Part shown: positions 1 to 64,000 of the stretch, piece after piece | Layout of the letters: every line of letters starts with the position of its first letter | How positions within the stretch are numbered: position 1 is the first letter of the stretch | Assembly (NCBI GenBank): GCA_045531455.1 | Contig: JAZSEA010000060.1 | Coordinates: 5,236-69,235, forward strand | Length of the DNA stretch: 64,000 nucleotides | Source: Eubacteriales bacterium | Lineage (GTDB): Bacteria; Bacillota; Clostridia; Oscillospirales; CAG-272 | Direction of reading: 5' to 3' | Notes under the pieces: model-generated | Database searches by the model: none | What the model was told of the DNA's origin: nothing | The model's input: the letters and a program-made list of their open reading frames with translations, nothing else | Translations under genes and position numbers: made by a program

Positions 1-1
1 G

Positions 2-610
2 ACCGATGTACTTCTCGGTAATGCGAAGAAAACGAAAGAGGAATTATCGGAGGAGATAAAAAGTATCAACTCTGCATGGAGCGGTAATGAAGGAGATAAT
101 AAAAATTATGGCGAAAGATACGCAAAATTATATTGTTTGCTCAAATCGAATCCGGATTCGTTAGAGCTTTTGCGTTCGATTATTAATCTATCGATCAAAT
201 GGCTTTTGGAGTGCTCGGAAGAATTAAGCGATGCTAAAAAGAATGAGATTGTATGTAATGCAGAAAAAATTGCAGAAAAGCTCCGTAATAACCCGGAGGA
301 TATCTATTCATCGCATTGTTCGATGTATGAAGTGTATTTTCGTGCGGGAAATAAAGAAAAGGCGGAAGAGGAATTAATGTATTTTTCTGCTAGCGGACAA
401 TACACCCGTGACCGTGCAAGATATATGCATTTACTGATGGATGATAAATACGAGGATGCTTTGCCATATATCGAAAGCTCATTGCGATATACGTTGCATT
501 GGTTGTGTTGGGATATTGGTCGCTTAAAAAGTGTAGGGAAAAAACTAAATAATCCGGAAGCTGAAATGCGGATTTCTGCAATTAAGGAAGCATTATTATC
601 AGAAATATAA
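2..610 (+). CDS. hypothetical alpha-helical protein, 5'-partial
   Basis: The frame is open from base 2 to the TAA at 608-610. The track ORF 137..610 begins at an internal TTG. The region is visibly AT-rich compared with its neighbours, and I recognise no motif. Confidence 0.5.
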   Translation, partial: TDVLLGNAKKTKEELSEEIKSINSAWSGNEGDNKNYGERYAKLYCLLKSNPDSLELLRSIINLSIKWLLECSEELSDAKKNEIVCNAEKIAEKLRNNPEDIYSSHCSMYEVYFRAGNKEKAEEELMYFSASGQYTRDRARYMHLLMDDKYEDALPYIESSLRYTLHWLCWDIGRLKSVGKKLNNPEAEMRISAIKEALLSEI

Positions 611-623
611 CAATACATAATCA

Positions 624-646
624 AGGGAGCCGAAATTCGACTCCCT
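624..646 (+). terminator. candidate stem-loop terminator after the first CDS
   Basis: AGGGAG...CTCCCT stem followed by GTAATTTT. It lies 14 nt after the stop codon. Confidence 0.4.
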
Positions 647-650
647 GTAA

Positions 651-687
651 TTTTGCATTTTGCATTCTGCATTCTGCATTTTGTATT
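651..687. repeat. heptamer tract (YTGCATT)x5, a half copy of the heptamer-armed hairpin family
   Basis: Reads TTTTGCATTTTGCATTCTGCATTCTGCATTTTGTATT. It sits between convergent genes and abuts the iorB stop codon. Confidence 0.8.
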
Positions 688-1258
688 ATCCGTTATATCC
701 CGCCTCAAATGCCTTGAGATTCATCTCAACGAACTTCGGCGCGACGCTTGTCTTGATCGCGTCAAGCCAAAGTGCATCGTCGATTCCGAGGTGCCGCGCG
801 AGTCTGCCCATCAGAACGATGTTGACCGCCTTCTGCGATCCCGCCTCAAGCGCGGGCGTGAGCGCGTCGAATGCGTCGATATCAACTCCGCGAGCCGCGA
901 GAGTGTCGAGGATGTCGGTGGGATATTCTACCGCGCCCGAGGTTACGGGCATCGGCGAGATCTCCTGCGTGTTTGTGATAAGCTTGCCGCCGCTCTTGAG
1001 ACAATGCGCCCAACGAGCCGCTTCGAGCTTTTCAAAGGAAACGATGTAATCAGCCTCGCCGCTTTCAATTACGGGAGAATAGACCTTTTCTCCGTACTTT
1101 ACGTAGGTCGTAACGCTACCGCCGCGCTGACTCATTCCGTGAAGCTCGGAAACCTTGACGTCATATCCGAGACCGATAAGTATCTTTCCGAGGAGCTTGC
1201 TGGCAAGGAGCGTACCCTGACCGCCGACTCCGACTATCATAATATTCGTGCTCTTCAT
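686..1258 (-). CDS. iorB: indolepyruvate:ferredoxin oxidoreductase subunit beta
   Basis: 190 aa with N-terminal IMIVGVGGQGTLLASK, typical of the IorB/gamma-type subunit. Its start lies 1 nt after the iorA stop. Confidence 0.85.
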   Translation of the reverse strand: MKSTNIMIVGVGGQGTLLASKLLGKILIGLGYDVKVSELHGMSQRGGSVTTYVKYGEKVYSPVIESGEADYIVSFEKLEAARWAHCLKSGGKLITNTQEISPMPVTSGAVEYPTDILDTLAARGVDIDAFDALTPALEAGSQKAVNIVLMGRLARHLGIDDALWLDAIKTSVAPKFVEMNLKAFEAGYNG

Positions 1259-1259
1259 A

Positions 1260-2990
1260 TCAGTTACCCTCCTTTATAGCGTCAAATGCGCAAAGCTGTG
1301 CGCAAACGCCGCATCCGGTGCAAAGTGTTGCGTCGATGGTAGCCTTTCCGTCCTTGAAGGAGAGAGAAGGACATCCGAGACCCATACAGCGGCGGCAGGA
1401 ACGGCATTTGTTGCTCTCAACGTGCATGGGAGGAGGTGTCTTGACCGACTTGAGAAGCACGCAGGGGCGGCGCGAGATAATTACCGAAGGCTCGTCCGCC
1501 GCAAGCTCCTCCGTGAGAGCTACCTTGCACTCATTAAGATTATAAGGATCAACAACGCGGACACGATTGATTCCGAGCGCGTGGCAAAGTGCCTCAAGAT
1601 TGATCTTAGCCGCAGGCTCACCGCGGAGATTGAATCCCGTCGTGGGATTCTGCTGATGACCCGTCATACCCGTGATCGAGTTGTCGAGGATCAGAACGGT
1701 GGAATTCGTTCCGTTGTAAGCAATGTTGCAAAGTCCCGTCATACCCGAATGCATAAAGGTAGAATCACCGATAACGGCAACCGTCTTTTTTTCCGCACCC
1801 GGAGTGGACTTGACAAAGCCGTGAAGTCCCGAAACAGACGCGCCCATACAGAGAACCGAATCAAGCGCGTCGAGAGGCTTCTGCGCGCCGAGAGTGTAGC
1901 ATCCGATGTCGCCGAGAACGTTCAGCTTCATCTTTGAGATAACGTAGAAGAGACCTCTGTGCGGACATCCGGAGCACATAACGGGAGGACGCGCGGGCAG
2001 AGCCTCGGGGGCGTGAGCCTCGGGCAGAGCCTTGCCGAAAGCCTTCGCAACCGTCTGCTGTGAATATTCGCCGATGGGAGAGAAGAGATTGCGTCCCTCG
2101 ACTGCGATGCCGAGCGACTTACAATGCTTCTCGATGATCGCGTCAAGCTCCTCAACAACAACGACTCTCTTGACCGAAGCCGCGAAATTCTTCAGAAGCT
2201 TGTCGGGAAGAGGATTGTGCATTCCGATCTTGAGAACCTTCGCCTCGTTATCGCCGAAGGTCTCCTTGACGTACTGATAACAGATGCCTGAGGTGATGAT
2301 ACCGAGCTCGGAAGAATTTCCGCTTATCTCGTTGATCCCCGAATTGTCTGCGTAATCGGTCAGCTTCAGCGTTCTTTCTTCAACGACGGGATGCTTCAGC
2401 TTGGCGTAACCGGGCATCATAACGTACTTAGCGGGCTTCTTTTCATAAGGAACGACCTTGACCTCGCGGCAGTCCTCCTCTGTGACAAGGCTCTGCGAGT
2501 GTGCCGCTCTCGTGCAGATGCGGAAGAGAACGGGAGTGTCGTACTTTTCGGAAACCTCAAAGGCGGTATGTACCATTCTGCGAGCCTCGTCGGAATCAGA
2601 GGGCTCAAACATCGGTATCTTCGATGCGATCGCGTAGTTGCGCGAATCCTGCTCGTTCTGCGAGGAATGCATAGCGGGGTCGTCTGCAACGAAGATGATG
2701 AGTCCGCCGTTTACGCCCGTGTAGGAGAGCGTGAAGAGCGGATCTGCGGCTACGTTGAGACCGACGTGCTTCATGGCGCAAGCGGCTCTGTGACCAGCAA
2801 GAGACGCGCCGAATGCGGTCTCAAGGGCAACTTTTTCGTTGGGTGCCCATTCGCAATCTATTTCCGCATATTTTGCGGCAAATTCGGTGATTTCTGTTGA
2901 AGGTGTTCCGGGATAGGAGGAAACAAGCTCGCAACCCGCCTCGTAAAGACCGCGGGCGATCGCCTCGTTTCCGAGCATTAATCTTTTCAT
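1260..2990 (-). CDS. iorA: indolepyruvate:ferredoxin oxidoreductase subunit alpha
   Basis: Contains the TPP motif GDSTFMHSG and C-terminal CRSCRRCMGLGCP / CTGCGVCAQLC ferredoxin-type cysteines. The start is set at MKRLMLGNEAIARG (ATG at 2990, GGAAAGG RBS). The 39-aa extension in the track ORF has no RBS. Confidence 0.9.
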   Translation of the reverse strand: MKRLMLGNEAIARGLYEAGCELVSSYPGTPSTEITEFAAKYAEIDCEWAPNEKVALETAFGASLAGHRAACAMKHVGLNVAADPLFTLSYTGVNGGLIIFVADDPAMHSSQNEQDSRNYAIASKIPMFEPSDSDEARRMVHTAFEVSEKYDTPVLFRICTRAAHSQSLVTEEDCREVKVVPYEKKPAKYVMMPGYAKLKHPVVEERTLKLTDYADNSGINEISGNSSELGIITSGICYQYVKETFGDNEAKVLKIGMHNPLPDKLLKNFAASVKRVVVVEELDAIIEKHCKSLGIAVEGRNLFSPIGEYSQQTVAKAFGKALPEAHAPEALPARPPVMCSGCPHRGLFYVISKMKLNVLGDIGCYTLGAQKPLDALDSVLCMGASVSGLHGFVKSTPGAEKKTVAVIGDSTFMHSGMTGLCNIAYNGTNSTVLILDNSITGMTGHQQNPTTGFNLRGEPAAKINLEALCHALGINRVRVVDPYNLNECKVALTEELAADEPSVIISRRPCVLLKSVKTPPPMHVESNKCRSCRRCMGLGCPSLSFKDGKATIDATLCTGCGVCAQLCAFDAIKEGN

Positions 2991-3041
2991 AAATCTGCCT
3001 TTCCGCGCCCCTTTTGCGGGCGCATAGTTCGTATGAAATAT

Positions 3042-3070
3042 ATTATACCATATATTATGGTTGATTGCAA
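3042..3070 (-). promoter_or_regulatory. sigma-70-type promoter for iorAB
   Basis: On the minus strand: TTGCAA, 17 nt, TGGTATAAT (extended -10). Confidence 0.55.
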
Positions 3071-3245
3071 TTGATTTCGACAAAATTTGTGAAGAAAAAT
3101 TATTCATTAACTAACAAATTAGTTTCAAATTTATCATAAATTTTCCTTCCCGATTTGATATAATATAACATGGTGGAAAATGATACTTTATCGTTGTTTT
3201 ACCTGCATTTTCTGACATTTACATCTCACCCTGAAAGGACACGAA

Positions 3246-3974
3246 ATGTTAAAGGAATTTCTTGAGGGCGGAGGCCTTTTCGGTGTTATCTGCGAGTCGC
3301 TTTCGCTGACCGCGGAGAATATCGGATATTGGCTTTTTATGCTGCTCTCCGTTATACTTTGTGTGGCTGCCGGATATCTTTTGGGCAGCGTAAATGCCGC
3401 AATTATCATTTCAACAAAAAAATACAAGAGCGACATCCGAACCCACGGAAGCGGAAACGCGGGAATGACGAATATGTTCCGTACCTTCGGAAAGACGGGC
3501 GGACTACTCACTCTCTTCGGGGATCTTGGAAAGACCCTTCTGCCCATCCTCCTCGGATATCTCTTCTTCAGCTATCCGGGTTCGTATATTGCGGGACTCT
3601 TTGTGGTCCTCGGTCATTGCTTCCCGATCTATTATAAGTTCAAGGGCGGCAAGGGCGTGCTCGCAATGTTTGTAATGATGCTCGCCTGCGATCCACCCGT
3701 ATTCCTTATGATGATCCTCGTCTTTGCCATCGTAGTTATCGGAACGAGATTCGTTTCCATGTCGTCGGTAATGGCGGCGTTCTTTATGCCTATCTTTATC
3801 AATTCCTGGTATGCGATAATGTACGGTGACGGAGCCGTTTCGGGAATCAGAATGCCCATCGCGTTTCTGATCACGCTGACCGTAGTTGTGATGCACATCC
3901 CGAACCTCAAGCGCATCCTGAACAGAGAAGAGCCCAAGATCAAAATGCCCTGGGAGAAGAAAAAGAAGCAATGA
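3246..3974 (+). CDS. plsY: glycerol-3-phosphate acyltransferase PlsY
   Basis: Polytopic membrane protein with the GSGNAGMTN motif. An AAAGGA RBS precedes the ATG. Confidence 0.85.
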   Translation: MLKEFLEGGGLFGVICESLSLTAENIGYWLFMLLSVILCVAAGYLLGSVNAAIIISTKKYKSDIRTHGSGNAGMTNMFRTFGKTGGLLTLFGDLGKTLLPILLGYLFFSYPGSYIAGLFVVLGHCFPIYYKFKGGKGVLAMFVMMLACDPPVFLMMILVFAIVVIGTRFVSMSSVMAAFFMPIFINSWYAIMYGDGAVSGIRMPIAFLITLTVVVMHIPNLKRILNREEPKIKMPWEKKKKQ

Positions 3975-5161
3975 CGGAAATCAGAAGATCAACGCTTAAG
4001 CTCATAGCTGAGGCATTTGAAGCGGGAGTGCTTAAAAAGACTGTCTTCTCTAAGCCCGCGTCCTCGGAAGAGCTGAAGACCGAGCTTACCCCTATGCTCC
4101 TCGGCAAGGAAAAGGTCCTCCGCCGCATCTCGTATATGCGTGACGGCAAGGCGATCCAAAAGAATATCACCGTAGCTGACGAAGCACTCGCAGAGCTCGT
4201 TTTGTCGCACGGACAGATCAATATTCTGACCACACTCGGAGATGCCGAGCTCAGAAGCTCGAAGTCGGGCAAGGAAAATCTTTCGGGTGACCGCAAGATT
4301 AGAAATGCCCTCAAAGCAGGCATCTCCGATGATAAAAAGGCGGACGTTCAGTCGAACGACCGAAAGAAGAATCATATCCTTTCGGGCAATGAAAAATTCC
4401 TCACCGAGCTCGGAATTTCCGACCGTTCGGGAAGAATTCACGACAAAATGCAGCATAAATACCGCCAGATCTGCCGCTTCCTCGAGTACGTCGAGGATAT
4501 ATATCAGAATCTTCCCCGCGATGGTAAGCTTCTGATATACGATCTCTGCTGCGGTAAAAGCTATCTCTCCTTTGCGATCTATCATTATTTTACCGTGATC
4601 AAGCAGAGAGAGGTTGAGATGACGGGCGTCGATCTCAAGCGCGACGTAATCGAGTATTGCTCGGGCGTTGCCGAAAGACTCGGATACAGCTCGCTTTCCT
4701 TCGTCTGCGGAGACATCAATGAATTCGCACCGAATACAGAGCCGCATCTTGTCGTATCGCTCCACGCCTGCGATATCGCAACGGATATCGTTCTCCGCTA
4801 TGCGGCATCACACCGCGCGGGAGTCATCCTTTCGACCCCCTGCTGTCAGCGCGAGCTTTCGGCAAAGATCGATTGCGATTCGCTCGGATTCGTGTCGAAA
4901 TATCCCATCCTGCGCCGCAAGATGTGCGATGCGCTTACAGACTCGCTTCGTCTGTCCTACCTTGCAAGCCGCGGCTATAACGTCGAGGCGTGCGAGCTCG
5001 TCGATCCCGACGATACACCGAAAAACATCCTGCTTCGCGCCGTCAGAAGGAAGAATTTCGATCCCGAATCTGCGGCGGCGAAGAAACTCGATGAAGAATT
5101 CAAAGCAACTGCGGCGTTTCTGCTCGGAAACAGCGGAAACTCGCTCGAGCTTTTAAAATAA
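3971..5161 (+). CDS. class I SAM-dependent methyltransferase (Methyltransf_32-like)
   Basis: Motifs LIYDLCCGKSYLS and SLHACDIATD. The start overlaps the plsY stop (ATGA). Confidence 0.6.
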   Translation: MTEIRRSTLKLIAEAFEAGVLKKTVFSKPASSEELKTELTPMLLGKEKVLRRISYMRDGKAIQKNITVADEALAELVLSHGQINILTTLGDAELRSSKSGKENLSGDRKIRNALKAGISDDKKADVQSNDRKKNHILSGNEKFLTELGISDRSGRIHDKMQHKYRQICRFLEYVEDIYQNLPRDGKLLIYDLCCGKSYLSFAIYHYFTVIKQREVEMTGVDLKRDVIEYCSGVAERLGYSSLSFVCGDINEFAPNTEPHLVVSLHACDIATDIVLRYAASHRAGVILSTPCCQRELSAKIDCDSLGFVSKYPILRRKMCDALTDSLRLSYLASRGYNVEACELVDPDDTPKNILLRAVRRKNFDPESAAAKKLDEEFKATAAFLLGNSGNSLELLK

Positions 5162-5237
5162 TCTAAGCAAACCATACCGATCAATCGGGAACCCACTATC
5201 CGCAAAAGGCGGACCACGCAACTACCTCGGAGGAACC

Positions 5238-6524
5238 ATGAAGATCCATACCGTCAGAAAGTATCTGACACAGCTTCCCAAAGAACCCGTAAAAAACCTT
5301 TCAGCACATTATAAAACTCTCAGCGACGCCGTCTGCAAGAACCTCGGTGTAAGACCGATCAACGGTATCACACTTGCCATTGTCGGACAGGATGCAGAAT
5401 ATACCGCATCAGTTGTCAGCGCGGCGATGAAGCATGCGTCGATCAGCAGTGCAACCGTCAATTTTGACGTAAACTGCTCGCCCGAGACTGCTGTTACCAT
5501 CAACGGCGATCAGCTCCCCGCTGAAGTTATTTCCAGAATCATCACCGTCATTCGTACAGTCGAGAGATCGCTTGCAACAAAGCTCGGTGACGAATTCCCT
5601 CACCCCTCGATTTATGAGGTCTTCCTCCTCGGAGCGCTTTGCGCCTGCTCGGAGATGGGTGTCTCGCATATCATTATGCAGCTGAATATGACGTCTCTGC
5701 CCACATCCGTAGCTTCAATTATTCCTCAGCCCAAAATGATAAACTGTAACGAGATCTTCCCGAACGAGGCGGATTTCGTCAAACTGATCGCACGCAAGAG
5801 CGTTGATGAGATCATCAGCGCGCCTCAGCAGAAGGATAGCCGCCGCGCCCTCTATAATCTCTGCAACGAGCTCAACTGCAACCACGCAGTAGTCGCTCGC
5901 GGTGAGATCGAGGTCGGAACTCCCACCTTCAGAGGCATTCCCTTTACCTACCGCGGCTTCAATGCCGTAGCGGGAACACAGCTTCAGTCACTTGTCTCGC
6001 TTTCAGCAACCGCACTCCTCGTCATCCGCGAGCTTGTCAAGCTCAGGATCAAGCTTACCGATGAGGACGCATACGCCGCTATCAATTACCGCAAGCTTCC
6101 CGGCAGAGGAGAGATCATCTCCGTCCGCCCCTATACCCTTTGCTGTGCCTTTGAGCACGCGGATATTCAGTCGCTCGAGCTCGTTTTGGCGGATATGAAG
6201 ACATTGGTCTCCGAGCGCGGAAGAAAGATCAACTGCATTTTCGAGGGCTCAAGCAGCGAGTCCTGCAATATCGCGGAGCATATGCTCTCCGATCCCGAGA
6301 TTTCCGAAAAGACGGACAAGATCGTTACCGTCGGAGCGACCGAGACCGAAAACGAGAGGATCGAAAACGTCGCAAGCTTCTCGGCTGCACTCGGTAAATT
6401 CCCCTATCTCAAGGACGTAAAGCATCCCGAGGATGCGGTCCTTATAGTATGCGGATCCCGCGCATTCCTTAAAAAGAATCAGGAAGAGCTCGAGGACGCT
6501 GTCAGAGACGATTTTACATACTGA
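5238..6524 (+). CDS. FolC/Mur-ligase-like protein with degenerate catalytic motifs
   Basis: 428 aa, co-linear with FolC as I remember it. The P-loop GTNGKGS is replaced by GQDAEYT, ETGLGG by QLNMTS, and DGAHN by CCAFEH. GGAGG RBS. Confidence 0.5.
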   Translation: MKIHTVRKYLTQLPKEPVKNLSAHYKTLSDAVCKNLGVRPINGITLAIVGQDAEYTASVVSAAMKHASISSATVNFDVNCSPETAVTINGDQLPAEVISRIITVIRTVERSLATKLGDEFPHPSIYEVFLLGALCACSEMGVSHIIMQLNMTSLPTSVASIIPQPKMINCNEIFPNEADFVKLIARKSVDEIISAPQQKDSRRALYNLCNELNCNHAVVARGEIEVGTPTFRGIPFTYRGFNAVAGTQLQSLVSLSATALLVIRELVKLRIKLTDEDAYAAINYRKLPGRGEIISVRPYTLCCAFEHADIQSLELVLADMKTLVSERGRKINCIFEGSSSESCNIAEHMLSDPEISEKTDKIVTVGATETENERIENVASFSAALGKFPYLKDVKHPEDAVLIVCGSRAFLKKNQEELEDAVRDDFTY

Positions 6525-6529
6525 TAAAA

Positions 6530-6558
6530 AATCACCGATCCAATACGGATCGGTGATT
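6530..6558. terminator. bidirectional stem-loop terminator
   Basis: 12-bp perfect stem AATCACCGATCC/GGATCGGTGATT flanked by an A-run and a T-rich tract, between convergent genes. Confidence 0.7.
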
Positions 6559-6572
6559 CTTTATGTTAATGA

Positions 6573-7859
6573 TTAGTTTTCGCGCTTCTTGGAGATAACA
6601 GCGGTGCCTGCGATAGCAACAACTGCGAGAGCAGCAGCTGCGAAGAATACGCCGTTGTCACCGGTGTCGGAAGAAGACTCGGGAGCAGTAGTATCAACGG
6701 GAGCTGCGGTGGTCTCGGGAGCAGCCTCGGGAGCGGTCCAGCAGAGGTTCCAGATGCCAAGGCGGTCCTTGTTCTTGTCGGTACCTGCAGCGGTGTTGGT
6801 AAGGCCGTTGTTAACGATCTCAAGAATAACGTCCTCGTTGGCGTTGATGTCAAGAACTACGTCGTAAACGGTTTCCTTGGTAAGACCGGTCTTCTCAAGC
6901 TTCTCGGACTTGATAACGGTGCCGTCAGCCTTCTTAACGGTGATGGTAAGGGAGAACTGATCGTCGCCGAATGCGAAGCCGTAGTTGAATGCGAGCTGGC
7001 CGATACCGCCCTTGATAACGGAGGAGGTAAGAGTGCCGGGAACGGAGGTCTTGCCGTTGAGGGTGATCATGGGAGCATTGCCGGTGTAAGCGGCAGCGTC
7101 GGAACGAGCGCCGGTAACCTTCCAACCGTCAGCGTTGGTACGGGAGATGTAAGAGGTATCCTTGCCGCCCTCTTCGTCAGCTACGAAGGAGGAGAGGTCA
7201 GCGAGGGTTGCGTTCTCAAGGAGAGGAGCAGCGGGAACTACGGGAGCTTCGGTGGTCTCGGGAGCAGCAGTAGTCTCGGGAGCAGCGGTAGTGTCGGGAA
7301 CTACGGGAGTAGAACCAACCTCGGTGAATACTGCGGGGAACTGGGAGATCCATACGTTAGCAGCATTGTCGCCTGTGATGTACTTGATATCCGAGCAGGA
7401 GAAGGTTGTAAAGGTGTTGTAGGTGCCGAGATAACGGTCAGCGCCTGCGCAGTTTACAACGTAGGTGGTAGCGTCAGCGTTGTAGGTGAAAACGCCTGCG
7501 GGAGCATCGGTGATGCGAACGCCTGCCTTGCCTGCGGTGTACTCGTGAATGTCGATGTAGAGCTTAGCGCCGTCCTTCTCGAAGAAGAAGCGGATGCCGC
7601 CGTCAACTGCCTCTACGGTAAGAGCGACTGCCTTGGAAGCGTCGGTGTTGCCGTTGAAGAAATTGCCGTTCATGGTGCCGTCAAAGTAGAGAACTGCGTT
7701 GTCTGCCTTTGCCTGAGTAAGGGACATGGTGTAGCTCTTGCCTGCCTCAAGCTGACCGTTGATAGCGGGGGAGGGAGAAGCAGCGCTTACGGAGATGGTT
7801 CCGATCGCCATGGTGAAGATCATGATCATAGCGATAAGAAGGGATGCGAACTTTTTCAT
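6573..7859 (-). CDS. secreted cell-surface protein with C-terminal anchor
   Basis: Starts at MKKFASLLIAMIMIFTMAIGTISVSA (signal peptide). Has PETTAAPETTAAPETTEAP linkers. The C-terminus is SSDTG, then a hydrophobic segment, then KKREN. Confidence 0.6.
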   Translation of the reverse strand: MKKFASLLIAMIMIFTMAIGTISVSAASPSPAINGQLEAGKSYTMSLTQAKADNAVLYFDGTMNGNFFNGNTDASKAVALTVEAVDGGIRFFFEKDGAKLYIDIHEYTAGKAGVRITDAPAGVFTYNADATTYVVNCAGADRYLGTYNTFTTFSCSDIKYITGDNAANVWISQFPAVFTEVGSTPVVPDTTAAPETTAAPETTEAPVVPAAPLLENATLADLSSFVADEEGGKDTSYISRTNADGWKVTGARSDAAAYTGNAPMITLNGKTSVPGTLTSSVIKGGIGQLAFNYGFAFGDDQFSLTITVKKADGTVIKSEKLEKTGLTKETVYDVVLDINANEDVILEIVNNGLTNTAAGTDKNKDRLGIWNLCWTAPEAAPETTAAPVDTTAPESSSDTGDNGVFFAAAALAVVAIAGTAVISKKREN

Positions 7860-8056
7860 TTTGAAGTCCTTTCTTTTGTGAGTTTTTGTTTGGGATGATA
7901 TATTTGAATCATCCAAATCATATACATTATATCACTTTTTCGACACTATTGTCAATATATTTCTCAATATTTCTTAATAATAATAGGTAAAAACTTGACG
8001 GAGACAGCACATTTGTGCTATAATAATTGAAAAATAAACTGCAAGGCGGTGCTATT

Positions 8057-8527
8057 ATGTTTATAAGAAAAGCCGAAATCGGAGACAGCGCAAGGATCGG
8101 AGAACTGCTCGGGCAGGTTCTCGACGTGCACCATAGGGCACGACCCGATCTTTTCCGCGGCGGCGTAAAGAAATATACCGATGATGAGCTTGCGGCGATC
8201 CTATGCGACGAAAACCGTCCGATCTTCGTTGCAGAGGATGCGGACGGTTTAGTCGTGGGATATGCATTTTGTATCTTCGTTTGTCACATAAATGATAACA
8301 TTCTGACGGATATCAAAACTCTTTATATCGACGACCTTTGCGTTGACGAAAACTTCCGTGGCAAGGGGATCGGTAAGTCGCTTTATAATTACGTTGTTGA
8401 TTATGCAAGAAGAGAGAATTGCTACAACGTGACCCTGAACGTCTGGGCGGACAACACCTCCGCTCTCGGATTCTATGAATCGATCGGACTGCATAAGCAG
8501 AAGATCGGAATGGAGCTGATCCTCTGA
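8057..8527 (+). CDS. GNAT family N-acetyltransferase
   Basis: Acetyl-CoA binding motif RGKGIGKSL. ATG at 8057 with an AGGCGG RBS. The track start at 8027 is a TTG. Confidence 0.8.
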   Translation: MFIRKAEIGDSARIGELLGQVLDVHHRARPDLFRGGVKKYTDDELAAILCDENRPIFVAEDADGLVVGYAFCIFVCHINDNILTDIKTLYIDDLCVDENFRGKGIGKSLYNYVVDYARRENCYNVTLNVWADNTSALGFYESIGLHKQKIGMELIL

Positions 8528-8529
8528 TA

Positions 8530-9375
8530 TCAGAAGCGTCCGGGCACCTCGATCTCGCTGAGATCAAGCCTTTCGCGCAGGGTCTTCTTCCATTCGGTTG
8601 CGCGAAGAACACCGCTCGGGTCCTCTGATTGTGCACTGATGACGACGGTCAGACGCGATATCTTGTCGCCGTCATCCTCGGACTCGGGAATAAGCTTCGA
8701 GTACGCCGTGATGCCGTCAAGCTCAAGCAAAGCCGAGTATTCGGGGATGTCGCTTGCCGACGTAACGTCATCCGAGAGTATTCTCGCGGAAAAAGCAAGG
8801 CAGGGAAGCCCCTCGGGGAAGATCAGCTTGAAATTGAATCCTCGGAGAGCGGAAAGCCGTCTGAATAAAAGACATACGGTCGGAAGTGCGGCGGCAAGAT
8901 ACGGCGAGCTCTTCGAGTATCTGCTTCTCGGGAAAAAGCGAGTTTCATCGGGAGCATTTACGTCGGTCAGACAACCGCAGTAATCCGCGATCCCGCGTAT
9001 CAGGCTGTCGACCGATGAAGCATCCTCCGATCTGAGTCCGCCCGAAAGATCGAGCGAGGCAATCGAAGAAAAGTATGATCTTGCCGAAGCCTCTGCATCG
9101 TTTCCGGTGTTTCCCTCGTGAAGCGAAATCACCGCGTAAGGCGCATCTGGAGCGTTTACCGAGCAGTATAAGTGAGTGTCTGCCTTAGAAATGCTGAAAA
9201 GATCACTTTCGTAAATGATCTCTCCGTCGCCCCTCTTTGCGGGCAGAGATGCGTCAAGCGGAGCTCTCGAAGCAAACGGCAAGTCGCCGTCCGCGCGGAA
9301 GAGAAAAAGATCGTCCTTGAATTGTCTTGCCGAAACGTCAACTTTTTCGGCTCTTCTGATCAGTAAATTGTTCAT
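8530..9375 (-). CDS. hypothetical protein
   Basis: 281-aa ORF with codon usage like its neighbours. No motif recognised. Confidence 0.45.
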   Translation of the reverse strand: MNNLLIRRAEKVDVSARQFKDDLFLFRADGDLPFASRAPLDASLPAKRGDGEIIYESDLFSISKADTHLYCSVNAPDAPYAVISLHEGNTGNDAEASARSYFSSIASLDLSGGLRSEDASSVDSLIRGIADYCGCLTDVNAPDETRFFPRSRYSKSSPYLAAALPTVCLLFRRLSALRGFNFKLIFPEGLPCLAFSARILSDDVTSASDIPEYSALLELDGITAYSKLIPESEDDGDKISRLTVVISAQSEDPSGVLRATEWKKTLRERLDLSEIEVPGRF

Positions 9376-9450
9376 ATCTTAATTCCTTAAGTTTGCTGAC
9401 TAATATTGTATCACAAATGATCTGGCCGGTCAAGTTTTTCCCGAAAAAAC

Positions 9451-9479
9451 TTGACTTTTTGCTTTTTTGGAGATATAAT
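9451..9479 (+). promoter_or_regulatory. sigma-70-type promoter for the LD-carboxypeptidase gene; the -35 lies inside a 27-bp palindrome
   Basis: TTGACT, 17 nt, TATAAT. The palindrome GTCAAGTTTTT-cccga-AAAAACTTGAC spans 9429-9455. Confidence 0.5.
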
Positions 9480-9509
9480 TATCTCAATAAATCATCGGAG
9501 GTATTAATC

Positions 9510-10415
9510 ATGATCAAACCCGAAAGACTCAGAGACGGCGACACCATAGGCTTTATCGCGCCCTCATACAGAGCAAAGCGCGACCCCATCGAGCGTGCCG
9601 CGGAGAATCTTCGCAATCTCGGATATAAGGTTAAATTCTCAAAGAATCTCTTTTCAACGACCAACGTATACGCGGGAAGCATAGAGGAACGCGCCGAGGA
9701 CTTCAACGCAATGATCGCCGATCCCGAGGTCAAAATGGTCTTTTTCACGGGCGGTGAGGTCGGAAACGAGATCCTGCCCTTTATCGACTATGAAAATATC
9801 AAGAAGAATCCCAAGATCCTTTGCAGCTACAGCGACAGCACGACCGTGCTCAACGCCGTAAACCATATGACGGGACTCGTCACCTTCTACGGCTCGTCCC
9901 CTCGATTCTTTGAATCTCCTCCAATAGATTACACTCTCTTGAACTTTGAAAAGCGTCTCCGCTCGAACGATCTCGACTATGTCAAGAACAGCGAATGGCG
10001 CGTCATCACTCCGGGTAAAGCCGAGGGCATTCTCGTCGGAGGTTATCTGATGAATTTCGCCGCCCTTCTCGGGCTCGAATGGTACCGCGAGCTTCCCGAC
10101 GAGGATATCATCCTCTTTATCGAGGATCACGAGAAATTCTCGAACGCATCGGTCGTATCAAAATGGTTCACCACCCTCGAGCATCACGGCGTTTTTAAGA
10201 AAGCCAAGGCTCTGATCTTCGGTCATTACTCGCTCGAGCCCTCGCCCGTGATCGACGATATCCTTGCCCGCATCGGAAACCGTTATAATATCCCCGTCAT
10301 CCGCAACGAGGATTTCGGCCACGGCGCAAACGGCGCGATATTCCCGATCTCTACCCGCGCAAAGCTCGACACCGATACTCTCAGCTTCGAGTTCCTCGAG
10401 AGCGGAGTGAAATAA
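9510..10415 (+). CDS. LD-carboxypeptidase (peptidase S66, LdcA/MccF-like)
   Basis: N-terminal GDTIGFIAPS, the CSYSDSTT nucleophile region, and a C-terminal EDFGHG histidine motif. GGAGG RBS before the ATG at 9510. Confidence 0.8.
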   Translation: MIKPERLRDGDTIGFIAPSYRAKRDPIERAAENLRNLGYKVKFSKNLFSTTNVYAGSIEERAEDFNAMIADPEVKMVFFTGGEVGNEILPFIDYENIKKNPKILCSYSDSTTVLNAVNHMTGLVTFYGSSPRFFESPPIDYTLLNFEKRLRSNDLDYVKNSEWRVITPGKAEGILVGGYLMNFAALLGLEWYRELPDEDIILFIEDHEKFSNASVVSKWFTTLEHHGVFKKAKALIFGHYSLEPSPVIDDILARIGNRYNIPVIRNEDFGHGANGAIFPISTRAKLDTDTLSFEFLESGVK

Positions 10416-10655
10416 AATGCTAAATGCAAAATGCAGAATGCATACATATAGCAACTAAATAAAAAATCGAGATGTAATGAAGCAAAAACTTCAAAACATC
10501 TCGATTATGTTATAGGTTAATCGTTTGTTTTGCAAAACTACAGGTTAGAACACAACAAAGGAATATTAGGTGTAAACACAAGAATTAATCATAATATTTT
10601 CCGAGCAAAGCGAGGAAATTTTCCTCAATTTTGCATTCTGCATTCTGCATTTTGC
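10414..10655. repeat. heptamer-armed inverted repeat (full copy) enclosing about 185 bp
   Basis: The left arm is AATGCTAAATGCAAAATGCAGAATGCAT (10414-10443). The right arm is TTTTGCATTCTGCATTCTGCATTTTGC (10629-10655). The arms abut the stop codons of the two convergent genes. Confidence 0.8.
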
Positions 10656-10657
10656 CC

Positions 10658-13651
10658 TTACTCCGTCCTAAGCGCCGCAACGGGATCCTTCTTCGCCGCA
10701 CTTCTGGAGGGAATGAGACCCGAAACGAGAGTCAGCGCCATACTGATAACGACAAGGATCGCCGCAACGTATACGGGAAGCTGAGCCGTAAGATTCGGGA
10801 TACCCGTCAGGTAGACGAGGATCGCGTTGAGCGGGATGCAGAGCAGGTAGGTCGTAAGAACGCCCACGATACCCGAAGCAAAGCCGATGATAACAGTCTC
10901 GGCGTTGAACATACTTGATACGTTCTTCTTTGATGCGCCGATCGCGCGGAGGATACCGATCTCCTTTGTTCTTTCCTGCACCGAGATGAGAGTGATAACA
11001 CCGATCATGATCGAGGAAACGATAAGGGAAACCGAAACGAATCCGATAAGAACGTAGGTGATAGCGTCGATGATGGTCGCGATAGAGGACATCATAATGC
11101 CGAGGTAGTCGGTGTAGCCGATCTTTTCGATCTCGTCAACGCCTTCGTTGTACTTTGCGATAGCCTCCTCGATGATATCCTTATCCGAGAAGGTCGAAGC
11201 GTAAAGGCTGATAGTCGCGGGATCGTCGAGCTCGACGTATCCGAGAGTCATAAGATTGAACTCATAGGAAGTGGATGCAAATGTGATAGCCTCGTCGTAA
11301 TAGATTGCGGCAAGCTCGTCGGTGTAGGAGGGAATAGCGGCATCAAGCGCACCCGCAAGCTGCTCGTCTGTCATAGCCGCGAGCTGAGCCTCAACGCCCT
11401 TGCGGTACTGCTCCTTGACCATCTCGCCGATACCTTCACCGAGAAGACCGTCGAGATCCTCGAGAGTCATAGCGTTGACGTATTCTGCTACGGTCTCGGC
11501 ATCCATACCCATCTGTTCGGTAAGAGTGGTGATGAGAGAATTCCTCTTGACCTCCTCGGTCATAGTACCGAGATAAACGTCAACCTGACCGTCGAGCCAA
11601 GCCTTGTCGGGAATACCCATAACCTTGACGTAGGTGTCAGCCTTCTTTGCGGTGTCGAGACCCGATACGTAATCGCGGAAGATCTCTGCCTTTTCGGCAT
11701 CGCTGAGGTTGCCCTCGCTGAGATCAAAGGGAAGACCCGAGAAAATGTCGTTCGAGGGATCGGCAAGCTGTGCCTTGATAGCGGCGGATGCCTTCGACTG
11801 CTCAACAACGTGCTCGGTGAGCTCGCTTGTGTAAGCAATAGAACCCGTCAGCATCCCCGAAACGGCATCCTCGTTCGGTCGGATGATTCCGACGACCTTG
11901 ATGGGCGTACCGTTGTCGTAGAGATACTTGAGGCCCGCGTTCGTTTCTCTCATATCGGTGTAGAGACCCGTGCGCTCGTCGAGAGTGTAGCAATCGGCGG
12001 GGAATATGGTGCGGAATTCCATATCAAGGATCTCCTGATAGGTCCAGCGGTTGGTGTTTACGGTAAGTGGAGTTTTGTTTATGGCGGCATCAACGATAAT
12101 GTCGATCTCCTCCTCGGAGATAAGACCGAGCGCGTAGAGAGCCATATCCGAGATCTCGTTGTTCGAGTCGAGAACGAGAACGACCTCGTTATACGCCTCG
12201 GGCCATTTACCTTCAACGATATCATACTGCTTTTGGACGATCGGGTTGATCATCTCGACGTCGCCGGGGAGCATCTCCTGCCAGAGACCGCCATATCCCA
12301 TCGAGCCTGACATCATCGAAGCCATAGGATTGCCCGAAGACGAAGATGAATCCATCTGGTCGCGGTTCGAGAGCATCTTGCCGATGAATTTCGTCATGAT
12401 CTCGCCGAGCTGTGCCTGAGTATCAGAATGGATGATAGTGCCGTCGACGTTCTTTGTATAGAGAAGAAGGTTTATGTTGTAGCCGTAATGGATTCCGCTC
12501 AGAGCGTCGTTCAGCCCGAGCTCGGATTCAGTATCCGCGTATTCGCGCTCAATGAATTCCTTGAAAGCCTTGAGATCGTTTTCCTGCGACTCGATGCTGT
12601 TGATGACGTTGACAAAATCGTACATCACCGTCTTGCTGTAGACCGCGTCAAGCTCGTGATCCTCCTTCGCTTCAGCCATATCCATCATAGTGATCATAAG
12701 GCTGCCAAGGTCGATGTGAGTCGATTCAAGCAGGATCGGGGATGAGGAGAGGGTGTCCTCCTGGACCGTGTTGATGTAAGTCGTCAGACCGTTCGAGACC
12801 GCGTAGATCAGCGCGATACCGATGATACCGATGCTTCCCGCAAAGGAGGTCAGCAGAGTTCTGCCCTTCTTGGTGAAGAGATTGCGCAGAGAAAGTCCGA
12901 AGGATGTAAAGAGCGACATCGAGGATTTGCCCATATTCTTGTGCTTGGGAGCCTCAAGAACGCTCTCGTCGATCTCGTAGGGATTCGTGTCGCCGATGAT
13001 CTTACCGTCGCGGAGCTTGACGATTCTGTTCGCGTACTCCTCTGCAAGCTCGGGGTTGTGGGTTACCATAACGACGAGACGGTCCTTTGCGACCTCCTTG
13101 AGGAGTTCCATAACCTGAACGCTCGTCTCGCTGTCAAGCGCACCCGTCGGTTCGTCCGCAAGGAGAATATCGGGGTCGTTGATCAGAGCACGCGCAATAG
13201 CAACTCTCTGCATCTGACCGCCCGACATCTGGTTCGGCTTCTTGTGAAGCTGATCTCCGAGTCCGACTTCAGCCAGAGCCTTCTTTGCGCGTTCGCGTCT
13301 TTCCTTGCGACCGACTCCCGAGATTGTCAGCGCAAGCTCAACGTTTGCGAGAATCGACTGATGGGGAATGAGGTTGTAGCTCTGGAAAACAAAGCCGATA
13401 GTGTGGTTGCGATAGGAATCCCAATCGCGGTCCTTATATTTTTTTGTCGAAATTCCGTTGATGATAAGATCTCCGCTGTCGTAGCGGTCAAGACCGCCGA
13501 TCATATTGAGCAGAGTGGTTTTACCCGATCCCGAGGGGCCGAGTATTGCAACAAATTCGTTGTCGCGAAGGTTGAGGGAAACACCGTCAAGTGCGACCTG
13601 AGTAAGCTCTCCCGTTCTGAAAGTTTTCTTCAAACCCTTAAGCTGAAGCAT
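10658..13651 (-). CDS. fused ABC transporter ATP-binding protein/FtsX-family permease (MacB-like)
   Basis: Walker A GPSGSGKTT, signature MSGGQMQR and Walker B LLADEPT lie in the first ~225 aa. The FtsX-type C-terminus has three TM helices. About 590 aa separate TM1 from TM2. Confidence 0.85.
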   Translation of the reverse strand: MLQLKGLKKTFRTGELTQVALDGVSLNLRDNEFVAILGPSGSGKTTLLNMIGGLDRYDSGDLIINGISTKKYKDRDWDSYRNHTIGFVFQSYNLIPHQSILANVELALTISGVGRKERRERAKKALAEVGLGDQLHKKPNQMSGGQMQRVAIARALINDPDILLADEPTGALDSETSVQVMELLKEVAKDRLVVMVTHNPELAEEYANRIVKLRDGKIIGDTNPYEIDESVLEAPKHKNMGKSSMSLFTSFGLSLRNLFTKKGRTLLTSFAGSIGIIGIALIYAVSNGLTTYINTVQEDTLSSSPILLESTHIDLGSLMITMMDMAEAKEDHELDAVYSKTVMYDFVNVINSIESQENDLKAFKEFIEREYADTESELGLNDALSGIHYGYNINLLLYTKNVDGTIIHSDTQAQLGEIMTKFIGKMLSNRDQMDSSSSSGNPMASMMSGSMGYGGLWQEMLPGDVEMINPIVQKQYDIVEGKWPEAYNEVVLVLDSNNEISDMALYALGLISEEEIDIIVDAAINKTPLTVNTNRWTYQEILDMEFRTIFPADCYTLDERTGLYTDMRETNAGLKYLYDNGTPIKVVGIIRPNEDAVSGMLTGSIAYTSELTEHVVEQSKASAAIKAQLADPSNDIFSGLPFDLSEGNLSDAEKAEIFRDYVSGLDTAKKADTYVKVMGIPDKAWLDGQVDVYLGTMTEEVKRNSLITTLTEQMGMDAETVAEYVNAMTLEDLDGLLGEGIGEMVKEQYRKGVEAQLAAMTDEQLAGALDAAIPSYTDELAAIYYDEAITFASTSYEFNLMTLGYVELDDPATISLYASTFSDKDIIEEAIAKYNEGVDEIEKIGYTDYLGIMMSSIATIIDAITYVLIGFVSVSLIVSSIMIGVITLISVQERTKEIGILRAIGASKKNVSSMFNAETVIIGFASGIVGVLTTYLLCIPLNAILVYLTGIPNLTAQLPVYVAAILVVISMALTLVSGLIPSRSAAKKDPVAALRTE

Positions 13652-13824
13652 CGTTGCCTCCGATAGTAAATAATATGTTAGTTTAAATTATATACCTAAA
13701 AGATAAACTGAATATCAACAAGTAAAATAAATAATTGAACTTAATGTATTTTTTTTATTAATGTTCTTAAAATCGTCACTTTTGTGTTGTATAATAAAGA
13801 AAAAGAGACAGTCGGAGAAGACTA

Positions 13825-14511
13825 ATGGACAGATATAAAGGCAAAAAAGTATCGATCCTCGGTGATAGTATATCGACCTATGCGGGCTTCATTCCCGAGA
13901 CTCACCGCCCCCGATATCCGCAGGATAATCTTGTAACGGACGTAAATAATACTTGGTGGATGAAGGTTTTGAATACGCTTGAAGCCACCCTCGGTGTCAA
14001 TGACAGCTGGGCGGGCTCAACTGTGTCGAATCATCGGGATTTCAATGAGAAGGACTTCGGACCCGATGCCGCAATGGCTTCATATACACGCATCCGCAAT
14101 CTCGGATCGAATGGCATCCCCGATCTGATCTTCTTCTTCGGAGGAACGAACGATGCTGGCAAAATGGTCGAAAAGGGAAGTATCGACAATGCTTTCTCGC
14201 CCGATCCCCAAGCTTATAAATGGAATTGCTTCGCAGATGCCTACAGAGAAGCACTCGCGAGACTCCGCGAGCTCTATCCGAATGCCGAGATAATAGCTAT
14301 GACTCCCTCCTTCAGCAACGGATATTACGATAACGAAAGGCTTTCGGAATTCGCCGATCTGATAATTGAGATCTGCCGCCGCGAGAATATCAAGTGCGTT
14401 GATCTTCGAAAATCCGGCATAACCTTTGATATGCTCCCGGACGGTCTTCATCCGAATGCGGACGGAATGGATCGCATCTACCGAGAGGTAATAAATATTT
14501 TGGAGAAATAA
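13825..14511 (+). CDS. SGNH/GDSL hydrolase family protein
   Basis: Block I ILGDSIS, block III GGTND, and C-terminal DGLHPN. Confidence 0.75.
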   Translation: MDRYKGKKVSILGDSISTYAGFIPETHRPRYPQDNLVTDVNNTWWMKVLNTLEATLGVNDSWAGSTVSNHRDFNEKDFGPDAAMASYTRIRNLGSNGIPDLIFFFGGTNDAGKMVEKGSIDNAFSPDPQAYKWNCFADAYREALARLRELYPNAEIIAMTPSFSNGYYDNERLSEFADLIIEICRRENIKCVDLRKSGITFDMLPDGLHPNADGMDRIYREVINILEK

Positions 14512-14512
14512 T

Positions 14513-15001
14513 ATGAAACTGATCATCACAGACATTAAGGACTTCAAGCTCCCCGTTGATGGTGAGCATAAAATAATCAAGCCCGACGCTATGATCAAGC
14601 ATTGCATAGGCTGCTTCGGATGTTGGATTAAGACCCCCGGCGAATGTGTCATAAAGGACGGATTTCAGTGCACGGGATGGGATATGGGCAGATGCGAGGA
14701 GCTGATCATGATCAGCGAATGCCTATATGGCGGCTTCAGCAGTTTTGTCAAGAAGGTTCAGGACAGATGTATATCCTACGTCCGTCCCGATTTTGCCATC
14801 GTCAACGATGAAATGCGCCACAGACAGAGATATTTCAATAAGATCAGGCTCTCCGCGTACTTCTACGGCGAGGACGTCACCGAGGAAGAGAAGCAGACCG
14901 CCGAGAGTATAGTAAGAGCAAATGCAAAGAATTTCTATGCAGTCGTCGATAAGATCCTTTTTTTCAAGAACGCCGCAGAGCTCGGGGAGGTAACGCTGTG
15001 A
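14513..15001 (+). CDS. flavodoxin-like fold protein (NAD(P)H-dependent FMN reductase-like, lacks the N-terminal GSPR loop)
   Basis: The CIGCFGCWIKTPGECVIKD segment is typical of the family. The usual INGSPR phosphate-binding loop is absent. Confidence 0.5.
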   Translation: MKLIITDIKDFKLPVDGEHKIIKPDAMIKHCIGCFGCWIKTPGECVIKDGFQCTGWDMGRCEELIMISECLYGGFSSFVKKVQDRCISYVRPDFAIVNDEMRHRQRYFNKIRLSAYFYGEDVTEEEKQTAESIVRANAKNFYAVVDKILFFKNAAELGEVTL

Positions 15002-15633
15002 GAATAGCACTTATCAATGCAAGCCCAAAATGCAAGGAGAGCGCAAGCGGTGCTCTGATCGCCGATTTCCTTGCCTGCGCCTATGAAAAATGCGACTGCA
15101 CCGAGATCAGGATGAACCGCTCGAAGATCGAGAAAGAGGTTATCGATTCCCTTAAGGAATGTGAAGCGTGGGTCTTCTTCTATCCGCTCTACGTTGACGG
15201 AGTTCCCGGCCACATCCTCTCCTGTCTCAAGATCCTCGAAAGTCTGAAGAACGAGATCGGTGAGAAATATATCTACGCGGTATCAAACTGCGGCTTTTAC
15301 GACGGTCGTCAGTGCGAATTTTCGCTTGATATCATAAAGCATTGGTCTCGCCGTGCGGGACACGTGTGGGGCGGCGGTATCGGCATCGGAGGCGGAGGCG
15401 CACTTACGGCACTTCTTCATCTCAAGCCGGGCGCAAAACCCAAGTCGAAAATTGATAAAAGTCTCAATTTCTTGCTCGAAAAGATCCTCGAGGAAAATTC
15501 TTTTGAGAAAATTTATGCAAACGTCAGCCTTCCTAGAGCAATTTATAAGATGGCTGCCGAGCACGGATGGGGCAGATCGCTCGTGAAAAACGGGAAAAAG
15601 AAGAGTGATATCAGCGCAACACCCGAAAAATAA
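14998..15633 (+). CDS. flavodoxin-like fold family protein
   Basis: N-terminal MRIALINASPK (family-type loop). The GTG start overlaps the upstream stop by 4 nt. Confidence 0.55.
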   Translation: MRIALINASPKCKESASGALIADFLACAYEKCDCTEIRMNRSKIEKEVIDSLKECEAWVFFYPLYVDGVPGHILSCLKILESLKNEIGEKYIYAVSNCGFYDGRQCEFSLDIIKHWSRRAGHVWGGGIGIGGGGALTALLHLKPGAKPKSKIDKSLNFLLEKILEENSFEKIYANVSLPRAIYKMAAEHGWGRSLVKNGKKKSDISATPEK

Positions 15634-15695
15634 AAAATGCTTTCGAAAAAAACTCAAAAAACTTGCATTTTTTCAAAAAAAATTGAAAAAAGGTA

Positions 15696-15724
15696 TTGAC
15701 AAATAAGTTTGAAAGTGGTATAAT
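15696..15724 (+). promoter_or_regulatory. strong sigma-70-type promoter for the tRNA-Leu genes
   Basis: TTGACA, 17 nt, TGGTATAAT (extended -10), with A-tract-rich upstream DNA. It lies 24 nt upstream of the tRNA 5' end. Confidence 0.7.
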
Positions 15725-15747
15725 ATTACCGTTGTCGAAAGCAACCC

Positions 15748-15832
15748 GCGAGAGTGGCGGAACTGGCAGACGCGCACGTTTGAGGGGCGTGTGGATAACA
15801 CCGTACGGGTTCAAGTCCCGTTTCTCGCACCA
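15748..15832 (+). tRNA. tRNA-Leu(GAG), class II, CCA encoded
   Basis: Manual cloverleaf: acceptor GCGAGAG/TTCTCGC (one G-U pair), anticodon loop TTGAGGG, T-arm ACGGG-TTCAAGT-CCCGT, and a long variable arm. Confidence 0.9.
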
Positions 15833-15861
15833 AGCAAAGCAGCCGTATGGCTGCTTTGCTT
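15832..15861 (+). terminator. trailer hairpin after tRNA-Leu(GAG)
   Basis: 13-bp perfect stem AAGCAAAGCAGCC/GGCTGCTTTGCTT that starts at the terminal A of the CCA. No clear U-run follows. Confidence 0.5.
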
Positions 15862-15873
15862 ATATAATAAGAA

Positions 15874-15977
15874 AATATGCGGATGTGTGCGGAACCAATT
15901 CCGCCGCATTAAGCAAACAAAACTTAATATGCGGATGTGTGCGGAACCAATTCCGCCGCATTAAGCATACAAAACTT
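15874..15977 (+). repeat. 2 x 52-bp tandem repeat carrying a palindromised copy of the tRNA-Leu(CAG) 5' end
   Basis: AATATGCGGATGTG recurs at 15874, 15926 and 15978, the last being the real tRNA start. The two units differ at one base. Confidence 0.9.
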
Positions 15978-15982
15978 AATAT

Positions 15983-16069
15983 GCGGATGTGGCGGAATTG
16001 GCAGACGCGCTAGATTCAGGTTCTAGTGGGGGCAGCTCCATATGGGTTCAAGTCCCTTCATCCGCACCA
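15983..16069 (+). tRNA. tRNA-Leu(CAG), class II, CCA encoded
   Basis: Manual cloverleaf: acceptor GCGGATG/CATCCGC, anticodon stem CTAGA/TCTAG with loop TTCAGGT, T-loop TTCAAGT. There is one T-T mismatch in the T-stem. Confidence 0.88.
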
Positions 16070-16109
16070 ACACAAAACGGGATGACCTTTGGTCATCCCG
16101 TTTTGTGTT
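16069..16109 (+). terminator. trailer hairpin/terminator after tRNA-Leu(CAG)
   Basis: 19-bp perfect stem AACACAAAACGGGATGACC/GGTCATCCCGTTTTGTGTT with a 3-nt loop. It begins at the terminal A of the CCA. Confidence 0.65.
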
Positions 16110-16129
16110 GGTATGAATTATATGGACGC

Positions 16130-16676
16130 CGAACCCCTTGATGTCGCTAGCGACATCAAAAATTTGCGCGCTATTGCAGCATAAAAGTATAATACCCAAT
16201 AATGCGCGCAAATAGGGGTTCGTAAGTCCCTTCATCGCGGTGGATTCTGACTGTCGCTAGCGGCATCAAAAATTTGCGCGCGATCGCAGCATAAAACTAT
16301 AATGCCCAATAATGCGCGCAAATAGGGGTTCGTAAGTCCCTTCATCGCGGTGGATTCTAACTGTCGCTAGCGACATCAAAAATTTGCGCGCTATTGCAGC
16401 ATAAAAGTATAATGCCCAATAATACGCGCAAATAGGGGTTCGTAGGTCCTTTCATCGCGGTGGATTCTAACTGTCGCTAGCGACATCAAAAATTTGCGCG
16501 CGATCGCAGCATAAAACTATAATACCCAATAATGCGCGCAAATAGGGGTTCGTAAGTCCCTTCATCGCGGTGGATTCTGACTGTCGCTAGCGACATCAAA
16601 AATTTGCGCGCTATTGCAGCATAAAAGTATAATGCCCGATAATGCGCGCAAATAGGGGTTCGTAAGTCCCTTTATC
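16130..16676 (+). repeat. tandem array of five 110-bp structured units with a tRNA-Leu T-arm mimic (tRNA-linked element, function unknown)
   Basis: GTCGCTAG recurs at 16143, 16253, 16363, 16473 and 16583. Each unit has a 12-22 bp palindrome, a 10-bp inverted repeat ATTTGCGCGC/GCGCGCAAAT, and GGGGTTCGTAAGTCCCTTCATCGCGGTGG. Confidence 0.95.
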
Positions 16677-16683
16677 CAAACTA

Positions 16684-17466
16684 TTATCCGAATACCTCGA
16701 TAAGCGCATTCAGAGCGTCCTCAATGACGGGAAGCTCGGGATGCCATTTCTTTTCCCACTCGAGCGAGAAATATCCGTCGTAACCTTGCTCTTCAAGATA
16801 CTCCGCCATAGCGCGCAAGGGAAGATCACCCTCGCCGGGAAGAACAAGCTTGTTGTCGGAAACGTCCTTGAGGTGTACGTGGCGTATCAGTGAAGAGAAA
16901 TGATCGCAGAAATCACGCCAATTATCTGCATAAGTCTGCCTCGTGTGGCAAATGTCCCAAATGAATCCGAAGTTGGGGTACTTACGGCATATCTCCGCAA
17001 CCGCGCCGAGCCTTTCAGCATTGTTGATATCTCCGTGCGTTTCAAGCAGAACGTCTACGTTTTTGTCAGACGCATATTGGCAAAGCTTCGAGATCCCACC
17101 TGCGATGCGAAGGAGACATTCGCCCTCATCTCCCTTGATATTGTTTCCGAAAACACGAATGGCACGGAATCCTATCTCTTGCGCAACGTCAATCGCGTAA
17201 AAACCTTCTTCAAGGAAATTATCAAGCTTTGACTCATCGTGAAACTTGCACGAAGTTCCGAGAACGAGCGGTGTTACGCCGCATTTTGCAAAAGTCGCCT
17301 TGGTCGCTTGACGGTTTTCGGGTAGAAGCTCCGCCATCTTGCGGATATCTACCTCGCCGCAAAGTCCGCGAAGCTCGAGAGCATCGACCGAAAAGCTCTG
17401 CGCAAGCGTAAGTACCTCGTCGAGGCTCCTTTCGGTGCATCCGAGCGTTGAAAAGCATAATTTCAT
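16684..17466 (-). CDS. sugar phosphate isomerase/epimerase (xylose isomerase-like TIM barrel)
   Basis: Family-typical segments LELRG, VLLETHG and YDGYFSLEWE. The start is set at MKLCFSTLGC (GGAAGGA RBS). The longer track ORF runs into the pnuC gene. Confidence 0.75.
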   Translation of the reverse strand: MKLCFSTLGCTERSLDEVLTLAQSFSVDALELRGLCGEVDIRKMAELLPENRQATKATFAKCGVTPLVLGTSCKFHDESKLDNFLEEGFYAIDVAQEIGFRAIRVFGNNIKGDEGECLLRIAGGISKLCQYASDKNVDVLLETHGDINNAERLGAVAEICRKYPNFGFIWDICHTRQTYADNWRDFCDHFSSLIRHVHLKDVSDNKLVLPGEGDLPLRAMAEYLEEQGYDGYFSLEWEKKWHPELPVIEDALNALIEVFG

Positions 17467-17558
17467 TTTGACCATTCCTTCCTCTGATTCACTGTATTTA
17501 TTATTATACCATGTTTTTCCGATTTTGCAATAGTAAATTGAAAAACAAGTCGTCCCTT

Positions 17559-18239
17559 TTATGATCTCTGCCTTTTCTCCATCCGTCTCCAGCTGATGAA
17601 GCCGTAAAGATCGTTTATAAGGAATGTGACGAAGCAAACCACGACGGAGACGTACGAGGGATCGTGAAACGACGCTATGACCCAAAGAATTATCAGTACG
17701 ACGTCGTTTGCAGCGTATGCAAGCGCAAAATAAGGACTCCTGCGGAAGGAAAGATAAACGGCGATAAAGCTCGTTGTGACGGAAAGCGTGCTTGGCAAGA
17801 GATTCGCGGTGTTGAAGAATTTCAGAATAAAATAGAAAATAAGCGTCACGGCCGCACTCAGTATCAGCATAAAAATCACTTCCTTGCGCCCGATCCTGTT
17901 AACCCTGACCTCGGATTTATTGCCGTTGTAGGGATTTTTAAGCCACGATATCAATGCAAATACCGCCATCGGGCAGGTCATACCGAGATAGGTAAGCATC
18001 TCGCCGTAATAAGCAAAGGAAAGCGATATAATGGCGTAGATTACGCTGAAAATGACCATAAGCAGCTGACCGAAGGGATTGCCCTTGGCGCAGAAGATAA
18101 GCGATGTCGCGCCTATCAGCGAGGCTATCAGCGTCAGCTCTCCCGAACGGTCAAATATCAAGTAAAAGAGCGTGATAAGTAAGAGGGAAGACCCCCATAA
18201 AGCAAGCTCAAATCTGCTGAAATATTTCGTAAGCTTCAT
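17559..18239 (-). CDS. pnuC: nicotinamide riboside transporter PnuC family
   Basis: Seven-TM protein with family-typical segments (WLKNPY, FISWRRM). The start is MKLTKYF with a GGAGG RBS. Confidence 0.75.
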   Translation of the reverse strand: MKLTKYFSRFELALWGSSLLLITLFYLIFDRSGELTLIASLIGATSLIFCAKGNPFGQLLMVIFSVIYAIISLSFAYYGEMLTYLGMTCPMAVFALISWLKNPYNGNKSEVRVNRIGRKEVIFMLILSAAVTLIFYFILKFFNTANLLPSTLSVTTSFIAVYLSFRRSPYFALAYAANDVVLIILWVIASFHDPSYVSVVVCFVTFLINDLYGFISWRRMEKRQRS

Positions 18240-18334
18240 AATTCCTCCAAAAAATAAGCATCCGAGACGCATCTTCAAAGACCTAACGATGCGCTCGAAT
18301 GCTACTACCCGGTGGCAGTTATTGATTTTTCTTA
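18240..18334 (-). promoter_or_regulatory. pnuC 5' leader with an intrinsic-terminator attenuator (candidate riboswitch or attenuator)
   Basis: About 95-nt leader. A 16-bp stem (18257-18273 pairing with 18288-18303) is followed on the minus strand by TTATTTTTTGGAGG, which runs into the RBS. Confidence 0.45.
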
Positions 18335-18363
18335 ATTATATCATAATTTATTGCAATTGTCAA
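18335..18363 (-). promoter_or_regulatory. consensus sigma-70 promoter for pnuC
   Basis: On the minus strand: TTGACA, 17 nt, TATAAT. The -35 overlaps the TGA stop of the upstream gene. Confidence 0.65.
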
Positions 18364-20027
18364 TCCTTCGGAAGGATCTCGATCTCTAATTCAATCTCGC
18401 TTTCAGATTCCGCGAAGAAGATCTTGTAATATCCGCTTCTGTTCTTTGCAACGATATTAGTTTTGCGAATCATTCCGCTTGTTTTGTATCTGCAGACCCA
18501 ACCGAGATAGGAAACCTCAATAATTCCGTTGCTGACAGTTATCTCGGTCTCGCGTTCTCCGTCAAAGGCGAAGATCGGTAGCATATGGATAACGGTACCC
18601 TCGCCCGTGATCTTTATTGCAACGCCGTCCGAAGAAAGGCGGTATTCACCCGTGAGACCTTCCGCATATCCGAGAATAGCGAAAGCATCGCCGTCCCCGT
18701 GACCGTGCGAGATTATCTTTATCGGCTCGTCGGAATCGCAGGCAAAGAAGACCTCGCCGTCGGATATTTTACCGGGACAAAGCGAGGCACGGTACTTTTC
18801 ATCCGAATCGACTCTGTAATTCGGCTCGTCGGCGCAGGGAAGAGTCATACAGATCGCAGATGGCGCGCCATAACGGTGAACTCTGCCGAGACCCGATGAG
18901 TCGTAATGCGGGTCACCGTTTGTATCAAACTCAAGGGAGTAACCACCCGCGCGGAGGAATAGCTTGTGGAAATGCTCCGAGGTCTCAAGATCGGCGGGAG
19001 AATCGTCGAATTCCGTAGACTCGATCGAATCGTCGCATAGCATGAAAGCAGAGAAAATATGCGACGCCGTTGTGATCATATACTTGTCGAAATAAGCATA
19101 TTTTTCGCATCCGTATTTAGTTTCGGTCGGGAAACGGTTCTTGACGTGTCGGATCGGCTCTTTTGAGAGCCAGTATTCGGTCATTTCCATAGCGCGAGCG
19201 ATCGCCGCCTTGAATTTTCCGGCAAGTATAAAATCACCCTCGCGCGCGTATCTGTTTGCCTCGTATTCAAATATCGTGGCAAGCAGACCCTCGTTGTGGA
19301 CGAACTGATTGCTCCTTCCGCCAAAGGCGACCTCACCCGTGACCGACTGCATCTCGAGCGTCATAAGCGCGGTCTCCTTGAGAACCTTGTTGATCCGTTC
19401 ACGGTAAGGTCCGTTATATCCGAAATGCATAAGAAGACATAAGAGATAACGCGGAACAAGATCATAGATGATCGGCTGATGCGCGTAATGCTTGGTATTG
19501 TCACGGTACATTCCGTTCGAGTCGAGTCTGCCAAGCTGATTTTCTATCTGAATCTCGATGAATTTATCCGAATCGCACCCGATAAGCTTTTTCCGTGCAA
19601 ATTCACTCAAAGCAGAGAAGAGAGCCCAGTTTCCTATCACTTGATCTGCCTTCACTGCAAATTTGTCGTAGCATTTATGCGGCTCGATCAAAGCAAGATC
19701 GCGCTTCCAGCCTTCGATATTCGACGCGAATTTGCCGAGCCGTTCAAGCTCCATAATGCAGAAAACGATCTCGCGCACGGAAAAATCGTTAGCCGCCTTA
19801 ACACGGGGTATCTCGCGGCAGCAGAGATCCATCATCTCAATGAAGAGCGGCTCAAGCTCCGTACGGTATCCGTGAGAGATGAGCACGCCGAGATTGACCG
19901 TCAGACGCGGAAAGCCGTGCTCTGTCAAGCCCTCGGTCTTAACGCGCTCAAAATATTCGCTTATGTGCCCGTCGGTGTATGCGCCGAGGGCTTTTGACAT
20001 CAATTCAAGATATTTCTTTTTCATCAC
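18360..20027 (-). CDS. hypothetical protein (last gene of the redox operon)
   Basis: 555 aa. Overlaps the upstream gene by 4 nt. No motif I can name with confidence. Confidence 0.5.
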   Translation of the reverse strand: MMKKKYLELMSKALGAYTDGHISEYFERVKTEGLTEHGFPRLTVNLGVLISHGYRTELEPLFIEMMDLCCREIPRVKAANDFSVREIVFCIMELERLGKFASNIEGWKRDLALIEPHKCYDKFAVKADQVIGNWALFSALSEFARKKLIGCDSDKFIEIQIENQLGRLDSNGMYRDNTKHYAHQPIIYDLVPRYLLCLLMHFGYNGPYRERINKVLKETALMTLEMQSVTGEVAFGGRSNQFVHNEGLLATIFEYEANRYAREGDFILAGKFKAAIARAMEMTEYWLSKEPIRHVKNRFPTETKYGCEKYAYFDKYMITTASHIFSAFMLCDDSIESTEFDDSPADLETSEHFHKLFLRAGGYSLEFDTNGDPHYDSSGLGRVHRYGAPSAICMTLPCADEPNYRVDSDEKYRASLCPGKISDGEVFFACDSDEPIKIISHGHGDGDAFAILGYAEGLTGEYRLSSDGVAIKITGEGTVIHMLPIFAFDGERETEITVSNGIIEVSYLGWVCRYKTSGMIRKTNIVAKNRSGYYKIFFAESESEIELEIEILPKD

Positions 20028-21013
20028 GCCATCGTTTCGAGCATCTTTTCGCTGACCTCATAAAGACAAGGCTCACCCGAAATGAATCGCTCGTACTCCT
20101 CGATGATATATTCAGCCATACGGTGCGTCTCGCTCTCAAGACTTCCCGCAATATGCGGAGTCAGGAAACAGTTGGGGAGCGAATAGAATGCGTGACCCTC
20201 TGCGGGCGGCTCGGGGTAGGTGACGTCAAGGATCGCCGTGACGTCGGGACGCTCCTCAAGCAGCTTTACAAGATCGGGCTCGACAACCTGCGCGCCCCTG
20301 CCCGTGTTGATAAATGTAGAGTAGGGAAGCATCCTCGAGAAGCAGGAATAATCAAGCATCCCCTTCGTCTGCGCGTTGTTTGCCATATGATTGGTCACAA
20401 CACGGCAACGTTCGAAAAGCTCGTGGAGCGAGCATTTCTCGATGCCGAGAGCCGCGGCTCTTTCGTCCGAAAGGAAGGGATCGAACGCAAGAACGCCGAG
20501 CTTGTAATCCTTAAGTCTCTCGGCAACCTGTGAGCCTATCATACCAACGCCGATGATTCCGACGTACTCGCCGTAATTGCCGGGATAAGAAGCCTTCATA
20601 ACCTTGCCCGCCTCGCGGTTGCCCTTCTTCATCTCGCGTGAATGAGCGAAAAATCCCTTGTTCGCAAGAATGATCTGCGCGAGAGTATATTCAACTACGG
20701 GAACCGCATTTGCCGCCCACGCGCTGAAAACCTTGACTCCGCAATGAAGGAAGGGGCGCGCAAACGCCTGAACGCTTCCCGCGGCATAGAAAACGCATTT
20801 GAGATTCGGGAAGCAGACCTTGATCTCCTCCTCGCTCATCGCGGGCATTCCCCAGGTCGAAAAAATATATTCAACTTCGGCAAATGCATCGGGATCGGCA
20901 ATAACGTCGGCGTAGGTATAAACTTTTTTGACAATATTGAGCTTATCAAAGCTGTCGGCGTAGACCTTTTCTACGCTGCCTTTTTTATTACATAAGAAAA
21001 TAGATTTCATCAT
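20024..21013 (-). CDS. D-isomer-specific 2-hydroxyacid dehydrogenase family protein
   Basis: NAD-binding GIIGVGMIGSQVA, plus catalytic-region NTGRG and TPHIAG. The start is set at the ATG with a GAGAGG RBS. Confidence 0.8.
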   Translation of the reverse strand: MMKSIFLCNKKGSVEKVYADSFDKLNIVKKVYTYADVIADPDAFAEVEYIFSTWGMPAMSEEEIKVCFPNLKCVFYAAGSVQAFARPFLHCGVKVFSAWAANAVPVVEYTLAQIILANKGFFAHSREMKKGNREAGKVMKASYPGNYGEYVGIIGVGMIGSQVAERLKDYKLGVLAFDPFLSDERAAALGIEKCSLHELFERCRVVTNHMANNAQTKGMLDYSCFSRMLPYSTFINTGRGAQVVEPDLVKLLEERPDVTAILDVTYPEPPAEGHAFYSLPNCFLTPHIAGSLESETHRMAEYIIEEYERFISGEPCLYEVSEKMLETMA

Positions 21014-21040
21014 AAAACCTCTCAAATGAATGGTCTGCGG

Positions 21041-22933
21041 TCAAGTGTGGTTTTGAGTGCATTCTCTGTATTCGCGCCAGACGGTCTCAAAGCTCTCGTC
21101 CTCGGGAGGCATCTTTCTGACGATCCTGCGTGCGCAGATCAGATCGCCTCCGCAGAGCCTGACAGAGCGGATGATCTTTTTGTGTGCCTCACTCTCGGGC
21201 AGAGTGAATGCGAAAATATCTTCAAGCCCGTCGGGAGCTTCGCCATTTTCATCGGTATAAAGCGCAGAACCGCGCGAGATCTTCTGATTCTTTGCAAAAT
21301 CAAGCATCGAAGTCAGCACCGCGAACTGAACTGTCAGCGTGTCGATAAGAAGATAAAGCGAACGCATCTCCTCGACCGACGGAAGGGTATAGATCCTTTG
21401 AATAAGCGGGAGCACGCTCTTGATCTCGTTGAGATATCTCTCCATCTCTGCGGGATTTCTTATCGCCGCCGCGGATGCGCTCATCGACTTCCTCGCCGTC
21501 CCGAGCCTTGCATCAACGTCAATTATCGAAGGAGCGGAAGGATCGAGGATGATCAGATCGCTGTAATCGAGATTATCGATGACCACTTGGCTAGTACGTG
21601 AACTTACGGATATCGCCTCAGCCGCACGAAGCGCGCCAACCTGTCCCGCATTGAGCGCGCTACCGCCCGGACGCGTGATACCGTGGGTTCCCGCAGCCTC
21701 ACCGACTGCGTAAAGTCCGCGCACGTTGCTTTCCCAGTTATCGTTTACAGCAACTCCGCCGTTGCAATGCTGTGCGCAGAGCGCGATCTCGAGGCGTTCG
21801 CATTCAAGATCAACTCCCTTCGAGCGGTAAAGCTCGTATGCGGGCTCGTTCATCTTTCGCAGACGCTCTATCGGACTGCCGAAGCAAGCATCCGCTTTTT
21901 TGAGATAAGCGCAAGCCTCATCGGAAAGCTTCTCGAATTCAATTGTTTCAAGCCCGAAAGGATTCTTTGTGTAATCAAGATATATTTTGCGCCCGCGCAT
22001 TATGCTTTCGCGGTACACGAGCAGGTCGATCAATGAAGAACCCTCGCGTGCCTTGTTTACGTCAAAGGGCCATTGATAACCCTTCATAAAGAGCGCGGAC
22101 ATAGCCTCGTAAGCGTCAAAGAAGTATTCCCAAAGGAACTCGCGCTCTTTTCCGTTTTCATCGACAGAAACAAGCCTCGGGAGCACCTGCATATACGTAC
22201 CCGAAACGTTCCATCTCGGTGAGACGGAAGCAAGGCCGTATTGCCATTCTGTGAGATTCTGCAGAGCCGCACCCGCGTTCAGCGCAAGCGAGGTCATACC
22301 GTGATGACACTCGGGATAAACGCTGTCCGAGTAAATCCCCGCGGGACCGCCCGTGGCAATAACGACGTTCGGCGCGGAAAAGCTGACATAATCGCCCGAT
22401 CCGAGATCAAGGCAGATAAGCCCGCGAACGCCCTCGTCATCCCTGAGTATCTTTATAGCAAGCATACGGTCAAAGATCGGGATACCGAGTGCTTGAGCCT
22501 TCTTCTCGAGAGCCTCGGTCATATATTTGGATGTCAGAGGCCCCGCACTCGTCGCACGAGCCATCGGATCGTGATCGGTCTTATAGCCAACGAATTCGCC
22601 GTAACGGTTTGAGGGGAAAGGCACACCTGCCTCGCAGAGATTCAGAAAGCATCTTGCCGAAAGCGAAGCCTCGCAAAGCGCGATGTCGCCGTCAACGCAA
22701 CCCCCGCTGTACAGCGTCTCTGCCATATTCCGAACGCTGTCGGGAGTACTGCCCGAAAGTGAGAGCTTGTAATATGTCTGCTTGTCGCTTCCCGTGTTTC
22801 TTGAGGTGCCGCAATTAATTCCCTCGGTCACGATACAAACGATCTTTCTGCCGATCTCCGCGATCCTGCAAGCCGTTCCGAATCCCGCGGCACCGCTGCC
22901 GATGACCACGGAATCAAATGAATAATTCTTCAT
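21041..22933 (-). CDS. FAD-dependent oxidoreductase (FAD_binding_2, fumarate reductase / KstD-like flavoprotein)
   Basis: N-terminal DSVVIGSGAAG dinucleotide fold. The distal motif GLYAVGEAAGTHG is typical of the family. Confidence 0.75.
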   Translation of the reverse strand: MKNYSFDSVVIGSGAAGFGTACRIAEIGRKIVCIVTEGINCGTSRNTGSDKQTYYKLSLSGSTPDSVRNMAETLYSGGCVDGDIALCEASLSARCFLNLCEAGVPFPSNRYGEFVGYKTDHDPMARATSAGPLTSKYMTEALEKKAQALGIPIFDRMLAIKILRDDEGVRGLICLDLGSGDYVSFSAPNVVIATGGPAGIYSDSVYPECHHGMTSLALNAGAALQNLTEWQYGLASVSPRWNVSGTYMQVLPRLVSVDENGKEREFLWEYFFDAYEAMSALFMKGYQWPFDVNKAREGSSLIDLLVYRESIMRGRKIYLDYTKNPFGLETIEFEKLSDEACAYLKKADACFGSPIERLRKMNEPAYELYRSKGVDLECERLEIALCAQHCNGGVAVNDNWESNVRGLYAVGEAAGTHGITRPGGSALNAGQVGALRAAEAISVSSRTSQVVIDNLDYSDLIILDPSAPSIIDVDARLGTARKSMSASAAAIRNPAEMERYLNEIKSVLPLIQRIYTLPSVEEMRSLYLLIDTLTVQFAVLTSMLDFAKNQKISRGSALYTDENGEAPDGLEDIFAFTLPESEAHKKIIRSVRLCGGDLICARRIVRKMPPEDESFETVWREYRECTQNHT

Positions 22934-23671
22934 TTAGAGTCTCCTTAAATGGAATCCGCCGTCAACGTCGATTGACTGCCCCGTGACGTAGGGAAGAGCA
23001 CCCGATACGAGTGCGTAGACCGCGTCCGCAATATCCTCGGGCTCACCCCAACGTGCGATCGGAAGTAGACCGCCGCCGATCAGACCATCATATTTCTCCT
23101 TGACCTTTGCGGTCATATCCGTGGCAATAATACCGGGACGGACCTCGTTTACGGGAATTCCGTATTCGGCAAGCCTGTCGGCAAAGAGCTTCGTGATCAT
23201 CGAAACTCCGGCCTTGGAAATGCAGTATTCTCCGCGGCTCGTAGAGCTTGTATATGCGGAAAGGGAAGATATATTGCAAATACTACCGCGCATACCGCCG
23301 ACAGCCTCGTTTTTTATCATCTCTTTGGCAACCGCCTGAGTCAGAAAGAGAGTTCCCTTCGTGTTGATATCCATAACACGGTCATAGCTCTCCTCGGTCA
23401 TTTCAAGCAGATCGCGTCGCTCAAGCGGAGCAACCCCCGCAACGTTTACAAGCGCATCAATCTTGCCGAACTGTTCTATCGCAGTTGCAACGAGCCTCTG
23501 TCTGTCCTCTGAAGATGAGAGATCACCCGATACGTAGTTGAAATCTTCCGATGAGAAATCAGATTTCTCAGCTCTTCCCATACCGGTTACAAGGTATCCC
23601 GCATCAAGAAATTTTCTGACGCAAGCCGCACCGATACCACGAGTACAGCCGCTGATAATTACGTGCTTCAT
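22934..23671 (-). CDS. SDR family oxidoreductase
   Basis: ISGCTRGIG (TGxxxGIG-type) cofactor motif and the YCISK catalytic Tyr-x3-Lys. Confidence 0.85.
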   Translation of the reverse strand: MKHVIISGCTRGIGAACVRKFLDAGYLVTGMGRAEKSDFSSEDFNYVSGDLSSSEDRQRLVATAIEQFGKIDALVNVAGVAPLERRDLLEMTEESYDRVMDINTKGTLFLTQAVAKEMIKNEAVGGMRGSICNISSLSAYTSSTSRGEYCISKAGVSMITKLFADRLAEYGIPVNEVRPGIIATDMTAKVKEKYDGLIGGGLLPIARWGEPEDIADAVYALVSGALPYVTGQSIDVDGGFHLRRL

Positions 23672-24984
23672 TTGTGATTCTCCTTGAATTCGCGGTAGAT
23701 ATCTGTGTAAAGCTTATCGCGTACGACACAACCGGGAGTGCCTCCCGCACGCATCATCTCCGAGCATTTCGAGCAGCAGATGCATATTTTTTCCTTCTTG
23801 AATCCGCCCGAGAGAATATCCTTCGCAAAATCAGGATACGCAAGAATAGTTCTTCCGAATCCGCAGAAATCAAATCCGCCGTCGCGCACAAATCCCGCGC
23901 AAACCTCGGGTGCCGTAACGCCGAGATATGAGAGAGCTGAGGAAATGATCTTGATCTCGGGAACCTCGCGCTTGAGATCCGCAATACCGTGAAGCATACG
24001 TGCAACGCCCTCAAGCGGATGCTCCTCGGGCTCGTAACCGCCGAGAGCAAAGGGACGGTTTACGTGCGGATTGAAGTAGGGATTTCCCATCGTAATATTC
24101 AGAAGCTCAACGCCGAGATCGCGGAGCTCTTTGAGCAGCCAAACGGGCTCTTCCTTGTCAAATTCGATCCCACCGTTCTTCGATACACCGAATCCGTAAG
24201 GATAGGGGAAGCCGTCGTATACGTTGAGACGGGATGAAACAATGAAATCCTTACCCGTAGATTTCATAGCACCTTCGATGCATTCGCGCAGAAGTCTCGT
24301 TCTGTTTTCGAGAGAGCCGCCGTACTTACCCTCGCGCTCATAAGCCGAAAGAAGCTCGGAGTTGATATACCTGTGACAGCATTTGATATCAACGCCGTCA
24401 AAGCCCGCCTCTTCTGCCAGCCTTGACGATTCGATCAAAGCCGCGCCGATGCGGTCAAGCTCGTCATCGGAAAGAATACGGCTCTTGTCGATCGGCTTGT
24501 CACCCTCAAATATCGGATTGTTGTAAGCAATAAGAGGCTCGGGTACGCCGTGCGGCTTGCTGTATCTGCCCGAATGAGTCGCCTGCATAATGACAAGGGG
24601 CTCGAATCCGTTTGCCTTAATTGCGTTTTCCTTGATCTCATTTACGATCTTTTTGAAGCTGTCGAGATTGTCCTTTTTTATCCAAAGCTGACGCGGATTC
24701 GCGCGTCCGTCCTCGTGGCAAGCGGTAGCCTCGAACCAGATAATACCCGCGCCGCCCTCGGCAAGTCTCTTGTATCTTCGGATGGTGAGCTCTGCGGGAG
24801 TACCGTCTGCGTTACCGTCGCATCCCTCCATAGCCTGGCAGGCAAGCCTGTTATATACCGTCTTGTTACCGACGGTAATCTGCTCTCCGAGCACAGAGAG
24901 ATCTTCGGAAAATGGCAGATTTGTCTTAAGTTCAATATTCTGTGCCGAGAATTCCTCGGCGGAAGTATATACACGTCTGTTCAT
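23668..24984 (-). CDS. NADH:flavin oxidoreductase (Old Yellow Enzyme family) with a C-terminal Cys cluster
   Basis: OYE TIM-barrel segments (QATHSGRY, GFDGVDIKCCHRY). C-terminal CICCSKCSEMMRAGGTPGC, an Fe-S-type spacing. Confidence 0.75.
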   Translation of the reverse strand: MNRRVYTSAEEFSAQNIELKTNLPFSEDLSVLGEQITVGNKTVYNRLACQAMEGCDGNADGTPAELTIRRYKRLAEGGAGIIWFEATACHEDGRANPRQLWIKKDNLDSFKKIVNEIKENAIKANGFEPLVIMQATHSGRYSKPHGVPEPLIAYNNPIFEGDKPIDKSRILSDDELDRIGAALIESSRLAEEAGFDGVDIKCCHRYINSELLSAYEREGKYGGSLENRTRLLRECIEGAMKSTGKDFIVSSRLNVYDGFPYPYGFGVSKNGGIEFDKEEPVWLLKELRDLGVELLNITMGNPYFNPHVNRPFALGGYEPEEHPLEGVARMLHGIADLKREVPEIKIISSALSYLGVTAPEVCAGFVRDGGFDFCGFGRTILAYPDFAKDILSGGFKKEKICICCSKCSEMMRAGGTPGCVVRDKLYTDIYREFKENHK

Positions 24985-25020
24985 TGTATTTCCTTTTGAT
25001 CTGTGATCGTTATGATGTCG

Positions 25021-26520
25021 TTATTGCAGGTTTTCGTATGTAAGAAGGAAATCGTCTACCGATTTAAGGAATACTCGCTTGGATGTATTGAGATAGGAAG
25101 CAAGATCCGCCTTCGGAGTAGTGTTGAAGCGGAAGAGCGTTCTCGGAGCATCCTCAAGGCAGGAATAATATACGAACATAAAACTGATAGTCGCGTTTTC
25201 GCGGATGATATCAAGCATCTGGCTCATATTAGGATCCGAAGCATACTTGCTCTTCAAGGTTGATTCATAGTAAACGGGAGAAACCTCGGTATATCCGAAG
25301 TAAGCCTCGCACTCGATGAATTTTGATACAAGATCAAGATCGGTTTGAGTCTGCGGGATGAAGAATGTCGATGTGGAGGTTCCGATCTGGGTGAGATACT
25401 TCTCCTGATCCTTGTCATACTTGGGAATAGGGATGATACCGTAATCGTTATCCATATCGCGGATATACTCCGTAGCGTAGATATAGTTGGTCATCATAGC
25501 AACTCTGCCCTCTGCAAAGGATTCGCGGGGAGGGTACTTACCGTTGCCCTTGCTTGCTGAGTCGAGAGCTTTTACTCCGGGAACCGTGGTGTAGTAGGTT
25601 CTCAGCTTGCTGTATGCGCTGTCAAGCCGATCGGTAAGACCGTAATAGGTATATGTTCCGTCTTTGCTCATATCGATTACCTGAATATCCAAAGCAGTCA
25701 TCCAGGTGCCGTTCGGAACCGATTCGCCGAAATACGCAAAGCGGTCATTGTCGATATCATACTGACCGTCGCCGTTGATGTCACTTGACATATCAGCAGT
25801 CAGCTCGAGGAATTTATCAAGAGTCCAGTCGTCACTGCGGACAAGATCATATAGGTTTACGTCGGATTTCAGATCGCGCCAAAGGTCTACGTTGAAGTAT
25901 ACGACGGAGAGGTCCTTGTAGAGAGAAAGCGAGTGGTCGCTGAGAATTCCGTAAAGCTTGCCCTTTATACCGAATTGTTCCGTCATTTCGGCTACGTACC
26001 AAGCCTGATCGAGATTATTGTACTGCAGATCGTGAACGTTGACGAACACGCTCTGCTGAGAAAGCGGAAGAGTGACGGTAAGCCAGTTGTTGACAAGATC
26101 GAATGAGTCGTCGCCCGATGCCCAGGCGTTGGTGATCTTTGCATTGAAGGTCTTGCGCGAAGCATAAATGCCCGATTCATAGATCAGATCGATCTCAATT
26201 CCGAGGTAATCCTCAACCATACCGTCTTTTTTAAAGATCGAATCGTTGACGATATCGCCATTTTCGGAGTCGATGTTGAATTCGTAAGATGTAGCGGTGT
26301 TTGTGAGGATAGTGAAGGCTTCTTTACCGTTGTCCTCTTTTGCGAATCCGAGAGTATCCTCCAATGTAGGCTCGTCGGTTTCTTCGGGGTTATTCGGAGC
26401 TTCGGTCCTTTGTACGGGAGCTGCCGTGGTATCGTTAGCGGGCTCTGCCGTATCGGTACAGCCTGCAAGAATAGCGGGGAGCAATAGCGCGATTAGTAAT
26501 AATACTGAAATGCGTTTCAT
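25021..26520 (-). CDS. extracellular solute-binding lipoprotein (ABC-type, family 1-like)
   Basis: Signal peptide with lipobox LAGC. About 500 aa with a Thr/Pro/Glu-rich linker. Confidence 0.7.
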   Translation of the reverse strand: MKRISVLLLIALLLPAILAGCTDTAEPANDTTAAPVQRTEAPNNPEETDEPTLEDTLGFAKEDNGKEAFTILTNTATSYEFNIDSENGDIVNDSIFKKDGMVEDYLGIEIDLIYESGIYASRKTFNAKITNAWASGDDSFDLVNNWLTVTLPLSQQSVFVNVHDLQYNNLDQAWYVAEMTEQFGIKGKLYGILSDHSLSLYKDLSVVYFNVDLWRDLKSDVNLYDLVRSDDWTLDKFLELTADMSSDINGDGQYDIDNDRFAYFGESVPNGTWMTALDIQVIDMSKDGTYTYYGLTDRLDSAYSKLRTYYTTVPGVKALDSASKGNGKYPPRESFAEGRVAMMTNYIYATEYIRDMDNDYGIIPIPKYDKDQEKYLTQIGTSTSTFFIPQTQTDLDLVSKFIECEAYFGYTEVSPVYYESTLKSKYASDPNMSQMLDIIRENATISFMFVYYSCLEDAPRTLFRFNTTPKADLASYLNTSKRVFLKSVDDFLLTYENLQ

Positions 26521-26671
26521 GGTAATGCTTTCCTTTCTATTATATGTTAATATAATTATAACTTAAACGCATGTTTTTTGTTATGAATATTTTGCTGATT
26601 GATGTGTAAATATTGCAATTTGCCGTAAAATATGCTATAATTGTTATGTAAATCACGCAAGGAGAAGCAAG

Positions 26672-27481
26672 ATGAAGGTTTTAAGCGCAAATTATTCGGA
26701 AGAGACAAAGGGATACATCAGCCATTACCACGATGCCCACGAATTGATTTATATTATCTCGGGAAGGATCTCCGTCAATATCGGCGGAGAAGAGCGCGAA
26801 GCAGGCGCGGGCTCGTTGCTCGTTTTGAGCCGTCTTGAAGAGCATTCAGTACACGTGCTGACTCCCGAATACCGACGTTATACGCTTCTGATCTCGCCCG
26901 AATTATCGGGAGGAGACGATTATCTTCTGGCTTCTGTTCTGATCAACCGAAGCGGTGGATTTGATCATATCATCGATCTGAGACATCAGACAAGCGAAAT
27001 AGAAGGAATATTCAGCGAAATGGCAAGTGAATTTTCACTCCGCGCGCCTATGTATGAAAAAATGCTTGATTCGATGCTGACTCGTCTTCTCGTCGGTCTT
27101 TACAGACTTTGTCCCGAGCTGTATCTTGCGGATGAAAATACCAATACCGAGATCGTTCGCCAACTGCAGCTCAGATTTGAGCAGAGTTATGCGGAACGTT
27201 TTTCTCTTTCCGAGCTTGCGGGCGAGTATCACGTCAGCCCCTCGCATCTCTCGCATATTTTCAAGCGAATAACCGGTTATTCGCCTATAGATTATCTGAT
27301 AAGCTGTCGACTTTCGGCGGCAAAGACTCTGCTTGCAAAGAGCAATAAGAGCATCAAGGAGATAATCGACCTATGCGGCTTTTCGGATGAAAGTAATTTC
27401 AGCCGAATGTTCCGTTCGAGAGTTGGAAGCACCCCGAGCGAATTTCGAAGGCAAAATTACTCCAAATCGCTTGACAAATGA
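26672..27481 (+). CDS. AraC family transcriptional regulator (cupin + HTH)
   Basis: C-terminal SLSELAGEYHVSPSHLSHIFKRITGYSPIDYL helix-turn-helix. Divergent from the redox operon. Confidence 0.85.
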   Translation: MKVLSANYSEETKGYISHYHDAHELIYIISGRISVNIGGEEREAGAGSLLVLSRLEEHSVHVLTPEYRRYTLLISPELSGGDDYLLASVLINRSGGFDHIIDLRHQTSEIEGIFSEMASEFSLRAPMYEKMLDSMLTRLLVGLYRLCPELYLADENTNTEIVRQLQLRFEQSYAERFSLSELAGEYHVSPSHLSHIFKRITGYSPIDYLISCRLSAAKTLLAKSNKSIKEIIDLCGFSDESNFSRMFRSRVGSTPSEFRRQNYSKSLDK

Positions 27482-27528
27482 GAAAAATAGTGATATCATT
27501 TTCCTGACCCCTAAAAGGAGGATAAATT

Positions 27529-28398
27529 ATGGCAAAGCTTATTCAGTACAGAACAAACGCCTCTCTCTATGACGGCTCATTTGATAGCCAAGTTGGCTGG
27601 GCAGCCGCGGGAATGGGAGACGTCATAGTAACCGAAAACAAAAAGCTCATCGTTATCGACGGCGGTTTTGGCGACGATGCCGAAGGTATTCTCTCGTTAT
27701 TGAGATCAAATACCGATTCTGAGATCCCACACGTTGACCTTTGGATAATCACCCATCCGCATCACGACCATTGCGGCGCAATAAGAGAGCTTGCACGCAA
27801 TGAATCGTTCCGTTCAAAGCTGACCGTCGGCAAGATCGTATATTGGTTCCCTGAAGATTTTTGCGGCAAGGACGGCAAAGCAGGCGCGCTTTTGGGTGCA
27901 AACGAGCGTATGGAACAGGTCTGCAAAGCCTTCGGTGCAGAATATCACCGCCCCTCGCTTGACGAAAAAATGACTGTCGACGGCATTGAGATTCATTTCC
28001 TTTACGTGCCCGACGATTGCAGTATCCTCAATACTGGAGGCGGAAACTCAAACCTCTGCTCGCTGATCTTTACCGTTGAGAGCGCAAATAAAAAAGCTAT
28101 GATCACGGGTGACGCATATCACAGAAGTATGCAGATGACCGTCTGGCGCTACCATAAGATGCTGAAATGCGACATTCTGCAGATGCCCCACCACGGACTC
28201 TGCGATTCGCATAATATTGAATTCTACCGCGAGGTAAACGCCGAGACCGTGCTGATACCGATCTCCGCAGCGGGATATCGAACGATGCATTCGGATATGT
28301 ACGCCGACCGAGAGGGAAGAAATAATAATCTTTGGGCAGAAGACAATGCCGAGCGGGTCTTCAAGGCATTTGAAGGCACCGCAGAGATCGAACTGTAA
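27529..28398 (+). CDS. MBL-fold metallo-hydrolase
   Basis: THPHHDHCGA metal-binding motif. AAGGAGG RBS. Confidence 0.8.
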   Translation: MAKLIQYRTNASLYDGSFDSQVGWAAAGMGDVIVTENKKLIVIDGGFGDDAEGILSLLRSNTDSEIPHVDLWIITHPHHDHCGAIRELARNESFRSKLTVGKIVYWFPEDFCGKDGKAGALLGANERMEQVCKAFGAEYHRPSLDEKMTVDGIEIHFLYVPDDCSILNTGGGNSNLCSLIFTVESANKKAMITGDAYHRSMQMTVWRYHKMLKCDILQMPHHGLCDSHNIEFYREVNAETVLIPISAAGYRTMHSDMYADREGRNNNLWAEDNAERVFKAFEGTAEIEL

Positions 28399-28410
28399 AG
28401 GAGAAGAAAA

Positions 28411-29643
28411 ATGAATAAGATCAGACTCGGGGTCTTCGGTCTCGGACGCGGTCGCTCGCTCTTTTCAAGTATGCTTGCCGCGGGCGCGGAAATCGTAGCC
28501 GTTTGCGAAAAGGATGAACGACGGATCGAGGAAGCGCGAAAGATCGCGCCCGATATCGCCGTTTACCGCAATTTTGATGAATTCATCGAGCATCCTATGG
28601 ATGCCGTTATGCTCTGTAATTATTTCAACGAGCACGCCGAATACGCCGTCAGATGTCTCGAGAAGAATCTCCACGTTCTCAGCGAGACGACGAGCAATAC
28701 CACCATGGCTGACGGAGTCAATCTCGTCCGCGCGGCGGAGAAGAGCAAGGCTTTCTATATGATAGCTGAAAATTATCCCTTTATGGTATTCAATCAGGAA
28801 ATGCGCCGCGTTTACCGAGAGGGAACACTCGGCCACGTCCTCTTCGCCGAGGGCGAGTATAACCATCCCCTCAACCCGAATAATATGAAGGAGGTCGTCC
28901 ATCTCCGCCCCACTCCCGATCATTGGCGCAATAATATCCCGAGAAGCTATTATATTACACATTCTCTCGCACCGCTGATGTATATCACAGGTCAGCGACC
29001 CGTCCGCGTATCTGCAATGCCCGTCTATGGCTACGAGGAGGACGTAACGAATCCTCTGAATACCCACGACCGCGCCGCTATCATCACGACAGTCAACAAC
29101 GATAGATCTGTCTTCCGCATAACGGGATGTGCCGCATTCGGCGCGCACGAAAATTCATACCGTATCTGCGGAGAGCTCGGTCAGATCGAGAACGTACGCG
29201 GCAGCGGAAATATGGTAATGCTGAACTATAATAAATGGAATATCCCCGAGGGCCTCGAGGAGCATAACTATTATAAGCCAGAGTTTCCCGAGGAGGATAA
29301 GCCTCTGCTTGAAAAGGCAGGCCACGGCGGAAGTGATTTCTATGTATTCCGCGAGTTTATCTCTTGTATCAGGGAGAATCGCCGTCCCGAATTTGACGAG
29401 TATTTCGCGACAACGATGGCTTCCGTCGCTATCCTCGCGCACAGAAGCATCCTTGACGGCAACCGCGCATTTGACGTCCCCGATTTCCGCAAGGAAGAGG
29501 ATCGCATCAAATATGAAAACGATACGCTGACCCCCTTCCATGGCAAAAACGGCGAGGAGCCGACTCTCCCCGTTTGCTCTGATCCCGGATATACGCCGTC
29601 CGCAAAGAAGCTTGAAGCTTACGAAAACGCTCTCAATTCATAA
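28411..29643 (+). CDS. Gfo/Idh/MocA family oxidoreductase
   Basis: N-terminal Rossmann segment IRLGVFGLGRGRS and the EKD region. Confidence 0.8.
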   Translation: MNKIRLGVFGLGRGRSLFSSMLAAGAEIVAVCEKDERRIEEARKIAPDIAVYRNFDEFIEHPMDAVMLCNYFNEHAEYAVRCLEKNLHVLSETTSNTTMADGVNLVRAAEKSKAFYMIAENYPFMVFNQEMRRVYREGTLGHVLFAEGEYNHPLNPNNMKEVVHLRPTPDHWRNNIPRSYYITHSLAPLMYITGQRPVRVSAMPVYGYEEDVTNPLNTHDRAAIITTVNNDRSVFRITGCAAFGAHENSYRICGELGQIENVRGSGNMVMLNYNKWNIPEGLEEHNYYKPEFPEEDKPLLEKAGHGGSDFYVFREFISCIRENRRPEFDEYFATTMASVAILAHRSILDGNRAFDVPDFRKEEDRIKYENDTLTPFHGKNGEEPTLPVCSDPGYTPSAKKLEAYENALNS

Positions 29644-29659
29644 ATATCGAGGTAGAAAA

Positions 29660-30502
29660 ATGAAAAAACACGCACTTCCAATTTCAGCAACCTTCCCGCC
29701 CGCGGGAAAGATGACCCCACCGGAGGGTGTCAGATTTCTTCACGAGCACGGATTTGATTCAATGGACTTTAATTTCGTCGCGGCACTCGATGATTACGGC
29801 GACGATTGGCAGGATATGATCGCCGAGGTTAAAAAGGCGGCAGAAGAAACGGGAATACTTATCGTTTCGGGACACCTTCCTTTCAGAGGAAAAACGCCTG
29901 AAGAGCTCGAAAGCAAAGTCTCGCGTTCTCTTGAAATGGCGGGCGCACTCGGAGTAAAGCGTGCGGTCCTTCATCCTATCGGAGACGGCAAGGCTCCCGC
30001 GAGCGAGGAAAACAATAAGTATTGGTATGAGAAAAATATCGAGTTCTACAGCAAATTCCTTCCGAGAGCAAATGAGCTCGGTATCGCGCTTGTGACAGAG
30101 AATATGCGTGACGCCCATCAGGCGGAGGGCTGCCACCGTTACGGATCGACCGCAGACGAGCTTATCGAGATGGCTGATGCCCTCGGACTCGAGATCTGCT
30201 GGGATTTCGGCCACGCACACGAGGCAAAGCTCAATCACTACTCGGAGCTTCTGAAGATCGGTAAGCGTCTTTCGATGACTCACGTTAACGATAACTGGCA
30301 GGGTCCCTTCGACGAGCATCTACCGCCCTTCTACGGAACGGGCGACTGGGACGCCGCCTGCCGCGGTCTTAGCGAGATCGGCTACTCGAATCCGCTTAAT
30401 TTCGAGCTGAAGTTCAAGCAGCTTCCCGATCCGATCCTTCCTTACGCCGCCGATCTTACAAGAGCTATCGGCGAGCACTTGCTCGATAAGATCTTCAATT
30501 AA
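29660..30502 (+). CDS. sugar phosphate isomerase/epimerase (xylose isomerase-like TIM barrel)
   Basis: The start is set at MKKHALP. The track ORF's 40-aa extension overlaps the upstream gene. Family segments LVTENM and WDFGHA. Confidence 0.7.
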   Translation: MKKHALPISATFPPAGKMTPPEGVRFLHEHGFDSMDFNFVAALDDYGDDWQDMIAEVKKAAEETGILIVSGHLPFRGKTPEELESKVSRSLEMAGALGVKRAVLHPIGDGKAPASEENNKYWYEKNIEFYSKFLPRANELGIALVTENMRDAHQAEGCHRYGSTADELIEMADALGLEICWDFGHAHEAKLNHYSELLKIGKRLSMTHVNDNWQGPFDEHLPPFYGTGDWDAACRGLSEIGYSNPLNFELKFKQLPDPILPYAADLTRAIGEHLLDKIFN

Positions 30503-30551
30503 CAAAGAAAACCGCTCCCGAAAGAATCGGGAGCGGTTATTTTAGTTTGGA

Positions 30552-32063
30552 TCATTCAACGATTTTTAAGAAGGAGTCTGTGATTACCTTGAACTGCTTG
30601 TCAAGAGTTCTCTTCATAGCCTTGCTTACGGTTGCCCAGCTGTTGCCTGCAACTGCACAGTTATCCCACTGGTCGCTCATTGCGCCGAGGCTGGAGTTGA
30701 AGAGACGGCCAAAGTCGAATACGATACCTGCACGGATGATGTCGTACATCTCGGACTCAACGGAGGTCTCGGAGTATCTCAGCTTCATAGTGGACTCGAA
30801 GAGAGCGGGAGTTGTGAGACGGTAAGCCTCGGAAGCCCAGCACTCAAGAACTGCAGCGGCGCGGTTAGTGTCCTTGGAAAGCTTGTAGATGGAGTAGAAG
30901 GAAACGGGGTTACCAACACAGGTGATGTGGTTCTTCTGCTCAGCATCGTACTTCGGAATGGGAGCGATACCGTAGGAGAAGCCTGCGTCTGCAACTCTTT
31001 CAGCTACGTCCTTGTGACGGCACATAACCATAAGAGCGTTGCCGTATACGAAGGAGTTGGTGTAGTTGCTGGAGTTTACGTAAACGTCGCCGGACTTGAT
31101 CCAAGCACCGGTAATGTCGCAAAGGTTGATTGCCTTTTCGGAATAGTAGTCATCCGAGATCTTGAGAAGGGTGTCCTCGTTCTTCTCAGCCTGTCTGAGA
31201 CCTGCGCCGTAGTAGATAGCGTCGAAGTGCCAAGAGAGAGTTACGAAGCCGTAGAAGTCATTCTCGTTTGCGGAGTTGCTTCCGTCAAGGTCCTGGTAAA
31301 CGTCCTTGGTCATAAGATGCATGGTTTCCATAGTCCAGTTGTTGTTCTGAACCTGAACTGCGGGCTCTACAAGTTCGGGGAATCTTTCGAGATTGTCCTT
31401 GTTGTAGAAGATTACGTACATCTGATGGATAGAGTTGACCGAAACGTCACCGGTTACGAAGAACATGGAGTCGCCAACGGTTGCGGTATCAAGCATAACG
31501 GTAGGCCACCAGGGCATATCGAAATCAAGATAATCGAGCTCCATAAGGTCCTCGCAGTAGCCGTTCATAGCGGTAAGCGCGATGGTACGGGAGTGAGCGG
31601 ACATAAGGTCGTATGTATCGTCGCCGGAGCTGTACATATTACCAACGTGATCGGAGTATGCTTTTCCCTTGCCGTCGTTGTACTGACCCTTCATGTCGAC
31701 CCAGTCAAGGGTAACACCCATCTTGTCTTCAACGTTGATGTTACGCTGATAGATAGCGTCGTTGATAAGCTCGCCGTTTGCGTCTTCTACGTAGAACTCG
31801 GGTCTTTCAACGTCGTTCCACCAAAGAACGGTAACGGTCTCGCCGCCGAAGTCAAGCTCATCGGGAAGAGAGCTCTTGAGGTAACCCTGATCGTCGTAGG
31901 GACTTTCGGTGGTAACCTCATCGACGCTTCCTGCGGGAGCCTCGGTCTTTGCTGCTTCTGTTGTTACGGGATCCTCGCCGCCTGTTTCTGCGCAGGCAAC
32001 AAAGGAAGCACTAAGCATCAGAATCGCGAGTAAGAAACTAATAAGCTTAGTTGATAATTTCAT
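30552..32063 (-). CDS. extracellular solute-binding lipoprotein (ABC-type)
   Basis: Signal peptide with lipobox FVAC. About 500 aa. No permease or ATPase gene is adjacent. Confidence 0.7.
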   Translation of the reverse strand: MKLSTKLISFLLAILMLSASFVACAETGGEDPVTTEAAKTEAPAGSVDEVTTESPYDDQGYLKSSLPDELDFGGETVTVLWWNDVERPEFYVEDANGELINDAIYQRNINVEDKMGVTLDWVDMKGQYNDGKGKAYSDHVGNMYSSGDDTYDLMSAHSRTIALTAMNGYCEDLMELDYLDFDMPWWPTVMLDTATVGDSMFFVTGDVSVNSIHQMYVIFYNKDNLERFPELVEPAVQVQNNNWTMETMHLMTKDVYQDLDGSNSANENDFYGFVTLSWHFDAIYYGAGLRQAEKNEDTLLKISDDYYSEKAINLCDITGAWIKSGDVYVNSSNYTNSFVYGNALMVMCRHKDVAERVADAGFSYGIAPIPKYDAEQKNHITCVGNPVSFYSIYKLSKDTNRAAAVLECWASEAYRLTTPALFESTMKLRYSETSVESEMYDIIRAGIVFDFGRLFNSSLGAMSDQWDNCAVAGNSWATVSKAMKRTLDKQFKVITDSFLKIVE

Positions 32064-32188
32064 AATTATCCTCCTTGAAAATACTCATACGAGTGTTATG
32101 GTATAATATTATCATAAAATTTGGATTTTGTCAAGAGTTATTTGTGCAACCTTGCCCAAATTATCAAAAATTCTCCATATACTTAAGA

Positions 32189-32219
32189 CTCTCCCGACCG
32201 AAAAAAACGGTCGGGAGAG
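32189..32219 (-). terminator. stem-loop after gdhA
   Basis: 12-bp perfect stem CTCTCCCGACCG/CGGTCGGGAGAG with a 7-nt homopolymer loop. It lies 19 nt after the stop. Confidence 0.5.
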
Positions 32220-32237
32220 AAGAATATTTGTGTTATT

Positions 32238-36139
<3,902 letters not shown>

Positions 36140-36199
36140 CTCTTTACCGTCCGTTTTCGTTTTACTTTATTTTATAACCAAAGCCGCCGCCTTTATGCG

Positions 36200-36724
36200 T
36201 TATTGATAAAGATGAGCCGAATCGTACAGGCGAACGAGCGCGTTCCAGGTCAGCTTGTCGACCTCGCCCGTGACGGGAAGAAGATACCTTGCCTGAAGCT
36301 CGCTTACCGCATCACTCGTGATATCGTCGAATTTTCCGCTGACCGCGATCTCACCGATCGGGAAAAATACCGAGATCTCTCCGAGCATATACTGAACTGC
36401 CGATACGGGAAATCCCTCGTCACCGACCCGCAACGCATAATCACGCGGCTCAGCGGGAAAGGGCGAAAATCCCGAAGGCGGCGCTTCTTTTTCAAGAGAC
36501 GTCAGATACTCCTCATAGATCGCCTCCCAGGTCTCCTGATCGGCAACGCCGGTCGCGGGTAATCCTCGGCTCGACTGAAACGCCCGAATCGCTTCGGTCG
36601 TATTGCTTCCTTTGTTACCGTCGATAGGAACAAAAGGAATGTTTTCATCAAAATACGCAAGCTGACGCAGATACCGCTGAAGGTTCATCCGCGCATCAGC
36701 TTCTGTTCTCGGATTAACTGCCAT
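36200..36724 (-). CDS. peptidoglycan-binding domain protein
   Basis: PG_binding_1-type repeats (EAIRAFQSSRGLPATGVADQETW and DAVSELQARYLLPVTGEVDKLTW). Confidence 0.65.
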   Translation of the reverse strand: MAVNPRTEADARMNLQRYLRQLAYFDENIPFVPIDGNKGSNTTEAIRAFQSSRGLPATGVADQETWEAIYEEYLTSLEKEAPPSGFSPFPAEPRDYALRVGDEGFPVSAVQYMLGEISVFFPIGEIAVSGKFDDITSDAVSELQARYLLPVTGEVDKLTWNALVRLYDSAHLYQ

Positions 36725-36733
36725 AATTTCACC

Positions 36734-38140
36734 TCACTCGATCGGAAAACCCGGATATTGCCCGCCGCGCACACTGTCAGCACCCGTAACGTCGTCGAAA
36801 ATATCAACTATCGCGTCCCATGTCACGGCATCGACGGTTCCGCTCTGCGCGCTCGTACCGAAGAATTGCTGAAAAGCAAGAACGGCGGCTTCGGTCTGGT
36901 TCCCGAAATAACCCGTAACGCTGACCGAAGGTATCTCGGTGTAATCCTCCGCGATTCGATTCAGATATCTCTGAAGCAGAACAACGTCCTCGCCCTCGCT
37001 GCCGACACGCAGAACGACACCGGGAAAGGGCACGCCCGAAGCCTCGGTATACTCGAGTGGGATCGTCGAAACTATGCCGAGATAAGCGTTGTAGAGCGCG
37101 TTCCAGGTCCTCTCGCCCACAACTCCGTCGGGAGTAAGGCCGAAGGTCGCCTGAACCTGCCGTACCGCATCCGCAGTCGAAGGACCGAATATTCCGTCCC
37201 GCTCAACTCTCGGTATCGAGGGATAAAAATTCGACACGTAATTAATATAAAACTGAAGATTTTCAACCGCATTGCCGCTCGATCCCTCGCGCAGAACACC
37301 CGGATACTGTTGCGTGACCTCGGATAGAGCGATCCCCTCCGAATCAAGCTCATTGAGCCTCTTGACGGCGTTGTAGAAAAACTGTATCGCATACCACGTC
37401 GCCTTGCCCACAACACCGTCAACCGCGATCCCGACCGTCTGCTGAAAAGCTCGCACAGCCGCCTCGGTATCGTCACCGAAAACTCCGTCGGTGCGGATGA
37501 TCTTCGGTATCGCGGGGTAGTTGTTCGAAATACGGTTAAGCCTTATCTGAACCGTTCTGACGTCGTTGTTGACCGCCCCTTGGCGCAGAGGTATCTCGGG
37601 TGCGGAGGGTGAAAGATTCTCGATCGGTACGTTCGTTCGGATGCCGATATCGTCTCCGTAGAAGTACTGCAGTATCTCAAAGGGAGTCAAGCCCTGCTCA
37701 GCAAGCGGAACCGTCCCCCATTGCGAAAGCCCCTCGCATTGAACTCGGTCTCCGTCGCAGTATTGCGTGAAATAAGGCTCGATACTGCCTCCGCGCGTCA
37801 CGTAGCTGTCAAAGAGCTCGCTTGCAAGCTCACGGATGTTCTGGAAGACCTCGCGCCCCTCAACGAAGGACTGATCGATCGAGGTGGAATTGGTAATGTC
37901 GAAATCGTATCCTCGTGAGCGGTAAAATTCGGTGTAGATTCGGTTGAGCGCAAAGGTCACCTGCGCGTAGATATTTGCCCGAAGCGCATTCTCGGGCCAG
38001 GTCGGATAGATCTCGCTTGACGCCACGTTCGCAACGTAGTCGAGGAATGGAACAGTCACGTTCCTCGCGTACTCGGTAGGCCTTCCGAGATGGACCGTGA
38101 TGTATTCGGGAATGACGGGTAAAGCCGCGGGATTATTCAT
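36734..38140 (-). CDS. peptidoglycan-binding protein (SpoIID-like N-terminal region plus three PG_binding_1 repeats)
   Basis: Three DG-FG-T--AV--FQ-----DG-VG--TW repeats. The N-terminal segment YVANVASSEIYPTWPENALRANIYAQ resembles SpoIID/LytB-type domains. Confidence 0.6.
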   Translation of the reverse strand: MNNPAALPVIPEYITVHLGRPTEYARNVTVPFLDYVANVASSEIYPTWPENALRANIYAQVTFALNRIYTEFYRSRGYDFDITNSTSIDQSFVEGREVFQNIRELASELFDSYVTRGGSIEPYFTQYCDGDRVQCEGLSQWGTVPLAEQGLTPFEILQYFYGDDIGIRTNVPIENLSPSAPEIPLRQGAVNNDVRTVQIRLNRISNNYPAIPKIIRTDGVFGDDTEAAVRAFQQTVGIAVDGVVGKATWYAIQFFYNAVKRLNELDSEGIALSEVTQQYPGVLREGSSGNAVENLQFYINYVSNFYPSIPRVERDGIFGPSTADAVRQVQATFGLTPDGVVGERTWNALYNAYLGIVSTIPLEYTEASGVPFPGVVLRVGSEGEDVVLLQRYLNRIAEDYTEIPSVSVTGYFGNQTEAAVLAFQQFFGTSAQSGTVDAVTWDAIVDIFDDVTGADSVRGGQYPGFPIE

Positions 38141-38574
38141 TCGCCCTCACCGCGAAGCCTCTCTCCCGTACGGGCGTCAAAAATGAATTCCTCATCGGTA
38201 TTGCCGCTTCCGTCCTCGGGCAGAGGAATGAGGTACGCGGTCTGAACCGAGGTGATCGTGTCGAAGATCGGTATGTTCGTGTAGAGATTGCTGTAGTAGC
38301 CGTCAAGCGAGACGTCCGCGCTGTAGCTTGCGTAGGGCTTGCCGCCGTTCGGCGACTCGGAATTGATGCGAGGCGGCGCGGGGAGAGTGATCCTGGGCGT
38401 GTTGCCGCTCTGATCGGTGATGAAGGACGCGATCGCATCGCCCTCGATAGCCTCGTCACCGCGAAGCGTCACAAGCGCACCCTCAAGCGGTATCGCACCC
38501 GCCCCCGTGCGCACAGAAACGATAAGAAAACCGCGCCCGGGCATCGCCTCGCGCGCCTGATTATTTCTTTCCAT
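38137..38574 (-). CDS. carboxypeptidase-regulatory-like domain protein
   Basis: 145 aa. The beta-sandwich-like segment GFLIVSVRTGAGAIPLEGALVTL supports the call. Overlaps the downstream gene by 4 nt. Confidence 0.5.
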   Translation of the reverse strand: MERNNQAREAMPGRGFLIVSVRTGAGAIPLEGALVTLRGDEAIEGDAIASFITDQSGNTPRITLPAPPRINSESPNGGKPYASYSADVSLDGYYSNLYTNIPIFDTITSVQTAYLIPLPEDGSGNTDEEFIFDARTGERLRGEGE

Positions 38575-38642
38575 AAAAAAGACCTCCGTGATATGATGTC
38601 AATTTTATCATATGCGGAATAAAGAAAAATGCCATATGGAAT

Positions 38643-38779
38643 GAGTGCAGAGTGCAGAATGCAGAATGCAGAGTTAATGAAAATTTCCTCGCAATGCTCG
38701 GAAATAATTTTATAAAATGCTTTTCGGCTCGCCGAAAAGCTACCTTAACTCTGCACTCTGCACTCTGAACTCTGCACTC
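38643..38779. repeat. heptamer-armed inverted repeat (full copy) with inner hairpin
   Basis: 35-nt arms (38643-38677 and 38745-38779) built of GCAGAGT/GCAGAAT heptamers match at 32 of 35 positions. The inner hairpin GCTTTTCGG-ctcg-CCGAAAAGC lies at 38719-38740. Confidence 0.85.
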
Positions 38780-38785
38780 AAATAA

Positions 38786-38815
38786 TTCCCCGAGCATCGC
38801 TTGACACTCGGGGAA
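38786..38815 (-). terminator. stem-loop after the Cys-rich protein gene
   Basis: 9-bp stem TTCCCCGAG/CTCGGGGAA followed on the minus strand by TTATTT. It lies 6 nt after the stop. Confidence 0.5.
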
Positions 38816-38820
38816 AATAT

Positions 38821-39444
38821 TTATTCTGTTAAATGTTCATCATCACTCGGGAGCAAAGCCGTCACACGATCCACCTGATCCTCGGGGAGCGAAGCAATAA
38901 ACTCTTCACGCTCCTCGACCGAAAGAGATGCAAGATATGCCTCAAGCTCGGGATCGGGCAGGCTCATAATGATGGGAGGAGAGTCCGAAAGCATCTTGCA
39001 AACGCTGCATCGGTATCCCGTACCGTAAGATACCCACGTATGCGATTCGGTCGAATCATAATCACAAACTGTACACTCAACGATGTGGGTATACAAGTCG
39101 CCGGACATTACGCGGCGCAGGGTGTGCGATTCAAGGAAGGAGTAACAACCGTCGGGACAACTCACCCAATGTCCCGTACCATCGGTGCCGTAATACTCGG
39201 GACACTGCGTACATCTGACAGAGTGATCACAGTCACGGCATTTTACCATGTAATCTTCCGTCTCGGCGGAGTACATATAGAGATCATGTTCTTCATAGTA
39301 ATAAAGTACACAATCATGACAATATAAGTTGTGTTGTTTTGCAGGATTATTATTGATAAAGTAATTATATTCATAGTTATGACCTGAGTGATTTGTCAAT
39401 TTATCAAGTGCTTTAAATGCATTTAAAACAATCACGAAAGACAT
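38821..39444 (-). CDS. Cys/His-rich putative secreted protein; N-terminus interrupted by an in-frame TAA (possible pseudogene)
   Basis: Six CxxC-type pairs: CHDC, CRDC, CTQC, CPDGC, CTVC, CSVC. An upstream in-frame ATG at 39483 with an RBS is separated from this ORF by a TAA at 39463-39465. Confidence 0.55.
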   Translation of the reverse strand: MSFVIVLNAFKALDKLTNHSGHNYEYNYFINNNPAKQHNLYCHDCVLYYYEEHDLYMYSAETEDYMVKCRDCDHSVRCTQCPEYYGTDGTGHWVSCPDGCYSFLESHTLRRVMSGDLYTHIVECTVCDYDSTESHTWVSYGTGYRCSVCKMLSDSPPIIMSLPDPELEAYLASLSVEEREEFIASLPEDQVDRVTALLPSDDEHLTE

Positions 39445-39509
39445 TAAACAGACAACAAATTTTTATAAATTACGAAACTTCATATTATTAATTTTCCTTT
39501 CTTTTTTAT

Positions 39510-40706
39510 TTATTTTAGTTCCTTCGGAGAAAAACTTTTAAGATCGGTAAAAACATCCAAATAAAATGGGTGATATGCGGTATGATACTTTTTAATCATC
39601 GACACATCAGAATCTGTCAGCAAGGATTTTTCATAGGCCTCCGAAAGAGTATATATTGAATTATCGTAATATACATACAGTCTGAAATTGTCGCTTTTAC
39701 CGCTTGGAGAAAATTGGTCACCGTAATAAACAAATTTCTCGTTTCCGATATTTTCATAGTAAATCGAATGCCCGGAGTAATTAATCAAAGATGTTCTGTA
39801 GTTGAATACATAAGCACCGTTATAATCTCCGTAATACTCGGTGATATATACATCGTCCGTGCTTGCAGTTACATTGTTTATTTCCGGAATATATCTTATC
39901 AGGGTCTTTTTGATTATTTGGTTCTTTTCTTCATCAAGCTGAACATCCGGAATCTGAGGAACAGAAACATGAATTGTCTCACCGAAGTGCTGAAGCGCAA
40001 TTACATAAAGGGATAGTTCATAAAATCTATCGTTTATAACAGCAATATCCGTATATGACAGCTCACCGGACTCATACAGATCACTAAGACAAGTAAAATT
40101 CCCGTCTTTGTATCCGACAATCTCGAAATTTGATGCTCCTGTAGAAAAAACATGATTGGCTATATGATAAGTTTGACCGGTTGAGATTACACCATAACCC
40201 GACTCAAAAATGTAGTATCCGTTATAGTATCCGAGATATAGCTCTCCGCTTTGAGTATCATACTTCAGAGCATCAATCGACTCAATCAATAATTGTTCAC
40301 TACCGTTCCTTTCTATCCAAGCTGTATTTATTTCTTTTATTAGAGCAGGTGTCAAAAGATCGTAATCTACATACGCTTGACACATATCAATCTCAATCTC
40401 ATTGATATCATCCAACACCTGCGTTGTAATATTTGTCGTCCCGCTTCCCGCGCCGGCTGTGAAATTGCTTACAACGTATGTGAAGAAGCTGACAAGCGGG
40501 GAAGCCATAGCCAGCAAGAGCAGGCTCGCCACCAGAGCAATATATATTTTACTGTGCTTGAGCGGCGTCCTCCATGATCTCACGGGCACGGGTGTGTCCG
40601 CTTCGGGCTCTTTGATGATGCTGAAAACGTCATCAATATACTTCTGATCGATATAGTCGAGTGCCGCAAGCAGGCGGCGGTCTGTGATTGTCGTTGTGTT
40701 ACTCAT
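39510..40706 (-). CDS. anti-sigma-factor-like single-pass membrane protein
   Basis: About 55 cytoplasmic residues, a TM helix IYIALVASLLLLAMASPLVSFF, and a large AT-rich-encoded extracytoplasmic domain. The ATGA start overlaps the sigma gene stop. Confidence 0.55.
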   Translation of the reverse strand: MSNTTTITDRRLLAALDYIDQKYIDDVFSIIKEPEADTPVPVRSWRTPLKHSKIYIALVASLLLLAMASPLVSFFTYVVSNFTAGAGSGTTNITTQVLDDINEIEIDMCQAYVDYDLLTPALIKEINTAWIERNGSEQLLIESIDALKYDTQSGELYLGYYNGYYIFESGYGVISTGQTYHIANHVFSTGASNFEIVGYKDGNFTCLSDLYESGELSYTDIAVINDRFYELSLYVIALQHFGETIHVSVPQIPDVQLDEEKNQIIKKTLIRYIPEINNVTASTDDVYITEYYGDYNGAYVFNYRTSLINYSGHSIYYENIGNEKFVYYGDQFSPSGKSDNFRLYVYYDNSIYTLSEAYEKSLLTDSDVSMIKKYHTAYHPFYLDVFTDLKSFSPKELK

Positions 40707-41260
40707 ACCGTGATACCCTCCTTTTTGAGTAGCTCCGCAAGTGCCTTGCGGGTCCTGTGGACCGAGACCTTGATCTTGCTCTCCGAAAAGCCCGTATGCC
40801 TCGAAATATCCGAGTATTCGAGCCCGAGCCAGAATCGCATGATAAATATCCTGCGGTCATCCGTCCTCGCTGTTTCAAGAAATTTGTTGATGATCTCGCC
40901 CGCGCGCTTTGCCTCAAAGGCGTCGGCAAGATCGTGTCCGTCCTCGACTCCCGCGAGGAATTCGTCGCCGACGATCTGAATATTTCCGCCCCGCTTCCAG
41001 GCGTTCATCTCCTTTGAACGGTTGAGCGCGTGGTTGCGCATCGCCGTTCCTATGTAGGAGCGCAGATTCTTCGGCTTCTCGGGCGGGATCGAGTTCCAAA
41101 GCGCGAGCAGAACGTCATTCAGACATTCCTCTCGGTCCTCCTTGAGTGCCAAAATGTTTGATGCGACGTAAAGGCAGAGATCGCGGTATTTCTTCTCGGT
41201 CTCGTGAATCGCGCTCTCGTCGCGGCTCCAGAATAATTCTATAAGCTTTTCATCAGTCAT
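40703..41260 (-). CDS. RNA polymerase sigma-70 family factor (ECF-like)
   Basis: 185 aa. Region 2-like ECLNDVLLALWNS and region 4 HTH EYSDISRHTGFSESKIKVSVHRTRKAL. Confidence 0.75.
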   Translation of the reverse strand: MTDEKLIELFWSRDESAIHETEKKYRDLCLYVASNILALKEDREECLNDVLLALWNSIPPEKPKNLRSYIGTAMRNHALNRSKEMNAWKRGGNIQIVGDEFLAGVEDGHDLADAFEAKRAGEIINKFLETARTDDRRIFIMRFWLGLEYSDISRHTGFSESKIKVSVHRTRKALAELLKKEGITV

Positions 41261-41297
41261 CTTTCTTCCTCCTTTCCGAAATGTCCCTTCACTTACA

Positions 41298-41325
41298 TAG
41301 ACAACTTCCGCAGGAAAAGGTTACA
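41298..41325 (-). promoter_or_regulatory. candidate ECF-type promoter upstream of the sigma operon
   Basis: On the minus strand: TGTAAC, 17 nt, GTCTA, about 35 nt upstream of the ATG. It resembles AAC/CGTC-type ECF promoters. Confidence 0.35.
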
Positions 41326-41446
41326 AGTTTTTTTAATAAAATAGCGAAAAAAATTGCTTAAGCAAATTTTTACCTTAACATTCCGCCAAAGGCGGAATAT
41401 TTCACTCGCGCAGCGGCACCAAATAAGGCACCCAACCGCTAGGCGG

Positions 41447-41571
41447 TACATAGGGCGGGACTTACGAACCCATATTTGCGCGTGATGTGCTGAAATAAAC
41501 TTATAAGGATCAGCGCAAATTTTTCGTGTTGCTTTGCAACACGAAGTGGGTTCGAGTATGCGATCTGTACG
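41447..41571 (-). repeat. single diverged copy of the tRNA-linked structured element
   Basis: Same order and orientation relative to its tRNA as the 16-kb array. Stem coordinates: S1 41547-41554/41465-41472, S2 41523-41545, S3 41474-41520. The T-arm mimic GGGTTCGTAAGTCCCGCC is on the minus strand. Confidence 0.85.
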
Positions 41572-41612
41572 AAATAAGGCACCCAACCGCTAGGCGGTTG
41601 GGTGCCTTATTT
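41572..41612 (-). terminator. trailer hairpin/terminator after tRNA-Leu(CAA)
   Basis: 19-bp perfect stem with a 3-nt loop, beginning at the terminal A of the CCA and followed by a T-rich tract on the minus strand. Confidence 0.65.
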
Positions 41613-41698
41613 GGTGCCGGTGGCGGGACTTGAACCCGCACGATATTGCTACCAACGGATTTTGAGTCCGTCGCGTCTGCCGATTCCGCCACACCGGC
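41612..41698 (-). tRNA. tRNA-Leu(CAA), class II, CCA encoded
   Basis: Manual cloverleaf: acceptor GCCGGTG/CACCGGC, anticodon stem ACGGA/TCCGT with loop CTCAAAA, T-arm GCGGG-TTCAAGT-CCCGC. Confidence 0.9.
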
Positions 41699-41708
41699 GT
41701 TCTTGCAT

Positions 41709-41737
41709 ATTATATCACAAATCACCGAGAAAATCAA
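41709..41737 (-). promoter_or_regulatory. sigma-70-type promoter for tRNA-Leu(CAA)
   Basis: On the minus strand: TTGATT, 17 nt, TGATATAAT. The tRNA 5' end lies 10 nt after the -10. Confidence 0.65.
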
Positions 41738-41880
41738 TACTTATTATTGAATTGATTTGAAAAATGTGTTATAATGGTATCAGTCGGTGAATTTTCAACA
41801 ATTCTTGATTTATAATTGAAGAACAATTTAGTTTTGTATAGTATAATGTATCAGTAAAAATATACCTTGGAGGCAAATAA

Positions 41881-42552
41881 ATGTTCCGAATCCTCATAGC
41901 AGAAGACGACCGCGAGCTTCGCCAGCTTTTTTCACACGTTTTAGCCAAGAACGGCTACAGCGTCGTTGGAGTATCAAACGGCAGGGAAGCGCTCACCGAG
42001 ATCGAGGCAGGCTATTTTGATCTTATAATTTCCGATATAATGATGCCCGTGATGGACGGCTACGAGCTCGTCCGCTCACTCCGCGAGGCTGAAAACCATA
42101 CCCCTGTCTTGATGATAACCGCAAAGGACGCTTTCGACGCGATGCAGCTCGGATTTATGTCGGGCACCGATGACTATATGGTCAAGCCCATAAACGTAAA
42201 CGAAATGATCCTCCGCGTCGGTGCGCTCCTCCGTCGCGCACAGCTTATCAGCGAGAGAAGACTCACAATCGGCGAGACGACAATGGAATGTGATTCTCTG
42301 ACGGTAACTACCTCGGGCGAGAGAATGATCCTTCCGCAGAAGGAATTTATGCTCTTATTCAAGATGGCGTCCTTCCCGGGCAAGATCTTCACCCGCCAGC
42401 AGCTTATGGACGATATCTGGGGCTACGATTCCGGCACCGATACCCATACCGTCGACGTACATATCGGACGCTTGCGCGACCGCTTCCGTGATTGCGAGGA
42501 TTTCAAGATCGTAACTATGCGCGGAGTCGGATATAAGGTGGTGAAGGCGTGA
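41881..42552 (+). CDS. OmpR-family response regulator
   Basis: Receiver domain (DLIISDIMMP phospho-acceptor Asp region) plus a winged-helix C-terminus (VDVHIGRLRDRF...RGVGYKV). Confidence 0.88.
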   Translation: MFRILIAEDDRELRQLFSHVLAKNGYSVVGVSNGREALTEIEAGYFDLIISDIMMPVMDGYELVRSLREAENHTPVLMITAKDAFDAMQLGFMSGTDDYMVKPINVNEMILRVGALLRRAQLISERRLTIGETTMECDSLTVTTSGERMILPQKEFMLLFKMASFPGKIFTRQQLMDDIWGYDSGTDTHTVDVHIGRLRDRFRDCEDFKIVTMRGVGYKVVKA

Positions 42553-43586
42553 AATTCCTCAAAAAGCTCAAGGAATTCTTCCGCAATTTTCTGAGCCTTA
42601 ATTTCTATTTCACGATCTTTACGGTCGGCGAGATCGTCATTGCTCTTGCGCTTGCCAGACTTATTGCGGGTCTTGTCGGAATCGATCTCAACGATTCACC
42701 CTTCGCGTATTTCGCACTTTGCTCTGTATGTATTGCGGGCGGACTTGCGATATTGATCAACTCCTTTTTCCTTAAGCCGATCTCGATGCTTTCGGAATCG
42801 ATGAAGAAGGTCTCGGGCGGTGATTTTTCGATCAGACTAAAGGAAAATAGCAAGATCAAGGAGATCGGCGAGCTCAACCATAGCTTTAACGCTATGACGG
42901 ACGAGCTCGGCGCAACCGAGGTGCTTCAATCCGACTTCGTCTCGAACGTCTCGCACGAGATCAAAACGCCCCTCAACGCCATCGAGGGCTACGCCACTCT
43001 CCTCCAGGACAGCGATTGCACCGACGAGGAGCGGAGAAGATACACGGAAAAAATACTTTTCAATACGAAAAGACTCTCCGAGCTCGTCGGAAACGTCCTC
43101 ATCATCTCAAAGATCGAGAGCGGAACCGTCGACAGAAGCGAGGAAACCTTCCGCCTTGATGAGCAGATCAGACAGTCGATCATGCTCCTTGAGTCGAAGT
43201 GGACGGAGAAGGATATCGAATTCGATATCGAGCTCGACGAGATCACTTTTACGGGCGACCGCGGTCTTCTGCTCCACGTCTGGAACAATATAATCGGCAA
43301 TGCGATCAAGTTCAGCCCCGTTGGCGGACTTGTAACGATCAGGCTTGACAAGAAAGAGGGATTTGTCAGATTCCTCGTCGACGATTGCGGACCCGGCATC
43401 AGCGATACCGCGAAAAAGCATATCTTCGATAAGTTCTATCAGGAGGACAGCTCGCATAAGCAGGAGGGCAACGGACTCGGACTTGCCCTTGTCAAGCGCA
43501 TAGTTGATATGTCGGAGGGCATAATCGAGGTCGAAAACCTCCCCGAATCGGGTTGCAGGTTCACGGTTGAACTGAAAAATCAATAA
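42549..43586 (+). CDS. sensor histidine kinase
   Basis: Two TM helices, a HAMP-like segment, H-box SHEIKTPLNAI, N-box NIIGNAIKF and G-boxes DCGPGI / GNGLGL. Confidence 0.88.
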   Translation: MKFLKKLKEFFRNFLSLNFYFTIFTVGEIVIALALARLIAGLVGIDLNDSPFAYFALCSVCIAGGLAILINSFFLKPISMLSESMKKVSGGDFSIRLKENSKIKEIGELNHSFNAMTDELGATEVLQSDFVSNVSHEIKTPLNAIEGYATLLQDSDCTDEERRRYTEKILFNTKRLSELVGNVLIISKIESGTVDRSEETFRLDEQIRQSIMLLESKWTEKDIEFDIELDEITFTGDRGLLLHVWNNIIGNAIKFSPVGGLVTIRLDKKEGFVRFLVDDCGPGISDTAKKHIFDKFYQEDSSHKQEGNGLGLALVKRIVDMSEGIIEVENLPESGCRFTVELKNQ

Positions 43587-43622
43587 AAATATCGAAAAAC
43601 ACAAAAAATATTTGAAAAAGGT

Positions 43623-43651
43623 ATTGCATTTTTCTTCAACTTATGGTATAA
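43623..43651 (+). promoter_or_regulatory. sigma-70-type promoter for rplS
   Basis: TTGCAT, 17 nt, TGGTATAAT. The upstream block TTGAAAAAGGTATTG is shared with the tRNA promoter at 15683. Confidence 0.6.
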
Positions 43652-43742
43652 TATTCGAGTGTGTGACAAGCACACGGGGAGCGGTCCTCTGCATGCTCGG
43701 TATGAACGCTCTTACATCACTTCTATAAAGGAGGAATAGGTA

Positions 43743-44084
43743 ATGGATTACATTGCAGCTATTACCAAGGAGCATCTTAAGTCTGAACTTCCCGTAGTTA
43801 ATGTCGGTGATACCGTTCGTATTCACAACCGCATTAAAGAGGGAGCACGTGAGAGAATCCAGCTTTTCGAGGGCGTTGTCATCGCAAAGCACGGCGGCGG
43901 AATCTCCGAGACCTTCACTGTAAGACGCGTTTCTTACTCTGTTGGTGTTGAGAAGACCTTCCCCATCCATTCTCCCAACGTCGTTAAGGTCGACATCGTT
44001 CGTTCCGGTGTGGTCAGACGTGCAAAGCTCTACTATCTGCGTGACAGAGTGGGCAAGGCTTCCAAGGTTAAAGAGAAGATCTAA
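43743..44084 (+). CDS. rplS: 50S ribosomal protein L19
   Basis: 113 aa. [18 protein letters not shown]...[16 protein letters not shown] is diagnostic. Confidence 0.95.
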
Positions 44085-44101
44085 GCTTACTTGGCATCAA
44101 T

Positions 44102-44140
44102 AAAAGACACCTCGTTTCGGGGTGTCTTTTATTGTTTTTT
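44102..44140 (+). terminator. rho-independent terminator after rplS
   Basis: 13-bp stem AAAAGACACCTCG/CGGGGTGTCTTTT (one G-U pair) followed by ATTGTTTTTT. Confidence 0.75.
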
Positions 44141-44199
44141 GCTTGATTTGCGCGCGGATTTGTGATATAATGATCATACCAACTTAAAGGAGAATCGCT

Positions 44200-45471
44200 A
44201 TGGCTCTTAAAAATAAATATGATATAATCGTCGTCGGCGGAGGCTTTGCGGGCGCATCTGCGGCAATATCCGCGGGCAGACTCGGAAAAAGCGTACTGCT
44301 TATCGAAAAATATAACTGTATGGGCGGTGCGGCTTGCTATGACCTCGTCAACCCATTTATGCCCTATGCAACGACAGATCCCGAAAGCGGCGAGAGGATC
44401 GACCTCAGCTGCGGACTCTTTACCGAGATCGTCGAACGACTCCGCGCCCTCGTCGGAGCAAACCAATCAAAGAGAAGCCTTCCTTTCAATGAGGAGGTGC
44501 TGAAATATCTTCTGAATACGATGGCTCTCGAGAGCGGCGTAGACCTTTTGTACCAGACCTACGTTACCGGTGTCCGCAAGGAAGAAGGCAGAATAAAAGC
44601 CGTTAAGATATCAAATGTCTCGGGCAACTCCGAGATCGAAGGAGATTGCTTCATCGATGCCACGGGAGACGCCAATCTCGCTGTGATGGCAGACTGCCCC
44701 TTCAGACTCGGCAGAGAATCGGATAACCTCTGTCAGCCGATGACGCTTTGCTTCCGCCTGGCGGGAGTCAAATCCTTCGATGCCGACTTGAAGGCGAAGA
44801 TCAACTCGCTTTACGTCGAGCATCAAGCTGCCGGTAAGATAAAGAATCCGCGCGAAAACGTGCTGATCTTCAGAACTCTCGTCGATGATATACTTCATTT
44901 CAACACCACACGCGTCGTCAAGCTCGATCCGACGAACGCAGAGGACGTCACCCGCGCCGAGATAATCGCACGTGAGCAGGTCTTCGAAATGTATGATTTC
45001 CTCCGCACGAATTTCGAGGAATTCAAAGAATCAACTCTTATCTCCACGGGCATTCAGATCGGTGTGCGCGAGAGCCGTATGATCGACGGAGAATACACGC
45101 TGACAAAGGATGATCTCCTTTCCTGCAAGATCTTTGAGGACACTATCGCAGTATGCAACTACGATATCGATATCCACAGCCCCGATGGAAGCGGAACGAG
45201 CCATTATTATTTCCCGAGCGGAAAATATTATGGAATTCCGTACCGTTGCCTCATCCCGAAAAATGCGGAAAATCTGCTTGTCGCGGGCAGATGTGTTTCT
45301 GCCGATCACGATGCGCAAGCGTCCCTCCGAATTATGCCGACCTGCTCGAATCTCGGAGAAGCCGCGGGCATCGCCGCCGTTCTTTCAATCGAGGATAACG
45401 GAAAGGTCAGATCGGTAAGTGCGGAAGCTCTACGTGCACTTCTCAAGGAAAAGAGAGCAAAAGTGGATTAA
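44200..45471 (+). CDS. FAD-dependent oxidoreductase (FAD_oxidored family)
   Basis: N-terminal DIIVVGGGFAGASAA...LLIEK dinucleotide fold. Confidence 0.75.
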   Translation: MALKNKYDIIVVGGGFAGASAAISAGRLGKSVLLIEKYNCMGGAACYDLVNPFMPYATTDPESGERIDLSCGLFTEIVERLRALVGANQSKRSLPFNEEVLKYLLNTMALESGVDLLYQTYVTGVRKEEGRIKAVKISNVSGNSEIEGDCFIDATGDANLAVMADCPFRLGRESDNLCQPMTLCFRLAGVKSFDADLKAKINSLYVEHQAAGKIKNPRENVLIFRTLVDDILHFNTTRVVKLDPTNAEDVTRAEIIAREQVFEMYDFLRTNFEEFKESTLISTGIQIGVRESRMIDGEYTLTKDDLLSCKIFEDTIAVCNYDIDIHSPDGSGTSHYYFPSGKYYGIPYRCLIPKNAENLLVAGRCVSADHDAQASLRIMPTCSNLGEAAGIAAVLSIEDNGKVRSVSAEALRALLKEKRAKVD

Positions 45472-45499
45472 GTGGCAAAATCTGCTGACGGAGAAAATT

Positions 45500-45530
45500 G
45501 AATAACAGCCTCCGCGCTCTGCCGATACTA
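45500..45530 (+). promoter_or_regulatory. candidate forespore-type (sigmaF/sigmaG) promoter for sigG
   Basis: GAATA, about 19 nt, GATACTA. This resembles the GHATR-N18-CAHWHTA consensus as I remember it. Confidence 0.3.
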
Positions 45531-45556
45531 TTTTCAGCAAGAACACGGAGGCTCTT

Positions 45557-46333
45557 ATGTATTGCGGAAAAGTAGAAATTAGCGGTATAGATACCTCAAA
45601 GCTGAAGGTGCTTACCGATGAGGAAAAGGAAGAGCTTTTGAGAAGGACAAAGACGGGCGATATGGCAGCCCGAGAGGAGCTGATCTGCGGAAATCTGCGG
45701 CTCGTCCTCAGCATAATTCAACGCTTCGGCGGAAGAAAGGAATCGCCCGACGACCTTTTTCAGGTCGGTTGCATCGGGCTTATCAAGGCGGTAGATAACT
45801 TCAATATCGACCTCAACGTAAAATTTTCGACCTACGCCGTTCCGATGATAATAGGTGAGATCAGAAGGTATCTGCGCGACAATAACGCCATCAGAATAAG
45901 CAGATCGATGCGCGATCTTGCCTACAGATCGCTGTCGGTGCGCGAGGAAATTTCAAGGGAAAAGCAGACCGATCCGACGCCCGACGAGATCGCCGAAAAG
46001 CTCGGCGAGAGCAGGGAAGCCGTCGTCAGGGCAATGGAGGCAATAATCGAACCGATATCGCTCTATGAGCCCGTTTTCACCGAAAACGGTGACTCACTCT
46101 ACGTCATCGATCAGCTTGCCGATATCGGCGCAAGCGACGAGGCTTGGCTTGAAAAAATAGCACTCGCCGAGGCACTTGAATCACTCGGCGAGCGCGAAAG
46201 AAGAATAATCGATATGAGATTTTACAAAAACAAGACGCAGATGGAGATCGCGGAGGAGATAGGAATATCGCAGGCGCAGGTCTCGCGTCTTGAGAAAGGC
46301 GCGCTTGAAAGAATGCGCAAGCAGATCAGATAG
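45557..46333 (+). CDS. sigG: sporulation sigma factor SigG
   Basis: Near-colinear with B. subtilis SigG as I remember it: KVEISGIDTSKL, GNLRLVLSIIQRF, DLFQVGCIGLIKAVDNF, KFSTYAVPMIIGEIRRYLRDNN. Confidence 0.85.
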   Translation: MYCGKVEISGIDTSKLKVLTDEEKEELLRRTKTGDMAAREELICGNLRLVLSIIQRFGGRKESPDDLFQVGCIGLIKAVDNFNIDLNVKFSTYAVPMIIGEIRRYLRDNNAIRISRSMRDLAYRSLSVREEISREKQTDPTPDEIAEKLGESREAVVRAMEAIIEPISLYEPVFTENGDSLYVIDQLADIGASDEAWLEKIALAEALESLGERERRIIDMRFYKNKTQMEIAEEIGISQAQVSRLEKGALERMRKQIR

Positions 46334-46922
46334 AGATCTCGCCCGAGATCGGCGAATCTTTGAAGCGGATGACTCGGTCGGCGATCCTTTCGGCAAACTC
46401 TATGTCGTGGATCACGGCAATAACGAGCGCGGATTTCGTATGACGCTTGATGACCTCCGCGGTCATCTCGGCAGTCTCCCTGTCGAGATTTGCATAGGGC
46501 TCGTCGAAGAGGTAGATATCCGATCTCCTTGCAAGCGCACGCGCGATCGAAACACGCGCCTTCATTCCTCCCGAAAGCTCGTCGGGATAAAGACTCGTGT
46601 CGCTGATTCCGAGCTCATAAAGCAACTCTTGGGATTTTCCGAGGGTTGCTTTTTTGTCGCCGAGGATAAAATTCACGTTCTGCAAGGCAGTTCTGTCGGG
46701 CAGAAGTCTGGGCTCCTGAAATGACATCGAAATAGAATGATTGCAAATGATTTCGCCGCAGTTTACCTTTTCGATCCCCGCAATAATGCGCAACAAAGTG
46801 CTTTTTCCGCATCCTGAAGGTCCGCAGATGGCAATAAAACCGCTTTCGGGGAAGGTTACGGATAGGTTTTTAATTGCTTCCTTGCTGTCAAAGCTCTTTG
46901 AAATATCATTTATCCGAAGCAT
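46326..46922 (-). CDS. ABC transporter ATP-binding protein (NitT/TauT family)
   Basis: Walker A GPSGCGKST, signature LSGGM, Walker B LFDEP. The start is set at MLRINDI with a GAAGGAGG RBS. Confidence 0.85.
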   Translation of the reverse strand: MLRINDISKSFDSKEAIKNLSVTFPESGFIAICGPSGCGKSTLLRIIAGIEKVNCGEIICNHSISMSFQEPRLLPDRTALQNVNFILGDKKATLGKSQELLYELGISDTSLYPDELSGGMKARVSIARALARRSDIYLFDEPYANLDRETAEMTAEVIKRHTKSALVIAVIHDIEFAERIADRVIRFKDSPISGEISI

Positions 46923-47670
46923 TCTTGAGCCTCCTTCCCGCAACCTTCGTCAAGATACGAACGGCTTTTTCAATTAGAAGACTGATGATGATTATCACTA
47001 CAGTCCAGGCAAGCAGATCAGCGGGCTCCATATAGCTTTTGGCGTCCGAGAGCTTCTTGCCGATCGAATCGGGGATGTAAGCCACGACCTCAGCCGCGAT
47101 CCCTGCTTTTACCGCAAGCCCTACGGAAGTTGTCAAAGCCGAAAGAAAGAAAGGCTTTACCGCCGGTACGTAGATCCTTGCGATCGTCAAAAACCACGGC
47201 ACACCAAACACGCCGGCCATTTCAAGAAGCTCACTTGAGGTTTGGGAAATGCCCGCGCGGATATTTTCAAAAAGGACGGGAAAGACCATCATAAACGTGA
47301 TCGCGGACGGTATGATGTGACGGTCCACAAGGAAGATCGCAATCAGGATGAATGATACCACGGGTGTTGATTTCATCAGAGTAACCGCAGGCGAAAAGAG
47401 CGCATTTACTGTCTTTGATCCCGCGCAAATTGCCGCCGTAAGCCACGCTGCGGGTATTGCGATCACGATTCCTATAAGGACTCTGAGCATCGAAAGCCCT
47501 GTGAATTTCCAAAATTCAATCTCGCCCGAAAGCGAAATAAGCCTCAAAAGCGTTTCGATCGGTGTCGGCAAAATCAGCGGATTGTTTACTATCGTTGCCG
47601 CGCTCTGCCATAGAACAAGCCAGAAAAGCGCGACTGCCGCCGATAAAGTAATTTTTTTGAACGCCTTCAT
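46906..47670 (-). CDS. ABC transporter permease (NitT/TauT family)
   Basis: Six-TM BPD_transp_1-like protein between the binding protein and the ATPase. Confidence 0.75.
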   Translation of the reverse strand: MKAFKKITLSAAVALFWLVLWQSAATIVNNPLILPTPIETLLRLISLSGEIEFWKFTGLSMLRVLIGIVIAIPAAWLTAAICAGSKTVNALFSPAVTLMKSTPVVSFILIAIFLVDRHIIPSAITFMMVFPVLFENIRAGISQTSSELLEMAGVFGVPWFLTIARIYVPAVKPFFLSALTTSVGLAVKAGIAAEVVAYIPDSIGKKLSDAKSYMEPADLLAWTVVIIIISLLIEKAVRILTKVAGRRLKNASDK

Positions 47671-48672
47671 TTATCCGAAGATATTTTCATCGGGGATCGC
47701 ACCGCCGATCGACGTGGGAACCTGTGAGAAGAGCGCGCCCCAGAATTCGTTCAGCGCATTTTTCATATCATCGCCGACGAGGTAGGTGATATTGCATCTC
47801 CCAAGCGCGTTTTTGACAAGATTCTCATTAGCCGCAATTCCTGCCGCAACGACAGCCTTAGCCGCAGCCTCCGCATCGGCGTTGAGAGTATTTACCGATT
47901 CCTCATAAGCTTTGAGGAAATTGTCAACCGCAACGGGATGCGCATCAATGAATTTCTTTCTACCGATGATACAACCCTGAACGAGCTCGGTTCCCGTCAG
48001 AGTCTTCCATTCCTTCGAGAAATCAAGCGCAACACGGAGCGCGGAATTCTTAGTCATTGCCGCGGTGACCTTGGGCTCGGGAATGACACCGATGCCCGCC
48101 TTACCCGATGCAAGTGCCGCCGTCAGCTCGTCGGGAGTTGCATAGGTATAATCAAGCGTAACCTTGTCCGAAATCCCCGCAAGCTCAAGCAGAGTCTTGA
48201 GAACGTATTCGGGATTCGATCCGCTTCCGGGGAGATGTACGGTCTTGCCCTCAAGATCGGCGAGAGAATTGACCGTCTCACCGTTTTCGATCAGATAGAG
48301 AACGCCGAGAGTGTTGACGGCAAGGACCTCGACTGCGCCCTTTGTCTTGTTGTAAAGAGTTGCGGCAAGATTCGTCGGTACTGCGGCAATATCGACGCTT
48401 CCGCCGATAACGAGGGGAGCAACGAGCGTCGCGTCTGCGTAAAAATCGATCTTCGCTGTGAAGTTAAGCTCTTTACCGTTTTGGATGTCGCTGTAAAGAG
48501 GAGCAATTCCAAAACCGGTGGTACCGTTCAGCACGGCAACTCGGATCTCGGTATAATCGGCGGGAGTTGTGTCCTCGTGAGGTATCGTTTCCTCTGATTC
48601 GCCGCCGTTTTGGCAAGCGCAGAGCGAGAAGAGAAGAATGAGTACCAGCATAAATGAGATTGTTTTTTTCAT
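47671..48672 (-). CDS. ABC transporter substrate-binding lipoprotein (NMT1/THI5-like)
   Basis: Lipobox LCAC. Directly adjacent to the permease gene. Confidence 0.7.
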   Translation of the reverse strand: MKKTISFMLVLILLFSLCACQNGGESEETIPHEDTTPADYTEIRVAVLNGTTGFGIAPLYSDIQNGKELNFTAKIDFYADATLVAPLVIGGSVDIAAVPTNLAATLYNKTKGAVEVLAVNTLGVLYLIENGETVNSLADLEGKTVHLPGSGSNPEYVLKTLLELAGISDKVTLDYTYATPDELTAALASGKAGIGVIPEPKVTAAMTKNSALRVALDFSKEWKTLTGTELVQGCIIGRKKFIDAHPVAVDNFLKAYEESVNTLNADAEAAAKAVVAAGIAANENLVKNALGRCNITYLVGDDMKNALNEFWGALFSQVPTSIGGAIPDENIFG

Positions 48673-48710
48673 GGTAAATACCTTTCTTTAATTGAATTTA
48701 TAAAAATGCT

Positions 48711-49382
48711 TCAGCATATTTCGTCAAGCTTTTCTTGTGAGAGAAGGGTGATGATGTTGCCGTTTCTCACGATTATCTCGGCTTTTTCGAGCGAATCAAA
48801 TGCTCGGTAGAGCGAGGCTCTTCCAATGTCAAGCGCGTGCGCAAGTGCTGTCATCGACATACCGAGCCCGATCTCACCGTCACTGCTTATCGGAGAGTTT
48901 TTTATGAACAAAGCGAGCTTTCTTTCGGCACTTCCCGCGGTCACGGTATCGATCCTCGAATTGAGGAAGGAGACTCTGTCGGCAAGAAAACAAATCAGAT
49001 TAGTTCTGAATTTGCCGTCGATTTCTGCCGAAAGAAGATCTTCAAAGGCTTCACGCCCGATGAAGAACATCTCGCTTTTTCCGTCTCCGCAGGCAAATAT
49101 CCTCGTTGCGGGCGGCTCTGCGGCAAACAGACTTGCAACGCCGACTGCATTTCCGGGAGAGATAAAACGGAGAATGGTCTGGCGCTCTTTGTCAGCCGAA
49201 TAAATGACTCCGCGCCCCGAAAGCAATACTCCGACAGCGGGAGAATGCTCGGAAACCATCTCCTCACCCGATCTGAATGAGCGGAGCACGCCTCGGGATA
49301 TTACGGTCCGCTCGATCAGTTCTCGGTCGCAACCCGAAAATAAATTTTGCGAAAGTATCGTGTTTTTGTAATCAGTTTTCAT
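48711..49382 (-). CDS. Crp/Fnr family transcriptional regulator
   Basis: cNMP-binding-like N-terminus and a C-terminal HTH (MSMTALAHALDIGRASLYRAFDSL). ATG at 49382. Confidence 0.75.
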   Translation of the reverse strand: MKTDYKNTILSQNLFSGCDRELIERTVISRGVLRSFRSGEEMVSEHSPAVGVLLSGRGVIYSADKERQTILRFISPGNAVGVASLFAAEPPATRIFACGDGKSEMFFIGREAFEDLLSAEIDGKFRTNLICFLADRVSFLNSRIDTVTAGSAERKLALFIKNSPISSDGEIGLGMSMTALAHALDIGRASLYRAFDSLEKAEIIVRNGNIITLLSQEKLDEIC

Positions 49383-49506
49383 ATAATCACCCAAAAATGT
49401 CTCAAATGAAACACTATTTGCTATATTATATCATATCCGAGTAATAATTGCAATATCAAATTCAACGAAAAAAGAAAAGTTAAGTCTATATTTTTCTCCG
49501 TTTGTA

Positions 49507-49535
49507 TTGACATATTTCCTATTTTGTTATATAAT
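49507..49535 (+). promoter_or_regulatory. consensus sigma-70 promoter for the hexosamine/galactose operon
   Basis: TTGACA, 17 nt, TATAAT. Confidence 0.6.
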
Positions 49536-49571
49536 ATAATGGTAATATAATGCGAAAGTGTGGGTAAATCT

Positions 49572-50468
49572 ATGACACTCGTTATTTTAGCCGCAGGTAT
49601 GGGCTCTCGCTTCGGAGGAATGAAGCAGATAACACCCGTAGGACCATCGGGCGAATTCATTATTGACTATTCCTGCTACGATGCCATCAAGGCAGGCTTC
49701 GATAAGATCGTTTTTGTAATTAAGAAAGAAAATCTCGAGATCTTCCGTGAGACAGTCGGAAGCCGCGTCGAGAAGCACGTGAAGGTCGAGTACGCCTTCC
49801 AGGAGATGACCGATATTCCCGCGCCTTTCTCGGTTCCCGATGGAAGAGTAAAGCCTTGGGGTACTGGTCACGCTATGCTTGCCGCAAGGCATTGCGTGAG
49901 CGACCCCTTTGCAACCATCAACGCCGATGATTTTTACGGCGCGGAATCCTACCGCATAATGGCGGAATTCCTCAAGAATACAAAGCCTATGCAGTTCGCT
50001 ATGGCGGGCTACAAGCTTTCAAATACGCTTACCGAAAACGGCACTGTTTCAAGAGGCATCTGTAACGCGGACGAAAACGGTATGCTGATCGATATCACCG
50101 AGCGAACTGCCATCCGTCCCGCGGGAGATGATGCGGAATTCGAGGAGGACGGTGTCTGGACTCCCGTAGCGGGTGACAGTATCTCATCTATGAACTTTTT
50201 CGGCTTCACCCCCGAGGTCTTCGATTTCGCTGAAAAGGAATTCAAAAACTTCCTCGGCAACCTCAAGGATCCGATGAAGAGCGAGTTTTATCTTCCCTCG
50301 GTCGCTTCGCTCGCAATGCAGGCAGGCGTCGCAACCGTCAAAGTATGCCCCACTCCCTCGCGCTGGTACGGCGTAACCTATGCCGCCGACAGAGCGGGAC
50401 TCGAGGGCAAGATCCGCGAGATGATCGATAGCGGCTTATATTCAGCAGATTTATGGAGGTCTATTTAA
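49572..50468 (+). CDS. sugar-1-phosphate nucleotidyltransferase
   Basis: N-terminal LAAGMGSRFGG pyrophosphorylase motif. The alternative GTG start at 49560 is possible. Confidence 0.75.
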   Translation: MTLVILAAGMGSRFGGMKQITPVGPSGEFIIDYSCYDAIKAGFDKIVFVIKKENLEIFRETVGSRVEKHVKVEYAFQEMTDIPAPFSVPDGRVKPWGTGHAMLAARHCVSDPFATINADDFYGAESYRIMAEFLKNTKPMQFAMAGYKLSNTLTENGTVSRGICNADENGMLIDITERTAIRPAGDDAEFEEDGVWTPVAGDSISSMNFFGFTPEVFDFAEKEFKNFLGNLKDPMKSEFYLPSVASLAMQAGVATVKVCPTPSRWYGVTYAADRAGLEGKIREMIDSGLYSADLWRSI

Positions 50469-50474
50469 TATATC

Positions 50475-51560
50475 ATGAGAGAAATACTCGAATTAGCAAA
50501 GAAATTCAATATCCCGTCCGAGCCCGTTGATCTCTGCGAGTGCAAGGTCGGACATATCAATTCAACTTACTTTATCTATTGCTCGGACGGAGAAAAATAC
50601 GTTCTCCAGAACATCAATACAAGCATCTTCAAGGACACCGATATCCTTATGAACAATATCGTTGGCGTAACCTCTCACATTCGTAAGAAGCTCGAGGCGG
50701 AGGGCAAGGATCCTATGCGCGGAACTCTGAATTTTTACTGTGCGGAAACGGGACTCTATTATTATAAGGATGAAGAGGGCAGATGCTGGCGCCTTTATAA
50801 GTATGTAGACCGAGTCGATTGCTTCCAGAGTGCAGAATCAACCGAGCTTCTTGAGCGCGTAGGCAGAGCTTTCGGACACTTCCAGATGCAGCTTGCCGAT
50901 TACGATGCAGGCGCACTCAAGGAGACCATTCCTAATTTCCATAATACTACCTCTAGACTAAACGATTTCAAGATCGCGCTCGAGAAGAACGCTGCGGGAA
51001 GAGCCGCTTCGATCCCCGAGGATATCGCTTTCGTTCTCGATCATAGCGAGGTCTGCTCCTATATTATGGATAAGATCGCCGACGGAACCATTCCGCTCCG
51101 CGTTACACATAACGATACAAAGCTTAACAACATCCTTATGGATTCGAAGACAGGCGAGCCTGTATGTGTTATTGACCTTGATACCATTATGCCCGGCTCT
51201 GTGCTCTTCGATTTCGGAGACGCGATCCGCTTCGGTGCATCGAGTGCAGCGGAGGACGAGACCGATCTCTCCAAGGTCTATATGAGAGAGGATGCCTTTG
51301 ATGCATTTGCAAAGGGCTTTGTCGGCGGACTTGAGGGCTCGCTCTCCGAGGAAGAAATCATAGAGCTTCCTATGGGCGCGCTCATTATCACGCTTGAAAC
51401 GGGTATCCGCTTCCTTACCGACTATCTGAACGGCGATACTTATTTCAGGATCCACTATCCTCAGCACAATCTCGACCGCGCACGCAATCAGTTTGCTCTC
51501 GTCCGCGATATGGAAAAGAAGATGCCCCGTATGCGCGAGATCGTAAAGAAATATATTTAA
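50475..51560 (+). CDS. nahK: N-acetylhexosamine 1-kinase (NahK/LnpB-like, APH family)
   Basis: Strong similarity to Bifidobacterium NahK as I remember it: RVTHNDTKLNNILMD, IDLDTIMPGS-LFDFGD-IRFGAS, YPQHNL. Confidence 0.8.
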   Translation: MREILELAKKFNIPSEPVDLCECKVGHINSTYFIYCSDGEKYVLQNINTSIFKDTDILMNNIVGVTSHIRKKLEAEGKDPMRGTLNFYCAETGLYYYKDEEGRCWRLYKYVDRVDCFQSAESTELLERVGRAFGHFQMQLADYDAGALKETIPNFHNTTSRLNDFKIALEKNAAGRAASIPEDIAFVLDHSEVCSYIMDKIADGTIPLRVTHNDTKLNNILMDSKTGEPVCVIDLDTIMPGSVLFDFGDAIRFGASSAAEDETDLSKVYMREDAFDAFAKGFVGGLEGSLSEEEIIELPMGALIITLETGIRFLTDYLNGDTYFRIHYPQHNLDRARNQFALVRDMEKKMPRMREIVKKYI

Positions 51561-51583
51561 TCAAAATACAGAGGTAAAAGAAA

Positions 51584-52597
51584 ATGGCTGTTCTTGTCAC
51601 AGGCGGAGCCGGCTACATCGGCTCACACACAGTGGTCGAGCTTATCGAGGCAGGCCGCGAGGTTATCATCATCGACAATTTTTCAAACAGCAAGCCCGAG
51701 GTTATCGATCGAATCGAAAAGATCGCGGGCAAGAGACCGAAGCTCTATGCTTGCGACCTTCTTGACCTTGAAGCAACACGCAAGGTGTTTGCTGAAAACG
51801 AGATCGACTCGGTCATCCATTTTGCGGGACTCAAGGCTGTAGGCGAATCCTGCGCACAGCCCCTCCGCTACTATAGCCACAATTTTGACGCAACATTCAA
51901 TCTCATTCGCGCAATGGCTGAGAACGGCGTCGGAACAATAGTATTCTCATCCTCCGCCACCGTTTACGGCTCACCTGAGACGGTTCCGATCCGCGAGGAT
52001 TTCCCGCTCTCGACGACCAATCCCTACGGCGAGACCAAGCTCGTTATCGAAAGAATGCTTAAGGATATCTGCGATGCGGGCGAGCTGAGTAGCGTTTCCA
52101 TCCTTCGTTATTTCAATCCCATCGGCGCACACGAATCGGGACTTATCGGTGAGGACCCCAAGGGCATCCCGAACAATCTCCTTCCTTATATCAGTCAGAC
52201 AGCTATCGGCAAGCGCGATAAGCTCCACGTTTTCGGAGACGATTATCCCACCCATGACGGTACGGGCGTCCGCGACTATATCCACGTAGTAGACCTCGCG
52301 CAGGCGCATCTTGCGGCTCTCAACAGAGCAACCGCCGTTACGGGCACCGAGTATTACAATATCGGTACCGGCGTCGGATATTCGGTTCTCGATATCGTTA
52401 AGGCATTCGAGAAGGCAAGCGGAAAGAAGGTACCCTACGTTATCGATCCCCGCCGTCCCGGCGATATCGCAGAGTGCTATGCTGATCCTACCCGCGCCAA
52501 GGAGATCCTCGGCTGGCAGGCAAAGTACGGTATCGAGCGTATGTGCAAGGATGTAGACCGCTGGCAGACTATGAACCCCAACGGCTACTCAGATTAA
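51584..52597 (+). CDS. galE: UDP-glucose 4-epimerase
   Basis: VTGGAGYIGSH, the catalytic YGETK, and a length of 337 aa. Confidence 0.9.
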   Translation: MAVLVTGGAGYIGSHTVVELIEAGREVIIIDNFSNSKPEVIDRIEKIAGKRPKLYACDLLDLEATRKVFAENEIDSVIHFAGLKAVGESCAQPLRYYSHNFDATFNLIRAMAENGVGTIVFSSSATVYGSPETVPIREDFPLSTTNPYGETKLVIERMLKDICDAGELSSVSILRYFNPIGAHESGLIGEDPKGIPNNLLPYISQTAIGKRDKLHVFGDDYPTHDGTGVRDYIHVVDLAQAHLAALNRATAVTGTEYYNIGTGVGYSVLDIVKAFEKASGKKVPYVIDPRRPGDIAECYADPTRAKEILGWQAKYGIERMCKDVDRWQTMNPNGYSD

Positions 52598-52598
52598 G

Positions 52599-53639
52599 GT
52601 GACGGATATGATCGAAAAGAAGCGTTTCGGTGAAATCGAAGGCAGAGAGGTATCTCTCTACATACTGAAGAACGATAATCTCGAGGTCACACTTTCGGAT
52701 TACGGCGCAACCATCATCCGAATCCGTCTGACTCTGAAAAACGGCGAGGTCCGCGATCTTGTCCGCGGATACGATACCCTCGAATCCTATATGAACGCCG
52801 ACGGCTATCTCGGCGCGGTCGTAGGACGTGTCGGAAACCGTATCTGCAGGGGCAAATTCACTCTTGACGGTAAGGATTACGAGCTTTACTGCAACAACGG
52901 CGTAAATCACCTCCACGGCGGTAAGATCGGCTTTGACAAGAAGATTTATGATACCGTCCTCGGAGATGACTGCATTACTTTCTCTGCGGTATCTCCCGAC
53001 GGTGAAGAGGGCTACCCGGGCAAGCTTGAGTATTCTGTTAAGTATACTCTGACCGAATCCAAGCTTTCCCTCACTTACTACGCTGTAACCGATAAGGCAA
53101 CTCCCGTCAACCTCACCAATCACGTCTACTTTAATCTTATGGGCTCGGGCACTGTCTACACCCACCGCATAAAGCTTGACGCGGACAGATACATCCCCAC
53201 CGATGATACCCTCATCCCCACGGGCGAGATCGCATCCGTCGACGGCACTCCTTTTGATTTCAGAGAGGAAAAGTATCTGAGCGCGGGAATCCTCGGCACT
53301 CATAAGGATATCACACTCGGCGGCGGACTCGACCATTGCGTCGTATTTACCGACCGCGGAGAGGGAATGCACGAAAGAGTTTGCGTTAAGTCCCCCGACG
53401 GTCTCGTAACTCTTAAGACCTATACCGATATGCCCGCCGTACAGCTCTACAGCGGCAATTTCCTCGGAAACAAGGAATTCCCCTTCAGAGGCGGCGAGCG
53501 GCAGATCAAGCGCGCGGCATTCTGCCTTGAGACCGAGGCAATGCCCGACTCTGTAAATCACGAAAACTTCACCAATACCGTCCTCCGTCCCGGAGAAGAG
53601 TACAAGACCGAGACGGTATATAAGTTCATTGCAAACTAA
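52599..53639 (+). CDS. galM: aldose 1-epimerase (galactose mutarotase)
   Basis: NNGVNHLHGG, TNHVYFNL and CLETEAMPDS motifs. The start is either GTG 52599 or ATG 52608. Confidence 0.85.
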   Translation: MTDMIEKKRFGEIEGREVSLYILKNDNLEVTLSDYGATIIRIRLTLKNGEVRDLVRGYDTLESYMNADGYLGAVVGRVGNRICRGKFTLDGKDYELYCNNGVNHLHGGKIGFDKKIYDTVLGDDCITFSAVSPDGEEGYPGKLEYSVKYTLTESKLSLTYYAVTDKATPVNLTNHVYFNLMGSGTVYTHRIKLDADRYIPTDDTLIPTGEIASVDGTPFDFREEKYLSAGILGTHKDITLGGGLDHCVVFTDRGEGMHERVCVKSPDGLVTLKTYTDMPAVQLYSGNFLGNKEFPFRGGERQIKRAAFCLETEAMPDSVNHENFTNTVLRPGEEYKTETVYKFIAN

Positions 53640-54341
53640 ATGAAAAAGACCATTACTTCAAAAGCTACGGGAAAACTTCCCGTAGCTTTGCCATATATGA
53701 TAGCTCTTGCGGCGTGTTGCATTGCAATGTCCGCGATCGAGCTGATTTTTACTCCAACATATTTCGTCAAAGCCGCAATAAAGCTGGCACTTTTTGTGAT
53801 AATTCCGATCTCGCTTATTCTTGTCCGCAAAGAAACGTCCATCCTTCGCTTCTTCAAGCCGAACAGAAAGACCCTGCTCCCGATGCTCCTTTTCGGCGTC
53901 ATTATGTATGCTTTCATCATCGGCGCGTATTTTCTTCTCGGCAAATACTTTGATCTTTCGAATATCACATCCTCTCTTGACGAGATAGGTGTTACGAAGC
54001 AGAATTTTATTTTTGTCGCTCTCTATATCGCCGTCTGCAATTCCTTCCTCGAGGAATTCATCTTCCGCGGCTTCGGATTTATCGGACTGTCTGAAAAGAT
54101 CGGCGAGAAAGCGGCGTGCATATTCAGCGCGATATGTTTTGCACTCTATCACGTCACAATGATGATCGGCTGGTATTCCTTCGGACTTACTGCGCTTATC
54201 ATTTTCGCTCTCTTCGTCGGCGGCGTGATACTCAATCTGCTTGATATCAAGTGCAAGACCGTCTACCCCGCCTGGATCGTTCATATCTTTGCAAACCTTG
54301 CGATCAATACGATCGGAATGATACTTTTCGGTATTTTTTAA
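53640..54341 (+). CDS. CPBP family intramembrane glutamic endopeptidase
   Basis: EEFIFRGF motif, plus FALYH and HIFANL histidine motifs in TM helices. Confidence 0.75.
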   Translation: MKKTITSKATGKLPVALPYMIALAACCIAMSAIELIFTPTYFVKAAIKLALFVIIPISLILVRKETSILRFFKPNRKTLLPMLLFGVIMYAFIIGAYFLLGKYFDLSNITSSLDEIGVTKQNFIFVALYIAVCNSFLEEFIFRGFGFIGLSEKIGEKAACIFSAICFALYHVTMMIGWYSFGLTALIIFALFVGGVILNLLDIKCKTVYPAWIVHIFANLAINTIGMILFGIF

Positions 54342-54423
54342 TATTTATGAAGCTTGTTTTACGCAAGCTTCATATTTTTTCACATCCGAGCATATAATCA
54401 AATGCAAAGGAAGGTGAATAATA

Positions 54424-55641
54424 ATGAAAGTACTTGATCTCTTATCGCGTTTTTATAATAACCTTGACCGCAGAAGGCTCTGGATACTCTGGATAGCGAA
54501 TATGCTCTGGATCATTATGCTTTTCTCATATATCTGCTGCCTTAATTCATACGCCGCACCGTGGGAGGAGAATATCCCCGAATTAGCCCCACTCGATTGC
54601 AAAAGCGCATTGCTTATGGAGGCGGAAACGGGAAGAGTCCTGTATGAGCAGAACGCAGACGAATCACTCCCGCCCGCATCGGTCACAAAAGTGATGACAC
54701 TCTTGCTTACAATGGAAGCGATCGAGAGGGGGACGATCACCCTCGACCAAATGCTCACGGCATCCGATCACGCTGCTTCAATGGGCGGAACACAGGTCTT
54801 TCTCGAGGTCGGCGAGCAGATGAGCACCGAGGATCTTCTTAAATCGGTTATAATCGCATCAGCGAACGATGCTGCCGTGGTCCTCGCCGAGGCGATAGCC
54901 GGAAGCGAGGAATCCTTCGTTTCAATGATGAACTCACGCGCCGCAGAACTCGGTATGAATAATACGCATTTCGAGAACACCAACGGTCTCGACGATACCG
55001 TAACGAATCACGTCACCTCTGCGCGCGATATTGCCATAATGTCCCGCGAACTTATCCGCCACGAAAAGATCCTTGAATACAGCTCAATCTGGATGGATAC
55101 CGTTCGCAACGGCGAATTCGGACTTACCAACACAAACCGTCTCGTCCGCTTTTATAAGGGTGCAACAGGACTTAAAACGGGTTCTACCTCAAAGGCGAAA
55201 TTCTGTATCAGCGCAACCGCAAAGCGCGACGGAATGCACCTGATCGCGGTCATTATGGGATCTCCTACCCGCGATGTCAGAAATGCCGAAGCCAAAAAGC
55301 TCCTCGATTGGGGATTTGCAAATTATTCGCTTTATACCTATGAGCCTCAAGCGCTCGGCGAGATAAAGCTCCTCGGCGGAAACCGCGAAAGTATAGGTTG
55401 CGAAACACAGGGTATCTCTATACTTGTTCCCAAAGGATCGGCTTCGAAGGTCACGGCAGAGGTCGTTATTCCCGAAGAAGTGAACGCGCCGGTTGCAAAA
55501 GGAGACAGAATCGGAAGTGTTCGGTTAACGCTTGATTCCGAACCTATCGGTGAGGCGGAAATAGTGATTTCCGAGTCTGCGGAACGCATATCCTTTCTCG
55601 AATTGTTGCTTTTTATGCTTAAAAAATTTGTTTTATGCTGA
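54424..55641 (+). CDS. D-alanyl-D-alanine carboxypeptidase (peptidase S11, PBP5-type)
   Basis: SVTK (SxxK), SAN (SxN) and KTGST (KTG) motifs. N-terminal membrane anchor. Confidence 0.85.
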   Translation: MKVLDLLSRFYNNLDRRRLWILWIANMLWIIMLFSYICCLNSYAAPWEENIPELAPLDCKSALLMEAETGRVLYEQNADESLPPASVTKVMTLLLTMEAIERGTITLDQMLTASDHAASMGGTQVFLEVGEQMSTEDLLKSVIIASANDAAVVLAEAIAGSEESFVSMMNSRAAELGMNNTHFENTNGLDDTVTNHVTSARDIAIMSRELIRHEKILEYSSIWMDTVRNGEFGLTNTNRLVRFYKGATGLKTGSTSKAKFCISATAKRDGMHLIAVIMGSPTRDVRNAEAKKLLDWGFANYSLYTYEPQALGEIKLLGGNRESIGCETQGISILVPKGSASKVTAEVVIPEEVNAPVAKGDRIGSVRLTLDSEPIGEAEIVISESAERISFLELLLFMLKKFVLC

Positions 55642-55734
55642 TTTCTTGACGAATAACGAAAAATAGTGTTGAAATTTGCGGAATTTTGTGATACAATATA
55701 TAAGTAAAAATATATTCCAAGGATGGACATTTAC

Positions 55735-57069
55735 ATGGCACTGAAACTTGATGATAAGTTTATCAAACCCTTTATCACAGAAGAAGAAATAGCTGCGATC
55801 GCCCCCGAGGTAGACGCGGCTGCAGCTTCCCTCAGAGCGGGAACGGGCAAGGGCTCCGAAATGCTCGGCTGGCTCACTCTTCCCGAAAACTACGACAAAG
55901 AAGAATTCGCAAGAATCAAGACCGCAGCAGAGAAGATCAAGAAGTCCTGCGACGTCTTTATCGTTATCGGCATCGGCGGATCATATCTTGGCTCCCGCGC
56001 AGTCGTTGAATTCCTGCGTTCCCCCAGATACAACCTTCTCAAGAAGGATACTCCCGATATCTACTTCTCGGGATGCAATATCAGCGGCAGCGACCTTGAT
56101 GAGCTTCTTGCCATCTGTGAGGGACGCGACGTTTGCATCAACGTAATTTCCAAGTCGGGCACGACAACAGAGCCCGCGGTTGCCTTCAGATACTTCCGCG
56201 CTTGGCTTGAAAACAAGTACGGCAAGGAAGGCGCAAAGGAGCGTATCTTTGTTACCACCGATAAGGCACGCGGAACTCTGAAATCCTTCTCGACCGATGC
56301 GGGCTACGAGACCTTCGTGGTCCCGGATGACGTCGGCGGACGCTTCTCGGTCCTCTCCGCAGTCGGACTTCTTCCCATTGCAGTATCGGGCATCGATATC
56401 GACGAGCTTATGAGCGGCGCTGCTGACGCTATGACCGCGCTTTCCTCGGGCGACGTTTATACCAACGATGCTTACAGATATGCCGCTCTCCGCAATATCC
56501 TCTACCGCAAGGGTAAGGTCACCGAGATCCTCGTAGGCTACGAGCCCTATGAGCAGATGTTCTGCGAGTGGTGGAAGCAGCTCTACGGCGAAAGCGAAGG
56601 TAAGGACGGCAAGGGACTTTATCCTTCTTCTGTAATCTTCTCGACCGATCTCCACTCCCTCGGTCAGTACGTTCAGTCGGGTCTGCGCACCATCTTCGAG
56701 ACCGTTCTTTCTGTAGAAACTCCCGATAGTGAGGCAAAGGTGCCGAACGATCCCGCAAATATCGACGGGCTCAATTTCCTCTCGGGTATGCCTATGGCAG
56801 AGGTAAACCGCACCGCTATGAACGGCACTCTTCTTGCTCACGTTGACGGCGGAGTACCCAATATCGTTCTCAGACTCGCTGACAGAAGCCCCCGTTCTCT
56901 CGGCTATATGATCTATTTCTTCGAGCTCGCGTGTGCTGTTTCGGGCTACGTTCTTGACGTCAACCCCTTCGATCAGCCCGGCGTTGAGGCATATAAAAAA
57001 AATATGTTCGCTCTTCTTGGTAAGCCCGGCTACGAGGAAATGACCGCAGAACTCCGTGCAAGACTCTAA
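55735..57069 (+). CDS. pgi: glucose-6-phosphate isomerase
   Basis: 445 aa short-type PGI: [32 protein letters not shown]. The start is set at MALKLDDKF. Confidence 0.9.
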
Positions 57070-57176
57070 AAAATTAAAATTTGTGCGGTTTTCGTCAAAA
57101 ATAGTCTTGATTTTATCGGAAAACTATTGTATAATATTATAAAGATTTATAATCACCCAACTTCCAGGAGGTTAAA

Positions 57177-57584
57177 ATGCTCAAATTAATTGTCGGAAAA
57201 AAAGGTTCCGGAAAGACCAAAGCTCTCATCAATATGATCAATGAGACCCTTGAAACATCCAACGGCTGCGTTGTATGCCTTGAGAAGGGTATCAAGCTTC
57301 GCTATGACGTAAATTATCGCTGCAGACTTATCAACGTAGACGAGTACTATCTCTACGGCGCATCTCAGCTTTACGGCTTTGTTGCAGGCGTTCTTGCAGG
57401 CAACCATGACGTTACCGATCTTTACATCGACGGAACTCTCCGTATCTGCAACGGCGATGTTGAATCCTTCGAGAAGTGCGCTCATCACCTCGACGAGCTC
57501 GCTGACCGCTATAAGATGAACATCGTTGCTACCGTTTCTCTGGCAGAGGACGAGATTCCCGAAGCTCTTAAAAAGTATATCTGA
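57177..57584 (+). CDS. small P-loop protein, function unknown
   Basis: 135 aa with Walker A-like GKKGSGKT at residues 7-14. AGGAGG RBS. Confidence 0.5.
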   Translation: MLKLIVGKKGSGKTKALINMINETLETSNGCVVCLEKGIKLRYDVNYRCRLINVDEYYLYGASQLYGFVAGVLAGNHDVTDLYIDGTLRICNGDVESFEKCAHHLDELADRYKMNIVATVSLAEDEIPEALKKYI

Positions 57585-57667
57585 GTCATCGGATAGTATA
57601 GGTATAGCCGGGTCTTGTTGAGGTCCGGCTATTGAAAAATTTTGATTAATTTAAAGGAAGTGAAATA

Positions 57668-59170
57668 ATGGCATATTATTACAAGGAACCCTCGCGTACA
57701 TTCAGCGAGTATCTTCTTATTCCCGGATACACGTCACCCGATTGCATCCCTGCTAACGTATCGCTCAAGACCCCTCTTGTTAAGTTCCGAAAAGGCGAGG
57801 AGCCTGCGATCTCTCTCAATATTCCTATGGTATCTGCAATTATGCAGTCGGTATCCGACGATAGGATGGCTATCGCTCTCGCAAGAGAGGGCGGAATGTC
57901 CTTTATCTACGGCGCACAGACCATCGAGAAGGAAGCCGCAATGGTTGCAAGAGTCAAGAACTATAAGGCAGGATTCGTTGTAAGCGATTCCAATCTTACT
58001 CCGGATAATACTCTTGCGGACGTTCTCGAGCTCGTCCGCCGTAACGGTCATAATACCATCGCTATTACCGCTGACGGAACAGGCAGCGGCAAACTTGTTG
58101 GTATTGTTACAAGCCGTGACTACCGCGTATCCCGTATGTCGACCGATGTTAAGGTCTCCGAGTTTATGACTCCCCTTGAGAAGCTTATCACAGCTCCTGC
58201 AGAGACCACTCTTAAGGAAGCAAACGATATCATCTGGGACCATAAGCTCAATTCGCTTCCTATCGTTGATGCAAATGGTAACCTTATGTACTTCGTATTC
58301 CGCAAGGACTATTCCGAGCATAAGGACAATCCCCTCGAAATGCTCGATAGCCAGAAGAGATTTATGGTCGGCGCAGGTATCAATACCCGTGACTATAAGG
58401 AAAGAGTTCCCGCACTTGTTGAGGCGGGTGCAGACGTACTCTGCATCGACGCCTCCGAGGGCTTTACCTGCTGGCAGAAGATGACCCTCGATTTCATTCG
58501 CGAGAAGTACGGCGACACCGTTAAGGTTGGCGCGGGTAACGTAGTTGACCGCGAAGGTTTCCGCTTCCTCGCAGAGGCAGGCGCAGATTTCGTCAAGGTC
58601 GGTATCGGCGGCGGATCCATCTGCATCACCCGTGAGCAGAAGGGTATCGGACGCGGACAGGCTACCGCCCTTATCGAGGTAGCAGCCGCACGTGACGAGT
58701 ATTTCGAGGAGACTGGTATCTACGTTCCGATCTGCTCGGACGGCGGTATCGTTCACGACTATCATATGACTCTCGCACTCGCAATGGGTGCAGACTTTAT
58801 GATGCTCGGCAGATATTTTGCAAGATTCGACGAAAGCCCCACAAACAAGCTCTTCGTCAACGGTCAGTACGTTAAGGAATACTGGGGCGAGGGCTCAAAC
58901 CGCGCGCGTAACTGGCAGAGATACGACCTCGGCGGCGCGTCCGGTCTCGGATTTGAGGAGGGCGTCGACTCCTACGTCGTTTACGCGGGCTCGCTCCGCG
59001 ACAACGTCGCAAAGAGCCTTTATAAGGTTAAATCCACTATGTGCAACTGCGGTGTGATCACCATACCCGACCTTCAGAAGAACGCGAGAATCACGCTCGT
59101 TTCCTCTACAAGTATCGTCGAGGGTGGATCTCACGACGTTATCCTGAAGACCGCAAACGCTAAATTATGA
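57668..59170 (+). CDS. guaB: IMP dehydrogenase
   Basis: CBS pair in the middle, catalytic loop [11 protein letters not shown], 500 aa. Confidence 0.9.
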
Positions 59171-59970
59171 GTACCGGTAGCGTAATTCACGCGGGTCACC
59201 GCCAGAGGATGAAAGAGAGATTCCTCGCAAGCGGACTCGATGGATTCAGCGATCACGAGGTGCTCGAGCTCGCTCTGTTTTATGCAATTCCGAGAAGAGA
59301 CGTCAACGAGCTTTCTCATAGACTGATTGAAAGATTCGGTTCGTATCATGGCGTATTTGATGCGGATTTTGAAGAGATATGCGGTGTCGAGGGTATCGGA
59401 GAGAATGCGGCAACGCTGATAAAGCTTATGGCTGCTGCGTGGCAAAGATACGCTCTGGGCAACCGTGATCAACCGTTTATTTACGATACCTTGAAAAAGG
59501 TCGGAACTTACGCGGTAAAGCTCTATATCGGTGTTTCTGTCGAAAAGCTCTACGCTATGCTTTTTGACAACAAAATGATGCTTCTTGATACTGTCATGCT
59601 TGCCGAAGGCGCGGTCAATTCTGTCCGCGTCTCGGCGAGGACCATTATCGAAAAGGCGATCAAAAAGAACGCATCATCGATAATACTGATACACAATCAT
59701 CCGAACGGCGTTCCATATCCCTCGGATGAAGATCATAATTTCTCCGTGCACTTGAAGAGTATTCTCTCAACTCTTGATATCACCCTGATCGATCATATTA
59801 TCGTAAGCGGACGCTTTTTCCGTCCGGTGTTCGAGGGTGATACGAGCGAAAATGCGTTTGCAGCACCGATAAAGTTTTCTTACGGAGAGCGTCCGCACGC
59901 GGACGGAGTAAGGGAAGCCGAGCCAATGGCTGCGTCGGGTATTCCTTATTACGGAAACGTCGAACAATGA
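59167..59970 (+). CDS. radC: RadC-like JAB/MPN domain protein
   Basis: JAMM motif ILIHNHPNG...PSDED and an N-terminal HhH-like segment. The start overlaps the guaB stop. Confidence 0.8.
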
Positions 59971-60560
59971 TATTATTCTATTGCTACGACGTTGGAGAGA
60001 GACAAACGGTACATAATTACTTCCGCGACCGCGGATTAACGCTTGAAGCCGTCCCGCCCGCAGAGGTCGGGATAAGAAGCTATGCGGCGGATGCCGAGGC
60101 GATCTTGATCGTTGGGAATACACCGCCGGGATTGATCCTTTCGCTGAATCCGGAGCTACCGATCTTTACGGTCGGACGCTATCAGCTCGGGAATTCATTC
60201 CATTTCCGCGATTACGAAGATCCGAAGCTTCTTGAGATGCTTTCGGCATATTCATCCGACGAAGCCTTCTTTTCCTATAACGACGTTCTCTTCGGAAAGC
60301 TCGGCAAGGTCCTTCTTCTCGGATACGATCTTTCTCTGACACCCACGGAAAGATCGATCCTCTCGCTTCTTGTCGCTGAAGCTGAAAGATCGGTACCCGC
60401 AGAGGAGATAATCGAAAAGTGTATTGGCGACGTCCACGGAAAGAAGAGCGCAGTCTCCGCCCATATATCACATATCAATAAGAAAGCGATGAATATCGGA
60501 GGCAGACGGCTCATTTCCTCACCGTTATCGGGATATTATAAGATCAAAAAGTATATATAA
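59967..60560 (+). CDS. winged-helix (OmpR/PhoB-type C-terminal) DNA-binding protein with a degenerate receiver-like N-terminus
   Basis: C-terminal LTPTERSILSLLV...SAVSAHISHINKK...GYYKIK resembles Trans_reg_C. ATGA overlap with radC. Confidence 0.45.
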   Translation: MILFYCYDVGERQTVHNYFRDRGLTLEAVPPAEVGIRSYAADAEAILIVGNTPPGLILSLNPELPIFTVGRYQLGNSFHFRDYEDPKLLEMLSAYSSDEAFFSYNDVLFGKLGKVLLLGYDLSLTPTERSILSLLVAEAERSVPAEEIIEKCIGDVHGKKSAVSAHISHINKKAMNIGGRRLISSPLSGYYKIKKYI

Positions 60561-60562
60561 AA

Positions 60563-60583
60563 AGCTATCCTTTTCGGATAGCT
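60563..60583. terminator. bidirectional stem-loop terminator
   Basis: AGCTATCC-ttttc-GGATAGCT flanked by an A-run and a T-run, between convergent genes. Confidence 0.7.
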
Positions 60584-60588
60584 TTTTG

Positions 60589-61275
60589 TTATTGAATATC
60601 TGTAACCGTTATAGATCCGTCGGTAGCCTTGAATGATACCTCAAATTGGTCGAATTTGAAGGTGTACACCCGATCGGGATCGTCCTGATATCCGGGACGG
60701 GGATCCTCGGCAAGTATCTCGGTGATCGCTGTTTTCAGCTCGTCCGATAGCTTATCGGTGACCGAATCAGCAAAACTGACCCCAACCTTCGGCGCGTCCG
60801 AAGTCAGCGCAAACCCGCTCAAAGCCTCGGGATGCGAGTCTGTGTAGGCAAGATATGGTTTTATATCATAGATCGGTGTGCCGTCGAGGAGATCAGCGCC
60901 CGAAACCGTGATAACGGGACCTTTCGGGGTATCAAGCTCAACTGAAACGATCTTTACCGACGAAAGACCGATCGGATTCGGTCTGAATGGCGATCTTGTC
61001 GCGAAAACGCCCATTCTTGTGTTTCCGCCAAGCCTCGGAGGACGTACGGTCGGCGACCAGGAATCACGGACAGCCTTTGAAAACTGCCAAAGAAGCCAGA
61101 GATGCGAATAACCTTCAAGCCCTCTGAATGCGTCGGGATTCCTGTATTCGGGGAGAAAAATGATCTGTGACTCGACAGCCTCGACAAGCCCACTCTGCCT
61201 CGGGATACCGAATTTTTCCTTATATCCGCAATGAATATGGGCTATCGGCTTTATAAGCATATCCTCGGAGTTCAT
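60589..61275 (-). CDS. trmO: tRNA (m6t6A37) methyltransferase TrmO/TsaA
   Basis: FGIPRQSGL motif and RPNPIGLS segment. Confidence 0.8.
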   Translation of the reverse strand: MNSEDMLIKPIAHIHCGYKEKFGIPRQSGLVEAVESQIIFLPEYRNPDAFRGLEGYSHLWLLWQFSKAVRDSWSPTVRPPRLGGNTRMGVFATRSPFRPNPIGLSSVKIVSVELDTPKGPVITVSGADLLDGTPIYDIKPYLAYTDSHPEALSGFALTSDAPKVGVSFADSVTDKLSDELKTAITEILAEDPRPGYQDDPDRVYTFKFDQFEVSFKATDGSITVTDIQ

Positions 61276-62669
61276 TCTGCCGTCTCCTTTTTACCGCCCG
61301 CAAGGAAGGAAAGCATCTCGTAAACGCTCTTGATCGGTATGAGGCTCACAGAAGTGTCTATCGGACGCTTTTCAATATTTCGGTAGGGAATTATGATGCG
61401 CTTGAATCCGAGCCTCTCAGCCTCTTTTACGCGGCTCTCAAGGTTTGATACCGCTCGGCATTCGCCCGCAAGACCGATCTCACCTATCGCAAGCAGATCG
61501 TCGGGAACGATCTTGTCGGTGATCGATGATATGAGCGAGAGAGCCGCCGCCGCATCGGACGCGGGCTCGTCAAGCCGCATACCACCAATAACGTTGATAT
61601 AAACGTCGTTCGCGGAGAATTTAAGACCAAGCCTTTTCTCGAGAACCGCGAGGATGAGGTAGATCCTGCTGTAATCCATACCGTTGACGGTTCTTCTCGG
61701 TGAGGGGAAAGAGGTTGCCGTAACAAGTGCCTGAACCTCAGCAATCAGAGGGCGAGTGCCCTCGATGGTGCAAAGTGCGCAGTTGCCCGAGACCTTCTTC
61801 GGTCTGCCTGCAAGCAGGACCTCGGATGGATTCGGAACCTCGCAAAGACCCTTGTCCGTCATCTCGAATACGCCGATCTCGTTCGTCGAGCCAAAACGGT
61901 TCTTGACCGAGCGGATGATCCTGTAAGCCTGCTGATGCTCACCCTCGAAGCAGAGAACGGCATCGACCATATGCTCGAGTATCTTCGGACCCGCAATCGA
62001 GCCCTCCTTGTTGACGTGACCGACAAGAATTACCGAAATACCGTCGTTTTTTGCCTTGGAGATGAAGGAAAGAGCACTCTCGCGCACCTGCGAAACGCTT
62101 CCGGGAGAGGAAGCCGAGAGCGGAGAGAACATGGTCTGTATCGAGTCAACTATCAGAACGTCGGGCTTGACGTGATCACATTCCTTGAGGATCTTGTCAA
62201 TGTTGGTCTCGGTCAGAACCAGGAGATCCTTGCCCTTAACACCGAGACGAGCCGCGCGAAGCTTGAGCTGACCGCTAGATTCCTCTCCCGAGATATAAAG
62301 AACTCTGCGCGTACCGCCGAGAATGCCGCTGATCTGGAGCAGAAGAGTGGATTTACCGATTCCGGGCTCACCGGTCAGCAGAACAACAGAACCCTTGACA
62401 AGTCCGCCGCCGAGAACGCGGTCAAGCTCGCCGAGACCCGTCAGCGATCGGATGCAGGTGTCCGCCTCAAGCTGATCGATCGGCGTTGCGTGCGTGTCGC
62501 CGCCAACGCTGTAGCTGTGCTTCGACTCCGGCTGCTTTGACTGAGGAGAGGTGTCCATAACGTCCTCAACAAAAGAATTCCAAGCACCGCATTTAGGGCA
62601 TTTCCCCATCCATTTAGGGCTTTCATACTCGCAGGTGGAGCATATATAAACTGTTTTCAAGCCTTTCAT
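61272..62669 (-). CDS. radA: DNA repair protein RadA/Sms
   Basis: N-terminal zinc finger CSTC...CPKCGAW, Walker A GEPGIGKST, KNRFG motif and a Lon-like C-terminus. Confidence 0.92.
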   Translation of the reverse strand: MKGLKTVYICSTCEYESPKWMGKCPKCGAWNSFVEDVMDTSPQSKQPESKHSYSVGGDTHATPIDQLEADTCIRSLTGLGELDRVLGGGLVKGSVVLLTGEPGIGKSTLLLQISGILGGTRRVLYISGEESSGQLKLRAARLGVKGKDLLVLTETNIDKILKECDHVKPDVLIVDSIQTMFSPLSASSPGSVSQVRESALSFISKAKNDGISVILVGHVNKEGSIAGPKILEHMVDAVLCFEGEHQQAYRIIRSVKNRFGSTNEIGVFEMTDKGLCEVPNPSEVLLAGRPKKVSGNCALCTIEGTRPLIAEVQALVTATSFPSPRRTVNGMDYSRIYLILAVLEKRLGLKFSANDVYINVIGGMRLDEPASDAAAALSLISSITDKIVPDDLLAIGEIGLAGECRAVSNLESRVKEAERLGFKRIIIPYRNIEKRPIDTSVSLIPIKSVYEMLSFLAGGKKETAE

Positions 62670-62673
62670 TTTG

Positions 62674-63231
62674 TCAATCCTCTATATTGTGTATGGATAA
62701 AACGTCGCCGTCAAGAGTTTTTCTCTCGAAGCTTCCGCTATCAAATATCATATATGAATGTTCGCTGTCCGCCTTGGGTATCGAAACCGAGCCGGGATTG
62801 ACGATCCTGATTCCGTTTACTTCCTCAAAGCAGGGAATATGCGTGTGCCCGTGCAGGAGAATATCTCCCGATTTAAGTTTAGGAAGCTTTTCCGCATTGA
62901 AATGATGACCGTGCGTTGCAAAAATGACGTTACCTCCGAGCGATTCGTCGGAAATGATCGCGTATTCGGCAAGAACGGGGAAGTCGAGAACCATATCGTC
63001 AACCTCTCCGTCGCAGTTTCCTCTGACGCAAATAATCTCTGACGCAAGCGGATTGAGCATCGAGATCACTTCTTTGGGTGCATATTCAAGCGGCAGATCG
63101 TTTCTCGGACCGTGATAGAGAATGTCGCCGAGAAGGATCATCCTGTCCGCATTCTCGCGCGCGTATGCGTCAATAAGCTTTTTTGTATAATAAGCGGATC
63201 CGTGGATATCGGACGCAATAAACCATTTCAT
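62674..63231 (-). CDS. YfcE-type metallophosphoesterase (phosphodiesterase)
   Basis: DIHGS, GDILYHGPRN, GNCD and GHTH metallophosphatase motifs. Confidence 0.75.
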   Translation of the reverse strand: MKWFIASDIHGSAYYTKKLIDAYARENADRMILLGDILYHGPRNDLPLEYAPKEVISMLNPLASEIICVRGNCDGEVDDMVLDFPVLAEYAIISDESLGGNVIFATHGHHFNAEKLPKLKSGDILLHGHTHIPCFEEVNGIRIVNPGSVSIPKADSEHSYMIFDSGSFERKTLDGDVLSIHNIED

Positions 63232-63296
63232 CGTGTTTTACCTTTCGCATTCTTTCTTATTATACATTATACAATATTTTTTCACCTTTTTCAAGG

Positions 63297-64000
63297 TCAT
63301 TCTTCAAGAAAAGCGGAAAGAGAGGAGAATATTACAAATGAAAGCCGCTGTCGGTATTCCGCATCCGAAAGCATATTGCATTCCGCACTGTTGGACAGAA
63401 AACCGCATTCGATAAGTATCGCGGGATATTCGATACGGTTGAGGATATAAATATTGCTCCCCGCCGCCTTTAGCTCTCTCTTGTTGTCAGGCTGAAGACA
63501 GCGTATAACGTCACTGCGCAAAGCCTCTGCGGCATCAAGACTCTGCGGCTTGTTCGGCGAATAGTAAACGGTAAGCCCCGAGTATTTTTCCTGCGGAAAA
63601 GAATTCATATGTATTCCGACGAAAAGATCCGGCATCGTGCTGTTGGCGATCTCAAGTCGCGCCGCAAGATCGAGGATCTTTTTCTTACCCTTGTAATCTG
63701 CGTTGCGATCGTAAAGCATAACGTCCTCGTCCCTCGTAGCTCTGACGTCGTACCCCGAAAAGCGGAAAAGATCGTAAAGCGTCGTTGATATCATCAGATT
63801 CAGATCTTTTTCAAGGACTCCACTGACCCCGACTGCACCCCCGTCTTCGCCGCCGTGCCCCGGATCAAGCAGTATGACTTTCCTTCTTTCCGCATCGACA
63901 GATGCACTTTGCGCCTCATCCGTGTCCGACAGCAGAGAAGAAGTAACGGCACAGTAAACGATGAAAAGCGCAGAAAAGACTGCAATAAATAATGAATTTG
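63297..64000 (-). CDS. cwlD: N-acetylmuramoyl-L-alanine amidase (CwlD-like), 5'-partial
   Basis: My own translation shows the frame stays open upstream of the track ORF (63297..63794) through ...KVILLDPGHGGEDGGAVG... and a TM segment SLFIAVFSALFIVYCAV to the window end. This is the Amidase_3 signature. Confidence 0.75.
   Translation of the reverse strand, partial: NSLFIAVFSALFIVYCAVTSSLLSDTDEAQSASVDAERRKVILLDPGHGGEDGGAVGVSGVLEKDLNLMISTTLYDLFRFSGYDVRATRDEDVMLYDRNADYKGKKKILDLAARLEIANSTMPDLFVGIHMNSFPQEKYSGLTVYYSPNKPQSLDAAEALRSDVIRCLQPDNKRELKAAGSNIYILNRIEYPAILIECGFLSNSAECNMLSDAEYRQRLSFVIFSSLSAFLEE

Follow-up and report, generated by a model that had tools for sequence, protein, structure and literature searches.

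A gene-less, hairpin-rich module tied to tRNA-Leu genes and amplified in tandem in a Eubacteriales bacterium

tRNA genes are classic landing pads for mobile DNA, and the smallest residents of tRNA genes and the remains of decayed elements are poorly catalogued. REP/BIME, ERIC, Correia and RUP elements and MITEs are short non-coding hairpins with inverted repeats of 8-15 bp, which lie at gene ends, are sometimes clustered and can serve as terminators or RNA-stability elements. Mycobacterial MIRUs are intergenic head-to-tail units of ~50-110 bp with strain-variable copy number. Integron attC and CTX-phage attP(+) are folded single-strand sites in which imperfect inverted repeats pair within the strand, structure is more conserved than sequence and the loops are variable. 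A functional non-coding RNA, 3'ETS-leuZ of E. coli, is part of a tRNA-Leu trailer, where it precedes the terminator, and works by single-stranded pairing with sRNAs. Among integrated elements, Dehalococcoides ssrA islands have left behind tandem direct repeats of the 3' end of the gene (PMC3146451), and CIMEs are described as decayed elements without genes that retain attL and attR and undergo tandem accretion (PMC5704250).

Here we describe an array in which a gene-less and hairpin-rich module, lineage-specific and tied to tRNA-Leu genes, has been amplified in tandem. The array lies in a 64-kb stretch of Eubacteriales DNA, which is called the window below. Like tRNA and tmRNA att duplications, the locus has a direct repeat of the 3' part of an RNA gene downstream of that gene, with the joint in the T-loop (PMC5704250, PMC3146451). 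Further common traits are a conserved element-specific motif directly before each repeat, tandem repetition and the possible lack of genes. In contrast to att-duplication elements, the element measures only 110-170 bp, carries no cargo, has no integrase within 64 kb and forms exactly periodic units. Its element side is a covarying three-way junction that starts with an inverted T-arm copy, and its mobility is something that we infer only. The locus thus represents a compact gene-less case (100-110 bp) in which T-loop joint, element-side structure and tandem amplification can be read directly.

The array behind tRNA-Leu(CAG) and its module

The array is surrounded by core genes, e.g. those for POR, PlsY, ClpC and L19, and has as its immediate neighbours the tRNA-Leu(CAG) terminator and the stop codon of a sugar-phosphate isomerase gene in convergent orientation. 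The features of this first locus are:

15748-15832, plus strand: tRNA-Leu(GAG), first of the tRNA pair (ARAGORN; Rfam tRNA model, 44.6 bits)
15874-15997, plus strand: 52-bp tandem repeat in 2.4 copies, upstream of tRNA-Leu(CAG) (TRF, repeat search)
15983-16069, plus strand: tRNA-Leu(CAG) (ARAGORN, Rfam), 100% identical in the related assembly L003
16066-16112, no strand assigned: 22-bp perfect hairpin beginning in the tRNA ACCA (repeat search)
16125-16137, plus strand: P1 5' strand, an inverted T-arm-like copy, CGAACCCC (16130-16137), extended GAC..
16138-16159, plus strand: P2, a 22-nt perfect palindrome, TTGATGTCGC-TA-GCGACATCAA (repeat search)
16162-16213, plus strand: P3, stem ATTTGCGCGC/GCGCGCAAAT with a 32-nt AT-rich loop (repeat search, folds)
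16214-16236, plus strand: T-arm mimic AGGGGTTCGTAAGTCCCTTCATC
16142-16676, plus strand: five-unit tandem array of pattern A-B-A-B-A, with unit starts at 16142, 16252, 16362, 16472 and 16582
16684-17466, minus strand: convergent sugar-phosphate isomerase/epimerase gene (PF01261 in homologues)

Tandem Repeats Finder reported positions 16142-16676 as an array with period 110, 4.9 copies, 93% matches, no indels and a score of 958. The five units at an exact 110-bp period that the first-pass annotation had read from the letters were recovered (GTCGCTAGCGAC... at 16143, 16253, 16363, 16473 and 16583), as were the two alternating loop variants, CTATTGCAGCATAAAAGTAT in units 1, 3 and 5 and CGATCGCAGCATAAAACTAT in units 2 and 4. 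The A-B-A-B-A order fits the suggested growth by duplication of a 220-bp dimer, and identity in the 220-nt register is 94-96%. The fifth and last unit is incomplete and stops at CTTTATC. A T-arm-like 26-mer occurs five times in the array, against zero expected from shuffles. Two positions had to be corrected: the array, said to start 21 nt past the hairpin, begins 17 nt from it if the closing strand is counted and 29 nt from it if the periodic array is meant, and it does lie directly before the convergent stop codon (16684-16686) but ends 7 nt short of it rather than at the stop. No ORF spans the array and 110 is not a multiple of 3, both as annotated, which rules out a protein-coding reading. 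A CRISPR array was likewise rejected, since identity of 93-98% extends over the entire 110-bp unit and spacers are absent.

Five independent assemblies from related uncultured Eubacteriales carry the array at the corresponding place, which dispels the earlier concern about an assembly artefact. As in a VNTR or minisatellite, the units are arranged head-to-tail and their number is unequal between strains, with five in the window, three each in L003 and L005 and two each in L006 and L007, where the relatives are short-read assemblies in which repeats may be collapsed. The contig of L004 stops inside the array, and L007 keeps a longer junction of 122 nt in which the left arm CCCC-TTGATG is still present. 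The array thereby resembles MIRUs, which are also intergenic head-to-tail units of differing copy number. It differs from them in that a diverged homologue of its unit stands as a single copy at a second tRNA gene, and in that the unit is under structural constraint and contains a tRNA fragment.

The complete module of ~100 bp consists of an inverted T-arm-like arm, hairpin P2, hairpin P3 and a direct T-arm-like arm, and in single-stranded form it is predicted to adopt a three-way junction. The predicted three-stem fold of 16125-16245 has -45.2 kcal/mol and z = -5.6, and none of 200 shuffles was equally good. The closing strand CGAACCCC (16130-16137) is indeed present before unit 1 only and closes this fold, as had been noted. 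Units 2-5 cannot form the three-way junction because the P1 5' strand is missing there; in these units P2 retains the inner 14 nt only, so that the repeated 110-bp unit is a 5'-truncated module without inverted arm. The 8-bp core of P3 is invariant across all copies. In L003 the P1 5' strand reads GGACTTAGAACCCC, compared with GGGACTTGAACCC for the reverse complement of the T-arm, and the inverted arms extend to 15 nt, with GGACTTA-GAACCCC facing the reverse complement of GGGGTTCGTAAGTCC. T-arm and acceptor start of tRNA-Leu(CAG) are copied in every array unit, where GGGTTCgtAAGTCCCTTCATC equals GGGTTCAAGTCCCTTCATC of the tRNA except for the GT insertion already recognised in the first pass. 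The mimic comprises the T-arm plus 3-6 further nt, and its T-loop is 9 nt long rather than 7. Formation of P1 precludes the mimic hairpin and vice versa, because the first 8 nt of the mimic after its A are the P1 3' strand.

The 110-bp unit is therefore a real, conserved, hairpin-forming non-coding module. In being short, non-coding, hairpin-forming and bounded by inverted repeats it resembles REP/BIME, ERIC, Correia and RUP elements, and the 8 bp of P1 amount to terminal inverted repeats as in MITEs. In contrast to REP elements and MITEs, no target-site duplication flanks the inverted repeats at either locus, no transposase or RAYT gene was seen, the module occurs behind tRNA-Leu genes only in the DNA examined, and its inverted repeats are copies of the T-arm of the neighbouring tRNA.

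A second module behind tRNA-Leu(CAA) and the hybrid T-arm joints

The sixth copy that the first-pass annotation had counted in the window exists, but it is a diverged single module on the minus strand rather than a further array unit. It lies behind a second tRNA-Leu gene:

41612-41698, minus strand: tRNA-Leu(CAA), the second module-bearing tRNA gene (ARAGORN; Rfam, 61.3 bits)
41571-41611, minus strand: terminator hairpin of tRNA-Leu(CAA), an imperfect palindrome reaching into the tRNA 3' end (31 nt, 84%)
41454-41554, minus strand: single diverged module (nhmmer E = 1.3e-7; covariance model, 87.3 bits)
41411-41447, minus strand: repeat of the terminator loop and 3' arm of this locus, 151 nt from the first copy (30 nt, 97%)

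The order within 41454-41554 is CGAACCCA - TTCGTGTTGC aaa GCAACACGAA - ATTTGCGC [31 nt] GCGCAAAT - a - TGGGTTCG TAAGTCCCGCC, and the same three-way junction as at locus 1 is predicted (-36.2 kcal/mol, z = -5.25). Behind the module, the terminator copy at 41411-41447 continues into sequence complementary to the tRNA 3' end, so that the module is flanked by an att-like or tandem duplication (repeat search). A second terminator-like hairpin is located downstream of the module. The first tRNA of the locus-1 pair, tRNA-Leu(GAG), has no module downstream, and its consensus promoter TTGACA-17-TGnTATAAT is found at 15696-15724.

The right ends of the modules are informative with respect to their origin. 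The tRNA(CAG) sequence ATATGGGTTC--AAGTCCCTTCATCCGC corresponds to AATAGGGGTTCGTAAGTCCCTTCATCGCG in its mimic, and tRNA(CAA) GTGCGGGTTC--AAGTCCCGCCACCGG to AATATGGGTTCGTAAGTCCCGCCCTAT, so that both loci carry an identical GT at an identical T-loop position. Each mimic is a hybrid whose left half GGGTTCGT is common to both loci and whose right half comes from the local tRNA, the two being joined in the T-loop. The module-specific left half reads ...GCGCAAATA-N-GGGTTCGT; the local right half starts with AAGTCCC and goes on through the T-stem and the first acceptor bases, followed at locus 2 by part of the local terminator. The mark of an att duplication, namely that the 3' part of the tRNA is repeated at the far end of the insert and joined in the T-loop, is thus present at both loci, with the joint after GGGTTCGT. 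At locus 1 the direct repeat comprises the 13 nt AAGTCCCTTCATC, and at locus 2 it consists of AAGTCCCGCC and a further 30-50 nt of terminator; in L088, ~50 nt are duplicated at locus 2, spacer and inverted arm included.

The hybrid copy of each tRNA's T-arm therefore points to recombination inside the tRNA T-loop. Joints of this kind are the attR-type signature of T-loop integrating elements, for which reason we tentatively prefer to see in the module a putative miniature, non-autonomous integrative or recombination module that is targeted to the T-loop and was amplified in tandem. The module right end would then be the recombination joint within the tRNA T-loop, and the module would be comparable to a cis-mobilizable element of which the attachment region alone is left. 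The recombinase acting on it would be encoded elsewhere and supplied in trans, and the conserved hairpins may be the cis sites which that enzyme needs. Successive att-like T-arm copies could have recombined to give the 110-bp array, or it could have grown by unequal crossing-over. We infer site-specific recombination as the cause, a trans-acting recombinase and any present-day mobility. The exchangeable segment of terminator plus spacer between tRNA and module and the use of this tRNA end by phages, both described below, also speak for a recombination module. Were the module mobile, it would offer a T-loop-specific recombinase a minimal substrate and help to find the enzyme and its site rules.

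A miniature integrative element at the tRNA-Leu T-loop was also among the proposals of the first pass. The hybrid joints and the attL/attR-like duplication at locus 2 agree with it, but no recombinase gene, empty site or dispersed copy was found. A Pfam scan covering 55 of the 59 ORFs of at least 90 aa that were called heuristically in the 64-kb window, some of them without any Pfam match, detected no integrase, transposase or invertase; the four ORFs outside the scan are a 997-aa ABC-transporter-like protein, a 228-aa GDSL-lipase-like protein, the isomerase and an ECF sigma factor, whose homologues carry unrelated domains. Covariance-model and nhmmer searches of the window and 34 related loci yielded copies behind the two tRNA-Leu genes only, so that the expected tRNA linkage holds for all of them. 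No copy was found in phage, plasmid and viral collections; blastn against the phage and plasmid collections gave no match to the array, and scans of viral contigs did not detect the module. One match in a viral contig (L098) was rejected as chance similarity in a GC-rich coding region, and L100-L111 carry ordinary tRNA-Leu genes or att sites of phages or prophages, all of them without the module. Two of these viral contigs, L103 and L106, contain bare tRNA-Leu 3' halves with the same 26-nt end; this tRNA end is thus used by phages.

More distant searches returned few relatives. Among 185,579 species representatives the invariant 20-mer occurs in one (L003), in a search which the locus-2 variant, different by one base, would escape. 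In metagenome contigs a two-anchor pattern gave no match and an 18-mer gave 64 matches, all judged as chance by nhmmer; these negatives are weak because the collection evidently lacks the JGI contig of L007, which has both patterns. An exact look-up of the 162-aa neighbour protein led to contigs L001 and L002, which end before the array, and an exact look-up of the isomerase with either candidate start had no match. In isomerase homologues of 70-75% identity synteny is lost and a GH43 gene follows the isomerase, and a relative with a 72% identical sigma factor is without both tRNA and module. A full-text literature search found no description of this element. Whether the module is mobile or an RNA, 'tRNA fragments' beside tRNA genes in Clostridia MAGs can belong to organised elements and need not be noise.

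A transfer of the module from tRNA(CAG) to tRNA(CAA) by a classical Int would need a 3' end that fits the recipient, so that the intact 3' end of tRNA(CAA) speaks for a history of greater complexity. In another lineage the module is behind tRNA-Leu(CAA) too, where the cassette of tRNA plus module is inverted relative to the flanking genes. Both lineages have the same locus-2 layout, and in both the displaced copy has lost the acceptor strand and the terminator 5' arm. This suggests vertical inheritance, and the conserved stems may reflect a function at the host level rather than selection at the level of the element. No inverted repeats were found at the breakpoints of the cassette inversion. 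An invertible promoter was considered and rejected, as the breakpoints lack inverted repeats and P2 always precedes P3.

Conservation of the stems

The module is carried by 5/5 related locus-1 and 9/9 related locus-2 assemblies. Across related assemblies the units are 95-99% identical, compared with ~88% for flanking DNA; for unit 1 of the window and L003 the value is 97.5%, against 86.5% for the neighbouring CDS and 88.6% for 6.6 kb of flank. At locus 2 the window and L088 agree in 16/16 positions of the P3 stem, in 20/20 of junction and mimic and in 18/20 of the P2 arms, where one pair is compensated, while the P3 loop matches in only 19/33 positions of a gapped alignment and the terminator hairpin in 24/40. 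Among eight complete modules three P2 columns changed on both sides with zero broken pairs, and P1 has one compensatory column. Covarying pairs were counted on a manual structural alignment, because MAFFT placed locus 2 one column out of register in P1. This stem-specific conservation between lineages means that the hairpins still matter to something. A covarying P2 hairpin and a three-way junction are atypical of double-stranded attP arms, and they count against a recombination module.

The first-pass annotation had proposed a tRNA-linked structured family, which stands as a description: a second diverged copy follows another tRNA-Leu gene and compensatory changes keep the junction. Action as an RNA is putative. 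As the main alternative to a recombination module it is possible, albeit doubtful, that the module is a structured non-coding or cis-acting RNA of tRNA-Leu units, i.e. a 3' trailer made by terminator read-through that takes part in tRNA-Leu maturation or turnover or serves as protein-binding or decoy RNA, with the T-arm decoy in P1 holding the anti-T-arm strand. The covariation in P2 and P1 and the same predicted junction at both loci (z = -5.6 and -5.25) argue for such an RNA, as do stems that are 90-100% conserved next to loops that are near random between lineages. Two P1 changes in L088 yield T.G pairs, which are tolerated in the tRNA-sense strand only, but two single-sided changes in outer P3 (win_u3, L003_u3) lead to C.A in that same sense strand. 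The tRNA linkage that persists despite inversion of the entire cassette and the second terminator-like hairpin after the locus-2 module also fit a transcript. However, the module lies beyond a strong terminator, units 2-5 lack the strand required for the junction, and the loops, the usual seed or ligand sites, are those parts that are not conserved. A promoter inside the units had been suggested; the hexamers TTGCGC-N18-TATAAT are present but fall below a simple sigma-70 scan, and as a conserved feature this promoter was rejected, since the second hexamer reads CATAAT or TATGAT in other units and the promoter is missing at locus 2. The covariation could be mimicked at the DNA level by palindrome-correcting template switching, and the hybrid T-arm joints and the duplicated terminator arm stay unexplained by an RNA.

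With Rfam 15 at E up to 10, only the tRNAs pass at both loci, and the best matches of the unit are chance-level miRNA/sRNA hits of <27 bits compared with thresholds of 45-90. No unit is called as tRNA or tRNA pseudogene by ARAGORN or the Rfam tRNA model. The module resembles 3'ETS-leuZ as a non-coding sequence past a tRNA-Leu gene, but it lies after the terminator and its stems alone are conserved. If it is an RNA, it would be a tRNA-Leu-linked structured RNA missing from Rfam.

A binding array for a protein, be it iterons, a centromere-like site or an operator for a dimeric protein with specificity for the GTCGCTAGCGAC palindrome or for the inverted repeats of ATTTGCGC, is very improbable. 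It would explain a perfect palindrome of 14-22 bp at a fixed 110-bp period and the sequence-invariant 8-nt P3 arms. However, the palindrome at locus 2 differs by symmetric changes, its centre is variable (TA, TT, CA, AAA, CGG; 2-3 nt), and helical phase is not kept because the spacing of the ATTTGCGC arms varies between 31, 33 and 36 nt. Replication or partition genes and similarity to plasmids or phages were not found. The iteron or centromere proposal of the first pass is thus not supported, in view of the core-chromosome context, the missing rep/par genes, the compensatory changes in the palindrome and its variable-length centre.

We also considered, with doubt, a novel structured module family obligatorily tied to tRNA-Leu, in which two hairpins are clamped into a three-way junction by an anti-T-arm strand together with a T-arm decoy. 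It would serve either as a folded-strand attachment site through which a gene-less element recombines into the tRNA T-loop (cf. attC and CTX attP(+)) or as a trailer RNA acting on tRNA-Leu maturation. The module is like attC and attP(+) by analogy only, in that P1 pairing would rebuild a duplex resembling the T-arm of the tRNA gene. It differs from both in having neither R/L boxes nor a dif-like core, and we know of no link between the module and IntI or Xer.

Terminators and tRNA-derived repeats around the module

The 22-bp hairpin at 16066-16112 has a U-tract within its 3' arm and an A-tract in the 5' arm and is a bidirectional intrinsic terminator. The isomerase gene has its own promoter-like site (17530-17503), and no other terminator is located between its stop and the array. 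On the minus strand the unit is predicted to fold into a long interrupted hairpin followed by UUUUG, with a loop of 32 nt on the basic stem. A simple terminator scan (loop 3-8) did not report it, because the P3 loop exceeds 8 nt. In form, minus-strand P3 with its UUUUG resembles a terminator of the isomerase gene that converges on the array.

Upstream of tRNA-Leu(CAG), each 52-bp unit contains a direct copy of the tRNA 5' end and an inverted copy of tRNA nt 5-19; this repeat, present in one copy in L003 and in two each in L005 and L006, is the 5'-side counterpart to the 110-bp array, and T-loop integration does not explain it. Tandem repeats of direct and inverted partial tRNA copies are hence found at both ends of tRNA-Leu(CAG), as would be expected if the array were a passive by-product in which palindrome-driven template switching and slippage at tRNA gene ends create partial tRNA copies and finally a minisatellite. 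Any benefit, e.g. termination of the isomerase transcript by minus-strand P3 and the U-tract, would be incidental. The terminator palindrome, which continues into a degenerate inverted copy of the 3' third of the tRNA (shuffles 0/2000 in L003, 21-31/2000 at locus 2), and the layout of locus 2 as a 1.2-1.3-copy tandem repeat with a 151-nt period are consistent with such an origin. We regard it nevertheless as unlikely. It cannot explain why the same P2-P3-GGGTTCGT block with its GT follows two tRNA-Leu genes that are 25 kb apart on opposite strands, nor why compensated stems are conserved against unconserved loops. A role as terminator, moreover, is not called by the simple scan, and at locus 2, whichever way the cassette is oriented, there is no convergent gene that would need a terminator. 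Finally, the terminator plus spacer between tRNA-Leu(CAG) and the module occurs in two unrelated alleles among strains, whose distribution conflicts with the isomerase phylogeny.

The array behind tRNA-Leu(CAG) and its relatives

Tandem-repeat detection recovered an array at window positions 16142-16676 (period 110, 4.9 copies, 93% matches, 0 indels), in agreement with the first-pass annotation, which had described five units of exact 110-bp period and no ORF across them; we likewise found no ORF spanning the array. The alternation that it reported in the AT-rich loop, with one variant in units 1, 3 and 5 and another in units 2 and 4, was evident on direct reading, and the resulting A-B-A-B-A order fits duplication of a 220-bp dimer. 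Every unit ends, as claimed, in GGGGTTCGTAAGTCCCTTCATC, a mimic of the tRNA-Leu(CAG) T-arm with four acceptor bases and a GT inserted in the T-loop. The strand said to close a three-stem structure, CGAACCCC, is indeed present before unit 1 only, and the region 16125-16245 is predicted to fold into a three-way junction (-45.2 kcal/mol, z = -5.6). While this description was correct overall, small positional offsets in it were wrong. The relevant features are:

15983-16069, plus strand: tRNA-Leu(CAG), 5' neighbour of the array
16066-16112: perfect hairpin of tRNA-Leu(CAG), 22 bp
16130-16137: CGAACCCC
16142/3, 16252/3, 16362/3, 16472/3, 16582/3: starts of the array units
16684-16686: stop codon of the convergent sugar-phosphate isomerase gene, the array's other boundary

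An Rfam search of the array matched no family. The suggestion of iterons or a centromere-like site has no support from the context, and we regard it as very improbable. Directly upstream of tRNA-Leu(CAG) lies a 52-bp x 2.4 tandem repeat (15874-15997), which mirrors on the 5' side the 110-bp array on the 3' side. Each of its hairpin-forming units combines a direct copy of the first 14-20 nt of the tRNA with nt 5-19 copied in inverse orientation; among relatives the copy number is 1 in L003 and 2 in L005 and L006.

Scanning with an invariant 20-mer matched 1 of 185,579 species representatives, the MAG L003, labelled Eubacteriales bacterium, and four more assemblies (L004-L007) were reached through isomerase homologues. 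Because the array occupies one and the same position in all five, between tRNA-Leu(CAG) with its terminator and the isomerase stop, it is certainly no artefact of the window's assembly, a possibility that the first-pass annotation had raised. There are 3 units in L003 and in L005, 2 in L006, 2 in L007 (122-nt spacing, longer junction) and at least 2.3 in L004, whose contig ends inside the array; these counts come from short-read assemblies and may be underestimates. Unit 1 of the window matches that of L003 at 97.5% identity, against 86.5% for the adjacent CDS and 88.6% for 6.6 kb of flank. Comparison of all 17 units gave identities of 93-99% between lineages, no lower than inside one array, with the exception of an older terminal unit type (L003_u3/L007_u2, 85-89%). 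The ~60 bp of terminator and spacer between tRNA-Leu(CAG) and the module (16070-16129) exist as two unrelated alleles, one shared by the window and L007, the other by L003, L005 and L006. As this distribution conflicts with the isomerase tree, it indicates that the segment, bounded by conserved tRNA and module, recombines between lineages. A PnuC-like nicotinamide mononucleotide transporter gene (17559-18272), between the isomerase gene and a 554-aa gene, is missing from the corresponding position in L003 and L007.

A second module behind tRNA-Leu(CAA)

Searching the window with a unit profile yielded one further copy (minus strand, 41533-41456; E = 1.3e-7), which a covariance model widened to 41455-41554 (87 bits).

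41698-41612, minus strand: tRNA-Leu(CAA), with the module just past its terminator

In tRNA direction the module reads CGAACCCA-c-TTCGTGTTGC-aaa-GCAACACGAA-aa-ATTTGCGC-[31 nt]-GCGCAAAT-a-TGGGTTCG-TAAGTCCCGCC, and it is predicted to fold into the same three-way junction as the array locus (-36.2 kcal/mol, z = -5.25). The covariance-model search, run on the window and 34 related loci, found copies only behind the two tRNA-Leu genes and no further ones, in line with the tRNA linkage proposed earlier; all three tRNA genes in the window are tRNA-Leu, and the linkage is seen within that set.

Nine contigs of another lineage (L088-L097; sigma factor 83% identical) carry the module behind the same tRNA-Leu(CAA). 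In this lineage promoter, tRNA, terminator and module lie inverted as one cassette (window 41333-41790 vs L088 2008-2428) between response-regulator and ECF sigma genes that are collinear. The module thus travels with the tRNA and not with the neighbouring genes. The inversion breakpoints showed no inverted repeats.

Two more hairpins lie 3' of this module (41345-41405, minus strand). The first, ATTCCGCC-ttt-GGCGGAAT, is similar to the tRNA D-arm region, and the second, AAAAATTTGCTTAAGCAATTTTTTT, is an AT-rich, terminator-like palindrome. Between them and the sigma-factor gene comes a block resembling an ECF-type promoter (TGTAACC...GTCTA), which is conserved in L088.

Stems, loops and the structured-RNA alternative

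We aligned eight complete modules by hand according to structure and counted their pairs.

Helices of the predicted three-way junction
P1: 8 bp; C-G to A-T compensation in one column, T.G at two pairs of L088, a few mismatches in the array-locus relatives
P2: 10 bp; changes of both partners in three columns (one of them G-C, C-G, T-A), 0 broken pairs
P3: 8-bp core ATTTGCGC/GCGCAAAT invariant; 31-36-nt loop essentially unconserved

The centre of P2 varies freely (TA, TT, CA, AAA, CGG, TGG). At the tRNA-Leu(CAA) locus, the window and L088 agree in 16/16 positions of the P3 stem, 20/20 of junction and mimic and 18/20 of the P2 arms, vs 19/33 in the P3 loop (gapped alignment) and 24/40 in the terminator hairpin. 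Judged by these identities, high in stems and low in loops, the stems are constrained and the loops are not. The P1 3' strand doubles as the 5' half of the T-arm mimic, so that junction and mimic hairpin are mutually exclusive; the P1 5' strand is where an inverted, degenerate copy of the tRNA's 3' third ends, and this copy prolongs the terminator palindrome. Lacking this 5' strand, units 2-5 cannot form the junction as modelled.

Covariation, sense-strand T.G pairs, conservation confined to stems and linkage to tRNA all speak for a structured RNA linked to tRNA-Leu, the main rival to the reading proposed below. Yet the module sits past a strong terminator, has no conserved promoter and has unconserved loops, and an RNA would leave its hybrid joints without account; we consider this explanation possible but doubtful.

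Hybrid T-arm joints and proposed T-loop recombination

In the region of the joint, tRNA-Leu(CAG) itself has ATATGGGTTC--AAGTCCCTTCATCCGC and its mimic AATAGGGGTTCGTAAGTCCCTTCATCGCG; tRNA-Leu(CAA) has GTGCGGGTTC--AAGTCCCGCCACCGG and its mimic AATATGGGTTCGTAAGTCCCGCCCTAT. The left half of the mimic, including the GT, is common to both loci, and the right half is the local tRNA's own. Behind tRNA-Leu(CAA), local sequence recurs 7-8 unrelated bases after the mimic: in the window the terminator loop and 3' arm are repeated (30 nt, 97%), and in L088 ~50 nt, spacer and inverted arm included. Random slippage can hardly be a good source for two such joints, with the same T-loop position and the same two extra bases, behind two different genes. 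A passive origin by palindrome-driven template switching and slippage would account for the direct and inverted tRNA fragments on both sides of tRNA-Leu(CAG) and for the tandem expansions, and minus-strand P3 with its U-tract could serve as the isomerase gene's terminator. Since it explains neither the same block at two loci nor the stem-specific conservation, we think this origin unlikely.

In sequence, the joints are what T-loop site-specific recombination would leave behind. The tandem ssrA islands of Dehalococcoides are a close precedent (PMC3146451), and CIMEs are gene-less elements that keep attL and attR and accrete in tandem (PMC5704250). Two viral contigs, L103 (7665-7717) and L106 (4585-4633), contain bare tRNA-Leu 3' halves that start at the anticodon loop, run to CCA and share their 26-nt 3' end with the window's tRNA-Leu(CAG). 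Through these fragments phages probably attach to tRNA-Leu genes, which suggests that this tRNA-Leu end serves as an attachment site.

We tentatively propose, as our best reading, that the module is a miniature, non-autonomous recombination module targeted to the T-loop. It could be an integrative element of which only the attachment region is left, or descend from such an element by domestication, with the conserved hairpins as its cis sites. The 110-bp array would then have arisen as a 5'-truncated unit was amplified in tandem, through recombination between successive T-arm copies or unequal crossing-over. Several observations weigh against a recombination module. A Pfam search of 55 of the 59 heuristically called ORFs of at least 90 aa in the window revealed neither integrase nor transposase nor invertase; the loci and collections searched yielded neither an empty site nor a dispersed copy; and an element with a CAG-type 3' end could not restore tRNA-Leu(CAA). 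The architecture shared by two lineages at tRNA-Leu(CAA) points to vertical descent, and with it to in-situ selection; attP arms do not usually form a covarying three-way junction; and this reading does not account for the 52-bp repeat 5' of tRNA-Leu(CAG). Att duplications/CIMEs, MITE/REP-type palindromic repeats and VNTRs all have features in common with the element, but it shows only part of the set that defines each. We class it as a tRNA-flank recombination or palindromic repeat element; that it represents a new family of tRNA-Leu-linked structured elements is conceivable, though we would not expect it.

Other repeats occur elsewhere in the window. Two intergenic arrays of a 7-bp repeat, GAGTGCA x 4.6 (38643-38674) and its reverse complement ACTCTGC x 4.6 (38748-38779), face each other ~70 bp apart across a spacer with a small hairpin, GCTTTTCGGCTCGCCGAAAAGC; by sequence the site resembles an operator of heptad iterons, or else one large, composite inverted repeat. 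A further 7-bp repeat, ATTTTGC x 5.4 (650-687), lies partly within the first ORF (304-672, minus strand), at its 5' end, and partly in the short gap that separates this ORF from the next.

Follow-up and report, generated by a model that had tools for sequence, protein, structure and literature searches.

REP/BIME, pneumococcal BOX, ERIC, and Correia elements occur as tens to hundreds of dispersed copies at many kinds of sites. Integron attC sites and Vibrio cholerae repeats are about 120 nt long, are conserved in structure rather than in sequence, and form arrays beside a fixed site. Two other systems are tied to tRNA genes. Phage Ms6 exchanges strands within the T-loop of tRNA-Ala, with a 26-base core (PMC1762012). 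In E. coli, 3'ETS-leuZ of glyW-cysT-leuZ pairs with the small RNA RyhB (PMC6191717). A full-text search of the literature returned no relevant description of a tRNA-Leu-linked repeat. Here, we describe such a repeat in a 64,000-nt stretch of DNA from a Eubacteriales bacterium (contig JAZSEA010000060.1), which we call the window and which carries the repeat behind two tRNA-Leu genes, at 41 kb and at 16 kb.

At the 41-kb locus, the tRNA-Leu(CAA) gene lies on the minus strand at 41612..41698 with its CCA encoded (called by ARAGORN; 61.3 bits with the Rfam tRNA model), and a promoter scan placed its promoter, TTGATT-17-TATAAT, at 41737..41709. The features that follow are read in the tRNA sense, on the minus strand. 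The tRNA is followed by a proximal intrinsic terminator (41572..41612) that was recognized by direct reading, as an inverted repeat, and as a terminator-like match. Its 19-bp stem, AAATAAGGCACCCAACCGC / GCGGTTGGGTGCCTTATTT with the loop CTA, has a left arm that begins at the final A of the tRNA's CCA. With this stem followed by TTATTT, the hairpin qualifies as a Rho-independent terminator, as does the 26-bp stem of the same-species strain L113, which lacks the repeat unit. Two long repeats are superimposed on this arrangement. Positions 41421-41446 are identical to 41572-41597, a direct repeat that extends to 30 nt at 97% identity, and 41414-41439 is the exact reverse complement of 41594-41619, which covers the last 8 nt of the tRNA, CGGCACCA. 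A first-pass annotation had listed both repeats and three helices between them, and we found all of them where it had placed them.

Strain comparison and covariance model R1 delimited one complete repeat unit of 151 nt at 41421..41571 (R1 match at 41444-41573: 98.6 bits, E = 1.6e-25). Five parts make up each unit: a spacer, a three-way junction spanning about 90 nt, an incomplete copy of the neighbor's T-loop and T-stem, a linker, and a copy of the terminator loop and right arm. The spacer, CGTACAGATCGCATACT (41555..41571), was defined by comparing unit starts across loci and with the empty site, and it begins with a diverged 7-nt copy of GGTGCCG, which is complementary to the tRNA 3' end. The three-way-junction core (41465..41554) emerged from a helix search, folding, and covariation within the family. 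It has a perfect outer stem, CGAACCCA/TGGGTTCG (41547-54/41465-72); a perfect 10-bp hairpin 1, TTCGTGTTGC/GCAACACGAA, with the loop AAA (41523-41545); and a perfect stem 2, ATTTGCGC/GCGCAAAT (41513-20/41474-81), which closes a variable loop of 31 nt (41482-41512). The junctions are only 0 to 3 nt long. When folded, the 125-nt core between the direct repeats at 41 kb adopts this three-way junction at -39.6 kcal/mol (z = -5.1).

The remainder of the unit resembles the end of the tRNA locus itself. The T-arm mimic, GGGTTCGTAAGTCCCGCC (41454..41471), was identified by direct reading, by a repeat search, and by comparing its tails across loci. Its GGGTTCG is shared with the outer stem, its loop has two additional bases (GT), and its AAGTCCCGCC copies the 3' half of the T-loop, the T-stem, and the first acceptor base of the neighboring tRNA. 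The linker CTATGTA (41447..41453), delimited by strain and species comparison, stands in for 24 nt that would hold the 3' strand of the acceptor stem, the CCA, and the greater part of the terminator left arm, and it is hypervariable among strains and species. The unit closes with a partial terminator copy, CCGC-cta-GCGGTTGGGTGCCTTATTT (left-arm top, loop, and right arm; 41421..41446), which is the distal half of the direct repeat; in other species this repeat is specific to its locus. Thus, the first-pass description of the flanks as an att-site-like duplication is apt as a description: they are a partial duplicate of the neighbor's T-loop and T-stem together with its terminator.

The strain L113 offers an empty site, which the first-pass annotation had proposed to look for in relatives. 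It has neither the 125-nt core nor one of the two 26-nt repeat copies, that is, segment 41421-41571, of which two copies are present in L112 and L119. In L113, GGTGCCG stands directly 3' of the single right arm. In the window this heptamer lies at 41414..41420; strain comparison and repeat analysis show it to be the outermost part of the original terminator stem, facing the complementary CGGCACC of the tRNA. That terminator formed one hairpin of 26 bp, CGGCACCA of the tRNA included, and is now split by the unit; the nested palindromes are a by-product. This recasts the proposal that the right arm has an alternative 26-bp distal partner. The complementarity is there and would sequester the CCA end, but it is the original terminator, now split, and not a new alternative structure.

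Strains of the window species carry 0, 1, or 2 units and those of a sister species 1 to 5, which are lower bounds because MAG assemblies can collapse tandem units. The 0-, 1-, and 2-unit alleles are set apart by precisely one 151-nt period, with the 26-33-nt terminator repeat at its boundaries, and recent gain and loss map to these repeats and not to the T-loop. Recombination across these repeats adds units in some strains and removes them in others. Strains also exchange terminator-plus-spacer segments whole, between a conserved tRNA and a conserved core. There are also microhomology deletions at GCCAC and TGCGCG, and the distal units of arrays are often truncated. The element is not essential, since empty (L113) and degenerate (L131, L132) alleles exist.

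The sister array, found by repeat and motif searches and by model R1, lies on the plus strand at 16108..16676 behind tRNA-Leu(CAG) (15983-16069) and comprises 4.9 tandem units with a 110-nt period. This tRNA gene has no promoter of its own and sits behind the hairpin of a tRNA-Leu(GAG) gene; the gene downstream of the array is convergent. The corresponding array of a relative (L008) has 2.9 units and a different terminator. The motif GCAAATNNGGGTTCGTANGTCC occurs six times in the window, five times in the array and once in the 41-kb unit, versus 0.01 expected. Only the first unit of the array keeps the outer-left arm, CGAACCCC. A cloverleaf-like fold is seen only in the internal units at 16 kb and is weak (z = -2.6).

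Between the two loci, hairpin 1 has three base pairs that differ on both sides, and one C:G pair of the outer stem is replaced by A:T. The first-pass annotation had reported compensatory changes in three stems. This holds for two, hairpin 1 and the outer stem; stem 2 is conserved between the loci, as sequence comparison confirmed and as that annotation itself had also said of the ATTTGCGC stem, which covaries only in more distant family members. We also found that the T-arm mimic follows its own neighbor, as had been claimed: its tail is CCCGCC at 41 kb and CCCTTCATC at 16 kb, with TTCgtAAGT at both, and tails match the local isoacceptor across the loci of the family.

We then scored the structure over 28 distinct units in a gapless, curated alignment parsed by anchors. 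This alignment replaced that of model R1, in which subfamilies B and C were shifted; on a plain MAFFT alignment, RNAalifold found only part of hairpin 1 because subfamilies were mis-registered. Paired cells made up 93.8% of the total versus 30-47% in slid controls, and none of 500 shuffles scored as high for covariation. In hairpin 1 every cell is paired (100%), 4 of its 9 pairs change on both sides, and about 20 truly different hairpin 1 stems all keep their pairing. Stem 2 changes from UA to GC and from CG to UA. The innermost pair of the outer stem varies among A-U, C-G, G-C, and G.U and is unpaired in 13 of the 28 units; the outer-left arm is absent from the internal 16-kb units and from D' units. 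At positions of hairpin 1 that are paired in the MFE structure, the non-Watson-Crick cells are G.U when read on the tRNA-sense strand (at least five independent cases) and never A.C, and the G.U of stem 2 in subfamily D is on the same strand. The invariance of GGGTTCGTA.GTCC is partly due to the search pattern, and it is relieved only in part by L034 (TTCTGAGT) and L006 (GC for GT). The hairpin-1 loop is usually G(CUUG)C. Thus, the suggestion of a conserved RNA or DNA structure is borne out: the fold is kept, with compensatory changes, in at least 28 distinct copies from many species, and the further copies preserve the pairings.

The family comprises 22 loci in 17 species-level genomes, which are MAGs of uncultured ruminant-gut Clostridia. 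Wherever upstream DNA was available, the neighbor was tRNA-Leu(CAA), (CAG), or (GAG), with the unit in the orientation of the tRNA. The GCAAAT anchor is downstream of a same-orientation tRNA-Leu at all 16 loci with a called tRNA, at a distance of 133-143 nt at 15 of them and of 290 nt in L003, where another module lies between. In a collection of 185,579 species genomes, all 25 pattern matches fell within tRNA-Leu flanks, with two or three loci per genome, and no genome had a copy away from such a flank. A relaxed-pattern scan of metagenomes returned 86 stretches, nearly all of them chance matches from soil or water samples; the only family members among them were L034, L039, and L101, the last of which has its unit downstream of tRNA-Leu as at the other loci. 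Against Rfam 15, whose families include ribozymes, YrlA, tmRNA, and sRNAs, only the tRNAs passed gathering scores, and nothing meaningful covered the unit at either locus at E values up to 10. Segment 41421-41571 is a unit of a low-copy repeat family of ruminant-gut Clostridia that is strictly linked to tRNA-Leu and is not in Rfam.

A neutral origin would make the units debris of a chance local duplication, expanded and contracted through its repeats and carrying no selected structure. The empty and degenerate alleles, the truncated distal units, and the microhomology deletions fit such a history. However, debris would not be expected behind three tRNA-Leu genes in 17 species at a fixed distance, nor with a hairpin 1 that is fully paired over some 20 stem sequences, nor with stems conserved where the neighboring loops and linkers have been randomized. 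We regard this already disfavored explanation as highly improbable. Stems are near-identical between species and loops and linkers are unalignable, and the subfamily of a unit follows the relatedness of the neighboring response-regulator gene. This combination suggests selection rather than recent spread.

The reading that we prefer, and to which we give an even chance, is that selection maintains a structure on the tRNA-sense strand, which would most likely be a read-through trailer RNA. The selected feature would be the single-stranded fold of that strand, on which the G.U cells lie. The RNA would arise when transcription from the strong tRNA-Leu promoter reads past the proximal terminator. 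The right-arm copy and U-tract at the end of each unit could then pair with the single left arm, so that read-through transcripts would end at a defined 3' position. The module might act in cis, on the precursor of tRNA-Leu, or in the form of a stable RNA derived from the trailer, and it is dispensable, as the empty and degenerate alleles show. Read-through into units is plausible from the layout at 16 kb, where the promoterless tRNA-Leu(CAG) would itself be transcribed from behind the tRNA-Leu(GAG) hairpin. The good intrinsic terminator ahead of the unit may keep such RNA at low levels. Other points that count against this reading are the unpaired innermost pair of the outer stem in 13 units, the units that have no outer-left arm, the empty and degenerate alleles, and the lack of a consensus promoter inside the units. 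Transcription from within the unit was considered separately. TTGCGC and the A/T-rich loop look promoter-like by eye; we rejected an internal promoter, as no unit has a sigma-70-like site in a scan that required 9 of 12 consensus positions and that passed only the tRNA and response-regulator promoters. The first-pass annotation had doubted such a promoter from the lack of TATAAT in the 41-kb unit, where the motif is indeed missing.

The main rival explanation is that a miniature integrative module entered tRNA-Leu genes at the T-loop and has since decayed to the present unit. The module would be attP-like, bringing a tRNA 3' end, its own terminator, the spacer, and a core ending in GGGTTCGT, and would be moved in trans by a tyrosine (or serine) integrase. 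Arrays would grow by repeated entry on the side next to the tRNA, and the tRNA 3' copies displaced in this way would then lose small segments. This would resemble phage Ms6 at tRNA-Ala T-loops, for which T-loop strand exchange with a 26-base core is documented (PMC1762012). As in an att duplication, direct repeats of a tRNA 3' segment flank the insert and L113 provides an empty site. The unit ends copy the local tRNA from the T-loop on, and in L004a, L006a, and L022 the copy runs in full to the CCA, with a terminator behind it. The two terminators of L022 differ, and the distal one is that of the related L012, as attL/attR logic predicts. A second, unrelated module of the GC-rich loci ends at the identical T-loop point, the tRNA-proximal unit looks newest or divergent in L112 and L121, and L004, L034, and L117 suggest island integration at these tRNA-Leu genes.

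However, several observations do not fit an integrase well. There is no recombinase gene among the flanking ORFs at the 41-kb locus, L018, or L022; the genes examined there belong to the ordinary host repertoire, including an ECF sigma factor, a two-component system, and an ABC transporter. Nor did any family member appear in 2.9 million viral contigs (one chance match lay inside a coding region), 50,697 phage records, or 72,556 plasmid records. The tRNA has TTCAAGT and the unit has TTCGTAAGT (or TTCGCAAGT or TTCTGAGT) in every copy; the distal T-loop thus has 9 bases instead of 7, and the copies have no identical overlap of the kind that such integrases need. Gain and loss between strains map to the terminator repeats rather than to an att core, and L114-type alleles would lose their tRNA if excision took place at the T-loop. 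For double-stranded att sites there is no reason why the hairpins should covary. One core type stands behind three isoacceptors with different acceptor stems, and the subfamilies follow host relatedness. We consider this origin possible but unlikely.

In another explanation, the unit is a folded single-stranded-DNA signal for recombination or replication, comparable to integron attC or to attP(+) of CTX phage. The outer stem CGAACCC/GGGTTCG would re-create the duplex of a T-arm half-site, and a host recombinase would add or remove cassettes beside the tRNA. Structure is conserved while the sequence of hairpin 1 is free to vary with G.T tolerated on one strand, the units of about 110-170 nt form tandem arrays, and the sequence of the outer stem matches that of the T-arm duplex, GGGTTC/GAACCC. 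G.T would likewise be tolerated in a hairpin of single-stranded DNA. Against this, the attC core sites RYYYAAC/GTTRRRY are absent (the unit has GCCGAAC and GTTCGTA), the unit folds into a three-way junction and not into a single bulged hairpin, and none of the neighbors examined is an integrase gene. Ordinary direct-repeat recombination accounts for the observed polymorphism, and many units are missing the outer-left arm. These points make such a signal quite improbable.

A system dedicated to tRNA-Leu, either a T-arm mimic RNA or a folded-single-strand cassette system, seems improbable to us. The mimic RNA may switch between a closed three-way junction and an open form that displays the T-arm, and it may act by titrating or recruiting a factor with affinity for T-arms or for tRNA precursors, or by shielding tRNA-Leu from an attacking nuclease. 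In the cassette version, units may be added next to the tRNA because the outer stem copies the T-arm duplex. Either version, if true, would make this a tRNA-linked element of an undescribed kind.

Several other identities were considered and rejected. The unit is not a tRNA or pseudo-tRNA: the three true tRNAs are all that ARAGORN and the Rfam tRNA model recognize, and a tRNA-like gene would need the 5' acceptor strand, which is absent even from units with a full 3' tail. A dispersed MITE or REP repeat does not agree with copies that are found only in tRNA-Leu flanks and with a flanking repeat of at least 26 nt that derives from the terminator. An IS200/IS605-type element would have paired subterminal hairpins, which are absent, and there is a long duplication. 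Units of 110-170 nt that are homologous throughout do not suit a CRISPR or a type III antitoxin-like RNA array, and junctions of just 0-3 nt do not suit a hammerhead or other small ribozyme. For a guide RNA, we compared the stem-2 loop with the flanks and saw by eye no consistent complementarity; the loop allele is independent of terminator type.

If the fold is a functional RNA, it would represent a new class of tRNA-trailer RNA, restricted to one amino acid family and partly built from a copy of its own tRNA, with a dose that varies between strains of abundant rumen bacteria. If instead it is a relic of T-loop integration, att-type modules can persist and multiply as gene-free units of 150 nt. 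At tRNA-Leu loci in rumen MAGs, the family accounts for a class of assembly breaks and of length polymorphisms between strains, and model R1 is ready for annotating such loci. It also calls for caution, as long palindromes that overlap tRNA 3' ends may be split terminators and not regulatory switches.

How does the unit compare with the systems described above? Like REP/BIME, BOX, ERIC, and Correia elements, it is small, non-coding, and modular, has a stable fold, lies behind genes or terminators, and varies in subunit number and between strains. Unlike them, it is limited to two or three tRNA-Leu flanks per genome and incorporates the end of its host tRNA. With integron attC and Vibrio cholerae repeats it shares a size near 120 nt, conservation of structure, and arrays next to a fixed site, but it has no R''/R' core consensus, cassette ORFs, or nearby integron integrase, and it folds as a three-way junction. 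The duplications that integrases leave at att sites (Ms6, tandem island accretion, and CIMEs) also place a direct repeat of the tRNA 3' part, from the T-loop on, around extra DNA, keep the tRNA intact, and give tandem arrays and empty sites in relatives. In contrast to these, the insert here is 110-190 nt and gene-free with no integrase nearby, the distal T-loop has two more bases, the duplicate in most units is without the acceptor strand, CCA, and left arm, and current gain and loss proceed through the terminator repeat. 3'ETS-leuZ is likewise non-coding, lies directly behind a tRNA-Leu on the tRNA strand, and may have a role of its own once transcribed. However, it is short, unrepeated, and located between the tRNA and the terminator, whereas the unit, which has no sequence relation to it, comes after the terminator and adds a 90-nt three-way junction, a copy of the tRNA T-arm, and arrays of variable copy number.

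The strains sharing the tRNA-Leu(CAA) locus at 41 kb differ by the presence of a structured repeat unit. On the minus strand, the tRNA (41698..41612) is followed by a 19-bp terminator hairpin (41612-41572), a 17-nt spacer, CGAACCCA and a perfect 10-bp hairpin. Next come ATTTGCGC and GCGCAAAT on either side of a 31-nt loop, TGGGTTCG-TAAGTCCCGCC, the linker CTATGTA, a second copy of CCGCctaGCGGTTGGGTGCCTTATTT and GGTGCCG. The core is predicted to fold as a three-way junction (-39.6 kcal/mol, z = -5.1). The window contains six occurrences of the diagnostic motif, where 0.01 would be expected: five lie in the array behind tRNA-Leu(CAG) (16108-16676) and one at the 41-kb locus. We confirmed the exact 26-nt direct repeat described here by the first-pass annotation, as well as the exact 26-nt inverted repeat that takes in CGGCACCA. 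Its comparison of the two loci also stood, except that compensatory change is seen in two stems rather than the three it had named.

Using exact-protein look-up of the neighbouring response regulator, we retrieved further strains of the same species. One of these, L113, is the empty site that the annotation had suggested seeking in relatives: the tRNA is followed by a single hairpin, CGGCACCAAATAAGGCACCCAACCGC-tat-GCGGTTGGGTGCCTTATTTGGTGCCG, with no unit and no match to our covariance model. The window differs from L113 by exactly 151 nt (41421-41571). The loop at the L113 junction is a variant of its own (tat), and one further similar contig is reported. Because L113 has the tRNA and one hairpin but no unit, the distal 26-bp pairing, previously offered as an alternative structure, is present but is the original terminator.

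At this locus one unit is found in the window and in strains L111, L114, L115 and L116, and two in L112 (the same locus as L020) and L119; these and all unit copy numbers are lower bounds, as MAG assemblers can collapse tandem units. About 700 nt of flank are otherwise almost identical, and the unit interiors are mosaic: identical stems lie beside unalignable alleles of the loops of stem 2 and hairpin 1 and of the linker. Strains of a sister species, whose response regulator is 94% identical, have 1, 2, 3 or 5 units with subfamily types D and A alternating; there the tRNA-adjacent terminator comes in three unrelated versions, and strain L121 is visibly mosaic. In one more distant species, strains L131 and L132 have only a degenerate unit and strain L133 an intact one. 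The 16-kb locus has 4.9 units in the window versus 2.9 in the relative L008, with different terminator-plus-spacer segments and the same core behind. Unit copy number shifts by recombination between repeats. All these differences end either within repeats or within conserved flanking sequence, with the tRNA at one side and the core at the other. Homologous or unequal recombination of the ordinary kind is enough to account for them.

Other strain differences were observed around the unit. The terminator hairpin directly behind the tRNA is swapped wholesale between close strains with identical tRNA and promoter, so that one species has three unrelated types at its CAA locus (L121-L130), and two occur at the CAG locus (window 16066-16113 versus L008 ~7815-7850). 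Strains of the window's species also vary immediately past the unit, where some have and others lack a 68-nt stretch with many small hairpins between TGCGCG micro-repeats (window 41405-41413 versus L113, L114 and L119). Strain L117 (1-400) has an identical response-regulator protein, a tRNA-Leu(CAA) T-loop reading AATT, not AAGT, and a completely different trailer with the hairpin AATCCGAACC...GGTTCGGATT; its contig ends ~130 nt past the tRNA. An integrated island may have its tRNA-proximal junction here. In L114 and L115, too, the partial tRNA copy (T-arm mimic) has AATTCCC.

A pattern scan over a collection with one genome per species yielded 22 loci in 17 MAGs of ruminant-gut Clostridia/Eubacteriales. 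At all 16 loci where a tRNA was callable, the first unit lies downstream of a tRNA-Leu (CAA, CAG or GAG) in the same orientation. At 15 of these loci, 133-143 nt separate the anchor from the tRNA end; at L003, where another module lies in between, the distance is 290 nt. Loci without a called tRNA were cut off by the end of the stored stretch or contig, had foreign DNA joined at ...ACCA plus terminator (L004, and L034 from a metagenome scan) or held a degenerate unit (L013). A diverged member, L101, sits behind tRNA-Leu(GAG). No copy away from tRNA-Leu was found in any genome with family members, and the unit had no match in Rfam or in viral contigs, phages and plasmids. The arrays with no tRNA in front (L004 1990-2769, L034 525-700) abut foreign-looking DNA, which in L004 is AT-rich with an ORF before it; they resemble the distal boundary of an island inserted at the 3' end of tRNA-Leu. 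In some species (L005, L010, L039, L121-L133, compared with window 40700-41900, L011, L014 and L019), the entire cassette, from the tRNA-Leu(CAA) promoter through the tRNA to the repeat array, lies in the opposite orientation between the ECF-sigma and response-regulator genes.

Every unit carries the invariant GGGTTCG(T/C), then AAGTCCC, then bases matching the tRNA ahead of it: GCC for CAA, TTCATC for CAG, GTTT(C) for GAG and AC... for CAA of the GC-rich group. One core subfamily (A) was found with all three tail kinds; therefore, the tail is set locally. At L004a, L006a and L022 the copy extends through CCA to a terminator. Most CAA-locus units have a variable 4-8-nt linker in place of the acceptor strand, CCA and terminator left arm, followed by the loop and right arm of the same species' own terminator. 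The main rival explanation, an old integrase entry at the T-loop as for Ms6 (PMC1762012), is supported by these full-length tails, by L022 having two terminators that differ and by a second module that ends at the same T-loop point. We consider it less likely than our main reading: the distal loop has 9 bases, present-day polymorphism is not at the T-loop, and the neighbours examined at the 41-kb locus, L018 and L022 include no recombinase gene. Those neighbours are an ECF sigma factor, a gene co-transcribed with it and a two-component system at the 41-kb locus, and other ordinary host genes at L018 and L022.

The second, unrelated module lies behind tRNA-Leu(CAA) in GC-rich genomes (L012 6085-6215, L022 2880-2960, L003, L013). 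It consists of a long hairpin and then ...GCCGAGA(A/C)TCAAGTCCCACCACCGGCA(CCA), which is another decayed copy of the tRNA 3' third; even the tRNA-proximal 3' end looks defective in L012 (CACCCGCACAA). Immediately upstream of tRNA-Leu(CAG), there is a 52-nt tandem repeat (window 15874-15997, 2.4 copies), each copy of which opens with roughly the first 9 nt of that tRNA (GCGGATGTG) and continues into a hairpin; partial self-copies therefore lie on both sides of the gene. Other species keep this layout with different sequence (L006 1040-1135, L008 ~7935-8000). A probable ECF-type promoter (GTAACC ... GTCTA, 41290-41330), judged by eye and conserved in related loci, precedes the sigma-factor gene (41260..40703).

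We distinguished four subfamilies: A, with GAACCCC and the hairpin TTGCTGTTGC; B, represented by the window's 41-kb copy; C, from GC-rich genomes and with a 13-bp hairpin; and D, in which stem 2 is GGTTGCGC/GCGCAACT. Plain MAFFT and covariance-model alignments mis-registered them, so we parsed 46 distinct units by anchors and aligned 28 complete units from A, B and D without gaps over 108 columns. In this alignment, 93.8% of cells are paired, versus 30-47% with slid partners, and none of 500 shuffles reached the observed covariation score. Hairpin 1 is 100% paired, with two-sided change in 4 of 9 pairs (UA/AU/GC; GC/CG/UA; GC/CG/AU; UA/CG), and across all subfamilies ~20 genuinely different stems keep its pairing. 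Stem 2 is largely invariant, with UA -> GC and CG -> UA changes. All units keep the outer stem GAACCC/GGGTTC, in which the innermost pair varies (A-U, C-G, G-C or G.U) and is unpaired in 13 of the 28. The alternative T-arm hairpin amounts to GGG/CCC with frequent U.G. Internal 110-nt units of the 16-kb array (16236-16349), which lack the outer-left arm CGAACCCC, are predicted to form a four-way junction resembling a cloverleaf, in which a 9-bp stem (CGCGGUGGA/UUCAUCGCG) is acceptor-like and one hairpin is T-arm-like; this fold is weak (z = -2.6), and the identical L008 sequence gives it no comparative support.

The non-Watson-Crick cells of hairpin 1 and stem 2 are G.U on the tRNA-sense strand, with at least five independent cases in hairpin 1 and no A.C at paired positions. 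This bias and the usual hairpin-1 loop, G(CUUG)C, favour a fold on the tRNA-sense strand. Whole-unit folding energies did not discriminate between the strands, and the folded molecule may instead be single-stranded DNA.

The module is structurally constrained, confined to tRNA-Leu loci and carries a partial copy of its own tRNA's 3' region. Stems conserved beside randomised loops and linkers, together with subfamilies that follow host relatedness (the closest relatives have B, those at 92-94% response-regulator identity A plus D, and those at 91% A), argue for long residence under selection, not recent spread. Based on the selection and G.U evidence, our best reading, to which we give an even chance, is that read-through of the tRNA strand yields a folded RNA. 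Transcription would read through the tRNA-Leu terminator, and the right-arm copy and U-tract in each unit would provide a second termination point. Read-through is plausible because tRNA-Leu(CAG) has no promoter of its own behind the hairpin of tRNA-Leu(GAG); the units contain no promoter-like site. The element is probably non-essential. The RNA-fold reading and T-loop integration are compatible: integration may have made the duplication at first, with the core since kept for its fold.

Tested against known classes, the unit is no tRNA-like gene or ribozyme, no CRISPR or antitoxin array, and neither a MITE nor an attC site. Its nearest analogues are the E. coli tRNA trailer RNA 3'ETS-leuZ (PMC6191717), integrase-made tRNA att duplications, dispersed structured repeats such as REP and BOX, and attC repeats, but the unit lacks defining features of each. 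It is best called a structured intergenic repeat or tRNA-trailer element. As a new motif the family is solid, its population dynamics are clear and it makes predictions that can be tested; its strict tRNA-Leu linkage and built-in copy of the host tRNA T-arm are unusual.
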